A DNA stretch of 64,000 bases from Eledone cirrhosa (Eukaryota): positions 37,634,001 through 37,698,000 of the forward strand of contig OZ024755.1 of assembly GCA_964016885.1 (NCBI GenBank), in the 5' to 3' direction. The notes beneath the pieces are model-generated. The model did no database searches and had not been told where the DNA came from. It saw only the letters and a program-made list of their open reading frames with translations. Positions 1-64,000 of this stretch are shown here, one piece after another (positions within the stretch are counted from its first letter, which is position 1; every line of letters begins with the position of its first letter). A program made the position numbers and the translations under genes.

Positions 1-59
1 ACAGTATGTACCACCCCATCCCAACTTCCCATACATCTCTCATGAGGACATGCTGAAAC

Positions 60-650
60 ACTGTAAAGTGGTCATGATAGTGACACAGTAAAAACACTCA
101 GCCTACACTGTAAAGTGGTCATGACAAAAAGCACCCAGTCCACTCTGTAAAGTGATCATGTAGGTGTCATGACAAAAAGCACCCAGCCCACACTGTAAAG
201 TGGTCGTGTAGGTGTCATAATAAAAAGCACCCAGTATACACTGTAGAGTGGTGGTGTAGGTGTCATAACAAAAAGCACCCAGCCCACACTGTAAAGTGGT
301 CGTATAGGTATCATAACAAAAAGCACCCAGTCCACACTGTAAAGTGGTCATATAGGTATCATAATAAAAAGCACCCAGTCCACACTGTAAAGTGGTCATA
401 TAGGTATCATAATAAAAAGCACCCAGTCCACACTGTAAAGTGGTCGTGTAGGTGCCACGACAAAAAGCACCAAGTACTAACTGTAAATGAGGTTGGGGTT
501 AGGAAGGGCATCCAGCTGTAGAAATCAAGCCAAAATCAGTTCTGAGTGAGCAAGACATGGTCACCTGACCTAACATTGCCTACAACCGAACAACTCGTCT
601 AACCCATGCCAGTGTCGAAAAATCAACAAAAAATGATGATGATGATAATG
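60..650 (+). mobile_element. Non-autonomous RTE-related element with an internal ~48-bp tandem array (~9 copies) and a (GAT)n tail
   Basis: Unit aaaaagcacccagtccacactgtaaagtggtc..., then ttaggaagggcatccagctgtagaaa and an RTE-like 3' end. Confidence 0.75.
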
Positions 651-994
651 ATACACATGTTTTCCTGGCTGAATATACTTAAGTGCAGAGTAGGCACAGA
701 AATATGGTAAAATCCCAATGGAGGGCTCTCTCTCCATTTTGGCTAAACCCCAGGTGAACCCACAAATTAGTGTTTGGGTTAAAATAGCCCACGTGAAATC
801 TTCTCTTTAATTATAATTTAAAAAATACATAGAAATCCAGAAACAGCTAATTTACCTCTTGAGAAAGTGAAATTTACCAAATAGGGGCAAAATTCATTCT
901 GAGTTGGGAACCCCTATTAAAGGTTCCCTGGTAAAATCTCAATAAGAGAGTTATGTGATAGAAGTGTTATATGTTCTGTGATAGTTTGACTTAC

Positions 995-1141
995 TGTGTG
1001 TATTGGTAATGTTTAGTAATAGACCACAGGCCACTGTACGAAGTTTTCCGATGTCACCACCTTTGTTATTATTGATATCTCTCATCAGGTCCAGCAAACA
1101 CTTCAGTCCATTCGTGGCATCGACACAATTTCGGGCATTGT
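995..1141 (-). CDS. RAP1GDS1: RAP1GDS1 coding exon (probable exon 5), (D)NARNCVDATNGLKCLLDLMRDINNNKGGDIGKLRTVACGLLLNITNTH
   Basis: Acceptor tcatccag and donor A|gtaagt. 147 nt, phase 1-1. KLRTVACGLLLN matches SmgGDS KLLTVFCGMLMN. No further exon was found within the window. Confidence 0.92.
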
Positions 1142-1163
1142 CTGGATGACAGAAAAACAAAAG

Positions 1164-1370
1164 ATTAGCATTTAAACTGGCCATATCGGCCAGAATTCTC
1201 TCACCTCTTTCTGTTCAAACTGGTCGTAATCGGCCACTCATACTGATGTTAAGGTATTGTTCTCAAAATAAATAATATCAAAATCTCATAGATTCGATAT
1301 TATGTGAGGTAAAGCCTTTACCGTGAAAATATAATAGTATATATAGAGTAATGTAAATGGTAAAGGGTTA
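1164..1370. mobile_element. piggyBac-type MITE (~220 bp), left terminus clipped
   Basis: Matches the complete copy at 49783-50007 and ends aaagggttaa. Confidence 0.75.
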
Positions 1371-1389
1371 AATTAATTACATTATCATT

Positions 1390-1583
1390 ATGGCAGTGGA
1401 TTGGCAGTATCAGTAGAGTTACGGCCCTTTACATTCTGAGGTCAAATCCCACTAAGGGTAGCTTTGCCTTTCATCCTTTCGGTGTCAATAAAATAAAGTA
1501 CCAGTAACACACTGGCGTCGATTTAATCAACTTTCCCCTCTCGCAAAGTTGATGGCCTTGTGCCTAAATCAGAAACCATTATT
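1390..1583 (+). mobile_element. SINE family B (Nin/Deu-like domain), diverged copy
   Basis: ggcagtggattggcagtatc head and ctttgcctttcatcctttcggtgtcaataaaataaagtacc core. Confidence 0.75.
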
Positions 1584-1587
1584 ACAA

Positions 1588-3052
1588 GCGGCCGAAATGG
1601 GATTTCTCTGAAGGGTCTTTGGAGTAACGTTACTTGATAGAGTTGCGTAGCTCAGTGATTAGAGAGTTACTTGTGGTAGAGCTGCTACTCCTCCAAATTG
1701 AGAGATCACAGCTCTGATACTATGGACATGTGGTTAGAATGTCTCAGGAAAGAGTCACTGGAGAGTCACTCAAGGTAGAGCTGTTACTTCTCTGAATTGA
1801 GAGATCACAGCTCTGATACTATGGACATGTGGTTAGAATGTCTCAGGAAAGAATCACTGGAGAGTTACTCCAGGTAGAGCTGCTACTTCTCTGAATTGAG
1901 AGATCACAGCTCTGATACTATGGACATGTGGTTAGAATGTCTCAGGAAAGAATCACTGGAGAGTTACTCCAGGTAGAGCTGCTACTTCTCTGAATTGAGA
2001 GATCACAGCTCTGATACTATGGACATGTGGTTAGAATGTCTCAGGAAAGAATCACTGGAGAGTTACTCCAGGTAGAGCTGCTACTTCTCTGAATTGAGAG
2101 ATCACAGCTCTGATACTATGGACATGTGGTTAGAATGTCTCAGGAAAGAATCACTGGAGAGTTACTCCAGGTAGAGCTGCTACTTCTCTGAATTGAGAGA
2201 TCACAGCTCTGATACTATGGACATGTGGTTAGAATGTCTCAGGAAAGAATCACTGGAGAGTTACTCCAGGTAGAGCTGCTACTTCTCTGAATTGAGATAT
2301 CACAGCTCTGATACTATGGACAGGTGGTTAGAATGTCTCAGGAAAGAATCACTGGAGAGTCACTCCAGGTAGAGCTGCTACTTCTCTGAATTGAGATATC
2401 ACAACTCTGATACTATGGCCAGGTGGTTAGAATGTCTCAGGAAAGAATCACTGGAGAGTTACTCCAGGTAGAGCTGCTACTTCTCCGAATTGAGATATCA
2501 CAGCTCTGATACTATGGTCATGTGGTTAGAATGTCTCAGGAAAGAATCACTGGAGAGTCACTCCAGGTAGAGCTGCTACTTCTCTGAATTGAGATATCAC
2601 AGCTCTGATACTATGGTCATGTGGTTAGAATGTCTCAGGAAAGAATCACTGGAGAGTTACTCCAGGTAGAGCTGCTACTTCTCTGAATTTAGATATCACA
2701 GCTCTGATACTATGGACAGGTGGTTAGAATGTCTCAGGAAAGAATCACTGGAGAGTCACTCCAGGTAGAGCTGCTACTTCTCTGAATTGAGATATCACAA
2801 CTCTGATACTATGGCCAGGTGGTTAGAATGTCTCAGGAAAGAATCACTGGAGAGTTACTCCAGGTAGAGCTGCTACTTCTCCGAATTGAGATATCACAGC
2901 TCTGATACTATGGTCATGTGGTTAGAATGTCTCAGGAAAGAATCACTGGACAGATTTTATGAGCAAAACGAACTGGCAGGAGGTCTAGGGGTGCTGGCTG
3001 GTCTTGTTTGGGGATCCAGCCGGATCAGTTGGAGACGGTTGCTTCTGACAGA
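1588..3052 (+). mobile_element. Expander/Rex3-like RTE 3' fragment with an internal 99-bp tandem array (~13 copies)
   Basis: Decayed translation AAEMGFL*RVFGVTLLDR...IERSQL*YYGHVVRMSQER. Period 99 (1851 to 1950). Confidence 0.8.
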
Positions 3053-3055
3053 AGA

Positions 3056-4523
3056 AGTGGACTGGGTGCTGTTTATCATGACACCAACACTACTACCATT
3101 ACAGGGTGGAGTAGGTGTTTTTTATGACACCAACACTACTACCATTATGGGGTGGAGTAGATGTTTTTTATTATGACACCAACACTACTACCATTACAGG
3201 GTGGAGTAGGTGTTTTTTATGACACCAACACTACTACCATTACAGGGTGGAGTAGGTGTTTTTTATGACACCAACACTACTACCATTATGGGGTGGAGTA
3301 GATGTTTTTTATTATGACACCAACACTACTACCATTACAGGGTGTAGTAGGTGTTTTTTATGACATCAACACTACTACTATTATGGGGTGGAGTAGATGT
3401 TTTTTATTATGACACCAACACTACTACCATTACAGGGTGGAGTAGGTGTTTTTTATGACATCAACACTACTACTATTATGGGGTGGAGTAGATGTTTTTT
3501 ATTATGACACCAACACTACTACCATTACAGGGTGGAGTAGGTGTTTTTTATGACACCAACACTACTACCATTATGGAGTGGAGTAGATGTTTTTTATTAT
3601 GACACCAACACTACTACCATTACAGGGTGGAGTAGGTGTTTTTTATGACACCAACACTACTACTATTATGGGGTGGAGTAGATGTTTTTTATTATGACAC
3701 CAACACTACTACCATTACAGGGTGGAGTAGGTGTTTTTTATGACATCAACACTACTACCATTACAGGGTGGAGTAGGTGTTTTTTATCAGGACACCAACA
3801 CTACTACCATTACAGGGTGGAGTAGTTGTTTTTTATGACACCAACACTACTACCATTACAGGGTGGAGTAGGTGTTTTTTATGACACCAACACTACTACC
3901 ATTACAGGGTGGAGTAGGTGTTTTTTATGACACCAACACTACTACCATTACAGGGTGGAGTAGGTGTTTTTTATGACACCAACACTACTACCATTACAGG
4001 GTGGAGTAGTTGTTTTTTATGACACCAACACTACTACCATTACAGGGTGGAGTAGGTGTTTTTTATGACACCAACACTACTACTATTATGGGGTGGAGTA
4101 GATGTTTTTTATCATGACACCAACACTACTACCATTACAGGGTGGAGTAGGTGTTTTTTATGACACCAACACTACTACCATTATGGGGTGGAGTAGATGT
4201 TTTTTATTATGACACCAACACTACTACCATTACAGGGTGGAGTAGGTGTTTTTTATGACATCAACACTACTACCATTACAGGGTGGAGTAGGTGTTTTTT
4301 ATCAGGACACCAACACTACTACCATTACAGGGTGGAGTAGATGTTTTTTATCAGGACACCAACACTACTACCATTACAGGGTGGAGTAGTTGTTTTTTAT
4401 GACACCAACACTACTACCATTACAGGGTGGAGTAGGTGTTTTTTATCATGACACCAACACTACTACCATTACAGGGTGGAGTAGATGTTTTTTATTATGA
4501 CACCAACACTACCACCATTACAG
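3056..4523 (-). repeat. 45-48-bp minisatellite (~31 copies), related to the RTE/SINE internal unit in reverse orientation
   Basis: Unit atgacaccaacactactaccattacagggtggagtaggtgtttttt; array starts gtggactgggtgctg. Confidence 0.85.
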
Positions 4524-4753
4524 CATTAGAGTGTGTCTTTGGTCAGGTGGGGAGAGTCATTAATGGGCTTGGGATGGTGGTTATGCTGCTTGATGGAGTG
4601 GGGGAAGGGTCAGTCATCCCACCTTGGAACAGGAAGTGCTGGGATATGGGGTCACTTTTGAAGAAATGGAGACATGTTTGACATACTGTGGAAAATGTGT
4701 CTCAGTTAAATAGACAAATTACAATGGAGTAGAAATTTGAGAAGAGCTTTTAC

Positions 4754-4879
4754 CATTTTCATAACATATGTTGCCTAAGGCTCTGCAAGCCTGGACAGCT
4801 TTATTTATATCTGAACTCTGTAACATCTTCACCAATACTGGAACCATTTCACCATCTACAAATGGCTGCCGAAGAGATT
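4754..4879 (-). CDS. RAP1GDS1: RAP1GDS1 coding exon (probable exon 4), armadillo repeat (E)SLRQPFVDGEMVPVLVKMLQSSDINKAVQACRALGNICYEN
   Basis: Acceptor ttttaaag and donor G|gtaaaa. 126 nt, phase 1-1. RALGNICY is a SmgGDS hallmark motif. Confidence 0.95.
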
Positions 4880-4940
4880 CTTTAAAAAAATAGAGAAAAA
4901 GAGATAAATTAAATCTGAACCATTTTGTGGGCAGATTTCT

Positions 4941-5062
4941 ATAGTGGACTGTAGATTTCTGTGGTACATAGTTATAGTAGTGAGTTATAGTGGACTGTAG
5001 ATTTCTGTGGTACATAGTTATAGTAGTGAGTTATAGTGGACTGTAGATTTCTGTGGTACATA
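4941..5062. repeat. 46-bp tandem repeat, ~2.6 copies
   Basis: atagtggactgtagatttctgtggtacata at 4941, 4987 and 5033. Confidence 0.85.
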
Positions 5063-5065
5063 CTT

Positions 5066-5400
5066 ATCATCATCCAGTGGCCTCAGCCAAAATAGACTCA
5101 ACAATTGATCTCCGCGTGGGTCTGTCGTTCATTGCCGTTGCCAAGTCCTGGATTTCAATACCAGAATCTCTGGAGATGACATCGGGGTAGGAGAGCTTGC
5201 ACCCCCTGTTATTAGTGACTGCTTGAGGTTTCCAAAGCACTAATGGGGACACAGCCTCATAGGTGGCACGATGGCAGTGGCCAAACACATCTTACTCTCC
5301 TTTTACATACAATGACAGATATGTGTGGGAGATCGGCATAGATCTCTCCCAAAGGCAGTGAGTTATACCAGCCTGTTTACAACTGTACCATTCTATTGAC
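5066..5400 (-). mobile_element. LINE (RTE-like) 3' end fragment
   Basis: FGHCHRA...LVLWKP...SYPDVISRDSG...AMNDR, a typical RT C-terminal region, with a short (GAT) tail. Confidence 0.6.
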
Positions 5401-5492
5401 ACCATCCTGATTACAGATGTGTATAGAACTCTACCACTTTAGTGGGTAAAAGACCATTAATCCTTTAGCATTTAAACTGGCCATATCCGGCC

Positions 5493-5875
5493 GGAGTTCA
5501 AATCCCGCTGAGGTTAACTTTGCCGTTCATTCTTACAGGGTTGATAAAATAAAATACCAGTAATGCACTGGGATAATTGCTGGCCTTGTGTCAAAAGTAG
5601 AAACAATTATTTTATGTACTATACATGCACCTTTGACGAGTTGTAGTGCACCTGAGCACTGTACATAATAATTTTCATTATTAGTATTGGAGGATTGGCA
5701 GTATCGATAGAAGGTTGGACGCCATGCTTTGCAACATAGAGTTACGCCCCTTTATGGTCTGAGTTCAAATCCCGCCGAGGTTAACTTTGCCTTTCATCCT
5801 TACGGGGTCGATAAAATAAAGCACCAGGATAATTGCTGGCCTTGTGCCAAAAGTAGAAACAATTATTATTATTAT
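5493..5875 (+). mobile_element. Two SINE family B copies (5493-5610 partial; 5690-5875)
   Basis: gagttcaaatccc B-box-like motif, Nin-like core and aattatt tail. Confidence 0.8.
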
Positions 5876-5966
5876 ATGACTGCATCAAGGAATCAAAACT
5901 GAGGCATGAATTGAACTTTCTGGGAATTTATCACTTTCTCAAAAATTTGAAAGAAACTACACTTAC

Positions 5967-6098
5967 CAATTTTGGCCAACTCTGCGATGATGTTGGCAAT
6001 TTTCTGATGAGGACCATTCTCTGACTTCATTAACTGGTTGAACTCTTGAATTAATTCGGTCAGAAGTTGTTGGTCTGCAGAAACACTATCAGTACTTT
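5967..6098 (-). CDS. RAP1GDS1: RAP1GDS1 coding exon (probable exon 3), (E)STDSVSADQQLLTELIQEFNQLMKSENGPHQKIANIIAELAKI
   Basis: Acceptor ttttccag and donor G|gtaagt. 132 nt, phase 1-1. KIANIIAELAK matches SmgGDS KVANIIAEVAK. Confidence 0.92.
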
Positions 6099-6269
6099 CT
6101 GGAAAAGATTATATATATATATTAGTAGAAATTTTTTTGTCATTCTGGTGTCACAGTGTTGAGAATTCAACAATTTCTCTCACACAATTATTTGACACCT
6201 ATTTTTTATTTAACCCATTAACATTTACATTACTCTATATATACTATTGTATATTGACAGTAAAGGCTT

Positions 6270-6568
6270 TGCAATCGAAAGGTTGTGAGTTCAATTCTCT
6301 GACCGGGTGATGTGTTGTTTCCTTGAGCAAGACACTTTATTTCACATTGCTCCAGTTTACTCAGCTGTAGAAATGAGATTATAGGGACTGGGGTCCCTAT
6401 CATTCCACTGCAAAGTGGTCGTGGAGGTGCCACGGCAAAAAAAAGCACCCAGCACTCACTGTAAATGAGGTTGGTGATAGGAAGGGCATCCAGCTGTAGA
6501 AATCAAGCCAGAATCAGTTCCCGTCCCACCCTTGCAAGCAGGGAAAAGCGGATGTAAAATGATGATGA
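6270..6568 (+). mobile_element. SINE family A (tRNA head, CORE-like body, RTE-derived tail), 5' clipped, abutting a piggyBac-MITE remnant
   Basis: ccttgagcaagacacttt...ccagtttactcagctgtagaaatg resembles the CORE domain. 3' end cttgcaagcagggaaaagcggatgtaaaatgatgatga. Confidence 0.85.
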
Positions 6569-6573
6569 CATAC

Positions 6574-6618
<45 letters not shown>

Positions 6619-6793
6619 CACACACACACACATATATATATATACACACACACACATATATATATATACACACACACATATATATATATATACACACACA
6701 CACATATATATACACACACACATATATATATATATACACACACACACATATATATACACACACACATATATATATATATATATACACACACAC

Positions 6794-6824
<31 letters not shown>

Positions 6825-7207
6825 TATACATATATATATATAAACACACACATATACATATATATATATACACACACACATATATACATATATATATACA
6901 CACACACACATATATACATATACACACACACACATATATACATATACACACACACACATATATACATATATATATATACACACACACATATATATATATA
7001 TACACACACATATATATATATATACACACACACACATATATATATATACACACACACACATATATATATACACACACACACATATATATATACACACACA
7101 CACACATATATATATACACACACACACACACATATATATACACACACACACACATATATATACACACACACACACATATATATATACACACACACACATA
7201 TATACAC

Positions 7208-7282
<75 letters not shown>

Positions 7283-7388
7283 TATATATATATCTATACA
7301 TATATATACACACACACATATATATAGAAAAGAAAATTTTCGCTCTACATAGAGGAATCTATTATATATATATATATATATATAATAT
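6569..7388. repeat. Compound (CA)n/(TA)n microsatellite
   Basis: Seen directly. Confidence 0.95.
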
Positions 7389-7389
7389 A

Positions 7390-7920
7390 AAAAAATTTCG
7401 CTCTATATGGCTGAATACAATAAATATAATCTGAGTTTTTCGAATATTAATAATAACATTCGATTCGTTTGCAATTATGGAGGCAAGCCTCAATTTTATA
7501 GCCATGTCAGTAGAATGAACACTTCATTCTTGCTCTTGTGTTGGCATGTGAACAGAACTGCAGACACTAATGTTTCTGGGTATCACCCTTCATCAGTACA
7601 GCTCACTGTTCACCTGCCAAACTGTCAGAGCTAGTGAAAATATATGCTAGTTTCAAAAATACACAGTACTGATCGGCCTGATTTACATATTAGCAGACTG
7701 GCTGATCAGTGAGATCTGCATATTAGCAGATCCACTGATGGGCCAGATTTGCATATCAGCAAAGATAGTTTCCAGTTAGTTTCCTGTATACGAGCGATAA
7801 ATGGCTGGCTTTGCCAAATTGAGACTTGCTTGCATAATTGCAAACGAATCGAATTATTAATATTCAAAAAACTCAGATTACATTTATTGTATTCAACCAT
7901 GTAGAGCGAAAATTTTCTCT
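7390..7920. mobile_element. Non-autonomous DNA transposon with ~110-bp terminal inverted repeats, superfamily unassigned
   Basis: aaatttcgctctatatggctgaatacaataaat...gcaagcctcaattt is mirrored at 7816-7918. Confidence 0.7.
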
Positions 7921-8449
7921 TTTATTTGAACTTGGCAAAGCCGGCCATAGAAATCAAATTTGCAATTGTCTTCTTTGTCTTTGGAAGCAGACAATTTATG
8001 AATTGTAAGAGTGGTCAGGCCAATTGGCTACACTATTCCCTGCTCATAAACAGATCCGTATTTCTGAGCTGGGTGGTCCCGTTATGGGAGGGATCTGACC
8101 AGTTGGCTGCAATGAACGTTGCTCATAGTTGGAGCTATATTTCGGCCGGGTTTTTACAGCTGCTAGATGTCCTTTCTATCAGCAACCATGTTTACAGTGT
8201 GGGACTGTGTGTTCCCATTATGAGGAGGGTCTTTCCAGTTGGCTGTGCCAGACCTTACTAATACAGAACAGCACACATATATACAAACACCTTTGTTCAT
8301 TTTAATACTATTCATAAATTCTATGTAATTGTCCTGTCACAACACTGCACCAATGATGAAGTCAGAACCTCAGAAATGGAGCCTAGCTATGGTTAAGTAG
8401 GAACGTAGATCTAAATATATCTACTATTTGATTCTACAACTCTGCTTTT

Positions 8450-9668
8450 GTCTACTACTACCACTACTACTGCAGTTCCTGCTACTACTACTACTGCTTC
8501 TGCTGCTGCTACTACCACCACCACCACTGCTACTACTACAACCATCATCCACTGTTATTGCTGCTACTACTACTACCACCACCACCACTGCTGCTATTGA
8601 TACTACTACTACTACAAATACCACCACTGCTACTACCATCACCACTGCTGCTGTTGCTGCCGCTACTACTACTACAACCACCACCACTGTTACTACTACT
8701 ACCATCACCACCACCACTGCTACTACTACAACCATCATCCACTGTTATTGCTGCTACTACTACTACCACCACCACCACTGCTGCTATTGATACTACTACT
8801 ACTAAAAATACCACCACTGCAACTACTACTACTACCACCACCACCACTGCTGCTATTGATACTACTACTACTAAAAATACCACCACTGCAACTACTACTA
8901 CTACCACCACCACCACCACCACTGCTACTACTACCACCACCACTGCTATTTCTACTACCACCACCACTGCTATTGCTACTACTACCACCACCACTGCTAT
9001 TGCTACTACTACTACCACCACTGCTATTGCTACTACTACCACCACCACTGCTATTGCTACTACTACCACCACCACTGCTATTGCTACTACTACCACCACC
9101 ACTGCTATTGCTACTACTACCACCACCACTGCTATTGCTATTACTACCACCACCACTGCTATTGCTATTACTACCACCACCACTGCTATTGCTACTACTA
9201 CCACCACCACTGCTATTGCTACTACTACCACCACCACTGCTATTGCTACTACTACCACCACCACTGCTATTGCTACTACTACCACCACCACTGCTATTGC
9301 TACTACTACCACCACCACTGCTATTGCTACTACTACCACCACCACTGCTATTGCTACTACTACCACCACCACTGCTATTGCTACTACTACCACCACCACT
9401 GCTATTGCTACTACTACCACCACCACTGCTATTGCTACTACTACCACCACCACTGCTATTGCTACTACTACCACCACCACTGCTATTGCTACTACTACCA
9501 CCACCACTGCTATTGCTACTACTACCACCACCACTGCTATTGCTACTACTACCACCATTCCAATCAATCATAATTACTATGATTGTTTTCATCAATTTCA
9601 TAACTTCTGCCATCATCATCATCACCTCCACCATCACTATCATCACCACCACACCACCACCAGCAGCA
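8450..9668. repeat. (CAC/TAC/TGC) trinucleotide-derived repeat containing a 21-bp unit array
   Basis: Unit gctattgctactactaccaccaccact-type across 8940-9557. Confidence 0.95.
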
Positions 9669-9925
9669 TTGATCATTCATTTTTATTTTTTTATTTTCTT
9701 ATTTAAATAGTTTCTTCCACAATTGTTGCCATAACAACTCCATCTACTATTGTAACAAACTAGTTAGGGGGGGGGGGGCATCAACATGGTCTTTTGGCCT
9801 GCCAGAAATAGCAGTCACATCTCCCTCAAATCCTATCTTATATAAACATTTGACATATATAACTGTTTCTACTTTTGGCACAAGGCCAGCAATTACCCAG
9901 TACATTACTAACCAAACACTTTACA

Positions 9926-10112
9926 GCAGGGTCCCCCTGAGGACCACATGGGTCACATATGTGTTGTCTGAGGACCACACAAGACAACTAATTACGCACA
10001 TTACAACACATTTTAAAAATCTTATATTACAAAGATAAAACATGCTCGTGCTGTAAAAACCTTTGTACGGGCCGCAGGTGTGCTTGTAAAGGGCCACATG
10101 TTTAACATGCGG
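9926..10112. mobile_element. hAT-type MITE, degenerate reverse copy of 22803-23003
   Basis: gaggaccacatgggtcacatatgtgttgtctgagg is the reverse complement of the 22940-22978 region. Confidence 0.65.
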
Positions 10113-10994
10113 CCCTTTACAGAGTGTTCTGTGTGTATTTTATTGTGACACCAGCACTAGGGAATTTGTCATGTCTTTGATGTGACTGAAATGTGCTCTC
10201 TACATCTGAATGCCTTTCCTAATGCCAACATCCTTACAGAGTGTACAGGATGCATTTTACAAAGGTACCTGTACTCAGGAAGTTGTCAGGTCCTCTGTAC
10301 TTGCTAGGTTCTGTGAAGTCGACTCCATTGAAATAGTTGCATGAGAAAGAGGGGGTGGGGCAGAGAGGGGGGAAGGGGGGATGAGGAGGAAATGGAGGAA
10401 GGAGGGGGGAGACAGAGAGATAGAAGAGAGGGAGGAGGAGAGACAGAGAGATATGGGGAGAGTGAGAGAGGGAGCAAGAGAGGGTAAGGGGGATGGAGAG
10501 AGAGAGAGAGAGAGAGGGGGATATCTCCAGCAATTATACACAGATTAGAATAACATGTCCCTGTTCCACAGAAATACTGAAATGTTTCACTGGTAGGAAG
10601 CTGACCAAACAACTTCAATCTTACTCCACAGGTTAGGCCATGTTTAACTTGTCTGGTCATATTGATTTCTTTGTTGATAAGTAAAAATATTATTAATTGG
10701 TGGGAGAAAGGGTTAATGAGCCTAGAAGCTGCTGCTGTTGAGGATTGTGGGTGAAGGAGATGGTATTACAGGTATGACTGATACTGCTCAGTGTGTTCAC
10801 CAAATTTCCCCCATACAAAAACCCTGTACTACCTCATCAAACCACATAAAAATCATTGCAGTATCACCTCTCCGCACATTTACACCTCTTGAACATATGT
10901 CATCTCATAGAGGAAATTGAAGTGTCTGCTGCTACAACAAACAAAAAATTCTGTCCACTTTTTTAAAGGTTCTTTTTCTTCTTCTTCACCCCCT

Positions 10995-12230
10995 TATTCC
11001 TGAGAGGGTCGTGGGGTGTACTCCTTCCAGCCTGTCAGAAGCAACCATCTCCAACTGATCCTCCAGCCAAGCTCATAGATGTTATCCAACCATCTAGCTT
11101 GGGGTCTACCACTGGGTCTCCTACCGGTTGATTTTGCCCATAAAATCTGTCCAGCAATTCTTTCCTGAGATATTCTAACCACATGCCCATAGTATTGGAC
11201 CTGTGATCTCTCAATTAAGAGATGTAGCGGCTTTATCTGGAGTCTTAAATTTGGATGCGTTTACTCTCTCTGCTGCGATTCTTTGTACTTGCTTGTACCT
11301 CAAGTGCAAGAAGGAGGACTTATTTCCAAGCCAAGCTTTGTAAGCCTTCTTCTTTGCTCTGATAGCATCTTTGACCTCTTGATTGAAGCAAGGTGTCCTC
11401 CAAGCCTCTTTTGCCTGCAGCATTTAACAGCTGAAGCAGAAACTACTGAGCTGATCAATCTCCACTCTGTCTCAATGTCATCAGTTTGCTCAGGGAGTTC
11501 TCCAAATTTGGATGCAATAGTATCTGCATACCTGGTCCTGACTTTCTTATCCACCATTGCTTGCCAGTTTATCATGTAGGTTGACCTGGATCTGCTAGTT
11601 TTGTGGGCTTTTTTGGCTTTAGGTAGTCTCAAGCTGCAGGTAACTAGATGGTGATCAGTTGACAGCTTAAACCCTCCTTTAACATGACCATCCAGCACAG
11701 AATCAAAGAGATGAGTGACAATAATAAAATCAATTATTGATCTTCATCCCTGATTCCCCTTACACCATGTATATTTATGGATGTCTCTGTGTTGGAAGAA
11801 GGTGTTTATAATAGAGATTCCATTGCTAGAACAGAAGTCTAGTAAGGCCTCACCATTTGTATTTAGATAGGGGTCACTATTCTTCCCAATCCCTCCTTTC
11901 CATGTCAGGTCCTCAATGCTAACATGTGTATTGAAGTTTCCCACCAGGATATATGACTCAGTCTTAACTACATCCAATGCTGCAGTCACTTCATCAAGGA
12001 AGGACCTGTATTTGCACTCCTTGCTTGGTGCATAAACTTGCACCACCCACAGAAACTTGCCTTTCAGTCTATCCTTCAAGAGGCAAATCCTCCCTCCTAA
12101 CGGGATCCAGTCCATAACACATTCTGACAGCCGGGGGCTTGTGAGTATCCCCACTCCTGCCTGTGAAGTCATTTCTGGTGCCACACCTGAATAGTGGAGT
12201 TTCTATCCTCCATCCAAATCTACAGTATCA
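10995..12230 (-). mobile_element. Expander/Rex3-like RTE LINE, internally deleted (APE endonuclease fused to the 3' end, RT missing)
   Basis: AGVGIL, VQVYAP, VGNFN, NTFFQHRDIHKYTW and STDHHLV endonuclease motifs; near 11240 it jumps to GHVVR...GRRPSGRPQARWLD. Confidence 0.85.
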
Positions 12231-12277
12231 AAAGTTTATATCCCTAATTTTCTTCAATTACCTAATGGTCAATATAT

Positions 12278-12720
12278 GGAGGCACATGGCTTAGTGGTTA
12301 GAGCATTGTCCTTGCAATCGAAAGGTTGTGAGTTCAATTCTCAGACTGGGTGATGTGTTGTTTCCTTAAGCAAGACACTTTATTTCACATTGCACCAGTT
12401 TACTCAGCTGTAGAAATGAGATGATAGGGACTAGAGTCCATATCATTCCACTGCAAAGTGGTCGTGGAGGTGCCACGGCCAAAAAGCACTCACCACTCTC
12501 TGTAGAGTGGTCGTGGAGGTGTAACGGCAAAAAAAAAGCACCCAGCACTCACTGTAAAGTGGTCGTGGAGGTGTCACGGCAAAAAAAAGCACCCAGCACT
12601 CACTGTAAATGAGGTTGGTGTTAGGAAGGGCATCCAGCTGTAGAAATCAAACCAGAATCAGTTCCCGTCCCACCCTTGCAAGCAGGGAAAAGCGGACGTA
12701 AAATGAAATGATGATGATGT
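12278..12720 (+). mobile_element. SINE family A, full length, with three copies of the internal ~48-bp unit
   Basis: tRNA-like head ggcttagtggttagagca...ttgcaat...gagttcaattc, CORE-like body, RTE tail. Confidence 0.9.
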
Positions 12721-13299
12721 TGTAATAGTCTTTACAAATAGCTAAACAAACTCTTCAATTGCTCCATTATTTATCATTGTCCTTTCTGTTAGTAAACTAT
12801 ATTGGTTGCAAACATGATGCTCTACTGAGTGATCATACTGACCACTTTCCATGCTGGCATGGGTTGGATGGGTCATCATGGCCAGAGTCAATCTTTATTC
12901 AAGGTTACTGCCCTCCTACATGGTTCAGAAATCATAGTATGCTCACTAATACATTCCAAAAATGTTTGCATTATTTCTACAGTTGGATACCCTTCCTTAC
13001 TTCACAAACCAGGTTATGAATAACTTGTCTGGTCATATTGATTTCCTTGTTAATAATCAAAAAGATTATTGGAAAGAAGGGTAATGATGGGGACGGTGGG
13101 AGTGATATTGCTATAAAGATTCTAATCCATTTCATGAATAAGAAATATGGCAATTGGAAAAAGGTGATCATCATAATCATCATCATTTAATGATCATTCT
13201 TTCACATTGGTATGGGCCAGACAGGCCTTTATAGGCCGAATCAATACTTAATTGGAGTTACTGAGCTCTCAGATGGGTTGGGGAGAGCACATAATCAAT

Positions 13300-13813
13300 A
13301 ATTTCTGTTCAAACTGGCTGTAACCGGCCTGAACTCTCTCACCTCTTTCTGTTCAAACAGGCTGTAACTGGCCTGAACTCTCACCTCTTTCTGTTCAAAC
13401 TGGCTGTAACTGGCCTGAACTCTCTCACCTCTTTCTGTTCAAACCGGCGGTAACCGGCCTGAACTCTCTCACCTCTTTCTGTTCAAACCGGCTGTAACCG
13501 GCCTGAACTCTCTCACCCCTTTCTGTTCAAACCGGCTGTAACCGGCCTGAACTCTCTCACCTCTTTCTGTTCAAACCGGCTGTAACCGGCCTGAACTCTC
13601 TCACCTCTTTCTGTTCAAACTGGCTGTAACCGGCCTGAACTATCACCTATTTCTGTTCAAACCAGCTGTAACTGGCTGGTCATACTTACATTAAGGCATT
13701 GTTCTTAACATAAATAACACCAAAATATTGTAGATTTGATATTATGTGAGGTAAAGCCTTTACTGTGGAATTACAATAGTATATATAGAGTAATGTAAAT
13801 GCTAACGGGTTAA
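13300..13813. mobile_element. piggyBac-type MITE remnant with an internal 44-bp tandem array (~8-9 copies)
   Basis: Unit ctctttctgttcaaaccggctgtaaccggcctgaactctctcac; ends aatgctaacgggttaa. Confidence 0.8.
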
Positions 13814-14551
13814 ATTAGTGTTTGGAACCTAACAAATATTTTTACATAAAATTATGGATGGAAGATTTTTAGATAAATATAAATATTTTAAATCAAACAG
13901 TTTTGTATCATAGACTTATGGGTGCTTGCATGCAGCTTTGTAGAGTAAAGACAGTATGGGAAAATGTGGCCAGCACACTGAGAAAGTTAAATGATAAAAT
14001 AGAAACTACTGCTCTGACTTTCATGTGGTTTGGTAGGATAAAGACAGTATTTGCTCAGTGGCCAAATTTTCTCTGTACAAAATCCTTATAGTGACTACAT
14101 TGATTTGAATGATGAGAGCAGCTGTTACAGGTGACTCCTAGCATGAATGTTATATTTTCTCCAGAGTTGACATTTTGTGGAGAATTGTGATAGGAAATTA
14201 GTCATAATATCAATTATAAGCCACACATAATGTTATCTATAATATTAAAAGTGAATGAAGTACATTGTTTTAATGCCAAATTACATAATGCTATTTCATT
14301 TCATATGTTATTTAAAGAGGTTGACGCCTTCTTGCGGTTGTTTTGCATTTCAACAACAATGGGGTCATTATAGTTAGTCACATCAACATTGACCAACTTT
14401 GAAAGACTTGATTACATATATATGTATGAAAAAATGGGCATTGAGTGTGTGTGTTTGTCTTCCATGCATGTGTTTTTATGTATACGTGTGTGTGTTTCTG
14501 TATATGTGTCCATACTTTCTTTATATTAAAATTTACTTCGACACACACATA

Positions 14552-14858
14552 TCATCATCATCATTTTTACGTCTTTCCATGCTCGCATGAGTTGAACAAA
14601 CCCTTTTCAGCACAGCATCTTTCCACTCAACATGTTCCTTCATCATCTCCTCTGTGAGACTCAGCAATTCGAGATCAGCTCTCAACACCTCTGCCCAGGT
14701 CTTCCTCATTCTACCTCTACTGTGGCTTCTTCGTACCACTGGAATTTCCTGGCATTTCTCCAAGCAATCATCATCCATGTACAATACACGTCTATACCGA
14801 TGCAGTCTTCTCCCTTGCACACCACTTCGGATTCCTCTTAAACCCACTTTCTTCCTTA
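14552..14858 (-). mobile_element. RTE LINE 3' fragment
   Basis: LRKKVGLRGI...RGRMRKTWAEVLRADL with a (GAT)n tail. Confidence 0.8.
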
Positions 14859-15700
14859 GTTCACATGGCAGTGAGACATGGGCATTGCGTGCAGAGGACC
14901 TGCGCAGACTGGAAAGGAACGAAGCATGCATGCTCCGTTGGATGTGTAATAGTAATATACGTGAACGGCAAAGCATAAATGAACTAAGTGAGAAATTAGG
15001 AATAAGAGGGATCAGATGCTATTTACTTGAGAGAAGACTACATTGGTATGGTCACGTGATGTGTATGAAAGAAGACAGCTGTATAAAAAAGTGCAGGGTG
15101 ATCAAAATTGATCGCCCTGCACTTTTGGTTAAGAGGTGCCTACTGACTGTAGGAGTAGGCAGACCAAGAAAAACCTGGGACGATTTGATAAATTCCGACC
15201 TTACACACTTGCACCTCTCTAAGACAATGTCACTGGACCGAGATCTTTGGTGCTACGCAGTAATACAGAAGACCCGCCTTGCCAATGTACAAAGCAAAAC
15301 CGACAGTTAGTAGGCACCTCTTAACCAAATATACACCCCAATCCACTATCCCTACCCTTTCCTCCCACTCCCAACAACATCACCCTCTCTCTATAAAGTT
15401 GGTACCACAACATTCAGTCCAAATAAATGAGATAATGAGACCGAGATCGTGTAGGTGTCACAAAAAAAAAAACACAGTCCACCCTGTAATGTGGCCGTGT
15501 AGGTAACACGGTAAAAAGTTCCCAGTCCACACTGTAAACATGGTTGGTGTGAGGAAAGGTACCCAACCGTAGAAAACCTGCCAGATAGTCCTATACGAGC
15601 GAGACACAGTCACCCGACCAACCTTGCCTTAAGTGGGTCAACTCCCGTCTAACCCATGCTAGCGAGGAAGATGGACATTAAACGAAGATAATGATGATGA
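14859..15700 (+). mobile_element. RTE LINE 3' fragment followed by a non-autonomous RTE-related element
   Basis: HGSETWAL...RNEACMLRWMC...WYGHV...GRPRKTW; 15460-15700 carries the 48-bp unit and a (GAT)n tail. Confidence 0.8.
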
Positions 15701-15856
15701 TATATATATATATAACCAAAGATTAATATGGTTCCTTGATTACTCAATGAATACAGTTTTACAATAGATTAAAAGCACTCAACAATGTGCCAATACTGCC
15801 AATACTGGAATTAAAATATCAAAACCGTAGTGGTATGTCATATATCAAATCATATA

Positions 15857-15920
15857 TTTTATCTGACGAGGACGTAGTGGGAAAAAACAAACACAGTACC
15901 TTCAAAATATATATAATAAA
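15857..15920 (+). ncRNA. Type I hammerhead ribozyme motif, core decayed (GAAA>AAAA)
   Basis: TTTAT-CTGACGA-stem II-cAAAA-TATATA-TA-ATAAA. Stem I TTTAT/ATAAA; palindromic stem III. Confidence 0.6.
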
Positions 15921-15981
15921 GCATATATTTTGATTATGTGAATGTCTTCATTTGTTAATATTTTGAATATTATATATATAT

Positions 15982-16297
15982 GGAGGCACATGGCTTAGTG
16001 GTATTGGCCTTGTTCAATTCTCAGACCGGGTGATGTGTTGTTTCCTTGAGCAAGACACTTTATTTCACATTGCTCCAGTTTACTCAGCTGTAGAAATGAG
16101 ATGATAGGGACTGGGGTCCCTATCATTCCACTGCAAAGTGGTCGTGCAGGTGCCACGGCAAAAAAGCACCCAGCACTCACTGTAAATGAGGTTGGTGTTA
16201 GGAAGGGCATCCAGCTGTAGAAATCAAGCCAGAATCAGTTCCCGTCCCACCCTTGCAAGCAGAGAAAAAGCGGACGTAAAATGAAATGATGATGATG
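15982..16297 (+). mobile_element. SINE family A with a deletion in the tRNA head
   Basis: Same body and tail as the 12278 copy. Confidence 0.85.
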
Positions 16298-16627
16298 TAT
16301 GTAAAAGGTAAACAGAAATAACAACACAATCGGTAGAGTATATGGAAGGAGCTTTATATATATATATATATAGAATAATGAAATACAAAGTAGTTCAGAT
16401 GTTAAAATTCCTTTATTGAACTAATTTGTATTTCATTATTCTATAAATACTCTGTCATTCCTATGCAGAAATAGAACGTTGAGTTCTTGAATAGTATTGC
16501 ATTGATGTTTTATTGCATATATATATATTAATCATTTTAAAAGGTATCTATATTTGAAGTTCTAGTCAAACTTTAATTAGTTACCTACCTAGCTATGTGT
16601 GCCTACATTCTTTACAAATTATTCCAT

Positions 16628-16837
16628 GATTCTGGCTTGATTTCTACAGCTGGATGACCACTTTGCAGTGGAATGATAGGGACCCAAGCCCCTATCATCT
16701 CATTTCTACAGCTGAGTAAACTTGAGCAATGTGAAATAAAGTGTCTTGCTCAAGGAAACAACACATCACCCGGTCTGAGAATTGAACTCACAACCTTTCG
16801 ATTGCAAGGCCAATGCTCTAACCACTAAGCCATGTGC

Positions 16838-16840
<3 letters not shown>
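16628..16840 (-). mobile_element. SINE family A, internally deleted
   Basis: Reverse complement of head and CORE-like body. Confidence 0.85.
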
Positions 16841-16871
<31 letters not shown>

Positions 16872-16956
16872 ATATATATAACAAAGAAATGTGGTAAGGA
16901 ACTAGGTGGACCATAACGCACCAAAGTACTCAATACTTAGGGTAGTAGAGTGGGTG

Positions 16957-17057
16957 ATAGGAACGAGTAGGACCCCGACGGCTGAGCTCAAGCCGTTTCG
17001 GCGGCTAATTCTGGACGTCGAAACGGCTTGAGCTCAGCCGTCGGGGTCTTACTCGTT

Positions 17058-17062
<5 letters not shown>
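16957..17062. repeat. Inverted repeat with 47-bp arms and a 12-nt loop, each arm carrying the 3' half of a hammerhead
   Basis: ataggaacgagtaggaccccgacggctgagctcaagccgtttcg followed by its reverse complement. Confidence 0.9.
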
Positions 17063-17111
<49 letters not shown>

Positions 17112-17447
17112 AATGAGTATGCCTTATTATACATTATTAACTATAAATTATTATTATTCTTATTCCATTTCTAATTATCTCATGTACTTTCTCCTCCGTT
17201 ATATATATATTGTATGCCCTTTGTGTGTGTGTAGCCTCTGCACACCCTCTACACCCTACTATCAATGCCACCCATCTATGGCTCCACTAACCACTCGACT
17301 CCCGGGAATGAATATGACCGACCCACACCCCACCCTCCCGCACCAAAATTAGATTTATTGTCCCCTGCTTTTGCTCTTTACTCTCTTCACTCTTTGTTCT
17401 TGAATGTTTGGTTGGTAGAGTCCATAACACCAATCAAACCCCTTTTA

Positions 17448-17496
17448 TAGCTCTGAAGAATCCTACGGTTACGTAAGGAAGAAACATTGTAAGCCA
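17448..17496 (+). ncRNA. Type I hammerhead ribozyme motif in a probable Penelope-like terminal repeat
   Basis: GCT-CTGAAGA-aTCCT..AGGAa-GAAA-CATTG-TA-AGC, followed by AATAAA and (TA)n. The stem II closing pair is mismatched. Confidence 0.65.
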
Positions 17497-17539
17497 ATAA
17501 AAAATGTTTGATGTTGTAGACGCTCTTGTGTTCTTTATC

Positions 17540-17584
<45 letters not shown>

Positions 17585-17614
17585 AACAAAAGATGGTTAA
17601 AAGAGTTCCATGTA

Positions 17615-17681
17615 TTTTATTATGCGCATTTCAAAAACAAATATCATCATGCAATAATATTTGTGTTTTCATCAGATAAAA
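17615..17681 (-). ncRNA. Type I hammerhead ribozyme with intact core (mirror copy, on the host pre-mRNA strand)
   Basis: Reverse complement of 17804-17870. Confidence 0.8.
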
Positions 17682-17803
17682 CAGGAGGACATGATATGAA
17701 GGTTAAAAAACACTTGTGGATAGTTCAGTTTTAAATTAACATATGTTGATTTAAAACTGAACTATCCACAAGTGTTTTTTAACCTTCATGTCATGTCCTC
17801 CTG

Positions 17804-17870
17804 TTTTATCTGATGAAAACACAAATATTATTGCATGATGATATTTGTTTTTGAAATGCGCATAATAAAA
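17804..17870 (+). ncRNA. Type I hammerhead ribozyme with intact core
   Basis: Stem I TTTTAT/ATAAAA, CTGATGA at 17810-17816, ~16-bp stem II, GAA, palindromic stem III ATGCGCAT, predicted cleavage after A17864. Confidence 0.8.
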
Positions 17871-17995
17871 TACATGGAACTCTTTTAACCATCTTTTGTT
17901 CTTATATATTATGTATACTCCAGTCCTACAAACTGTAGAGTGCTTCTTATCCGATATCTGCATTGCTTTATTGTACTACAATAAAACTCACCTCC

Positions 17996-18034
<39 letters not shown>

Positions 18035-18229
18035 AAGGGGGAATAGATGACATTGGGAATGTGTGTTCCATCAGATATTTGCTACGTCTCAATAATCAAC
18101 TTCACCAGATGCTGGTAGAATTAAAAAGATTCCCCTCCAAGAGGAATTGGAGAGTGGGAAGTCAGAATATTATTTTTATATCTCTCTCATAGATATTATA
18201 GAGAAATCAATACAGCTTCCATGTGGATC

Positions 18230-19320
18230 AACATCATTGTCATCACCACTACCATCACAACCATCGTCATCATTACCATCATCATCATCGTCGTCACCAT
18301 CATTATCATAACCACCATCATCATCATCATCATAGTCATCACAACCATCACTACCATCATCGGCATCACTGCTGCCCCACCAGTTGCACCCTCCACCCCA
18401 CCACCACCACCATTATTACCACCACCCAACCCCACCCTTGCCATCACCTCTATTACCACCATCGCCACCACCACCACCACTGCCATCACATCTATTACCA
18501 CCATCACTTCCACCACCACCACCACTGCCACCAACGCCACCACCACCACCACCACTGCCATCACATCTATAACCACCACTGCCACCACCACCACCACTGC
18601 CGCCACCACCACCATCACTGCCACCACCAACACCACCACCATCTCTGTCATTATCACCACCACTGTCATTACCACCACCACCATCATTATTAACACCATT
18701 GTCATTATCACTGCCACCACCATCACTGCCTCCACCACCACCACCACTGTCAATCATCATCACCACCACCTGGTTGTTGTGGTGTTGAAGAAGATGATGG
18801 TGGTGGTGGTGGTGGTGATAATAATGATGATGGTGGTGGTGGTGATGGTGGTGACAATAATGTTGATGGTGGTGGTGGTGATAATAATGATGATGGTGGT
18901 GGTGGTGACAATGATGATGATGGTGGTGGTGGTGATGACAATAATGATGATGGTGGTGGTGATAATAATGATGACGGTGGTGGTGGTGGTGGTGACAATG
19001 ATGATGATGGTGGTGGTGGTGACAATAATGTTGATGGTGGTGGTGATGGTGGTGGTGGTGGTGACAATAATGATGATGGTGGTGGTGATGGTGATAATAA
19101 TGATGATGATGGTGGTGGTGGTGGTGATGGTGACAATAATGATGGTGGTGGTTGTGGTAGTGGTGGTGGTGGTGGTGATGGTGACAATAATGGTGGTGGT
19201 GGTGGTGGTGATGGTGATGGTGACAATAATGGTGGTGGTGGTGGTGGTGATGGTGATGGTGACAATAATGGTGGTGGTGGTGGTGGTGTTGGTGGTGGTA
19301 GTGGTGGTGTTGGTGGTAGG
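18230..19320. repeat. (CAC/CAT)n tract switching to a (GGT/GAT)n tract near 18770
   Basis: Seen directly. Confidence 0.95.
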
Positions 19321-19566
19321 AGTCATATTTATATATATATGATATTTTTTTAAACATCATCTATATATAAATTTCTGTGATTCTGTCACAACACATAAAG
19401 AGAGAGGAGTAGTTTGACTACCTCATACTACTCCTCTCTCTTTACATCTGCTGCCTGTGTGAAGGTATGTGTGTGTGTAAAGGGAAAGAAGGGGGTGGTG
19501 AAAAGCGTGACTGGTTTTGTTTCTATTCTGAAGTATACGCATAGGCAGATTATTGTAAACACTTTG

Positions 19567-19625
19567 ATGTGTGTGTGTTTGTGTGTATATATATATGTGT
19601 TTGTGTAAATATATATATGTGTGTT

Positions 19626-19672
<47 letters not shown>

Positions 19673-22320
19673 TTGTGTGTATATATATATATATATGTGT
19701 GTGTTTGTGTGTGTATATATATATATGTGTGTGTTTGTGTGTGTATATATATATATATGTATGTTTGTGTGTGTGTTTGTGTGTATATATATATGTGTGT
19801 TTGTGTGAATATATATATATGTGTGTTTGTGTGTATATATATATATATATATATGTGTGTGCGTTTGTGTGAATATATATGTGTGTTTGTGTATATATAT
19901 ATGTGTTTGTGTATATATATATGTGTGTGTTTGTGTGAATATATGTATGTGTTTGTGTGAATATATATATGTGTGTTTGTGTGAATATATGTGTGTTTGT
20001 GTGTATATATGTATGTGTGTGTATATATGCATGTGTGTGTTTGTGTGTATATATGTATGTGTGTGTTTGTGTGTATATATATATGTGTGTTTGTGAGTAT
20101 ATATATGTGTGTGTTTGTGTGTATATATATATGTGTGTTTGTGTGTATATATATGTGTGTTTGTGTGTATATATATATGTGTGTTTGTGTGTATATATAT
20201 ATGTGTTTGTGTATATATATATATGTGTGTTTGTGTGTATATATGTATGTGTTTGTGTGAATATATATATGTGTGTTTGTGTGAATATATATATGTGTTT
20301 GTGTGAATGTATGTGTGTGTTTATGTGAATGTATGTGTGTGATTATGTGAATGTATGTGTGTGAGTGTGTGAATGTATGTGTGTGAGTGCGTGAATGTAT
20401 GTGTGTGTGTGAATGTATGTGTGTGTTTATGTGAATGTATGTGTGTGAGTGTGTGAATGTATGTGTGTGAGTGTGGGAATGTATGTGTGTTTGTGAGTGT
20501 GTGAATGTGTGTTTGTGAGTGCGTGAATGTATGTAAGTGAGTGTGTGAATGTATGTGCGTTTGTGAGTGTGTGAATGTATGTGTGTTTGTGTGAATATAT
20601 GTATGTGAGTGTATATTTATAACCGTGTCTGCACGTTTATATATATATATATACTCATACATATAAATGTATGCACTTACACACACACACACACACACAC
20701 ACATATGCATGTCAGCGTATGGAAAAAAATTCTAGAATGTGTATATATATATATATATATCATCTGTACACATACATAAATACATATATTTGTGTACAGA
20801 CACACACATAGATACATATATGGGTGTACAGACACACACACATAGATACATATATGGGTGTACAGACACACACACATAGATACATATATGGGTGTACAGA
20901 CACACACACATAGATACATATATGTGTACAGACGCACACACATACATACATATATGTGTGTGTACAGACACACACATAGATACATATATGGGTGTACAGA
21001 CACACACATATATGTATCTATGTTGTGTGTCTGTGTCATACACACATAGATAGATATATGTGTACACACACACACACACAGATACATATATGTGTGTGTA
21101 CACACACACACACACATAGATAGATATATGTGTACACACACACACATAGATACATATATGTGTGTACAGACACACACACATAGATACATATATGTGTGTA
21201 CAGACACACACACATAGATACATATATGTGTGTACAGACACACACACATAGATACATATATGTGTGTGTCCAGACACACACACACACACACACACAGTTC
21301 GATATATGTGTGTACAGACACACACACACACACATAGATACATATATGTGTACACACACACACACATAGATACATATATGTGTGTGTACACACACACACA
21401 TAGATACATATATGTGTACACACACACATAGATACATATATGTGTGTACAGACACACACACATAGATACATATGTGTGTGTACACACACACACATAGATA
21501 GATATATGTGTGTGTACTAACACACATAGATACATATATGTGTGTGTGTGTACACACACACACACACATAGATAGATATATGTGCACACACACACACATA
21601 CACACACACACACACACGTATTTAACATTTTGAGAGCTTCGTGACTTTAAGCATTTATATAGAAATATGTATTCTATACCACATAGTTTCATAGTCACAT
21701 TCTGGTGTGTGTGTGACTGTGTTGGTGTGTGTGACTGTGTTAGTGGGTTTGTGTGTGTGTGCATATGACTGTATTTGTGTGTTGTTGTGTGTGTGTGTCT
21801 GTATTTGTGTGTTGGCGTGAGTGTGCCTGTGTTTGTATGTTGGTGTGTGTGTTTGTGTGTTGGTGTGTCGTTTGTGTTTGTGTGTCTGTGTTTGTGTGAT
21901 GGCGTGAGTGTGTCTGTGTTTGTATGTTGGTGTGTGTGTGTGTGTGACTGTGTTAGTGGGTTTGTGTGTGTGTGCATATGACTGTATTTGTGTGTTGTTG
22001 TGTGTGTGTGTCTATATTTGTGTGTTGGCGTGAGTGTGTCTGTGTTTGTATGTTGGTGTGTGTGTGTGTGTGTTTGTGTGTTGGTGTGTCGTTTGTGTTT
22101 GTGTGTTGGCGTGAGTGTGTCTGTGTTTGTATGTTGGTGTGTGTGTGTGTGTGTATGTGTTTGTGTGTATGACTGTGTTAGTGGGTGTGTCTGTCTGTGT
22201 TTGTATGTTGGCGTGTGTGTGTCTGTCTGTGTTTGTATGTTGGTGTGTATGTGTGTGTGCATATCACTGTGTGTGTGTTTGTGTGTTGGTGTGTGAGTGT
22301 GTGCATATGACTGTGTGTGT
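19567..22320. repeat. Compound GT/TA/CA microsatellite-derived region
   Basis: GT-rich 19567-20620, CA-rich 20680-21617, GT-rich 21705-22320. Confidence 0.95.
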
Positions 22321-22802
22321 AAGATGCAAAGAATTGAAACAACAGTTCATAGAGAAGTAACAAAACCATATTGTGTTTGTTTAGGAGGTGAAATTCTTGC
22401 TTAAGAAATGTAATTATAGTAATTTCTATTAGCAGATGGTTCTAACTGTTGTACACAAACATTGAAGAGAAAATAAAGAAGATAACATTACAAACGAAAA
22501 TAGGACATTATATGAGAAGTTACTTTATATCAATGGCTCTGAAGCATTTATATGAATGAACTGACAGGGTGATTAGGGCATAAGATAGACTGTTTTGTAC
22601 TATTGATTCTACCTTGCCACACTCATCTACTTCTCTCTCTCTCAAAGAAATCACCTGTGGTTAAACCGAGAAAGAGATAGGAGCCTCCAGATTTAGAAAG
22701 CTCAACGTATGCTATATGATGGCACCCCTGAAAACTCAGGAGTTGCAGGATCAGTGCACAATGAATTCTAGTCACAGAATATGTCAATTCTATTATATAC
22801 AT

Positions 22803-23003
22803 CAGGCCTGTCAAACATGCGGCCCTTTACAAGCCCACCTGCGGCTCTCACAAAGGTTTTTACAGTGCGAGCATGTTTTATCTTAGTAATATAAAATGAA
22901 AAACAAATAGTTGTAATGTGTGCAATTAGTTGTCATGTGTGGCCCTCAGACAACACATGTGTGACCCATGTGGTCCTCGGGGACCCTCAGTTTGACATGC
23001 CTG
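22803..23003. mobile_element. hAT-superfamily MITE
   Basis: TIRs CAGGCCTGTCAAAC / GTTTGACATGCCTG with a perfect 8-bp TSD ATATACAT (22795-22802 and 23004-23011). Confidence 0.9.
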
Positions 23004-23011
23004 ATATACAT

Positions 23012-24715
23012 CATCATCATGTTGAGTTATCTCAGACAACGTTGATAATTCTTCTTCTCCACTTGTCCATATCCAACATGGCTTCTGTGAGTTCATTCTT
23101 TCTAAGATTTGTGTCTTTAAAAACCTGCTCCAGAAATATAGCATGAGGCCACCATCCTCTTGTTCTACATGTGAGAGTTCCTATAGCAGTAACTGGTATA
23201 ATGTCTCAGTCATGTGACAGTTCCTTCAGCAGTAACTGGTATAATGTCTCAGTCATGTGACAGTTCCTATAGCAGTAACTGGTATAATATCTCAGTCATG
23301 TGACAGTTCCTTCAGCAGTAACTGGTATAATGTCTGTCTTCTAGCCTGTATGATCTTTGTTATTGGTCTCAGGTTGCTGTATAATGACTTGTTTCTTCTT
23401 TGCTCCCTCCAAGATACATTTTATACTGTCCTCAATAGTCTTGTATATGTACCATCTCTTTTGTGAGTGTCCAACACTCTGCTCCAAACACAAGCACCCT
23501 GTCCTCAATAGTCTTGTATATGTACCATCTCTTTTGTGACTGTCCAGCACTCCGCTCCAAACACAAGCACCCTGTCCTCAATAGTCTTGTATATGTACCA
23601 TCTCTTTTGTGAGTGTCCAACACTCTGCTCCAAACACAAGCACCCTGTCCTCAATAGTCTTGTATATGTACCATCTCTTTTGTGAGTGTCCAACACTCTG
23701 CTCCAAACACAAGCACCCTGTCCTCAATAGTCTTGTATATGTACCATCACTTTTGTGAGTGTCCAACACTCTGCTCCAAACACAAGCACCCTGTCCTCAA
23801 TAGTCTTGTATATGTACCATCTCTTTTGTGAGTGTCCAACACTCTGCTCCAAACACAAGCACCCTGTCCTCAATAGTCTTGTATATGTACCATCTCTTTC
23901 GTGAGTGTCCAACACTCTGCTCCAAACACAAGCACCCTGTCCTCAATAGTCTTGTATATGTACCATCTCTTTTGTGAGTGTCCAACACTCTGCTCCAAAC
24001 ACAAGAACCCTGTCCTCAATAGTCTTGTATATGTACCATCTCTTTTGTGAGTGTCCAACACTCTGCTCCAAACACAAGCACCCTGTCCTCAATAGTCTTG
24101 TATATGTACCATCTCTTTTGTGAGTGTCCAACACTCTGCTCCAAACACAAGAACCCTGTCCTCAATAGTCTTGTATATGTACCATCTCTTTTGTGAGTGT
24201 CCAACACTCTGCTCCAAACACAAGCACCCTGTCCTCAATAGTCTTGTATATGTACCATCTCTTTTGTGAGTGTCCAGCACTCTGCTCCAAACACAAGCAC
24301 CCTGTCCTCAATAGTCTTGTATATGTACCATCTCTTTTGTGAGTGTCCAATACTCTGCTCCAAACACAAGCACACTGTCCTCAATAGTCTTGTATATGTA
24401 CCATCTCTTTTGTGAGTGTCCAGCACTCTGCTCCAAACACAAGAACCCTGTCCTCAATAGTCTTGTATATGTACCATCTCTTTTGTGAGTGTCCAGCACT
24501 CTGCTCCAAACACAAGCACCCTGTCCTCAATAGTCTTGTATATGTACCATCTCTTTTGTGAGTGTCCAACACTCTGCTCCAAACACAAGCACCCTCTCCT
24601 CAATAGTCTTGTATATGTACCATCTAACCATCTCTCTGTGAGTGTCCAACACTCCACTCCACTGGAATTGTGTTAGCCTGGACAGTTGCAAACAAAAATG
24701 ATATGTTGTGTCTTT
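23012..24715 (-). mobile_element. LINE (RTE-like) 3' fragment with an internal 73-bp tandem array (~16 copies, 23426-24617)
   Basis: ECWTLT...LDGTYTRLLR thumb-region motif and a (GAT)n tail near 23010; the period of 73 is visible in the ORF offsets. Confidence 0.75.
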
Positions 24716-24776
24716 TGATAGAAATATGGCAATGAAAGGGTTGAATATAGCATTGGTAAGTATTATTAAATTGATT

Positions 24777-24970
24777 GGGCGGTGGATTGGCAGTATCGGT
24801 AGAGGGTCTGACGCTATGCTTTGCAGCAAAGAGTTACGCCCCTTTATGGTTTGAGTTCAAATCCCGCCGAGGTTAACTTTGCCTTTCATCCTTACGGGGG
24901 TCGATAAAATAAAGTACCAGTAATGCACTGGATAATTGCTGGCCTTGTGCCAAAAGTAGAAACAATTATT
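24777..24970 (+). mobile_element. SINE family B
   Basis: Full head, core and tail. Confidence 0.85.
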
Positions 24971-25689
24971 AAATTGATCAAACCTGCCACCATGACATCC
25001 TCGCCTCTACTTCCTCCTCTCTCCCACCATCACCGCCTCCCCTCCCCCACCACCTCCTCTCCTCCAACACCACCATATCTTCTCCTTTACCACCTCCATC
25101 AACACCACCACCACCTCTCCATCACCACCACTTCCTCCTCTCCTCCACCAGCACCACCACCACCTCCCCAACACCCCACCTCCTCTCCTCCAACATCACC
25201 ATATCTTCTTTACCACCTCCTCCAACACGCCCCTCTCTTACACAACCAACACCTCTCCCCCATCCCACCGCCTCTCCTGCACCACCACCACCACCACCTC
25301 CTCTCCTCCAACACCACCACCACCTCTCCTCCACCACTCTGCAACCTTCAGTGAGGGTTTACCTGACAAACTCCACAGCCAAATATGCTAGCCCTCAAGG
25401 ACAGTTAATAGACTCCCCCCCCCCCCCCACACACACACCAGGGTCAGTGAGTAAACTAACCAGGCCGACAGGATCATTTAAAGCTAGCCAGAAGAACTGT
25501 GAAACCAAATTTATAATTCTAGAAATCGATGGCAAATGTTGATTCAATGAAACATCACAAGCAGCCTGGAATTCACTTAACAGCTAATGTAAACCTACCA
25601 ATGTTTAAAGGGCTATTGTTGTTATTGATATTATTAGTAGTATTATTACTATTATTAACATTATTACTATTCAATAAGGGACATAAGGA

Positions 25690-26082
25690 CGGTGGATTGG
25701 CAGTACCGGTAGAGGGTCAGACGCCGTGCTTTGCTGCAAAGAGTTACGGCCCTTTATGGTCTGAGTTCAAATCCCGCCGAGGTTAACTTTGCCTTTCATC
25801 CTTACGGGGGTCGTAAAATAAAGTACCAGTAATACACTGAGATAATTGCTGGCCTTGTGCCAAAAGTAGAAACAATTATTACTATTAAATATTATTTGTT
25901 TCTACTTTAGGCACAAGGCCAGCAATTACCCAGTGCATTACTGGTACTTTATTTTATCGACCCCGTAAGGATGAAAGGCAAAGTCAACCTCGGCGGGATT
26001 TGAACTCAGATCGTAAAGGGACGTAACTATGCTGGAAAGCATGGCGTCCGACCCTCTACCGATACTGCCAATCCACCGCCTA
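25690..26082. mobile_element. Tail-to-tail inverted pair of SINE family B (25690-25880 +, 25895-26082 -)
   Basis: The second copy is the reverse complement of the consensus. Confidence 0.85.
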
Positions 26083-26300
26083 TTACTATTCAATATTATT
26101 ATTATTATTATTTCCATTATTATTTTTATTGCGCATGATCACTGCTTTACCGAGCACAGCTCTGTGTGTCTTGGCTATGTGCAGTATAGTTATTGCTGAT
26201 GTTGTTTCTATTGTATTGACAGTACTTTTCATAATATGTGTGCAGTACCTAGTAGTGCTATCTTTTGTATGCTGTATATATTTGTAAGTCACGTGGTACT

Positions 26301-29300
26301 CATCATCATCATCATCATCATCATTTTACGTCCGCTTTTCCTGCTTGCAAGAGTGGGATGGGTTCTATTCAGCACAGCATCTCTCCACTTGTCACGGTCC
26401 TTCGTCATCTCCACCATGAGCTTCAGCGATCTGAGGTCTGCTCTCACCACCTCCGCCCATGTTTTTTGTGGTCTTCCTCTACTACGTCTTCCTTCAACTG
26501 GCATTTCTTGGCACTTCTTCACCCACTGGTCATCCTCCATGCACATCACATGTCCATACCACTGCAGTCTCCTCTCCTGCACACTACAATTTATCCCTCT
26601 CAGACACAGTTTCTCTCTCAACACATCCATGCTTGGCCGTTCATGCACATTGACATTGCACATCCAACGGAGCATGCTTGCCTCATTTCTCTCCAGTCGT
26701 CGCATATCTTCTGCAGTTGCTGCCCAAGTCTCACTACCATGCACTTCACACAGGCATCATATAACCGGCCTTTCATACACAGGGAGAAACCCTTCTTCGT
26801 CAGCAGAGGGAGCAGCTCCCTAAACATCTTCCAACTCGTCCTTATTTTAGATACTATGGCCTCGGAACACCCCATCCCGTGCTAATCTGATCACCTAGGT
26901 ACCGGAAGCTATCAACCACTTCTATAGCACCCACTTGCATTTGAAAAATTTGTCTATCAATGCGACTTTTACTGTCAAATTTCCCTGTACATCTACTGCA
27001 TACATATTTCTCCGTATCTGTTAGTTTGCCTGCTATCCCACTACATCTCTTGTGTACCCAGGATCTGCATTGTGTACATTTTATAGAATTCATGCCAGTT
27101 TCTTTTCTGCATATTGAACATGGCCATTTACCTGACGGAATCAGAGTTTTGTCCTCTTTTCTACTCATCAACACTTTTGTCTTAGCTAGGTTCACTCTCA
27201 GTCCTCTTGATTCCAACTGCTGTTTCCATAGCCAGAATTTATTCTCTAGCTCCTCTAGTGATTCTGCTATAAGAACCAGATCGTCAGCATAGAGAAGTTC
27301 CCATGGACAGCCAATCTTAAACTCCTCTGTTATGGCTTGGAGAACTATAATGAACACGAGTGGGCCGAGGACCGAACCCTGATGTACTCCTACTTGTATC
27401 TGGAATTCCTTACTAAACTCCATTCCTACTCTGACAGCACCTCTGTACAAAGCTTGCATTGTCCTCTCAAGCCATTCCTCAACACCTAGTTTCCTTAGGG
27501 ACCACCAGGTGACAGATAGGGGTACCCTATCAAAGGCCTTCTCTAGGTCAACAAAAGCTAAGTATAGTGGCTTATTCTTCTCTAAGAACCCCTCTTGTAA
27601 TTGTCTCACTAAGAAGAGAGCATCCATTGTACTTTTCCCAGGCACAAAACCAAACTGCATCTCATCTACTTTGACCCTTTCTCTAATTAGTTGTGCTAAT
27701 ATCCTATCTGCCACTTTCATAACCTGATCCATCAGCTTTATGCCCCTATAATTGCTCCTCTCCAGGGCATCCCCTTTACTTTACCTTTGTAGCAATTTAT
27801 AAGAATACTGCTGCACCAGTCTTTGGGTATGACACCGCCATATATAGCCTGATTGATGATGTGTGCAACCAGTTTAGTGCCTACGTCCCCTGATGCCTTC
27901 AGCATCTCAGCAACTATCCCAGACGGTCCAGCGGCCTTACCATTTTTCATTTCCTTAATCACCTCTTGGACCCTATATTTCACAATCTCAATAGCTAGTC
28001 CCTCTGTCGGATCTACTGAGGGTAATTTCTCTCTCTCCCATTCGTTCTCCACATTCATCAGTCTCTCATAATGACATTTCCAGGCCTCCTTTTTCTGATC
28101 ATTCGTGACACTAAGTACACCAGCATCATTCCGGACACATTTATCTCCAACAATATCCTGATTTGCACTGACACACTGCCTTGCAATGCGGAAACCTGCA
28201 TGTCTCTGATCCTCCTACTCTCAGCGTCCCTGCGTGCTAAGTACACCTGATGTCTAGCTTCTCTCTTAGCAGCTGTATATCCTTCTCTACTCCCACCATT
28301 TTTCCAAGCATTCCATGCTAGTTTTTTCTCTCTAACGGCCCTATCTACCGAGCTGTTCCACCACCAGGTCACTCTCCGTTTGGTTGGAGCTCTGCAGTAA
28401 GTTGTCACATAAGAAATTCCAGTTATCATCTATGTCATATGGCTCTAAATCATCTTCTTTTTCGTCATACACATCTTGAAGGGCTTTCCTAAATTTGTCT
28501 TTTAGTGAAAGGTCTTTTAGTTTTCAGACCTTTCTTCTCCACACCTTCCTGTATGTCTCATTCCATCTCTTGCTTACTGAGATATCACTAACGACTAACC
28601 TATGCTGTGGGGTACATTCTTCCCCGGGGTATGCCTTGGTATTTGACACCATCTGCCTGTCCCGCTGCCTATCTACTAAGAAGTCAATCTGGCTTATGTG
28701 CTCGCCTGATCTGGAGGTTATTAGGTGGTTGGCAGGTTTCTGGAAGTTATTGCGGTTGTTTGTAAAAGTTGCCGTAAAAGCAGTCTTTCTCTTCTTTGCC
28801 TAGGCCTGCTTGGGGAGCATAGGCCGAGATGATTGTCAGTAGTCTCCTGCCTACAACTAATCCAAGCTTAATCATTCTATTACTAACTCGAATTACCTCT
28901 ATTGTCTTATTGATCCATCTCTCAGCCAGGAAAATGCCTACTGCCCCTAACCCATCATCATTACCCACCCAGAAAAATAACTAAGATGTTTGCTTGCGAT
29001 TAGTCTCACAGAGGCACCTCTCCATCTCACCTCTTGCACGCAGCACACATCCACATGCCTTCTCTCCAGCATCTCCACTATTACTCCAGATCTACCTGTG
29101 AGAGTGCCAACATTAAGTGTTGCAACTCTGAGATGCGACATCTTCATGTTCTTGTTCCTTTTCCTGTAGTGTGATTGCTTGATCACGGTGTGTGTGTGTA
29201 TGTAGGGGGAGGGGGGTAGGGTTCTCGCACATGGCCTCACCAGCCACCCCACTACCGTGCGCAGCCCTAACATGGTTAGTGTTATTGCTGTTGATGCAGT

Positions 29301-29425
29301 TGTTGCAATTCTCATTTGTTGTGCTCATAGTTTTTGGCAGTAGTATATATACTGGTTGGATGCCCTTCCTAATACCAACACCACTTTACAGCATGGACTG
29401 GGTGCTTTTATTCATGCCACCAGCA
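26301..29425 (-). mobile_element. Near full-length degenerate RTE-clade LINE (5' UTR, APE endonuclease, RT with PHD insert, (GAT)n tail)
   Basis: LRVATLNVGTL...VQEVRW, IISAYAPQ, QFGFVPGKST, FVDLEKAFDRV, GVHQGSVL, LYADDL, FRYLG and HGSETW. Multiple frameshifts and deletions. Confidence 0.95.
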
Positions 29426-29707
29426 CTAGAGAGGACGTCTTACTGGACTCATGGACCATCTCTACCCCTACATTTTACAGCATGGTCATAACAATAATAA
29501 AAACCCTCACTTATTGACACTCATACTTATGACACACACACACACACACTCACTCACACACCAAAACTCATGCATACAAACACACACACACACCATTCAC
29601 TTACACACACACACACACACATATATTACCGTCATTACTGATACAAGATTATGTCAACTTTCGAAAGAGTTTGTATAGTTGAAGCCGTGTTACTGTTCAG
29701 TATTATT

Positions 29708-30090
29708 ATAATTGTTTCTACTCTTGGCACAAGGCCAGTAATTACCCAGTGCATTACTGGTACTTTGTTTTATCGACCCCCGTAAGGATGAAAGGCAAAG
29801 TTAACCTCGGCGAGATTTGAATTCATACCGTAAAGGGGCGTAACTCTATGCTGCAAAGCATAGCGTCCGACTGCCTATTAATACTGCCAATCCACCGCCC
29901 TGGTGGATTGGCAGTATCAGTAGAGGGTCGGACGCCATGCTTTCCAGCATAGTTACGTCCCTTTACGATCTGAGTTCAAATCCCGCCGAGGTTGACTTTG
30001 CCTTTCATCCTTACAGGGTCGATCAAATAAAGTACCAGTAATGCACTGGGTATTTGCTGGCCTTGTGCCTAAAGTAGAAACAATTATTAT
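29708..30090. mobile_element. Head-to-head inverted pair of SINE family B (29708-29900 -, 29902-30090 +)
   Basis: ...ctgccaatccaccgccc directly abuts tggtggattggcag... Confidence 0.88.
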
Positions 30091-30096
30091 AATAAT

Positions 30097-30256
30097 TGCT
30101 TTACAGCATAGAGCTATGGCCCTCTACGCTCTGAGTTCAAATCCCGCCGAGGTCAACCTTGCCCCTCATCCCCACGGAGTCGACAAAACAAAGCACCAGC
30201 AATGCGCTGGGACAATCGCTGGCCCAGAGCCGAAGCAGAAAAATTATTATTATTAT
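30097..30256 (+). mobile_element. SINE family B, 5' truncated, hypermutated T>C
   Basis: gtcgacaaaacaaagcaccagcaatg versus the consensus gtcgataaaataaagtaccagtaatg. Confidence 0.85.
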
Positions 30257-30282
30257 AGTTGTTTTCTTAAGGCCCGATCGCT

Positions 30283-30670
30283 GGTGATGGTGCTGGTGGT
30301 GGTGGTGGTGGATGGTGGTAGTGGTGGTGGTGGATGGTGGTGGTAATGGTGATGGTGGATGGTGGTGGATGGTGGTGGATGGTGGTGGTGGATGGTGGAT
30401 GGTGGTGGTGGTGGTGGATGGGGGTAGTGGTAGATGGTGGTGGTGGATGGTGGTGGTGGTGGATGGTGGATGGTGGATGGTGGTGGATGGTGGTAGTGGT
30501 GGTGGTGGATGGTGGTGGTAATGGTGATGGATGGTGGTGGTGGATGGTGGTGGATGGTGGATGGTGGTGGTGGTGGTGGATGGTGGTAGTGGTAGATGGT
30601 GGTAGTGATGGTGGTGGTGGATGGTGGTGGTGGTGGATGGTGGTGGATGGTGGTGGTGATGGTGGTGGCA
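30283..30670. repeat. (GGT/GGAT)n low-complexity tract
   Basis: Seen directly. Confidence 0.9.
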
Positions 30671-30798
30671 GTTGATGTTGTTGTAGTTCCTCTTGATGTT
30701 GGTGTTCATTTCATTCTGCTGTTGTTGTTGCTTTAGACATTGGTGCCGGTGTTGTTGTTGTAGATGTTGGGTTGAAATTTGGTCGTTTCGACTGAGTG

Positions 30799-30831
<33 letters not shown>

Positions 30832-30891
30832 CTCACAAAGCTTGTCTTTTTTGATGGCAGTGAAAGTCATATTTGTTGTTAATATGGTAAT

Positions 30892-31225
30892 GGAGGCATA
30901 TGGCTTAGTGGTTAGAGCATTAGCCTTGCAATCGAAAGGTTGTGAGTTCAATTCTCAGACCAGGTGGTGTGTTGTTTCCTTGAGCAAGGCACTTTATTTC
31001 ACATTGCTCCAGTTTACTCAGCTGTAGAAATGAGATGATAGGACTGGGGTCCCTATCATTCCACTGCAAAGTGGTCGTGTAGGTGCCACGGCAAAAACCA
31101 CCCAGCACTCACTGTAAATGAGGTTGGTGTTAGGAAGGGCATCCAGCTGTAGAAATCAAGCCAGAATCAGTTCCCATCCCACCCTTGCAAGCAGGGAAAA
31201 GTGGACGTAAAATGATGATGATGAT
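30892..31225 (+). mobile_element. SINE family A, full length
   Basis: Head, CORE-like body and RTE tail. Confidence 0.9.
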
Positions 31226-31839
31226 ACTCACACACATTCAACATAGAGAGAGTTGGCAACTGGTCAGTGACTTTAGTGTCTAGATAGTAATGACATGTGT
31301 AAATGTAAATGTGGTGGTGAGGAGAGAGTGTAGACGTTATTGTGGTGGTAGCGGGTGGCAGTGAGATGTATCTAGTTCATTTGTCCGTTTTCTTCTCTTT
31401 GCAAAATTTTAATTTTAACCATGTTGCATTGGGAATGCAAGTAAATGTAAAATGTAAATAAAGATTGCTCTGGGAAAATATATGAAAATATTTGTGTAAC
31501 TTCCACAAACTTCTGTCAGGATATTTCCCAAGTCCAGTGAGCAAAAACTTTGTTGTATTTTGATATTTCAGAATACAAAAATTAACCAAAACTTACCCCC
31601 ACGAAAAGACAGCATGTGTTGTCCGCTCTATAAGCTCCCTCTATATATACAGTGCCTAGTAGTGCTATCTTTTGTATGTTGTATATATTTGTAAGTCCTG
31701 GGGTTTTGGCTATGTGTCTGTCTGTGTTATTTTATCATTCCCAGAGCACCTATTATTATAGGTATTGTTTCTGTTTTCATTTTCCATATTCGAGTTATTT
31801 CTATCTCTAGATCTTTATATTTGGAAAGTTTCTCTATTA

Positions 31840-33310
31840 TTATTTCTGCTAAAAGCAGAGTTCAAGATTTTGGCCAAGGTGCTAACAAAGAGGTTGGCAG
31901 TTGTCATCAGTGGTCTGGTGGGAGAGGTGCAGACATGTGCCATTCCAGACAGATCCATCCATGACAACCTCCACCTCATGCAATACATAACGGAGAAATA
32001 GCTAGGGAACCTGGCACGGGTGGGGCCTTGATCAATTTAGATCAGTTGAAAGCTTTCGATAGGGTCGACCATTGTTATCTGGTGGCAGTTCTGAAGGTGG
32101 CCGGCTTTGGACCCGTCTTCAGAGGCTGGATTGCTGCCATGCACAGCGACATCTGCTCCGTGGTGAGAGTGAACGGTCATCTTTCGGAACTGTTCAACAC
32201 CACGTGTTCGGTCTGCCAAAGATGTCTCCTCTCGTCTCTGTTGTACGTATTGACTCTCGAGCCATTACTGCACAAACTGGAGATGTTGAGGGGGGTCCCA
32301 CGCAAACTGGGATGCAGGAGAACCAGGTCAGCATATGCAGATGTCACCGCAGTGGTGTCGAATGCTAAACACATTGAGTCGATTGGCACTACACTAAGAG
32401 AATATGAGGTGGTGACGGGAGCAATGATTAACTAGGAAAAGTTGGAGGGTCTGCAGCTCGGCACCTGGAGAGGCAGGTCCATGTGCTGTCCAACAGCATC
32501 ATTGGACTGATGGATTATTTAAATTGCTAGGGGTCTGGTTTGGTCCAGACCTCTGGATGGACAGAAACTGAGACAATGTGACAAGCAGAGTGGAATGTCT
32601 TCAAGAGCTCACAGCCTTCAGCCAATCTGGCAGTACGATTGGTGGAAACTCCACCTTAGCATTTCATAGAGGATTAGTGGAGGGTAAGAATGATGTGTCC
32701 TTTGGAGACTCTGAACATTGACGAAAATCAACTAGTCACTCTTTTCTAGAGGACTTTCAGTCCAGGGCCCTTGGACAACTTCCAGAGATCTCTGGCCTGG
32801 CAGTGCTACCGTGGAGCCTTGCCAGTTCGAGATAAACTCTACAGGTATGGAAGTGCTGTCTGCCTGGCCTGTTCAAAGTGTGTACATTATGATGAAACTG
32901 TCCTGCTTGCACTCATTGGGTGTCTAAGTATTGCTGACCTGTCGGTTTATGCCGAGCATCTGCTGTCACGTGTTGGACAGACCTGACCATCAACTGAGTC
33001 CATTGTGAAGATTGCCCCGCTGTCCTCCTTTCGAGGAGAAGAACAGGCAGTTTTTATCTGCTTGGTAGCCATGGTGAAAGAGGTTGTCTGGTGGATGTGT
33101 TTGAAAAGGTTGAAGACAGCCATTTTCCTCTTCGGTGGAGCTCTGATTAACTTTTTCAGGTTTCACATGAAGAGGAAGATCAGGGTGGAGAGGGAAGTGC
33201 TGTCTTCCAACCAGTTTGTTGAAAGGAAGGTAAAAGTGGTGAGCATGGTCCATGTGAATGAGCCTGCCCTGAACATATGCCCGAGATTGAAGGAGAACAA
33301 CTGAAGGGGA
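31840..33310 (+). mobile_element. L1/Tx1-clade LINE ORF2 remnant (RT plus C-terminal cysteine-rich region)
   Basis: FKILAKVLTKRL, QTCAIPDRSIHDNL, LDQLKAFDRVDH, LLYVLTLEPL, AYAD and LAWQCYRGALPVRDKL...C..C. Confidence 0.88.
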
Positions 33311-33339
33311 TACTTTGCCCTAGCAGACAGGACCCTAGT

Positions 33340-33735
33340 ACATTACTGGTGCTTTATTTTATCAACCCTGTAAGGATGAAAGGCAAAGCTAACCTTGGCA
33401 GATTTAGCTCTTGCCTTTCATCCTTACAGGGTTGATAAAATAAAGTACCAGTAATGCACTGGGATCAATCTGTATTTGTTCCAACATTCAATCCAAGATG
33501 AGTTGAGCCAGCTCCAACCAGTGAATTATGATAATGATAATAATAACTGTTTCTACTTTTGAGACAAGGCGAGCAATTATCCCAGTGCATTACTGGTACT
33601 TTATTTTAGCGACCCCATGAGGATGGAAAGTAAAGTTAACCTCAGTGGGATTTGAACTCAGACCGTAAAGGACTGTAACTCTATGCTGTAAAGCATGGCG
33701 TCTGACCCTTTACCGATACTGCCAATCCACCACCG
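33340..33735. mobile_element. SINE family B fragments (small inverted pair 33340-33465; minus copy 33545-33735)
   Basis: Core motif present in both orientations. Confidence 0.75.
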
Positions 33736-34050
33736 TAATAATCTATACTATAATAAAGGGAGGAGTGCAGGACAGCATCTGTTTTATATTTTTTTTATCC
33801 CGTTAGTAAAATAAGTTGGATTACTCTGAATAAATCAGGAAAGAATATTATGTATTTTATCTACTAAATTTCGTAGCTCTTGATTAAACATAAATATTCT
33901 TATATATAAAGTATTGCTTATTTTAAGATTCACTTCTTTAAAATTTTCAAACACCTCCGGTTAGTGTCTGTTATATTATAACATTTATTACATCACTTAT
34001 ATAAACATTCATATATTTGCATTATTATATAAGGTTTATATTATATAATA

Positions 34051-34243
34051 GGGCGGTGGATTGGCAGTATCGGTAGAGGATCGGACGCCATGCTTTGACG
34101 CATAGAGTTACGGTCCTTGCCATTCTGAGTTCAAATCCCGCCGAGGTTAACTTTGCCTTTCATCCTTACGGGGTCGATAAAATAAAGTACTAGTAATGAA
34201 CTGGGTAATTGCTGGCCTTGTGCCAATAGTAGAAACAATTATT
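34051..34243 (+). mobile_element. SINE family B, full length
   Basis: gggcggtggattggcag...agaaacaattatt, flanked by the repeated ttatataaggtttata. Confidence 0.88.
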
Positions 34244-34567
34244 ATATAAGGTTTATATTTAGGTCGCTAATTTTCTCCTTTTCTGTTTCCATAACATTTT
34301 AGTTTATTAAATATACAGTTTATATATAATATGTTTCTTAAATGTATCATGGATTACGTTACTGATTACAGAAGACAGTGTAACACAGACTTTGTTCAAT
34401 TTCTGTGCATATTGTCAATTACGATTTCATTTGATGTATCGTATCCTACATACATGTATATTTGCATATAATATCAATATGTACACTACACATGCTAGCA
34501 GAAAACCACCCAAAGGGTGGTTTTTCTGCTAGTGATAATAATAATAATAATACATCACATGACTTAC

Positions 34568-34663
34568 CAGCATCTGTGAGGTGGTTAAGTAAGTCATCAA
34601 GAGCTTGCTCTTTGCCTGATATCTGACATAGCTTCAACTCCTCAATGATTTTGGAGAATTTAT
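34568..34663 (-). CDS. RAP1GDS1: RAP1GDS1/SmgGDS coding exon (probable exon 2), (D)KFSKIIEELKLCQISGKEQALDDLLNHLTDA
   Basis: Acceptor ctttcag and donor G|gtaagt. 96 nt, phase 1-1, joins the 6098 exon in frame. Resembles the vertebrate SmgGDS N-terminus (DNLSDTLKKLKI...). Confidence 0.8.
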
Positions 34664-36362
34664 CTGAAAGTAGAGAAGGTCATTTGATTATTAGGGTTAC
34701 AAAGTTAAAAAAGAAAAGAGAAAGGAAAATAAACAACAACACTTGAGATCTCTCCCCAAACAACAAAGGAGTCTCAATAGTGATGTTCAATCTGCTAGAA
34801 ACAGGAAGGAAATTTTCCTCAAAATGTGAGGAGCCAATTGTCAGATTGGGCCAAGGAAATTATGTTTTCCTTGGTCTTTCCATTACACATACCATCTGTT
34901 AATTACAACAACTGGTAGAATCATCGCCATTTTTCTGGAGACAGGAGGAAGAATTTGAACTCAGAATGCACAGAACCAGAGAAAAGATACTGCAAAGCAT
35001 CTTGTCCAACTTTTCTGCCAATTTTTTGGGAAAGGACTCTGCCACGAGGTCCTGAAAGTTGCAAAGAAATCATGGAGTATGAACAATGAGGAGACACATG
35101 AGAGCACAGGGCTATCATCTGTAAGAGCAGTGGATTGGCAGTCGTTAGGGCAACAGATTGAATAATTTACAGAATTTGTTGAGATACTCTGAGTTCAAAT
35201 CTTGCTGAGGTTAGCTTTGCCATTCATCCTTACAGGGTTGATAAAATAAAGTACCAGTAATGCATTTGTGTTGATTTAATCGACTTTCTTCTCCCTCAAA
35301 ATCAGAAACCAGACTGAAGCCAAGGAGCTAGGTCATATGTTAATGTGACCCAGTGAGGTACATAGTTATTGATAAGGTCACAGGTTGGAACAAAAGAACT
35401 TTGATGGACGAATTATTCTACTGATTAATAAACTAATTATCTTATTGATTGATAAAATTAAACAAAAATACAATCAGTGCATGTGTTTTTTATTGACAAT
35501 ATGACTCTCCCAGAGTACAACAGTATCTGTTTCAACAAATGATTTTACACAAAGAATCTTGCAAAACAAATACAAAAATGAAATATCTAAAAAATGCTTT
35601 AACTGGTTTCAGTCAGGGGTGGGATCAAGTTTGTATAGGGCCCCTGTCTACAGCCTAGGTCGCACCCACCCGTTAATCCATCACTAGTTTCAGTCATTAG
35701 ACTGCAATCGTGCTGGGACACTGATCTATATAACATTTCTGAAATCAGCCCTGTACTCTTTTTCTACAGCGTTCTCTCTAAAAATTTATTGCAGGTTTTT
35801 AAAAGTAATGAAGTGAGAAATATTTATTGTTCTTTGGGCGTATAATGTATTCTCAGTGATATCAAATGTTTTAATGTCCTTATTTTCTGGCATATTTCAT
35901 TATAATTGGCTGTTGATTCAGACATAAGAAACCTCTCATTTCTTCTTCATATTATTGCAAGGAATGTGACAGAAGCTAAACTAAAATCTACAATATATAT
36001 AAAGAGATATTTTAGAGATTATTGTTGTTGCTGTTGTTGTGGAGGTGTTTATATGTTATATGACCCTAGTTGGAAACAATACATGGTGTCTGTGGAATCT
36101 GTATTTAGAAAATATGGGCAACTGTTTTTTACATATCTCCAGTTATAGACACACACCAGTTGAAAACAATAAATCCCCACCCAGCCCTCAAATCAGTGAA
36201 CATTTTTCTAAAGATGGATTTATCTACAATATATCATATTTTTCTATTTTAATTTTTCAAAAGAATATAATTCTTCCCAAACTTTTTGAAAAATTTAGCT
36301 TAAATTTTAACTTAAAAAAATTAGGTGACAAAATTAATTGCATTATGAAAGAGTCATAAAAT

Positions 36363-36505
36363 TATGATGATCATGACAATGATGGTGATGATGATAATGA
36401 TGATGATGGTGGTGATGATGATAATGATGGTGATGATGATGATAATGATGGTGATGGTGATGATGATGATAATGATGATGATAATGATGATGATGGTGAT
36501 GATGT
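36363..36505. repeat. (GAT)n-rich microsatellite
   Basis: Seen directly. Confidence 0.9.
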
Positions 36506-36696
36506 TAAATTCACTTTACATTTATCATTTATTTCTTGGTGTAAACAATTTAATTGTACTCTTCATAATCTGGTCACTGACAGCTTAATGTCACCAGGTT
36601 TAACACCACCATTTGGGTCTTGGGTACCATTAGCAGAGTTTCCTCTGTTTCAGGCCAGATCTTCTGTTTGAGACAACAACAACATAAACAACTAAG

Positions 36697-37090
36697 TTAA
36701 CCCTTTAGCGTTCACATTATTCTATATTTACTATTATATTTTCACAGTAAAGGCTTTATCTTACCGTATTTCCTGGTGCCGAAGGTGCTTTGTCCTTGAG
36801 GACGCACCCTAATTTTGACAACCAAAAATTTGAAAAGAAATAATAAACAACGTTCGGACTCCAGGACGTATGGTAGATTTTTGAGAATTATTTTAGGATA
36901 AAAGTAGCATCTTCGACACTGGAAAATTAAGTAATTATCTCACATAAAATCGAATCTACGAGATTTTGATGTTATTTATTTGAAAATAATACCACAATGT
37001 AGGTATGAGCGGCTAGTTACAGTTGGTTTGAACAGAAAGAGGTGAGAGAATTCTGGCCGGATACAGCTGGTTTAAATGCTAAAGGGTTAA
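36697..37090. mobile_element. piggyBac-type MITE with a nested ~165-bp TA-flanked MITE (about 36763-36933)
   Basis: ttaaccctttagcgtt...aatgctaaagggttaa; the insert has imperfect TIRs (taccgtatttcctggtgccgaag / cttcgacactggaaaattaagta). Confidence 0.7.
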
Positions 37091-37491
37091 ATTTGTGAAA
37101 AACAAGACCAGTTGTTTGTGGCAGTTTATTTTCCTAGTGAAATTGCAGCACTTCCTCCTTAAATATTGTAAACTTGACGTAATTAGTCTAATATGAAAGA
37201 AAATATTTTGTTGCCTTAAGTACTTAATTGCCTCTTATTTACATACTTTTTTGTATTTCTTTATTATTTTGTCTTTTGTGCTGGTGTTGGGGATGTAGTC
37301 GTTTCCTTTCATTTAATTTGAACTTTGTCATATTATTTCACAGAAATTAGCTCTCACCCTTGATCTTCCTTTCAGTAATCATAATCATGACACTTTTCTT
37401 CTTCTGCAGTAATAAACAAGTGAAGGAGAGACCAGGAGAGAATACAGACATGGAGAGACTGTGATGTATATATAAACAAACTGATAGCCAG

Positions 37492-37745
37492 TCATCATCA
37501 TCATCATCACAATCGTTTAATGTCCATCTTCCACGCTAGCATGGGTCTGGACGGGAATTGACCCACTTGAGGCAAGATTGGTTGTCTTGCTCAGGACTAT
37601 CTGGCAGGTTTTCTACGGCTGGATGCCCTTCCTAACACCAACCACGTTTACAGTGTGGACTGGGAGGTTTTTACCGTGTTACCTACACGGCCACATTACA
37701 GCGTGGACTGTGTGTTTTTTTTTGTCATGACACCTACACGACCTC
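37492..37745 (-). mobile_element. Non-autonomous RTE-related element (48-bp units plus RTE tail)
   Basis: Reverse complement of the 15460-15700 type. Confidence 0.75.
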
Positions 37746-37911
37746 ATAAATTTAGGAGTGGGTGTATATATATCATCATCAGTATTTTTACAATGGTTTT
37801 TCCAGGCTCACATGGGTTGGATGAAATAAATATATATATACATATATATTGGAAAAGTAAATAACAACAAGAAGGAGTACAGTTACGAAAGGTGTTAGGT
37901 ATTAGGTTCAC

Positions 37912-37950
37912 GGGGGTGACGTTTCGGGCATAAGCCCTTCATCAGGAGAA
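37912..37950 (-). ncRNA. Minimal hammerhead motif, core intact, stem I degenerate
   Basis: Minus strand reads CTGATGA-A-GGGC-TTAT-GCCC-GAA-ACGT-C. Confidence 0.6.
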
Positions 37951-38129
37951 TGGTGGGAAGGAGAGGAGTTCTGAGAGGGTGAGGGGGACATTAAAATAAC
38001 AGGAAACAAATTAAAATAACAGGAAAAAAATTAAAACAAAGGGAAAAAAATAAAAATAACACATGAGTGGGACAATAAGTTGGAAACAAGTGGTGAAAGG
38101 GTGTGAGGCGTGTAGAGGTGGGGGTACAA

Positions 38130-38400
38130 ACAATATGGATGAGAATATCGAATTCTTCCTTGACTTCCGACTAATCCCCACGGAACACAGAGAGGTTAAT
38201 ACATACTTCTACCACAAAGCAGCCTGCAGGGACCTGTTCGCGCACTTCAAGTCTGCCCTTCCTAACAGCGCTAAGAGAGGATTCAACGAAGTAGATGATG
38301 TGATCCTGTGAGTAGTATCACCCACACCAAGCAATTCCACAAGGGGTTGGAAGCCAATGGCTATTCAGCATCCTTCACCAATGGTATAAGGAACCCCAGA
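38130..38400 (+). mobile_element. Penelope-like retroelement RT C-terminal remnant
   Basis: FFLDFRL...YFYHKAACRDLFAHFKSALPNSAKRG resembles the PLE pattern FLD...YRKP..D.Y.HF.S.HP...K. An inverted hammerhead lies just upstream. Confidence 0.55.
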
Positions 38401-38721
38401 CACAGGAGGATCTTTTAGCCTGGTTATATTGTTCTCTGCAAACTATAAGATATGTGGCTCCCTATGACATCAGCAGTGAGCAGTCTTAGATTTTTGGCTT
38501 CAGTTCTTTCATTGAGCAATCATAGAGCCACATGATATTATATTATATATCAATCTCTTTTGATTGATACACACACACACTCATGCACACATACACACAC
38601 ACACGCACACACACACACACATACACGCGCACACACACACACACAACGAAAGCAGATGTTTAAATGATTATCATCATTAATAACTTTGATAGGTTTTATA
38701 CATTATATATATATATATATA

Positions 38722-39102
38722 TGAGGGTAATCCCAAAAGTAAGGTCTCCAAAGCGAAGGGGACGCAGAGAAACTGTCCGTACGGCTGTTGGCAACACTGT
38801 TGTGATTGGTGCTTCCTTCACTCCCAAACAAGCATGCGCGCGCTTCGCTGGGATGCTCAATCTTGGCTTGGCAGCCATTGAGAATGTAGTTCCCATTGAA
38901 CGCTACCGCCAAGTGCGAATTTCACGCAGTTATTATATACGAGGGCAATCCCAAGAGTAAGGTCTCCTTCCGAGGAAAAAATGCGTAAAGATCGGATGCC
39001 CTCTGCATTTTGGTTCCTGAGGTTTCCCGAAGCACCATCCACAGGATTTTAACGGAAAAGTTGCAATATCGGAAGGAGACCTTACTTTTGGGATTGCCCT
39101 CG
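38722..39102. mobile_element. Mariner-type MITE: complete unit 38940-39102 plus an extra left TIR at 38722
   Basis: TA-CGAGGGCAATCCCAAGAGTAAGGTCTCCTTCCGA ... TCGGAAGGAGACCTTACTTTTGGGATTGCCCTCG-TA. Confidence 0.85.
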
Positions 39103-39391
39103 TATATATATCTATCTATCGGTTGAGGAAAAGGAGGAGGAGAGGAAAGGAGTACAAACTCTTCGTACTCCTGGAGATGAGGGTTTCACATTTTTTCGGG
39201 GGTATGTGTTACCCATATGAACTGTCTCCCCCTATTGGGGAAAATCGACTAATTTTTTAAATTGTATTTGTGATAATATTTTACACGTTTTTATTGTATG
39301 TAAACTTCCCCCTTTGTATTTGTCCCCTTCTTTTGTGCCCCTGTGGCTAATAAAGAAATATATCTATCTATATATATATACATTATATATA

Positions 39392-39893
39392 TCTATATAT
39401 ATAAAGTTGTAGTTCCTGTTTGTTTGTTTGTTCACAAACTCCTCCTATGGTTTTCGAGATAGACCCCCATAACCATATATATTCTGAAACTACATTGCCC
39501 AGGGTACTTGGATAAGTATATTTTATTTTAATCAAAGGAAGGGTTCCTCAGGGGCACAAATCCCCCCTGAAAATGTTTTCCCTTCGATTTATATGAAATT
39601 TAAACCATAGGTAAATGACAAGATATGATCCCTATTCACAAAAGTTTTGAATTGATATTTTGAAAAAAATTATTTACAAGAAACAAAATAAGAATAAGAT
39701 TTAATAATGTAATTTTGATTTGATATATTACAAAAAATAATGTCCTCCAATTTTTCATGCATTACATTTTACATTGAGTAATATTGAAATGCAGAGTTTT
39801 TCTCCATAAATTATATCACTGATTTAAAATCAATCATCATTTTCTCACAAAAAAAATGTGTGAAGCGCAGCAAGGTGCGGGTAATTCGGCTAG
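39392..39893 (+). mobile_element. Non-autonomous Helitron
   Basis: 5' A|TCTATATATATAAA and 3' GC-rich subterminal segment then CTAG|T; no TSD. Confidence 0.7.
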
Positions 39894-39907
39894 TATTTAT
39901 ATAATTT

Positions 39908-40070
39908 AGTATATAGAGAAGAAAACACAAAAAGGGTGTTTCCTATTACCAGGGGTAGAGAACCACTAGAGTGAAGAACACTTTTCGTAAACTTTGTTCT
40001 TCACTCTAGTGGTTCACTACCCCTGGTAATTGAAAACATTCCCCCTTTTGTGTTTCCTTCTCTATATACT
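39908..40070. repeat. Inverted repeat with ~73-bp arms and a 14-nt loop
   Basis: agtatatagagaag...gtgaagaaca / tgttcttcac...cttctctatatact. Confidence 0.85.
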
Positions 40071-40158
40071 GTATTATGAAGAGGCCAGTACTTATTCCTT
40101 GAGCTCATTAAATTACAGGGGATTAACGTGAGTCTTTAACTCCGTATTTCCATTTGAT

Positions 40159-41587
40159 ATCATCATCATTTTACGTCCGATTGTCCCTGCTTGCAAGGGT
40201 GGGATGGGTCGTATTCAGCACAGCATCTCTCCACTTGTCATGGTCCTTCGTCATCTCCACCCTGAGCTTCAGTGATCTGAGGTCTGCTCTCTCCTCCTCC
40301 GCCCATATTTTTCGTGGTCTTCCTCTGCTACAACTTCCTTCAACTGGCATTTCTTGGCACTTCTTCACCCATCGGTCATCCTCCATGCACATCACATGTC
40401 CATACCATTGCAGTCTTCTTTCCTGCACACTACATGCTATCCCTCTCAGAGACAGTTTCTCTCTCAACACATCCATGCTGGGTCATTCACACACATTGAC
40501 ATTGCACATCCAACGGGGCATGCTTGCTTCATTTCTCTCCAGCCATCGCATATCCTCTGCAGTTGCTGCCCATGTCTCACTACCATGCAGCATCGTGCAC
40601 TTCACACAGGCATCATATAACTGGCCTTTCATACGCAGGGAGAAACCCTTCTTCGTCAGCAGAGGGAGCAGCTCCCTAAACTTCTTCCAACACGCCCTTA
40701 TTTTAGATACTCTGGCCTCGGACCCCCACCCCCCCCCCCATGTAAATCTGATCACCTACGTACCGGAAGCTATCAACCACTTCAATAGCACCCACCTGCA
40801 ATTGAAAAATGTGTCTATCAATGCAACTTCTACTGTCAAATTTCCTTGTACATCTACTGCATACATATTTCTCCCTAACTGTTAGTTTGCCTGCTATCCC
40901 GCTACATCTCTTGTGTACCCAGGATCTGCATTGTGTAAATTTTATAGAATTTATGCCAGTTCCTTTTCTGCATGTTGAACATGGCCATTTCCCTGACGGA
41001 ATCAGAGTTTTGTCCTCTTTTCTACTCATCAACACTTTTGTCTTAGCTAGGTTCACTCTCAGTCCTCTTGATTCCAACTGCTGTTTTCATAGCCAGAATT
41101 TATTCTCTAGCTCCTCTACTGATTCTGTTATAAGAACCAGATCGTCAGCATAGAGAAGTTCCCATGGACAGCCAGTCTTAAACACCTCTGTTATGGCTTG
41201 GAGAACTATAATGAACACGAGTGGGCTGAGGACCGAACCCTGATGTACTCCTATTTATATCTGGAATTCTTCACTAAACTCCATTCCTACGCTCACTTTA
41301 CTGACAGCACCTCTGTACAAAGCTTTCACTGTCCTCACAAGCCATTCCTCAACAGCTAGTTTCCTTAGGGACCACCAGATGATAGATTGGGGTATCCTAT
41401 CAAAGGCTTTCTCTAAGTCAACAAAAGCTAAGTATAGTGGATTATTCTTCTTTTTCGTCATACAGATCTTGAAGGGCTTTGCTAAATTTATATTTTAATG
41501 AAAGGTCTTTTAGCTTCCAGACCTTTCTTTTCCGCACCTTCCTGTATGTCTCATTCTTTCTCTTGTTTACTGAGATGTCACTAACGA
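40159..41587 (-). mobile_element. Second copy of the PHD-bearing RTE LINE, 5' truncated and internally deleted
   Basis: High identity to 26301-27580, then a jump near 41450 to the 28455-28595 equivalent. Confidence 0.92.
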
Positions 41588-41789
41588 TATATATATATAT
41601 ATAGGAAAAGAGTCTGGACCCTGATGGCTAGATCCGATTGGTGGTGCGTTATGGTTCACCTGATATCTTACCACACCTTCTTTGTTATATATATATATAT
41701 ATGTAAAAGGTAAACAGAAATAACAACATAATTAGTACAGTATATGGAAGGAATATATTAGGTTAATGCTTGAAATAGTAGGAAGAGGA

Positions 41790-41825
41790 TCTTAACGTTT
41801 TGGACGCTAGTCCTTCATCAGAAGA
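41790..41825 (-). ncRNA. Minimal hammerhead motif (G12>A) in a (TA)n-inserted repeat spanning about 41700-41850
   Basis: Minus strand reads TCTT-CTGATGA-A-GGAC-TAGC-GTCC-AAA-ACGT-T-AAGA. Confidence 0.65.
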
Positions 41826-42192
41826 AAGAATGAGAAATAAGATAGATTGAATGTTGGATTTTCAAATTGGATTTTCACCTTGAAACTGGATATCAACCCG
41901 GAGTATACTTGAACTTCCACCAGGAAATCTTTCGTATCACTGAAATTATCTTTCTTTGCTTCTTTATGTATATATATGTATATATATATAATATATATAT
42001 AAATGAGAGGTATAGAGATTGTTTTAGCAATAAGCTAACGGCATTCTATAACATATATGCGACTATAATATATATATATATATATATATAAATGAAAGTA
42101 CAGCATATTCGAAGCTCGAGCCGCAGCTAAGCCGACGAATTCCTTTAGCAGTGCAGCAAAGCACTCGACAAGGTATAAACCTCAGAGTAATA

Positions 42193-42538
42193 TCATTTCA
42201 TTTTCATTTCATTTCATTTTACATCCGCTTTTCCCTGCTTGCAAGGGTGGGACAGGAACTGATTCTGGCTTGATTTCTACAGCTGGATGCCCTTCCTAAC
42301 ACCAACCTCATTTACAGTGAGTGCTGGGTGCTTTTTTGCCGTTGCACCTCCACGACCACTTTGCAGTGGAATGATAGGGACCCCAGTCCTATCATCTCAT
42401 TTCTACAGCTGAGTAAACTGGAGCAATGTGAAATAAAGTGTCTTGCTCAAGGAAACAACACATCACCCGGTCTGAGAATTGAACCCACAACCTTCCAATT
42501 GCAAGGCCAATGCTCTAACCACTAAGCCATATGCCTCC
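42193..42538 (-). mobile_element. SINE family A, full length
   Basis: Reverse complement of the consensus. Confidence 0.9.
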
Positions 42539-42590
42539 ATATATATATATATACACACACACACACACGCACACATATATATATACACTG

Positions 42591-42632
<42 letters not shown>

Positions 42633-42857
42633 CAGTGTATGGTGTGTAGATTACATGCAGAACAAAACGCAATCAACAAGAACAACAAGAATGAGATTAA
42701 AGAGTCATTAAGAATTACAAGGAGGCTGCGGTAGAGGAGGGGGGGGCATGTTCTTAGAACTAGAAGAGGTTAGTTTGGGAGAAAAGGTGAGTCACTCAAG
42801 GAAGCAACTTAGACCTCTAATCCCCATCAAATGATTCCCAAATTACTTCAGGTGATA

Positions 42858-43752
42858 GATTATTATTATTACTATTATTATTACTATTATTATTACTATT
42901 ATTATTACTATTATTGTTACTATTGTTATTACTATTGTTGTTGTTGTCGTTATCAGTGTAATCAATGTTCCTTTTGTTGGATTTATGCCAAAGTTAGAAA
43001 TCATTATTATTATTATTTACTTATTCAGTAGTAATGGTGGTGTTGGTGGTGATGGAGGTGATGGTGTCGGTGGTGGAGGTGATGTTGGTGGTGGAGGTGA
43101 TGTGGGGGGGGGGGGTTGAAGGTGGGGGGGTGTCGGTGGTGGAGGTGATGGTGGTGGTGATGGCGGAGGGTGATGGTATTGGTGGTGGAAGTGATGGTGT
43201 CGGTGGTGGACGATGATGGTGTTGGTGGTGGAAGATGATGGTGTTGGTGGTGGGGGTGATGGTGTTGGTGGTGGAGGTGATGGTGTCGGGGGTGGACGAT
43301 GATGGTGTCGGGGGTGGACGATGATGGTGTTGGTGGTGGAGGTGATGGTGTTGGTGGTGGAGGTGATGGTGTCGGTGGTGGACGATGATGGTGTCGGTGG
43401 TGGAAGTGATGGTGTTGGTGGTGGAGGTGATGGTGTCAGTGGTGGAGGTGATGGTGGTGGTGATGGAGGTGATGGCACTGGTGGTGTCGGTGGTGGAGGT
43501 GATGGTATCGGTGGTGTTGAAGGTGGGGGGCTGATGGTGGTGGTGGTGGAGGTGATGGTGTTGGTGGAAGTGATGGTGTTGGTGGAGGTGATGGTGGTGG
43601 TGGAGGTAGTGATGGTGTTGGTAATGGAGGTGGTGGTGAAGGTGGAGGTGATGGTGGTAGCACAGATGATGGTGTTGGTGGTAGAACAGGTGTTGGTGTT
43701 GGAGGTGGAGGTGATGGTGGTAGTGAAGGTGGAGGTGGTGGTAGTTCAGGTG
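42858..43752. repeat. (TAT)n and (GGT)n low-complexity tracts
   Basis: Seen directly. Confidence 0.9.
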
Positions 43753-43975
43753 ATACTAGAAATACAGTAAGGAATAAAGACCCACTTCAGTTCTCATTTG
43801 ATCTTGATTACATGTAAATCACTTCTCACTTGATCCTTCCATAATGCCTGTCTTTGTATGGATGCTTGTGTGGGTTAGCTGGAGCTGCAGATACCACCTC
43901 TCCACACATTTACACCTCTTCAACATATGTCACTTGCAAGGTTCAATGTGTTTTAAAAACTGGCTTAACCACTTA

Positions 43976-44058
<83 letters not shown>

Positions 44059-44070
44059 CTGCCAGTATTA

Positions 44071-45030
44071 GGGCGGTGGATTGGCAGTATTGGTAAAGGG
44101 TCGGACAACATGCTTTGACGCATAGAGTTACGACCCTTGCCATTCTGAGTTCAAATCCTGCCGAAGTTAACTTTGCCTTTCATCCTTACGGGGTCGATAA
44201 AAGAAAGTACCAGTAATGAACTGGGTCATTGCTGGCCTTGTGCCTAAAGTAGAAACAAGTATTAATGTGTGAATGAGTAAAAAGAAAAAGAAAGGAAAGT
44301 GAGTGTGTACACGTTTGTGTATGGTTAACCCATTTGCTACCTGCCAATGTTTTGAAAATTATCAAAAATTTGAAGGGATTTAGTAAAATAACTAAACTTT
44401 CTCATTATTACTCTGATGGGGCGGTGGATTGGCAGTATCGGTAGAGGGTCGGACGCCAGGCTTTCCAGCAATGAGTAAAAAGAAAAAGAAAGGAAAGTGA
44501 GTGTGTACACGTTTGTGTATGGTTAACCCATTTGCTACCTGCCAATGTTTTGAAAATTATCAAAAATTTGAAGGGATTTAGTAAAATAACTAAACTTTCT
44601 CATTATTAATCTGATGGGGCGGTAGATTGGCAGTATCGGTAGAGGGCTGGACGTCATGCTTTCCAGCATAGTTACGTCCCTTTACGGTCTGAGTTCAAAT
44701 CCTACCGAGGTTAACTTTGCCTTCATCCTTACGGGGTCGATAACATAAAGTACCAGTAATGCAGTGGAATAATTGCTGGCCTTGTGCCAAAAGTAGAAAC
44801 AATTATTAATGTGATGTTCCAGGGCGGCGGATTGACAGAATCGGTAGAGTGATGGTCAACATGCTTTGTGGCATATACTTACGTCCATTTACATTCTGAG
44901 TTCAAATCCTGCTCACTTTCATTCTTATGGGGGTCGATAAACTACAGTACCAGTAACACAGTGGGGCAAATGAATTGACTTTCCTCTCCTGCAAGATTGT
45001 TGGCCTTGTCCCTAAATCAGAAACTGTTAT
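44071..45030 (+). mobile_element. Cluster of SINE family B copies (44071-44263, 44418-44470 head only, 44617-44808, 44822-45030)
   Basis: Repeated head and core motifs; includes a ~198-bp tandem duplication at 44272-44668. Confidence 0.85.
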
Positions 45031-45278
45031 CCATCTGATGCTTGGAGCATTACTTAACAGAATGTTCTGACATAAAATTATGATGGAAGGTTTTAATATA
45101 ATTATGAACATTTAATCAGTTCATTGCTTTATGATCGTTAACAGAATCCAATATGATGAAAGCCTACTATAAAAACAAGAACTCCCATCACCTGATCTCG
45201 TTGGAATTCTTAATTCTGGACTACATAAAGTTCCAACAATAGACAGGTACATACCAGTGAATTTACCTGTCTATTGTA

Positions 45279-45612
45279 GGAGGCACATGGCTTAGTGGTT
45301 AGAGCATTGGGCTTGCAATCGAAAGGTTGTGAGTTCAATTCTCAGACCGGGTGATGTGTTGTTTCCTTGAGCAAGACACTTTATTTCACATTGCTCCAGT
45401 TTACTCAGCTGTAGAAATGAGATGCTAGGGACTGGGGTCCCTATCATTCCACTGCAAAGTGGTCGTGGAGGTGCCACGGCAAAAAAGCACCCAGCACTCA
45501 CTGTAAATGAGGTTGGTGTTAGGAAGGGCATCCAGCTGTAGAAATCAAGCCAGAATCAGTTCCCGTCCCAGCCTTACAAGCAGGGAAAAGTGGACGTAAA
45601 ATGATGATGATG
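45279..45612 (+). mobile_element. SINE family A, full length
   Basis: Head, CORE-like body and RTE tail. Confidence 0.9.
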
Positions 45613-45679
45613 TAGGGCCAATGGACAATATTGCATGGTAGAATCAGAGGCAGTTACACTCAAGTTGATATCAAAAGGC

Positions 45680-45909
45680 TTAATCCTTTAGCATTTAAAC
45701 CGGCCGTATTCCGTTCAAAACTATCTCACTTCCTTCTGTTCAAACCGGCTGTAACTGGCCACTCATACTGATGTTAAGGTATAGTTTCCATAATAAATAA
45801 CATCAAATTCTCGTAGATTCTATATTATGTGAGATAATCATGTAAGATAAAGTGTTTACCATGAAAATACAAAAGTATATATAGAGTAATGTAAATGCTA
45901 AAGCGTTAA
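45680..45909. mobile_element. piggyBac-type MITE
   Basis: ttaatcctttagcattta...taaatgctaaagcgttaa. Confidence 0.8.
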
Positions 45910-46154
45910 ACAATCGACACTGTGGTTTCAACCAAGTGATTTTTGGGGTAACAGCAAACCTCAGTGGGTGTAAATCAGAGGTAAGGATAAGAATAGAAAC
46001 TGTGCAGAGGTGCAAGCATGGCTGTGTGGTTAAGTAGTTTGCATCACAATGAAGTGGCTTCAGGTTTAGTCTCACTGTGTGATGCTATAGGCTTGGTTGG
46101 ACCAACGCCTTTTCAGTGAGATCTTGTAGATGAAAACTATGTGGAAATCAATCA

Positions 46155-46839
46155 TATAACTGTGTGCCCAGTTTAGAGGAGGTACACTGTATCCCAGCAT
46201 GTATATAACTGTGTGCCCAGTTTAGAATAGGTATACTGTATCCCAGCATGTATATAACTGTGTACCCAGTTTAGAGGAGGGACACTGTATCCCAGCATGT
46301 ATATAACTGTGTGCCCAGTTTAGAATAGGTATACTGTATCCCAGCATGTATATAACTGTGTGCCCAGTTTAGAATAGCTACACTGTATCCCAGCATGTAT
46401 ATAACTGTGTGCCCAGTTTAGAATAGGTATACTGTATCCCAGCATGTATATAACTGTGTGCCCAGTTTAGAATAGCTACACTGTATCCCAGCATGTATAT
46501 AACTGTGTGCCAGTTTAGAATAGGTACACTGTATCCCAGCATGTATATAACTGTGTACCCAGTTTAGAATAGGGACACTGTATCCCAGCATGTATATAAC
46601 TGTGTGCCCAGTTTAGAATAGGGACACTGTATCCCAGCATGTATATAACTGTGTACCCAGTTTAGAATAGGGACACTGTATCCCAGCATGTATATAACTG
46701 TGTACCCAGTTTAGAGGAGGTACACTGTATCCCAGCATGTATATAACTGTGTGCCCAGTTTAGAGGAGGTACACTGTATCCTATCATGTATATAACTGTG
46801 TGCCCAGTTTAGAGGAGGTACACTGTATTCCAGCATGTA
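46155..46839. repeat. 49-bp minisatellite, ~14 copies
   Basis: Unit tataactgtgtgcccagtttagaataggtatactgtatcccagcatgta. Confidence 0.92.
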
Positions 46840-46871
46840 AGAAACAACTATAAAGGGTTGGTATTAGTGAA

Positions 46872-47035
46872 GGAGCATGGCTTAGTGGTTAGAGCATTGG
46901 GCTTGCAATCGAAAGGCTCTGAGTTCAATTCTCGGACCGGGTGATGTGTTGTTTCCTTGAGCAAGACACTTTATTTCACATTGCTCCAGTTTACTCAGCT
47001 GTAGAAATGAGATGATAGGACTGGGGTTCCTATTA
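46872..47035 (+). mobile_element. SINE family A head and CORE-like body without the usual tail
   Basis: Diverges after ggactggggttcctat. Confidence 0.8.
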
Positions 47036-47269
47036 TTAAATTACCCAAGATACCTCCAACGAGATATACCTTGGAGGCCAGCTAAACCTGCATAGGTGTG
47101 AGTTGTCACACATACACACACACATTAGGAAAGGCATCCAGCTGTAAAATATTGCTTCCAAAAGTCCCATCCAACCCATGCTGTATCAAGCATATATGAG
47201 CTTACAGTAGACTTTCAAAACAAGTATTGCATGGAGCTGTTTTAAGGAATGCAAGCCATACAAGCGCTT

Positions 47270-47482
47270 TCACCCTTTAGCATTTAAAGTGGCCATATCC
47301 GGCCAGAATTCTCTCATCACTTTCTGATCAAACCAGCTGCTCATACTGACATTAAGGTATTGTTCTCAAAATTAATAATATCAAAATCTCGTAGATTCAA
47401 TATCATGTGAGATATTATGTGAGATAAGGCCTTTACCACAAAAATACAATAGTATATATAATGTAAATGGTAAAGGGTTAAA
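47270..47482. mobile_element. piggyBac-type MITE
   Basis: ccctttagcattta...gtaaagggttaa. Confidence 0.78.
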
Positions 47483-48385
47483 AACTGTCTGAAAGATATG
47501 CTGAAGAGGGTCAACATCAACACTGAAACATGGGAAAATGTTGCAACAGAGAGAGCCCAATGGTGAAATCTGATTGCTACCAGTATTAAGGAATTTGAAA
47601 AGAAGCAGAGGGTTTATTCTGAATTGAAGTGAGCAACTAAATACATGGGGGAAGTTAGTCTGCTTCCCAAACAAGGTTTGAAAGAGACTCTTACCTGTGG
47701 GGATGCAGGCATGTATGCATGTCAAAGGTAGGGCTACTAAGCCACAGCAGACATCATACTCATGGAAATAACACATGTGAGTGTCCCATACACCTTGATT
47801 TTGCATGTGGCGTCTGTACCAAAGTGTGTCACCTTTCATGTGGGCTGGCATGGCATCACAAAGCATGACCAGCCAATCAAACTCAAGCAGGCCAGAAAAG
47901 TACCAGCCCACTGTGTTGTGTGGCATGTAAGTCACTTCCTGGTTTGATAAGTCCTCTAAAGTGACATCAACAACAGCAACATCAATAACATGTGTTTTTA
48001 TTGTCTGTTTTTATTTTGTTTTTGCCTATGAAGTGGTGTACTTGGACACAAGGTGGCTTCCACTATGTATGTATGTGTGCCTGTGTATGTATGTGAACGT
48101 GTGTATGTGAATGTGTGTATGTGTATGTGTGTATACCTGTATGTATTGTCTAGCATTTCTGAAGTAAAACATTTCTGTTGTTGATTATTTAATCAAGGGA
48201 TTAACTAATCAGCATGAGGTAAGCCTAATCTTTGAAGTGAGTTAAACTTAATGACATATAAACGTTTTAGGAGTTAATTAATATGGGCAGTAACTTCACT
48301 AATGATGTCAATTGAGAAACAAATGTAGAGAAGCTCAGCAAAACTGTAACTGACTTCCAGTAACTGAAGCCTGTATGGTTCAATA

Positions 48386-49472
48386 CCTCCATCAACTAAA
48401 ACACCAAACTCTGTCTCTATACACCATCTCCTCCATCAACTAAAACACCAAACTATGTCTCTATACACCATCTCCTCCATCAACTAAAACACCAAACTCT
48501 GTCTCTATACACCATCTCCTCCATCAACTAAAACACCAAACTATGTCTCTATACACCATCTCCTCCATCAACTAAAACACCAAACTCTGTCTCTATACAC
48601 CATCTCCTCCATCAACTAAAACACCAAACTGTCTCTATACACCATCTCCTCCATCAACTAAAACACCAAACTGTGTCTCTATATACTATCTCCTCCATCA
48701 ACTAAAACACCAAACTCTGTCTCTATACACCATCTCCTCCATCAACTAAAACACCAAACTCTGTCTCTATACACCATCTCCTCCATCAACTAAAATACCA
48801 AACTCTGTCTCTATACACCATCTCCTCCATCAACTAAAACACCAAACTCTGTCTCTATACACCATCTCCTCCATCAACTAAAACACCAAACTGTCTCTAT
48901 ACACCATCTCCTCCATCAACTAAAACACCAAACTCTGTCTCTATACACCATCTCCTCCATCAACTAAAACACCAAACTCTGTCTCTATACACCATCTCCT
49001 CCATCAACTAAAACACCAAACTCTGTCTCTATACACCATCTCCTCCATCAACTAAAACACCAAACTGTGTCTCTATATACTATCTCCTCCATCAACTAAA
49101 ACACCAAACTCTGTCTCTATACACCATCTCCTCCATCAACTAAAACACCAAACTCTGTCTCTATACACCATCTCCTCCATCAACTAAAACACCAAACTCT
49201 GTCTCTATACACCATCTCCTCCATCAACTAAAACACCAAACTCTGTCTCTATACACCATCTCCTCCATCAACTAAAACACCAAACTCTGTCTCTATACAC
49301 CATCTCCTCCATCAACTAAAACACCAAACTCTGTCTCTATACACCATCTCCTCCATCAACTAAAACACCAAACTCTGTCTTTATACACCATCTCCTCCAT
49401 CAACTAAAACACCAAACTCTGTCTCTATACACCATCTCCTCCATCAACTAAAACACCAAACTGTGTCTCTAT
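48386..49472. repeat. 44-bp minisatellite, ~24 copies
   Basis: Unit ctccatcaactaaaacaccaaactctgtctctatacaccatctc. Confidence 0.95.
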
Positions 49473-49782
49473 ATTTCAATTCTGAGTGAAATTAGGTAGA
49501 AAGAAACAGCGTGGAAGTCCGTTGCATAGATTGTATGGGTAATTAAAGCTCAGCCTTGTCACATATTGTATCATGTAAATTATGTTAAGGGTATCATGTC
49601 TGTAGAATGCTCACCCAACTCAATATCCTGAAGAGGCTGCTTTGTTCAACAAACACTTTACAGTCATCTTCACAATTTTGGATATTTCCAGTGTTGCTTC
49701 AAGGAAAAGATGTTTAGCAATTTATTTATTGATCACAGTAAATTATTGTATATTTTATTTAATTATACAAATTTGTAATCTT

Positions 49783-50007
49783 TTAACCCATTAGCATTTA
49801 AACCGGCCATATCCGGCCAGATTTCTCTCACCTCTTTCTGTTCAAACTGGCAGTAACCAGCTGCTCATACTGATGTTAAGGTATTGTTCTCAAAATAAAT
49901 ATAAAAATCTTATAGATTTGATATTATGTGAGATATTATGTAAGATAAAGACTTTACCATGAAAATATAATAGTAGATATAGAGTAATGTAAATGCTAAA
50001 GGGTTAA
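49783..50007. mobile_element. piggyBac-type MITE, complete
   Basis: TTAA-CCCATTAGCATTTA ... TAAATGCTAAAGGG-TTAA: TTAA target site with CCC/GGG termini. Confidence 0.85.
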
Positions 50008-50685
50008 GGTTCAGTAATGAGCTCCAATGAAGTATGTGCCCTAGGCAGCTGCCTAGTTGGCTTTAATGGTAGTGCCAGCTCTGGTTCTAGGCAACGTCTG
50101 TAGAAGACGTCTGCAGTTCTAGATATTCTGCAGATCTTTTTTTCTAAAAACAACTGGCCTCAGCTGTAATGTAAAACTTGCTTCTCTCTTCTGTATAAAA
50201 CAAAATGCCAAGCACGTCCCATCATAACTTAAGACAAGTTACTCTGTTAATGTATGTCGCTTTGGTTGATATACAAGCCCAGTTGGTAAATTGCTATGGA
50301 TTTCATAGACTAATCCAAGACAATTACTGAATATGACAACTAGAAAATGAATTTTATATAATCTACGTGTGTATGTATGTATTTTTATGTACTTAATATG
50401 TTAGTATTTGTTCATATTCATAAAAATTATACGTGGATGTGTACATATATATATATGTTCATATAAGTATATGCGTGTATGTGTACCTGTATATGTGTAT
50501 GTTCAATATATATGTATCATCAGCATCATCATCTATATGTGTGTGTATATACGTTCATATGCATATAAAGTGATATGTGTGAATAAATATTTATATATGA
50601 ATCTCGGTGTGTGTATATATACATATACATATATATATATATGTGTGTGTATTCATATGCATATATATAGTTATATGTGAGTGAA

Positions 50686-50743
<58 letters not shown>

Positions 50744-50893
50744 TATATATACATGCATTTATATTCATACACATATAGTTATGTATGCCTGTATGAATAC
50801 ATGTGTGTGGCATGAGTGTATGAATAAATACACATATATCTGTGTGTATGTGTATATGTGGCACAGGTGCATAAATAGCTATCTATATGTCTC

Positions 50894-50944
<51 letters not shown>

Positions 50945-51399
50945 CTGTGTGTGTGCGTGTGAGGCTGTGTGTGTGCGTGTGAGGCTGTGTGTGTGCGTGT
51001 GAGGTTCTGTGTGTGTGTGTAAGTAATAATCTTAAGATTCTAAGTGGTAGAATTACAGAAGCGATGTTGGTTCTATTGATTTTTAGATTAGAGTGACATA
51101 ATTATACCAACAGTTGTTGCTTATGGAAGCAGTGATCAGAAGGAGGGACAGAGAGGGAGAGAGTCACAGAATAGGAGCCAACAGCAGAAAATACACGCGT
51201 GTGAGTGTGTGTGTGTGTGTGTGTGATAGTGTAATCTCAGACACCACTCATTGGCTTCAAGGCCACCCTCTCCCTGCCATGATCTGAAGCTTCCTTACCC
51301 ACAAGCAGCATATAACTAGCACTCCTCTCATTTTACAATGCCTCACCCCCTCCTTCAATGCCTCCATAGCCTGGTGAAGGACACACCAAGTACCCTAGT

Positions 51400-53270
51400 A
51401 TTGTAATGAAAGTGTGCTAGACCCTTGATAAAATGTATCCAGTACATGTTTTAAAGTGACAGTGTTGGTGCTGTAATAAAACGTCTCCAGACCAATCTGT
51501 GAAGTGGTAGTGCTGGTCCCACAATAAAAAGCACCCAGTTCACCTTCTATAGTGGTAGTGCTGGTGCCACAATAAAAAGCACCCAGTTCACTTTCTATGG
51601 TGGTAGTGCTGGTGCCACAATAAAAAGCACCCAGTTCACCTTTTATGGTGGTAGTGCTGGTGCCACAATAAAAAGCACCCAGTTCACCTTCTATGGTGGT
51701 AGTGCTGGTGCCACAATAAAAAGCACCCAGTTCACCTTTTATGGTGGTAGTGCTGGTGCCACAATAAAAAGCACCCAGTTCACCTTTTATGGTGGTAGTG
51801 CTGGTGCCACAATAAAAAGCACCCAGTTCACCTTCTATGGTGGTTGTGCTGGTCCCACAATAAAAAAGCACCCAGTTCACTTTCTATGGTGGTAGTGCTG
51901 GTGCCACAATAAAAAGCACCCAGTTCACCTTCTATGGTGGTAGTGCTGGTGCCACAATAAAAAGCACCCAGTTCACCTTTTATGGTGGTAGTGCTGGTCC
52001 CACAATAAAAAGCACCCAGTTCACCTTTTATGGTGGTAGTGCTGGTTCCACAATAAAAAGCACCCAGTTCACCTTTTATGGTGGTAGTGCTGGTTCCACA
52101 ATAAAAAGCACCCAGTTCACCTTCTATGGTGGTAGTGCTGGTGCCACAATAAAAGGCACCCAGTTCACCTTCTATGGTGGTAGTGCTGGTTCCACAATAA
52201 AAAGCACCCAGTTCACTTTTTATGGTTGTAGTGCTGGTCCCACAATAAAAAGCACCCAGTTCACTTTCTATGGTGGTAATGCTGGTCCCACAATAAAAAG
52301 CACCCAGTTCACCTTCTATGGTGGTAGTGCTGGTCCCACAATAAAAAGCACCCAGTTCACCTTTTATGGTGGTAGTGCTGGTCCCACAATAAAAGGCACC
52401 CAGTTCACCTTCTATGGTGGTAGTGCTGGTCCCACAATAAAAAGCACCCAGTTCACTTTCTATGGTGGTAGTGCTGGTCCCACAATAAAAAGCACCCAGT
52501 TCACCTTCTATGGTGGTAGTGCTGGTCCCACAATAAAAAGCACCCAGTTCACCTTCTATGGTGGTAGTGCTGGTGCCACAATAAAAAGCACCCACTTTAC
52601 TTTCTATGGTGGTAGTGCTGGTCCCACAATAAAAAGCACCCAGTTCACCTTCTATGGTGGTAGTGCTGGTGCCACAATAAAAAGCACCCACTTTACTTTC
52701 TATGGTGGTAATGCTGGTCCCACAATAAAAAGCACCCAGTTCACCTTCTATGGTGGTAGTGCTGGTGCCACAATAAAAAGCACCCAGTTCACCTTCTATG
52801 GTGGTAGTGCTGGTGCCACAATAAAAAGCACCCAGTTCACCTTCTATGGTGGTAGTGCTGGTGCCACAATAAAAAGCACCCAGTTCACCTTCTATGGTGG
52901 TTGTGCTGGTCCCACAATAAAAAGCACCCAGTTCACCTTTTATGGTGGTAGTGCTGGTCCCACAATAAAAAGCACCCAGTTCACCTTTTATGGTGGTAGT
53001 GCTGGTCCCACAATAAAAAGCACCCAGTTCACCTTCTATGGTGGTAGTGCTGGTGCCACAATAAAAAGCACCCAGTTCACCTTTTCTGGTGGTAGTGCTG
53101 ATCCCACAATAAAAAGCACCCAGTTTGCACTGTATGGCGATAATGCTGGTGCCAAAGTAAAAAGCTCCCAGTCGACCCTGTAAGGTAATAGTATCAGAGT
53201 CATAATAAAATGCTTCCAGTACATGGTGTAAAGTAGTTGGTGTTAGGAAGGGCATCCATCCATAAAAACC
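51400..53270 (+). repeat. 48-bp minisatellite (~35 homogeneous copies plus diverged flanks) ending in the RTE 5'-UTR motif
   Basis: Unit cacaataaaaagcacccagttcaccttctatggtggtagtgctggtgc; terminates in ttggtgttaggaagggcatcca. Confidence 0.92.
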
Positions 53271-53693
53271 AGGCTAAATGGGAATGTATAAGTAATATTT
53301 AGTCACCTGTTTAGTGTGTGTGTTTGATTAATCAGCATTGGTGAAACCAGAAAATCAAGTGTCAGACAACCAATATATTGATTTTCCTCGAATGAAACAG
53401 TTCTAGTCCTGTAGAAGCTATTTCTATATTAAATTTGTTGTTTACACTCAACTAATGTATTGAGTACCTCACTTACTGTGGTTACTTCCGAGTGAACCCG
53501 GGACTCACATATTATATTTATATATGGAGAGAGAAAGAGAGAGTGAGAGAGAGAGAAGGTAGAAAGAGGAAGGGAAAGAGAATATTTCCAACAAGGTGTA
53601 TATATAAACTGTAGTAAGTGTTTGAAGGCCAAAATATTGACTGATGAGATGAATCAGTTTGTTAAAAGCCGCAGTTTTAGAGGAGAAAAGATA

Positions 53694-54033
53694 TCATCAT
53701 CATCATTTCATTTTACGTCCGCTTTTCTCTGCTTGCAAGGGTGGGACGGGAACTGATTTTGGCTAGATTTCTACAGCTGGATGCCCTTCCTAACACCAAC
53801 CTCATTTACAGTGAGTGCTGGGTGCTTTTTTGCCGTGGCACCTCCACGACCACTTTGCAGTGGAATGATATGGACCCCAGTCCCTATCATCTCATTTCTA
53901 CAGCTGAGTAAACTGGAGCAATGAGAAATAAAGTGTCTTGCTCAAGGAAACAACACATCACCCGGTCTGAGAATTGAACTCACAACCTTTCGATTGCAAG
54001 CCCAATGCTCTAACCACTAAGCCATGTGCCTCC
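53694..54033 (-). mobile_element. SINE family A, full length
   Basis: Reverse complement of the consensus. Confidence 0.9.
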
Positions 54034-54360
54034 AAATGGTCAAGTTAACAAAAAATGTTAGAGAAAGTTCTATCTGAAGAATTGTTAACGCTTTCAAGTC
54101 AACAGCGGTTGGTAGTAATCACAATTGCAACCTGATAAAACCAATTTCAACCATAAATTTCTGTTGCCAAGCAGTTAACTTTCTTTCAAGTGTAGAATTG
54201 TCAGAACATCAAATAATGGCTCCATGACTATAAAAATTCTAACTATTTATCAGATCATTATTATTTTTATTTTATTGAAATATAGCTGCAAAGATGTTAT
54301 ATATATAGGCCATTTTCTAAAACGAATGACGCTGTTACAACTTTGATATTTTCAAGCAAT

Positions 54361-54588
54361 TTAACCCTTTAATGTTTATACCGGCCAAAACCGGCTAGAA
54401 TTCTCTACCCTTTTCTGTTGAAACTGGCTGTAACTGGTCACTCAAACTCATGCTAAGGTATTGTTCTCAAAATAAATACTTTCAAAATCTCAAAGATTCG
54501 ATATTATGTGAGATAATTATGTGAGGTAAAGCCTTTACCATGAAAATATAATAGTATATATAGAGTAATGTGAATGCTAAAGGGTTAA
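54361..54588. mobile_element. piggyBac-type MITE, complete
   Basis: ttaaccctttaatg...gctaaagggttaa. Confidence 0.82.
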
Positions 54589-54711
54589 CAGAGAAAATCT
54601 TTATATACATATATATATATGTAAAAGGTAAACAGAAATAACAACACAATCGGTACAGTATATGGAAGGAATATATTAGGTTAACACTTGAAATACCTGG
54701 ATGAGAGAGGG

Positions 54712-54747
54712 TCTTAACATTTCGGACGCTAGTCCTTCATCTGAAGA
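54712..54747 (-). ncRNA. Minimal hammerhead motif (two core-region mutations), same repeat family as 41700-41850
   Basis: Minus strand reads TCTT-CAGATGA-A-GGAC-TAGC-GTCC-GAA-ATGT-T-AAGA. Confidence 0.6.
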
Positions 54748-54846
54748 AAGAATGAGAAATAAGATAGATTGAGGGGATGGGCGGGATGGAATTTGAAAAA
54801 ATATCTTTAGATAAAAATAACAGGTTCATTCTATATATATATATAT

Positions 54847-55155
54847 GGAGGCACATGGCTTAGTGGTTAGAGCATTGGCCTTGCAATCGAAAGGTTGTGA
54901 GTTCAATTCTCAGACCAGGTGATGTGCTGTTTCCTTGAGCAAGACACTTTATTTCACATTGCTCCAGTTTACTCAGCTGTAGAAATGAGATGATAGGGAC
55001 TGGGGTTCCTATCATTCCACTGCAAAGTGGTCGTGGAGGTGCCACAGCAAAAAAAGCACCCAGCACTCACTGTAAATGAGGTTGGTGTTAGGAAGGGCAT
55101 CCAGCTGTAGAAATCAAGCCAGAATCAGTTCCCGTCCCATCCTTGCAAGCAGGGA
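54847..55155 (+). mobile_element. SINE family A, 3' end clipped
   Basis: Consensus match up to cttgcaagcaggga. Confidence 0.88.
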
Positions 55156-55931
55156 TACCCGCCCTGGTAACACATTCACAATTCTGTCCGCTAGGACCAT
55201 GAGGCAACACCTATTTGCTGCTTTATGGTATTTGCTCCAGCTCTCTGCTCTTGGAGTTCAACTCCCACAGAGGTCAACTTTGCTTTCATCTTTTTGAGGT
55301 CGATAAAAAAAGCACCAGTCTAGTACTGGGATTGACTCTTCTTCTATATCTCTTACTCATTTCTGTACTACCCTGGCTTGGAGAGGGACGGGCTCTGCCA
55401 GGCTTAAAATACCCAAGAAATGCTGTATGTCAATACGGTGCCCTGGCGATTCTATCAGGAGTTACAGGACCATATATACATGCAAAAAGGACGGTAGTCT
55501 TATTTGATTTCCCCTTTCCTATAATTATATCTAATCATTCTCTTCTAGCAGTTTATTTTATTTTGACATAGACTTAAGTTAAGAAGCCAGATGCTATGAA
55601 CTTGTAATGACTACAAGCCAATGTAAACAGCAATGGTTAATGTAGCTTGTTGTTCATTTATTGGCCTATGACAGAATTGACTTAATTCTGAAATAGCTTC
55701 GCTTAAGTTATCTGTCAGTTTGTTATTTTATATGTAGACAAAGACATTAAGAAGTTTGCTTTACAGCCACATGGTTTTGTATTCAATCCAACTGTGTGAC
55801 AGCTTGAGCAAATGGCTTCTATAGCTTTGAGTTGACCAATGCTTTGTGAGTGGAATTTGACCAACAAAAACTGTAGAAGCATGCATGAGTGTATGTATGT
55901 ATATATATTTATAAATATATATATATATATA

Positions 55932-56150
55932 GTGAAGGCGTGTGGCTGAGTGGTTAGAGAATTGGATTTGCAATCGAAAGGTTGTGAGTTCGATTCCTGG
56001 ACCAGGCGATGCGTTATGTCCTTGAGCAAGACACTTTATTTCACGTTGCTCCTTCTACCTGGAGTGGCGACCGATAGATAGTATTAGCAATTGGAAAGAC
56101 CAACGGAAACATTGTTCCCTCGGTCCGATTTGACGAAGGTCGATCGTTCC
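55932..56150 (+). mobile_element. SINE family A-related variant with a different 3' segment
   Basis: tRNA head and start of the CORE-like body, then an unrelated ~100-bp tail ending at (TA)n. Confidence 0.7.
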
Positions 56151-56349
56151 TATATATATATAGAGAGAGAGAGAGACGGGGGTGGACAGAGGGAATATAG
56201 GGCCTAAGAGGGCTCTTCTATCTGGATGATGATATAATACAACATTTACAGTCCATCCAGTAAAGTAGTAATGTTGGTGCCATAATAAATTTTACCCAGT
56301 ACACCAAGTAAGGTGGTTGGCATTAGGAACAACAGAGGGGGCAGGGTTC

Positions 56350-58090
56350 GCAAACACTCCTTCCAGAGACTCCTGTCAGAAGCAACCATCTGATCCGGCT
56401 GGATTCCCAAGCGAGATCAGCCAAGTTCATAGATGTTATCCAACCATCTTACATGGGGGGGGGTCTATCCTATTTCTCCTGGCAGTTGGTTCCGCTCCTA
56501 AAATCTGTCCAGCGATTTTTTGCTGAGACATTCTAACCACATGCTCATAGCATCGGAGCTGTGATCTCCCAATTCGAATAAGTAGTGGCTCTACCTGGAG
56601 TGACTCTCTGATCTCCAAGCTAAGCATTCTATCAAGTAATGTTACTCCAAAGTCCCTTCGGAGAAATCCCATTTTGGCTGCTTGTATTCGCGATCATATT
56701 CTTTTACTCATTGCCCAAGATTCCTAACTATAGGTAAGAGTTGGCACGAATACCAAATTGAAGATATTGATTTTAGCTTTTATACTGACCTCCCTGCGTT
56801 GATTACTGAATACTGAAGCTGACTCATTACTGCACCAGTTCCAGCAATTCTTCCAGCAATTCTTACACTTAATTCAGCCTCCTACTTTTCATCACCCATA
56901 AATATGGCCCCAAGATACTTGAACTTCTCTACCTGCTTCAGTGGAACTCCATTCACATGTAGAGTGCACTACACAGGCTTCCTTGAGAGGACGACGAGTG
57001 TCTCAGTCTTTGCAGCATTCATTTTCATTCCAGTAATTCAGCACTTGGCATCAGACCTATCGAGTGCAAGTCGGGGATCACCTTCTGTTGAGTTAAGTAA
57101 CACCATGTTGTCTGCAAATTCCAGCCGACTGATTTTACACCCACCAGTCATGATCCCACTTCCAACCTCACTGCGTATGTCAATCCCATTCATGTAAATA
57201 AGGCACCCTTGGCAAAATCCAACTCCCACATTGAATGGTTTTGATTTAGCACCATTTATCAGAACACAAATACACATGCATTCATATAGAGACATCAGGG
57301 CAACAAGAAGCTGACCATCAATCCCATACTCCTGCACAACCTTCCACAGCAGGTCCCGATAAATGCTGTCATATGCCTTTTCAAGGTCAATAAAACAAGA
57401 ATATACCTCTTGGCAATACTCCCACAATTTCTTGAAGACCTGTCGCAATGTAAATATTTGGTCGGCTGTAATGTGGCCGGGGTGAAAACTACACTGTTCA
57501 TCAGCTAGCTTGGACTCGACAATCTCCCTGTATCTCTTTGACAGACACTAAGCATAGACTATACTGGGGAGGCTTAAGAAGGAGATCCCTCTGTAATTAG
57601 AACAGTATCTCTTGTCTCTCAGCAGTTAAATGTTGAGAGCGAAAGAGGCTTGGTTTGGCGCCGGATGGCAGGAGGACCCCCTTTGTTCAATCAAAAGGTC
57701 AAAGATGCCATCTGAGCAAAGAAGGAGGCTTACAAAGCTTGACTTGGAAATAAATGCTTCTTCTTGCACTTGCAGTACAAGCAGGCATAAATAATCACAG
57801 TAGAGGCATTAAAAGTGTCCAAAGTAAAGACATGGGAGGACTTTGGGGTTAAGCTGGAATCCGACTTCAGATCAGCAAATAAAGTGTTCTGGCAGACCAT
57901 CCACTGTCTTTGTAATATGAAGCCCTCCTCCACACCTGCTATCAGGAACACGCCTGGTGTTCTCTCTCGCTAGGTGGAGGGAATACTTTGCTGAGCTCCT
58001 AAACCCGATCCCAACAGCATCTTCCGCTGTACACAGGGTGCATCTGAGAATGGTGACTAATCTCAGAGAAGGTGAGATTACAAGAGCAAT
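56350..58090 (-). mobile_element. Expander/Rex3-like RTE LINE remnant with an inverted 5' segment (57620-58090 on +)
   Basis: Minus strand: NYRGIS, FIDLEKAYD, EFADNMV, FKYLG, MGFLRR...EHVVRM. Plus strand: WEDFG..LESD, LARWREYFAELLN. Confidence 0.85.
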
Positions 58091-58704
58091 GTTTCTTATT
58101 GTTTCTGGAAAGGGATTATTTAAAAAAAAAGTTCTATGTAAAAATTGTTTATTATGTAAAATATAAACTAAAATGTGCAAACCTGACATTTCTTAGCAAC
58201 CACACTTTTTAATTAACTTTGTAAAAGTATTTTTATTCTTAATTACATTTTTTGTTAAATGTTATTTATCTTTTGTTTTTATCTCAACGGATAAAGATTC
58301 AGATGTATTCAGACTAAAATAAAAAATCTTTGACATTTATGTGCTATAGGCTATCTTTTAGATAACAGGTTAGTGCTAGTTGTTCATTAAACAAAAATAA
58401 TTTAGTTTACAAAATAAACAATGTATCTTTTTCTTTCCGGAAGTTGATTATTTAAAAAATAAATAAAATTTGTCTGTAAAATAAAATAAAAAAAAATAAT
58501 CAAAATAATTAAAAACATAAAGCAGACATTTCCTGACAACTAGTATTCAAATTGCTTTTTGTTTTTTAAGTTGTGTTCTTATTTTTAGTTAGATATTCTC
58601 TTTGATTAAATGTTATTTTTAGAAAAAAAATTTTTTCTTGAAGAATACATAAAATCATTTCTATTCAGAAGCTACATCTCACTCAGTTCTTGTGTTATTC
58701 ATGG

Positions 58705-59900
58705 ATCTACACACACACACATATATATATATATAAATACATATACATACACACATACATGTATACACACACATAAATATATACATATATATATATATAT
58801 ATACATACATATATATATACATACATACATATACACACATACATATACATATATATATATATACATATATACATACATATATATATACATACATACATAT
58901 ACACACATACATATACATATATATATATATACATACATACATATATATACATATATGTAAGTATATATACATACATGATGATGGCTGCCCTCTCATTATC
59001 GACTATGGCCATTGCATGATATACCATTATTAATAACTATTAATTAATTCTATTGTGCAATGCCTGCGCATGAAGATATGTTTTAAAGAGAGGAAAGACT
59101 GTGCACTGAGCCAATCCCACTCTCTGAGCGACAGTAGCTATAACCCAAAAAGAAGAAAAGATCAACATCATCGGTAACTACTGAGCTGCAGGTTTTATAT
59201 CGGAGTTATCCCAGTTTCCTGAGTTGCCTTCTCCTAGAAGATTGCCCATACATACATATATATATCATCATCACCGTTTTATGTCCATTCTTCCACACTA
59301 ACATGGGTTAGATGGGTTGTCCTGTTGTGGGCAGTGTCCGGTAGGTTTACCTTGTCTTGCTCATACGGGAACTGATTCTGGTATATATATATATATACAT
59401 ATACATACATACATACATACATACATACATACATACATACATACATACATACATGTATATATATATACATGGTGGCTGCCAACTCGTTTTCGAGTACGGC
59501 CACTACTTTATATCCATGTAGGAGACATATATATACCTACATATATATATACAGACACACAGACAGACATATACTTACATGGATATATACATACATATAT
59601 ACATGCATACATATATATATATACATATATATATACAGACACACAGTCAGACATATACTTACATGGATATATACATACATATATACATGCATACATATAT
59701 ATATATACATATATATATAGACACAGTCAGACATATACTTACATGGATATATACATACATATATACATGCATACATATATATATATATACAGACACACAG
59801 ACAGACATATACTTACATGGATATATACATGCATACATATATATACCTACATATATATATACAGACACGCAGACAGACATATACTTACATGGATATATGG
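58705..59900. repeat. (TA/CA/TACA)n microsatellite-derived region with embedded repeat fragments
   Basis: Seen directly; ggtggctgccaactcgttttcgagtacggccactac occurs near 59470 and 59899. Confidence 0.85.
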
Positions 59901-60833
59901 TGGCTGCCAACTCGTTTTCGAGTACGGCCACTACTGTATATCCATGTAGGAGAACTCCTACCGATGCGCTGAACAAGTGTGACTTTTTAGGTCACAGCCA
60001 GCGACTTGAAAACTCTGGTACAAACACTACACCTGCGACAATTATTGACACATAGTGCTGGGCCCATTGTACCACGTGATGACAAGTGCAGAGAGATCTC
60101 CAGATATAAAGCAATGCCTGTGCTGTGAAGCTTTTATAGTGAGCAAAGGCACTGCACAAAGCCAGTCCCACTCTCTTAACCAAAATGATATTTACCAAAA
60201 AGAAGAACAAGTCAACATCATTGGATACCATCAGGGTTGCAGGTGTTATATCAGAGTTTTCCTTCTCCTAGAATTCTGCCTTGACAAAGGCTAAGGGGTC
60301 ATCTCTCCCATATATACATGTATATACATACATACATACATATACATATATATATACATATACACACGCATCCTTCCTATACTTTGTATTATCTAAGAAT
60401 GATCAATATTAGAAATGATATCAGCTGAGTGGCAGAAAGGTGGGGGAACAGAGATGAGGAAGGAGGAGGAGATGAGGAGAGAGGGAGAGGTAGGGATGGG
60501 TGGGGAGTGAGGGAGAAGGGGTGAGGAGAGATGGAGGAGGGTTGGCTGCGGAAGCGTGATGTGTACTGTTGCTTTTATTTATGTCTAACCATTTTTATGT
60601 CAAAATTATTTTTTGTATTTCCCAGCATACATACATGTATGTATGTATGTATTTATATATAAGAGTGGTGCCCCAACATGGCCTCAGATGGATGGATGGA
60701 AAGGATAAAAGAATAAAAGAGTATGTATGCATGTATGTATGGCATACATATATAACGTGTGTATATATGAAATAGGTGTATATGACATATGAATATATGA
60801 AATAGATATATTATATGATGTGTATATATAAAA

Positions 60834-61300
60834 GTGAAAGGTAGATTGTATGATGCTTGCATACGAACAGTGATATTACATGGTAATGAGACCTGGGCAT
60901 TGTGTGCTGAAGACCTGTGTAGATTAGAAAGAAATGAACCTTGCATGCTCCGATGGATGTGTAATAGTAATGTGCATGAAAGACAAAGCTTAAACAAACT
61001 AAGAGAGAGACTAAGCATAAGAGGTATCAAATGTGTTCTGGAGAGGAGATTGCGTTGGTATGGCCATGTGATGTGTATGAAGGACAACAGCTGTATAAAA
61101 CAAGTGCAGGGCAATGAAAATTGATGGCAGCTACAGAATGGGTAGACTTAGAAAAACCTGGGACGAGGTGATAAAAACTGACCTTGCTCACTTACACCTC
61201 TCTAAGACAATGTCACTGGATCGAGATCTTTGGTGCCATGCAGTTGTACAGAAGACCTGCCTTCCCTTGCATACAAACCTACAGTCAGTAGGGACCTCTT
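60834..61300 (+). mobile_element. RTE LINE 3' fragment, same subfamily as 14859-15310
   Basis: KGRLYDACIRTVILHGNETWAL...LRWYGHV...GRLRKTW. Confidence 0.85.
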
Positions 61301-61349
61301 AACCCAATATACACCCCACCCCCACCCTCCCATTTCCGTCCACTGTGTC

Positions 61350-62526
61350 GATGACACAACAAAAAGGCTCCCAGTCCACACTGTAAAGTGGTGTAAAAGG
61401 CACGGTAAAAAGGCTCCCAGTCCACACTGTAAGGTGGTCATGTAGGAGACATGGTAAAAAGGCTCCCAGTCCACACTGTAAAGTGGTGTAAGAGGCACAG
61501 TAAAAAGGCTCCCAGTCCACACTGTAAGGTGGTCATGTAGGAGACATGGTAAAAAGGCTCCCAGTCCACACTGTAAGGTGGTCGTGTAGGAGACACAGTA
61601 AAAAGGCTCCCAGTCCACACTGTAAAGGTGGTTGTGTAGGAGACACGATAAAAAGGCTCCCAGTCCACACTGTAAAGGTGGTTGTGTAGGAGACACGATA
61701 AAAAGGCTCCCAGTCCACACTGTAAGGTGGTCGTGTAGGAGACACGGTAAAAAGGCTCCCAGTCCACACTGTATGGTGGTCGTGTAGGAGACACGGTAAA
61801 AAGGCTCCCAGCCCACACTGTAAAGTGGTCATGTAGGAGACACGGTAAAAAGGCTCCCAGTCCACACTGTAAGGTGGTCATGTAGGAGACACGGTAAAAA
61901 GGCTCCCAGTCCACACTGTAAAGGTGGTCGTGTAGAGACACAGTAAAAAGGCTCCCAGTCCACACTGTAAAGTGGTCATGTAGGAGACACGGTAAAAAGG
62001 CTCCCAGTCCACACTGTAAAGGTGGTCGTGTAGAGACACAGTAAAAAGGCTCCCAGTCCACACTGTAAAGGTGGTTGTGTAGGAGACACGGTAAAAAGGT
62101 TCCCAGTCCACACTGTAAGGTGGTCGTGTAGGAGACACAGTAAAAAGGCTCCCAGTCCACACTGTAAAGGTGGTCGTGTAGAGACACAGTAAAAAGGCTC
62201 CCAGTCCACACTGTAAGGTGGTCGTGTAGGAGACACGGTAAAAAGGCTCCCAGTCCACACTGTATGGTGGTCATGTAGGAGACACGGTAAAAAGACTCCC
62301 AGTTCACACTGTAAAGTGGTCATGTAGGAGACACAGTAAAAAGGCTCCCAGTCCACACTGTAAAGGTGGTTGGTGTTAGGAAGGGCATCCAGCCGTAAAA
62401 AACCTGCAGAGAGACACTTCCATACAAGCAAGACACGGTCTTCCGACCAATCCTGCATAAAATGGAACAAAATCGTCTAATCCTTGCTAGTGTGGAAGAT
62501 TGACGTTAAACAATGATGATGATGAT
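61350..62526 (+). mobile_element. Non-autonomous RTE-related element with a ~48-bp array (~21 copies) and (GAT)n tail
   Basis: Unit aaaaaggctcccagtccacactgtaaggtggtcgtgtaggagacacggt, then ttaggaagggcatccagccgta. Confidence 0.85.
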
Positions 62527-62527
62527 C

Positions 62528-62635
62528 CTGTCGAGGTTAACTTTGCTTTTCATCCTTATGGGGTCGATAAAATAAAGTACCAGTAATGTACTGGGATAAT
62601 TGCTGGCCTTGTGCCAAAAGTAGAAACAATTATTA
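62528..62635 (+). mobile_element. SINE family B, 3' half
   Basis: Core and tail match. Confidence 0.8.
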
Positions 62636-62698
62636 AACATCCATTTTCATTGTTAGCATGGGTTGGACATATGATATATATTCTTTTACTGTGTGTGT

Positions 62699-62766
<68 letters not shown>

Positions 62767-63405
62767 GCGCGCGTGTGCGCGCGTGCGCGCGTGCGTGAGG
62801 CTACAGTATAGTACTTCACTATTTTCATTGATATGATGAGATAAGTTCAATGTACTTTACCATCCTCTGTTCTTCAGGAGTGAGAAAAGAAACTGGATGA
62901 ATTAAGGGCAGTTCAGGTAGCAGAGCATTTACAATTCAAATATTGAGAAAGCCAAGGAAAGGATATATAGATGTGTGTGGGGAAGGAGGGATTTGTAGGT
63001 AGTGTATGCATTGTCTATGAGATATGACATGAGGTTTGTGTGTGTGGTATGTTGTATATGCAGGTGTGTATGAAACTGGTATTCAGTGTGTATATGGTGT
63101 CAGTATAAGACAACAAGAGATCTCACCTCCCGTCTGCTTTCCACTCCAGCGAACTACTCATTGGTCACTTCATTTGTGGGTATACATAGCACATGGTTGA
63201 GTGAACATCTGCAGTTTTAGGCCGATGATATTTCATAGGTTACTCAACCTGGTCCTTTCCATGGACTCTTCATTCATAATGTGGCCAAAGCAGAGGAATT
63301 TTAAGTATAGTCCTAAAGCAATGTCTGTGGGTGACATCTGAAGTCCTTTTTTCATGTCTCCTAAGTGGTTGTTGGCCTGATGGTTGATCCATACAGATGG
63401 AGTGC

Positions 63406-64000
63406 CTTGGTTGATGGAAAGGTTTTGTGATTTGTGGAAAGTCTTGGTTGATGGAAAGGTTTTGTGATTTGTGGAATGTCTTGGTTGATGGAAAGGTTTT
63501 GTGATTTGTGGAGTAACTTGGTTAATGGAAAGGTTTTGTGATTTGTAGAGTAACTTGGTTAATGGAAAGGTTTTGTGATTCGTGGAAAGTTTTGGGTGAT
63601 GGAAAGGTTTTGTGATTTGTGGAAAGTCTTGGTTGATGGAAAGGTTTTGTGATTTGTGGAGTGTCTTGGTTGATGGAAAGGTTTTGTGATTTGTAGAGTA
63701 ACTTGGTTAATGGAAAGGTTTTGTGATTTGTGGAAAGTTTTGGGTGATGGAAAGGTTTTGTGATTTGTGGAAAGTCTTGGTTGATGGAAAGGTTTTGTGA
63801 TTTGTGGAGTGTCTTGGTTGATGGAAAGGTTTTGTGATTTGTGGAAAGTCTTGGTTGATGGAAAGGTTTTGTGATTTGTGGAGTGTCTTGGTTGATGGAA
63901 AAGTTTTGTGATTTGTAGAGTAACTTGGTTGATGGAAAGGTTTTGTGATTTGTAGAGTAACTTGGTTGATGGAAAGGTTTTGTGATTTGTGGAAAGTCTT
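63406..64000. repeat. 37-bp minisatellite, ~16 copies, runs off the window
   Basis: Unit cttggttgatggaaaggttttgtgatttgtggaaagt. Confidence 0.95.

Follow-up and report, generated by a model that had tools for sequence, protein, structure and literature searches.

The cluster at 15857-17870 of the 64-kb window (the whole stretch of DNA analysed here) is very likely a nest of independent 3′-end (pseudo-LTR) insertions, in which at least five repeat families moved by the machinery of Penelope-like elements (PLEs) have gathered, together with two tRNA SINEs, inside an intron. The nest combines hammerhead ribozyme motifs and highly repeated modules with a 3′ polarity toward (TA)n tracts and with inverted units that carry a tail on one side (Table 1). 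Going by the joint presence of hammerheads and a microsatellite bias, the clade involved would most likely be Neptune-like.

Table 1. Features of the nest, its host gene and the hammerhead motifs found elsewhere in the window
Feature	Positions	Strand	Remarks
RAP1GDS1-like exons	34663-34568, 6098-5967, 4879-4754, 1141-995	-	From homology and splice signals
Host intron	6099-34567	-	28.5 kb, RAP1GDS1/SmgGDS-like gene, between the first two of four exons
7555 motif	7555-7604	-	Intact-core hammerhead; same intron, outside the cluster, sense to host; top score with the relaxed descriptor
(TA)7 tract	15700-15714		5′ side of the M1 module
M1 module	15715-15970	+	256 bp between two TA tracts; decayed type I hammerhead 15857-15921
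tRNA-headed SINE copy	15982-16297	+	Begins at (TA)5; not a ribozyme element; family has 10 heads in the window, Rfam tRNA match on other copies
Solo 3′ tail of family F5	16301-16350	-	92% to 41703-41752; starts just after the internal ATATAT motif of F5
Older inverted unit	16373-16516	+	Arms of ~25 bp (16373-16397, 16417-16441), internal TATA, 75-nt tail ending in (TA)6
Second tRNA-SINE copy	16647-16841	-	Partial; followed by (CT)n and (TA)6
M2 unit	16881-17059	-	76-nt tail (16881-16956) and body (16957-17016), head to head with a tail-less inverted copy (17017-17059)
(TA)25 tract	17060-17109		Abuts the tail-less copy end of the M2 unit
M3 module	17110-17545	+	Ends in (TA)18; intact-core minimal type I hammerhead 17450-17494
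(TA)18 tract	17546-17582		Common to the 3′ ends of M3 and M4
M4	17583-17742	-	Inverted M5 copy without a tail; intact-core hammerhead 17613-17683, sense to host pre-mRNA
M5	17743-17998	+	Body 17743-17905, internal TATATAT, then ~90-nt tail (far end approximate, (AG)14 next); intact-core hammerhead 17802-17872
F5 hammerhead, copy a	41790-41825	-	GAAA read as AAAA
F5 hammerhead, copy b	54712-54747	-	CTGATGA read as CAGATGA

Hammerhead motifs in the window

A strict type I hammerhead descriptor matched the window twice (M4 and M5), compared with 0.03-0.08 matches per window in a control of 100 block-wise dinucleotide shuffles. A relaxed descriptor in which one core change is tolerated gave eight matches in the 64 kb, seven of them with a score of at least 12, whereas 30 shuffles averaged 0.43 matches at that score; because it was devised after the strict version had missed M3, it is partly tuned to these motifs. 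Four of the seven (M1, M3, M4 and M5) lie within the cluster and three elsewhere (7555-7604, 41790-41825 and 54712-54747, all on the minus strand). The hammerhead motifs are real and above chance, and the rate of shuffled sequence, which the first-pass annotation had named as the outcome that would tell against its reading, was clearly surpassed (7 versus 0.43). With seven motifs in 64 kb, hammerheads are likely to be very dense in this genome.

A complete core, consisting of CUGANGA, GAAA and UH together with helices I-III, is present in M3, M4, M5 and the 7555 motif; M1 and both F5 copies carry one core change each, the two F5 copies being broken at different positions. Folding places a long interrupted helix I around each core. 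Helix III, as read from the relaxed-descriptor matches, is self-complementary or nearly so in all five hammerhead types. The G10.1-C11.1 pair is found in F5 and is absent from M3 and M5, and an extra base between positions 9 and 10.1 occurs in F5, M3 and the 7555 motif. Among the Rfam matches listed (150 of 193 for the whole window, all 68 for the region and the single one for M2) there was no hammerhead family; matches to miRNA and plastid families were dismissed as hairpin artefacts.

In M1 the CTGACGA box is intact and helix III palindromic, and AAAA stands in place of GAAA, meaning that G12 is lost. No second M1 copy occurs within the 64-kb window. Kinship of M1 with F5 (z=4.3 versus mononucleotide shuffles) was considered and not accepted, the alignment being very gappy. 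The M3 hammerhead has a near-palindromic helix III and a predicted cut after 17491, and the majority of reads differ from it at 17457, which is the free core position N7. M5 has an 8-nt palindromic helix III, whose segment pairs between two copies in a predicted cofold, and a helix II of 35 nt. Seven read variants fall on the folded M5 region among the 40 of 128 listed: the five located in helices all keep pairing, two are unpaired and none affects the core. This test is weak because it covers 40 of 128 variants and because, for transitions, five out of five would come up by chance about once in 32 times.

The arms 17576-17742 and 17743-17909 form a 167-bp inverted repeat with 99% complementarity. 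As M4 and M5 are thus two arms of one inverted repeat, they represent one family and one insertion event. All five features reported in the first-pass annotation exist at the places given for them, M2 as a palindrome at 16957-17062, and its statement that they have different stems agrees with the lack of any likeness beyond the core between M1, M3, M5 and the 7555 motif (pairwise local alignment, z ≤1.2). Taken as five separate ribozyme motifs, however, the features are overcounted: M4 and M5 share family and insertion, and the cluster holds three independent hammerheads, namely M3, M4/M5 (one element) and M1 with its lost G12.

M2 is unsupported as a ribozyme. GAAA, GTC and a hairpin resembling helix III are present, but CTGANGA was found neither within hundreds of bases on either strand of the window nor in 30 upstream family letters taken from reads, and a comparison of 16881-17022 with Rfam twister and HDV-like models gave no match to them (one unrelated match, E 2.2). 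M2 belongs to the same kind of insertion as the others; its status as a ribozyme is putative and unproven, and a longer helix II is possible. A segment at 56053-56151 likewise abuts TA, has GAAA and a helix III-like segment and has a 3′ end similar to that of M2. It has a 70% relative at 34840-34920; no first core box was seen in this segment, and none is supplied by the relative.

Most motifs had also been described as followed by AATAAA. This holds for M1, M3, M4 and M5, but AATAAA there is the 3′ strand of helix I, and none of the three motifs outside the cluster is followed by it. As an independent poly(A) signal it was therefore rejected as a general feature. AATAAA straddles the predicted cut site in M1, M4 and M5 and lies 5 nt past the cut in M3. 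In the first three the predicted cut (15915 in M1, 17621 in M4, 17864 in M5) is located inside AAUAAA, after its first A, so that a possible poly(A) signal in the element RNA would be lost on cutting.

TA tracts and insertion anatomy

That each motif lies within about 70 bp of a TA tract is correct for M1, M3 and M4, whose cut sites are 56, 55 and 39 nt away from (TA)5 or longer, and for M2, which abuts (TA)25; M5, however, has just (TA)3 at 39 nt. The association is polar, as the tracts lie on the 3′ side of the hammerhead. At five of six independent loci (TA)5 or longer starts within 100 nt 3′ of the cut (39-96 nt), and at all six within 200 nt, compared with a background of 5-9% and 9-13% of window positions, respectively. 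The proposed enrichment next to (TA)n is thus borne out within the window. The term hotspot is not: with uniform placement, finding three of six independent loci in 2.05 kb has P=0.053, and a draw from the 28 isolated TA tracts raises this to 0.33.

Hammerhead elements are not alone in lying next to TA, because tRNA SINEs do so as well: of 10 heads, 3 begin directly at (TA)n and 2 more within ~30 nt. SINE heads with (TA)n at or near the 5′ end are seen at 15982, 42538, 54847, 55934 and 16841. Other repeats of the window include minisatellites of 48-52 bp (118-487, 12449-12609, 51504-53172 and 61361-62370), apparently amplified from one internal segment common to SINE-like repeats, and a decayed LINE with endonuclease, reverse transcriptase and PHD finger at 26857-29324, further fragments of which lie elsewhere in the window.

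Four units share a lopsided anatomy: two inverted copies meet head to head, and just one of the outer ends carries a 3′ tail. Besides the M2 and M4-M5 units these are 16373-16516, in which no hammerhead was seen, and 41604-41685, both recognized by their sequence. The latter is a relative of M2, whose family occurs twice in the window. F5 is present three times (41703-41850, 54621-54772 and the stub 16301-16350), the stub being a tail alone. Around 41587-42200 a second TA-tract nest is visible, comprising an M2-family inverted unit with an internal deletion and a partial tail, an F5 hammerhead copy, a TA-flanked module and a SINE. Head-to-tail tandem hammerhead units were not found within the window.

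Sequencing reads show ends with and without the tail. In the M2 family 8153+3199 raw reads span 16956, where ~244 read starts carry the family letter, which shows tail and body to be joined without a break in this family; in 3393 reads (TA)n stands directly at 16957, which is the tail-less end. Of 1884 raw reads at 17903 in the M5 family, 1189 continue into the tail; 52 contigs of run X1 enter (TA)n there instead. Since some reads cross the tail boundary and others pass into (TA)n there, each of the two families has two alternative 3′ ends. Past 17016, reads of the M2 family agree for ~15 letters and then scatter (agreement 0.45-0.5), with some joints returning to 17741-17743. The Penelope-type origin suggested in the first-pass annotation gains from these data, which show four inverted units tailed on one side, a choice of two 3′ ends in the M2 as well as the M5 family, and 5′ truncation accompanied by an inverted partner, all as expected of PLE insertions.

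In the four families in which it can be seen, the boundary of the tail falls on a short TA motif inside the element, TATATAT in M5, TAT in M2, ATATAT in F5 and TATA in the 16373 unit, although short TA motifs arise easily in AT-rich DNA beside a TA tract and blur the boundary. The presence of such a motif at tail-less ends suggests that synthesis may be primed by pairing with the target.

Repetition of the modules

Four of 23 listed sequencing runs were compared with 16850-17998 at 80% likeness; M1 lies outside that stretch. Matches comprised 17585 contigs in run X1, 28366 reads in run X21 and 11 mostly short pieces in run X7, the last of which carry no weight here. Words shared with the remaining small-share runs may stem from the SINE and do not count as evidence. 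Summed contig depth in run X1 was 1.2-3.0 × 10⁶ for the M2 unit, 3.6 × 10³ to 6.9 × 10⁴ for the M3 module and 1.8 × 10⁵ to 1.6 × 10⁶ for M4/M5. Relative to the median depth of eight listed pieces (7-25), this corresponds to ~10⁵ for M2, 10³-10⁴ for M3 and 10⁴-10⁵ for M4/M5, ratios that are orders of magnitude and no copy numbers. The M2, M3 and M4/M5 modules are highly repeated. Single-copy flanks, the second outcome named as adverse in the first-pass annotation, are thereby excluded for 16850-17998.

Within M3 the summed depth rises about twentyfold, from 3.6 × 10³ at the 5′ side to 5-7 × 10⁴ near the hammerhead (run X1), as expected of 5′-truncated retrocopies. A second organism (run X5, 98 contigs) has relatives of the M2, M3 and M4/M5 modules. 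One of its contigs spans 17881-17998. Another, of 468 bp, covers most of M3 (17147-17530) including an internal (TA)5 and represents either the orthologous locus or another copy of the family. Two metagenome pattern scans gave no match; metagenomes are uninformative for an animal repeat.

The host gene

The nest is intronic, as the first-pass annotation had assumed, and lies in the large intron of a RAP1GDS1-like gene (Table 1). A protein search with a single exon gave no match, and a full scan then identified the gene. The two downstream exons are supported by tblastn of homologues (E down to 1e-13), and homologue P0058 matches solved SmgGDS with an E value of 2e-105. The two upstream exons have weak HMM matches (E 0.02 and 0.09), AG/GT ends, the correct order and lengths divisible by three. 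M1, M3 and M5 are antisense to this gene, and M4 and the 7555 motif are sense, M4 coming after its own complement. A role of the nest for the host gene is unlikely.

For the 7555 motif a fold that pairs its core is favoured (-36.4 versus -30.2). Near the middle of 7327-7920, a ~590-bp element with imperfect terminal inverted repeats of ~110 bp, this motif belongs either to a hammerhead element that sits within a MITE or to an inverted PLE pair of some age.

Proposed mechanism and alternative explanations

The enzyme, the priming steps and the ribozyme activity invoked here are modelled on published PLE biology. The GIY-YIG endonuclease of a PLE protein would nick a (TA)n tract, and reverse transcription on the element RNA would be primed at one of two sites, either at the far 3′ end, which would yield a tail, or 40-55 nt past the hammerhead, which would yield a tail-less end. 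Synthesis would usually stop early, leaving stubs of 50-450 bp. If both target strands are used, two cDNAs would be joined head to head and form an inverted pair tailed at a single end. With every insertion, TA tracts would be left on both sides and thereby new targets, so that nests accumulate. The hammerhead would be a pseudo-LTR passenger of the minimal type I with a palindromic helix III, whose cutting should need a second copy or the PLE protein. The copies present here are probably inert because M1 is without G12, because M1, M3 and M5 run opposite to the host transcript and because M4 is predicted to be locked in the 167-bp hairpin with M5 (163 pairs, -255.8 kcal/mol versus about -20 per single arm).

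With rather more doubt than confidence, we further propose that several TA-targeting PLE families of this animal might start reverse transcription at an internal UA or UAUA motif that pairs with the nicked (TA)n and gives the tail-less end, that a second start 50-90 nt further 3′ might give the tail, and that the cDNAs from each target strand might then join head to head. Initiation inside the element would then be assisted by homology, in contrast to the non-homologous start measured in the Anolis element. Some families may, in addition, be dedicated non-coding elements of 150-260 nt with 10⁴-10⁵ copies that are filed as unclassified SINEs or unknown repeats. If true, an internal TA priming site would make sense of two traits of TA-targeting PLEs, their microsatellite bias and their tail.

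Some observations count against PLE-driven insertion. The tails of ~50-90 nt exceed the 30-40 bp described, M3 and M5 are without the G10.1-C11.1 pair, and Rfam gave no hammerhead match. A scan of 150 of the 437 open frames against Pfam yielded no GIY-YIG match; four RVT_1 matches among these frames lie far from the hammerhead motifs and are read as LINE pieces.

The alternative that fares best is a variant of this reading and is the version given in the first-pass annotation. Here some families (M2 and M4/M5) would not be truncated ends of coding elements; a PLE would carry them in trans as short non-autonomous elements in their own right or as solo retrozyme monomers with a fixed length. We regard it as plausible, though short of an even chance. 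Non-autonomous PLE derivatives are on record (PMC8557442; bioRxiv 2026.07.22.740005). The very high depth of M2 and M4/M5, up to ~10⁵ times that of single contigs, is in line with this model, and a fixed 5′ end would explain the scatter past 17016 as well as the joints back to 17741-17743; a steep truncation, however, would give the same scatter, and M3 shows a 5′ truncation gradient of about twentyfold. Against retrozyme monomers speaks the lack of a tandem hammerhead unit in the window, the tandem being their defining form.

The palindromic units could also be taken for Tc1/mariner-type MITEs with hammerheads as captured passengers. TA is the target of Tc1/mariner, and the near-perfect inverted arms do end at TA. 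We consider this improbable, since reads show the arms joined at variable points in other copies instead of fixed terminal inverted repeats with a TA duplication; one end is tailed in all four units, single-arm copies exist (F5 and M3) and two family ends alternate. Still less credible is the idea that the host has selected the motifs as intronic ribozymes for regulating its RAP1GDS1-like pre-mRNA: two motifs with an intact core (M4 and 7555-7604) are sense to the transcript, but every module compared with reads (M2, M3 and M4/M5) is a high-copy repeat, M4 folds with M5, the 7555 motif prefers the fold that pairs its core and three of the four cluster motifs are antisense. Chance matches in AT-rich sequence are the least probable explanation of all, because despite a relaxed descriptor tuned after the motifs had been seen, the absence of an Rfam match and the failure of M1 and M2 in the core, the shuffle counts, the long interrupted helix I around each core and the repetition refute it for M3-M5, with the M2 half motif as the exception.

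The one-sided-tail inversions have a practical use as clean natural records of PLE integration.

Comparison with known systems

Published work already covers hammerheads in PLEs as well as their (TA)n bias, tails and inversions, and what is probably new here are the families. Minimal hammerheads of metazoan PLEs are described as widespread, with many families per genome and thousands of copies, mostly solitary and some close together on opposite strands, a self-complementary helix III being their mark (Cervera and de la Pena 2014, PMC4209133). The motifs of the window resemble them in being of type I, in the short palindromic helix III and in the extra base between 9 and 10.1. They deviate in that M3 and M5 lack G10.1-C11.1, that M5 has a helix II of 35 nt and that no flanking ORF is found here. 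In its accessible part, that account of PLE hammerheads mentions neither cephalopods nor TA tracts.

Animal non-LTR retrozymes (PMC7229834; bioRxiv 10.64898/2026.07.22.740005) are likewise short, non-coding, PLE-related and equipped with a type I hammerhead, and solo monomers have been described. Retrozymes form head-to-tail tandems with a hammerhead in each unit (PMC7229834), whereas the modules studied here are not tandem.

In Octopus vulgaris PLEs make up 6.83% of the genome in 190 families, next to 1279 unclassified SINE families and 15% unknown repeats (PMC13282606, Supplementary Table 1). The notion of a large unannotated component of octopod introns was therefore overstated in the first-pass annotation. 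That supplement contains neither the word ribozyme nor the word hammerhead, and no study of cephalopod hammerheads was found in the literature, as judged by titles and the beginnings of abstracts and mostly outside subscription papers. The hammerhead-bearing families are probably new to the catalogue for this animal. One point, the internal TA motif at the tail boundary, goes beyond the published accounts consulted; it rests on four families in one window.

Endonuclease-bearing PLEs are reported to show truncation, inverted partners and one-sided tails, with (TA)n as a preferred target (Craig et al. 2021, PMC8557442). The units of the nest share with Neptune and Naiad insertions (Fig. 2 of the same paper) the 5′ truncation, the inverted 5′-truncated partner, the tail on one end and the microsatellite bias, but their tails, at ~50-90 nt, are longer than the 30-40 bp given there. 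Naiads, which in that text are without canonical hammerheads and described as remnants in cephalopods, also differ from the units here, some of which carry hammerheads.

Two alternative 3′ ends are regarded as a signature common and unique to PLEs, and in Anolis Poseidon PAc the tail reflects two starts of reverse transcription (Frangieh et al. 2024, PMC11167929). The ribozyme of PAc is protein-assisted and dispensable for insertion in vitro, and the integration steps that follow first-strand synthesis are still unvalidated according to this work. As proposed for the families described here, two start sites bound the tail downstream of the hammerhead in PAc, which cuts and extends both target strands. 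By contrast, PAc starts at RNA sites that are non-homologous to the cut DNA and prefers ATT, whereas the tail-less end in the present families falls on an internal TA motif that matches the (TA)n target.

What the first reader, a model, noticed from the sequence alone, without database searches (positions are those of the whole stretch)
30097..30256. SINE copy with an ADAR-type hyper-editing signature fixed in genomic DNA
Seen: against the many sibling copies in this window, this copy has 16 T>C changes in about 125 bp (30114, 30124, 30154, 30158, 30164, 30165, 30172, 30173, 30184, 30189, 30194, 30200, 30213, 30217, 30225, 30236) and only a handful of other changes. Position 30154 may be a family variant. 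Read on the minus strand these are A>G. Fifteen have a 5' U or A neighbour, one has 5' C, and adenosines with a 5' G (plus-strand TC) are spared. Known: this is the ADAR neighbour preference, and coleoid cephalopods edit RNA extensively. Ordinary decay of the sibling copies shows no such T>C bias. Inference: an antisense-SINE RNA was hyper-edited and then reverse-transcribed or templated into the genome, or ADAR acted on an RNA:DNA hybrid. The edited strand is the host pre-mRNA strand, and the copy sits beside an inverted SINE pair.
Basis: partly seen in the sequence, partly recalled or inferred. Interest (0 to 1): 0.9.

Follow-up and report, generated by a model that had tools for sequence, protein, structure and literature searches.

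The report
RNA edits inherited by retrotransposon family
The one-stranded cluster of T-to-C changes is real but is shared by hundreds of copies of a jumping gene across this genome, most likely because the RNA-editing enzyme ADAR edited the RNA of a founder copy and the element's own reverse transcriptase likely wrote those edits into heritable DNA.

Summary
The cluster is real: 16 T>C among 21 substitutions against the closest free SINE subfamily, with ADAR's neighbour order on the minus strand (5'U 8/9, 5'A 7/12, 5'C 1/8, 5'G 0/6). It is not private to this copy. All 16 C alleles recur elsewhere, and 70 + 416 exact-motif matches mark the family. The SINE lies antisense in the 5' leader of an RTE-type LINE (26291-31649, minus strand, 48-nt target-site duplication), so the edited strand is the LINE's own RNA strand. 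The neighbouring inverted SINE pair is a later, unedited insertion. Best reading (0.8): a LINE RNA was hyper-edited in this segment, reverse-transcribed, and the daughter amplified, so edits became family sequence. Two copies carry 5-7 extra T>C, suggesting repeat rounds. No unedited leader and no duplex partner were found, and no RNA data were available, so ADAR is inferred from the signature alone. The scan noted ADAR-like fossils earlier in other genomes, as dead copies. A lineage founded by an edited RNA did not turn up in seven paper searches.

The parts
30097..30256 (+). 5'-truncated SINE copy, antisense to the LINE, carrying 16 T>C (A>G on the LINE RNA strand) against the donor-type free SINE
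26291..31649 (-). Whole retrotransposed unit: long 5' leader plus decayed RTE-type LINE
26243..26290 (+). Left target-site duplication (48 nt)
   Evidence: 46 of 48 identical to the right copy; an uninterrupted copy of the target repeat lies in L031
31650..31697 (+). Right target-site duplication (48 nt)
26289..29324 (-). Broken LINE ORF in at least five pieces: endonuclease-like start, reverse transcriptase, PHD finger, ending in a trinucleotide tail near 26300-26325
   Evidence: RVT_1 E 1.4e-29 and PHD E 1.2e-6; Exo_endo_phos weak, E 0.007
29490..31640 (-). Shared 5' leader with a fixed 5' end near 31640; here it lacks a unique block of about 290 nt found in other copies and carries later insertions
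29701..29896 (-). Free-type SINE copy A, later insertion into the leader, unedited
29902..30094 (+). Free-type SINE copy B, head-to-head with A, later insertion, unedited
29621..29714 (.). Leader flank that directly adjoins the edited SINE in copies without the A/B insertion
30259..30830 (.). Leader flank on the other side of the edited SINE, with an expanded GGT-type microsatellite

Best explanation
The T>C cluster is a family trait of a SINE lying antisense in the 5' leader of a LINE, and it most likely records ADAR hyper-editing of that LINE's RNA, which the LINE's own reverse transcriptase likely copied into a germline daughter that went on to amplify. Steps: (1) a donor-type SINE inserted antisense into the leader (the sequence relationship is shown, the order is inferred); (2) in LINE transcripts this segment paired with sense SINE RNA, from free SINE transcripts or from a sense copy in the same read-through RNA (inferred; partner not found); (3) ADAR converted about 15 of its adenosines to inosine (inferred from strand, density and context); (4) target-primed reverse transcription put C opposite inosine, giving plus-strand T>C (established enzymology, inferred here); (5) because the segment is non-coding the daughter stayed active and spread (sharing across hundreds of copies is shown); (6) the segment still pairs through G-U wobbles, so later transcripts were probably edited again (suggested by two copies and by lineage-specific sites).
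For: Older copies differ from the donor SINE at 17 majority positions, 15 of them T>C, 1 A>G, 1 G>A, with 40 T and 38 A sites available (p=1.3e-4). Free copies are symmetric (T>C 10.7, A>G 12.6 per 1000). T is the ancestral state: young and older free subfamilies have T, and so do contigs of other labelled organisms (loose ends). Context follows U>A>C>G: sites with C in at least 3 of 94 copies are 9/9, 10/12, 4/8, 0/6 (p=0.0006); upstream G depletion is the shared metazoan ADAR motif (PMC5625713, passages). The edited strand equals the LINE RNA strand, and the leader and ORF inserted as one unit. All 76 matches of a motif lying upstream of the edited sites were examined: 70 in the leader (63 full C-type, 7 truncated or interrupted), 6 free and unedited. 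Of 88 examined among 416 matches of a second motif, all are in the leader and 84 are C-type, 3 short, 1 mixed. Repeat rounds: in 66 young copies rare T>C is 32/1180 against A>G 12/1665 in the SINE (p=3.5e-5) and 7.2 against 8.1 per 1000 in flanks; L048 has 6-7 and L122 5-6 extra T>C with none in their flanks. ORF regions of 7 + 5 copies show no T>C run longer than 3. The genome holds four A_deamin loci.
Against: No unedited leader was found, so founder-level confinement to the SINE cannot be tested. No duplex partner: 12 of 94 copies have an inverted SINE nearby, no free copy scored has more than 3 A>G, and L048 and L122 have no inverted SINE in 8-10 kb. At the level of the old-group majority the context test is weak (5'G p=0.046; U/A against C/G p=0.074). 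No downstream-A enrichment, which PMC5625713 reports for invertebrates. The rare-allele test is null in 21 old copies (3/250 against 9/606; its filter removes the variable sites). In the 89 youngest copies 8 of 21 rare T>C are one shared site, the upstream flank is also T>C-leaning (17/2704 against 5/2362), and none of 58 newly fetched copies has more than 3. L122 was picked because of an odd allele. Seven shared A>G alleles also arose in the segment. No RNA run was available. Human L1 RNA was not found edited (PMC5224506, passages).
Confidence: 0.8

Rival explanations
1. DNA-level strand-biased A>G hypermutation at W-A sites by an error-prone polymerase (polymerase-eta-like, recalled) during repair or second-strand synthesis of one insertion, later amplified.
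For: It also favours a 5' A or T and spares 5' G (recalled, no call), and needs no RNA duplex, which was not found.
Against: 15 of 40 T sites changed and no T transversion at majority level in old copies. Such polymerases give lower density and many transversions (recalled). Extra T>C in L048 and L122 stay inside the SINE.
Confidence: 0.07
2. Error-prone reverse transcription, for example under unbalanced nucleotide pools, misread A as G in a founder cDNA.
For: It gives the same strand and the same route into DNA. Founder-level confinement to the SINE is untested.
Against: ORF regions show no such clusters. Flanks of the two re-edited copies have no T>C. The 5'-G sparing is not an expected feature (own knowledge).
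Confidence: 0.05
3. Ordinary subfamily drift, GC-biased conversion, or selection to keep an RNA duplex (allowing only wobble-compatible changes) accumulated the Cs over time.
For: It is a real subfamily, and G-U pairs keep the predicted duplex almost intact (-250.5 against -252.8 kcal/mol).
Against: Drift gives T>C about 9% of changes; P(15 or more of 17) is about 2e-14. GC bias would raise A>G equally (1 of 38). A wobble constraint would admit plus-strand G>A, which is commoner as a mutation, yet it is 1 against 15. Only one window T>C creates a CpG.
Confidence: 0.05
4. One reading: this single copy was edited in a host pre-mRNA through the neighbouring inverted pair, or in an RNA:DNA hybrid, and templated back at this locus.
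For: An inverted pair does adjoin it, and one host-like exon lies on the minus strand.
Against: All 16 alleles are shared with copies on other chromosomes. The pair is unedited and a later insertion.
Confidence: 0.01

Closest known systems
[quoted passage not shown]
   Same: Dense one-stranded A>G in a non-coding part of a reverse-transcribing element, near half of the adenosines.
   Different: Here a non-LTR retrotransposon in a germline genome; the target is a captured antisense SINE; the edited version became the family sequence of hundreds of copies.
APOBEC 'DNA-edited' LTR retroelements in vertebrate genomes (PMC4866542, PMC2873906; passages read)
   Same: Clustered, strand-biased deaminase footprint fixed in genomic retroelement copies, polarised against a family reference.
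   Different: G>A made on cDNA by a cytidine deaminase, reported absent from invertebrates; here A>G on the RNA strand with an ADAR-type context.
ADAR hyper-editing of SINE-containing transcripts across Metazoa and of repeats in coleoids (PMC5625713, PMC9068888; passages read)
   Same: SINE target, cluster form, upstream G depletion.
   Different: Those edits exist in RNA only; this one is in DNA and inherited. No downstream-A enrichment was seen here.
RTE-2_OV, an RTE-clade LINE of Octopus vulgaris (PMC9115989; passages and section 6 read)
   Same: The second LINE that shares the leader has the same layout: endonuclease, reverse transcriptase, C2H2 finger.
   Different: Not compared by sequence. 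The reported 5' UTR is about 600 nt against about 1.5-2.2 kb here. The window's LINE has a PHD finger, and its reverse transcriptase is only 28% identical to the second one.

Membership tests
ADAR hyper-edited sequence | Dense cluster of one change type, A>G on one strand | tested here: met
   16 T>C of 21 substitutions; 15 of 17 at old-group majority
ADAR hyper-edited sequence | G depleted 5' of edited A, order U>A>C>G | tested here: met
   8/9, 7/12, 1/8, 0/6 in the window copy; 9/9, 10/12, 4/8, 0/6 in the family; weaker at old-group majority, p=0.046
ADAR hyper-edited sequence | Downstream A preference reported for invertebrates | tested here: inconclusive
   3'A 5/14, 3'U 2/8, 3'C 4/9, 3'G 4/9
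ADAR hyper-edited sequence | Edited strand is the transcribed strand | tested here: met
   Minus strand is the LINE's coding strand; unit flanked by a target-site duplication. Transcription itself not observed.
ADAR hyper-edited sequence | Long double-stranded partner for the edited segment | tested here: inconclusive
   Free sense SINEs are abundant and pair in silico, but no co-mobilised edited partner was found
ADAR hyper-edited sequence | Inosine or RNA-DNA differences at these sites, dependent on ADAR | not testable with these tools
   No RNA holder listed; A_deamin genes are present
Single-copy, locus-specific editing fossil | Alleles private to one copy | tested here: not met
   Each C is shared by 8-90 other copies
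RTE-clade LINE | One ORF with APE-type endonuclease and reverse transcriptase | tested here: met
   RVT_1 strong, endonuclease weak in the window (E 0.007), over the cut-off in partner L039; ORF broken
RTE-clade LINE | Microsatellite 3' tail and target-site duplication | tested here: met
   Trinucleotide tail near 26300-26325; 48-nt duplication
RTE-clade LINE | Placement in the RTE clade on a reverse-transcriptase tree | not tested
   The labels RTE and BovB-like are recalled from motif resemblance
Named SINE superfamily (Meta, CORE, Ceph, OR1/OR2) | Central domain matching a published consensus | not tested
   PMC4824008 passages gave no sequence to compare; no tRNA call by ARAGORN or Rfam on this copy

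The most novel reading that the evidence does not exclude
ADAR acts as a recurrent, heritable mutagen of an active LINE lineage: a captured antisense SINE makes the LINE's 5' leader a standing editing target, one hyper-edited RNA founded the surviving family, and later rounds added different A>G sets in sister lineages and single copies, while the leader passed between two unrelated LINEs.
Probability: 0.55. Interest if true: 0.85.

Novelty: new variant of a known kind. Interest (0 to 1): 0.68.

Why it matters
[quoted passage not shown] This family is a candidate worked example: edits made on RNA appear as the defining sequence of a lineage that kept amplifying, not as a dead end. It gives direct tests. 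The hot spots that are still unedited (for example window 30153, 30159, and in most copies 30164, 30165) should be edited in germline RNA, and sister species should show when the cluster arose. It also implies ADAR activity on retrotransposition-competent RNA in the germline or early embryo. Seven searches found no report of an amplified non-LTR lineage founded by an ADAR-edited RNA; the library lacks most subscription papers and I read no supplements.

Tried and rejected
Unedited progenitor: a pattern for the empty site gave 0 matches. Of 30 loci chosen by the leader's 5' end, 17 showed a C-type SINE, 11 lacked the anchor, 1 (L153) was not resolved and 1 was L161. L166 holds only a young free-type SINE with the adjoining leader deleted, so it is not a progenitor. 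L161 first looked like a half-edited intermediate, but L174, L175 and L177 show the same half-and-half form with young free SINEs, and L161's 5' half matches a non-donor subfamily, so I read all four as recombinants. L058 and L109 were flagged T-type, but they are truncated or interrupted copies with C at the first edited site; I counted them as truncated. The idea that editing freed the LINE from pairing with SINE RNA is not supported: the predicted duplex barely changes. The nearest-sibling count picked wrong neighbours for copies with little overlap, including the window copy, so I use it only for L048 and L122. The tree is poorly resolved (9 of 91 branches starred), and states on branches are not inferred, so whether T at 30125 and 30136 in the window's clade was never edited or reverted is open. 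One search misfiled five embedded copies as free; later calls correct this. The per-copy line for free SINEs is keyed by locus and was not used. No target-site duplication was found around other units, so co-mobilisation is shown for the window unit only. No RNA holder was listed. Runs of two other labelled organisms gave no cover over 30174-30236. A second repeat fragment in the leader (29341-29455) shows no T>C cluster.

Full report
Observation. The 16 positions are C in the window and T in most sibling SINEs nearby. A majority of 71 free copies and a small free subfamily sharing A30103, C30114 and T30117 (three full copies) show that 30114 came with the donor. Against the donor type the copy has 16 T>C (30129 in place of 30114), 2 A>G, 2 T>A, 1 G>A and two single deletions. 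Free copies carry 0-3 T>C each, and T>C is 21 of 237 rare changes, so the excess is far beyond chance. On the minus strand the changed adenosines have 5'U 8/9, 5'A 7/12, 5'C 1/8, 5'G 0/6 over 30118-30239 (range chosen after inspection). Raw genomic reads of a sample other than the best holder's carry the C alleles over 30174-30229, and contigs of three runs cover 30176-30262 at 97% or better. This excludes an RNA-polishing artefact for the family.

Not one copy but a family. A genome search returned 40 scored hits of 2993 candidates, the other 39 at 88-93% identity, closer than in-window siblings at 76-80%. The 29 fetched share most Cs and both flanks. A 24-nt window motif lying upstream of the edited sites has 76 exact matches, all examined: 70 in the shared flanks (63 full C-type, 7 truncated or interrupted) and 6 free, unedited donor-type SINEs. 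A second motif has 416 matches; of the first 88, all are in the same flanks, 84 C-type, 3 short, 1 mixed. Every window C is shared by 8-90 of about 93 copies (the set was selected for at least 8 T>C, and about 30 of its members were fetched by similarity to the window copy).

What carries it. The flanks belong to a leader with a fixed 5' end near 31640 on the minus strand (914 first-look candidates). It runs into a decayed LINE ORF at 29324-26289 with RVT_1 and PHD hits. The 5.36-kb unit interrupts an older repeat and is flanked by a 48-nt duplication, so leader and ORF were reverse-transcribed together. The SINE is antisense to this RNA, so plus-strand T>C is A>G on it. In other copies the same leader precedes a second LINE (endonuclease, RVT_1, C2H2) whose reverse transcriptase is 28% identical. 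Of 94 copies, 7 had the window-type junction, 32 the second type and 55 neither within the fetched DNA. Many of the latter have other elements at an ATT-repeat linker, which I read as later insertions. The inverted pair at 29701-30094 is such an insertion and has 1 and 0 T>C.

Direction and mechanism. Young and old free subfamilies and contigs of other labelled organisms have T, so C is derived. The 21 older copies differ from the donor at 17 majority sites, 15 T>C. Upstream G depletion is the shared ADAR motif (PMC5625713, passages), repeats are widely edited in coleoids (PMC9068888, passages), and the genome has four A_deamin loci. I therefore infer editing of the LINE RNA before reverse transcription. 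Against this: the majority-level context test is marginal (p=0.046 and 0.074), there is no downstream-A bias, no partner strand or unedited leader was found, and no RNA was available.

Repeat rounds. A 14-row clade holding the window copy (SH-aLRT 97) has C at 30164 in 10/14 against 9/79 elsewhere, at 30200 in 11/14 against 2/79, and T at 30125 and 30136 in 10/14 where most others have C. In 66 young copies rare T>C exceeds A>G in the SINE (32/1180 against 12/1665) but not in flanks. L048 and L122 carry 6-7 and 5-6 extra T>C and none in flanks. Limits: L122 was hand-picked, shared descent inflates counts, 58 further copies had at most 3, the old group shows no rare excess, and seven shared A>G alleles also occur. 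The edited segment still pairs with sense SINE RNA in silico, which fits continued editing and argues against escape from pairing.

Comparison. ADAR-type A>G is known from avian retroviruses (PMC12925331, passages), and APOBEC footprints from vertebrate LTR elements (PMC4866542, PMC2873906, passages). ADAR1 restricts human L1 without detected editing (PMC5224506, passages). A role in subfamily evolution was called undetermined in 2016 (PMC4982230, passage). Searches (listings and abstract starts) found no amplified non-LTR lineage founded by an edited RNA. Four earlier notes of this scan describe ADAR-like fossils in LINE copies of other genomes; they are unchecked, and a sequence look-up found nothing.

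Verdict. Observation partly confirmed; interpretation partly supported, with the event moved from this locus to a founder LINE RNA. Confidence 0.8, new variant of a known kind, interest 0.68.

Noticed in passing
window 29490-31640; L037, L039, L040, L041: One long 5' leader is shared by two LINEs whose reverse transcriptases are only 28% identical, which suggests promoter or leader swapping between families.
   Followed up: partly
leader ATT linker in L015, L019, L046, L048, L059, L081, L092, L114 and others: The linker between leader and ORF is a hot spot for insertion of free SINEs and of several other LINE-like elements (Tx1-like and R4-like labels recalled), many with their own 5' ends intact and on the leader's strand.
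   Followed up: partly
window 29701-30094 and 25727-26090; L004: Free SINEs often occur as tight inverted pairs, head-to-head with 5 nt between arms here and tail-to-tail at 25727-26090.
   Followed up: no
L161:900-1190, L174, L175, L177: Chimeric SINEs with an unedited 5' part and an edited 3' part, likely from recombination with a tandem free SINE.
   Followed up: yes
L163, L164, L169 (G000:C1:296.81-296.82 Mb): Three leader copies in tandem with a period of about 3.3 kb.
   Followed up: no
L073-L098, core positions about 26-73: A young sub-lineage has deleted about 48 nt of the edited SINE between two short direct repeats that the T>C changes appear to have created.
   Followed up: no
window 4722-5030, minus strand: Armadillo-repeat hit (E 3.5e-5), possibly a host exon.
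   Followed up: no
window 31965-32435 (+) and 57041-57547 (-): Further reverse-transcriptase fragments.
   Followed up: no
window 23344-24672: Long tandem array: six-frame ORFs recur at 73-nt steps.
   Followed up: no
L268-L269 (G000:C6:13644405-13646174): An A_deamin domain encoded in two large pieces on long open frames, unlike the many-exon loci on C1 and C25; possibly a retrocopy or an intron-poor paralogue.
   Followed up: no
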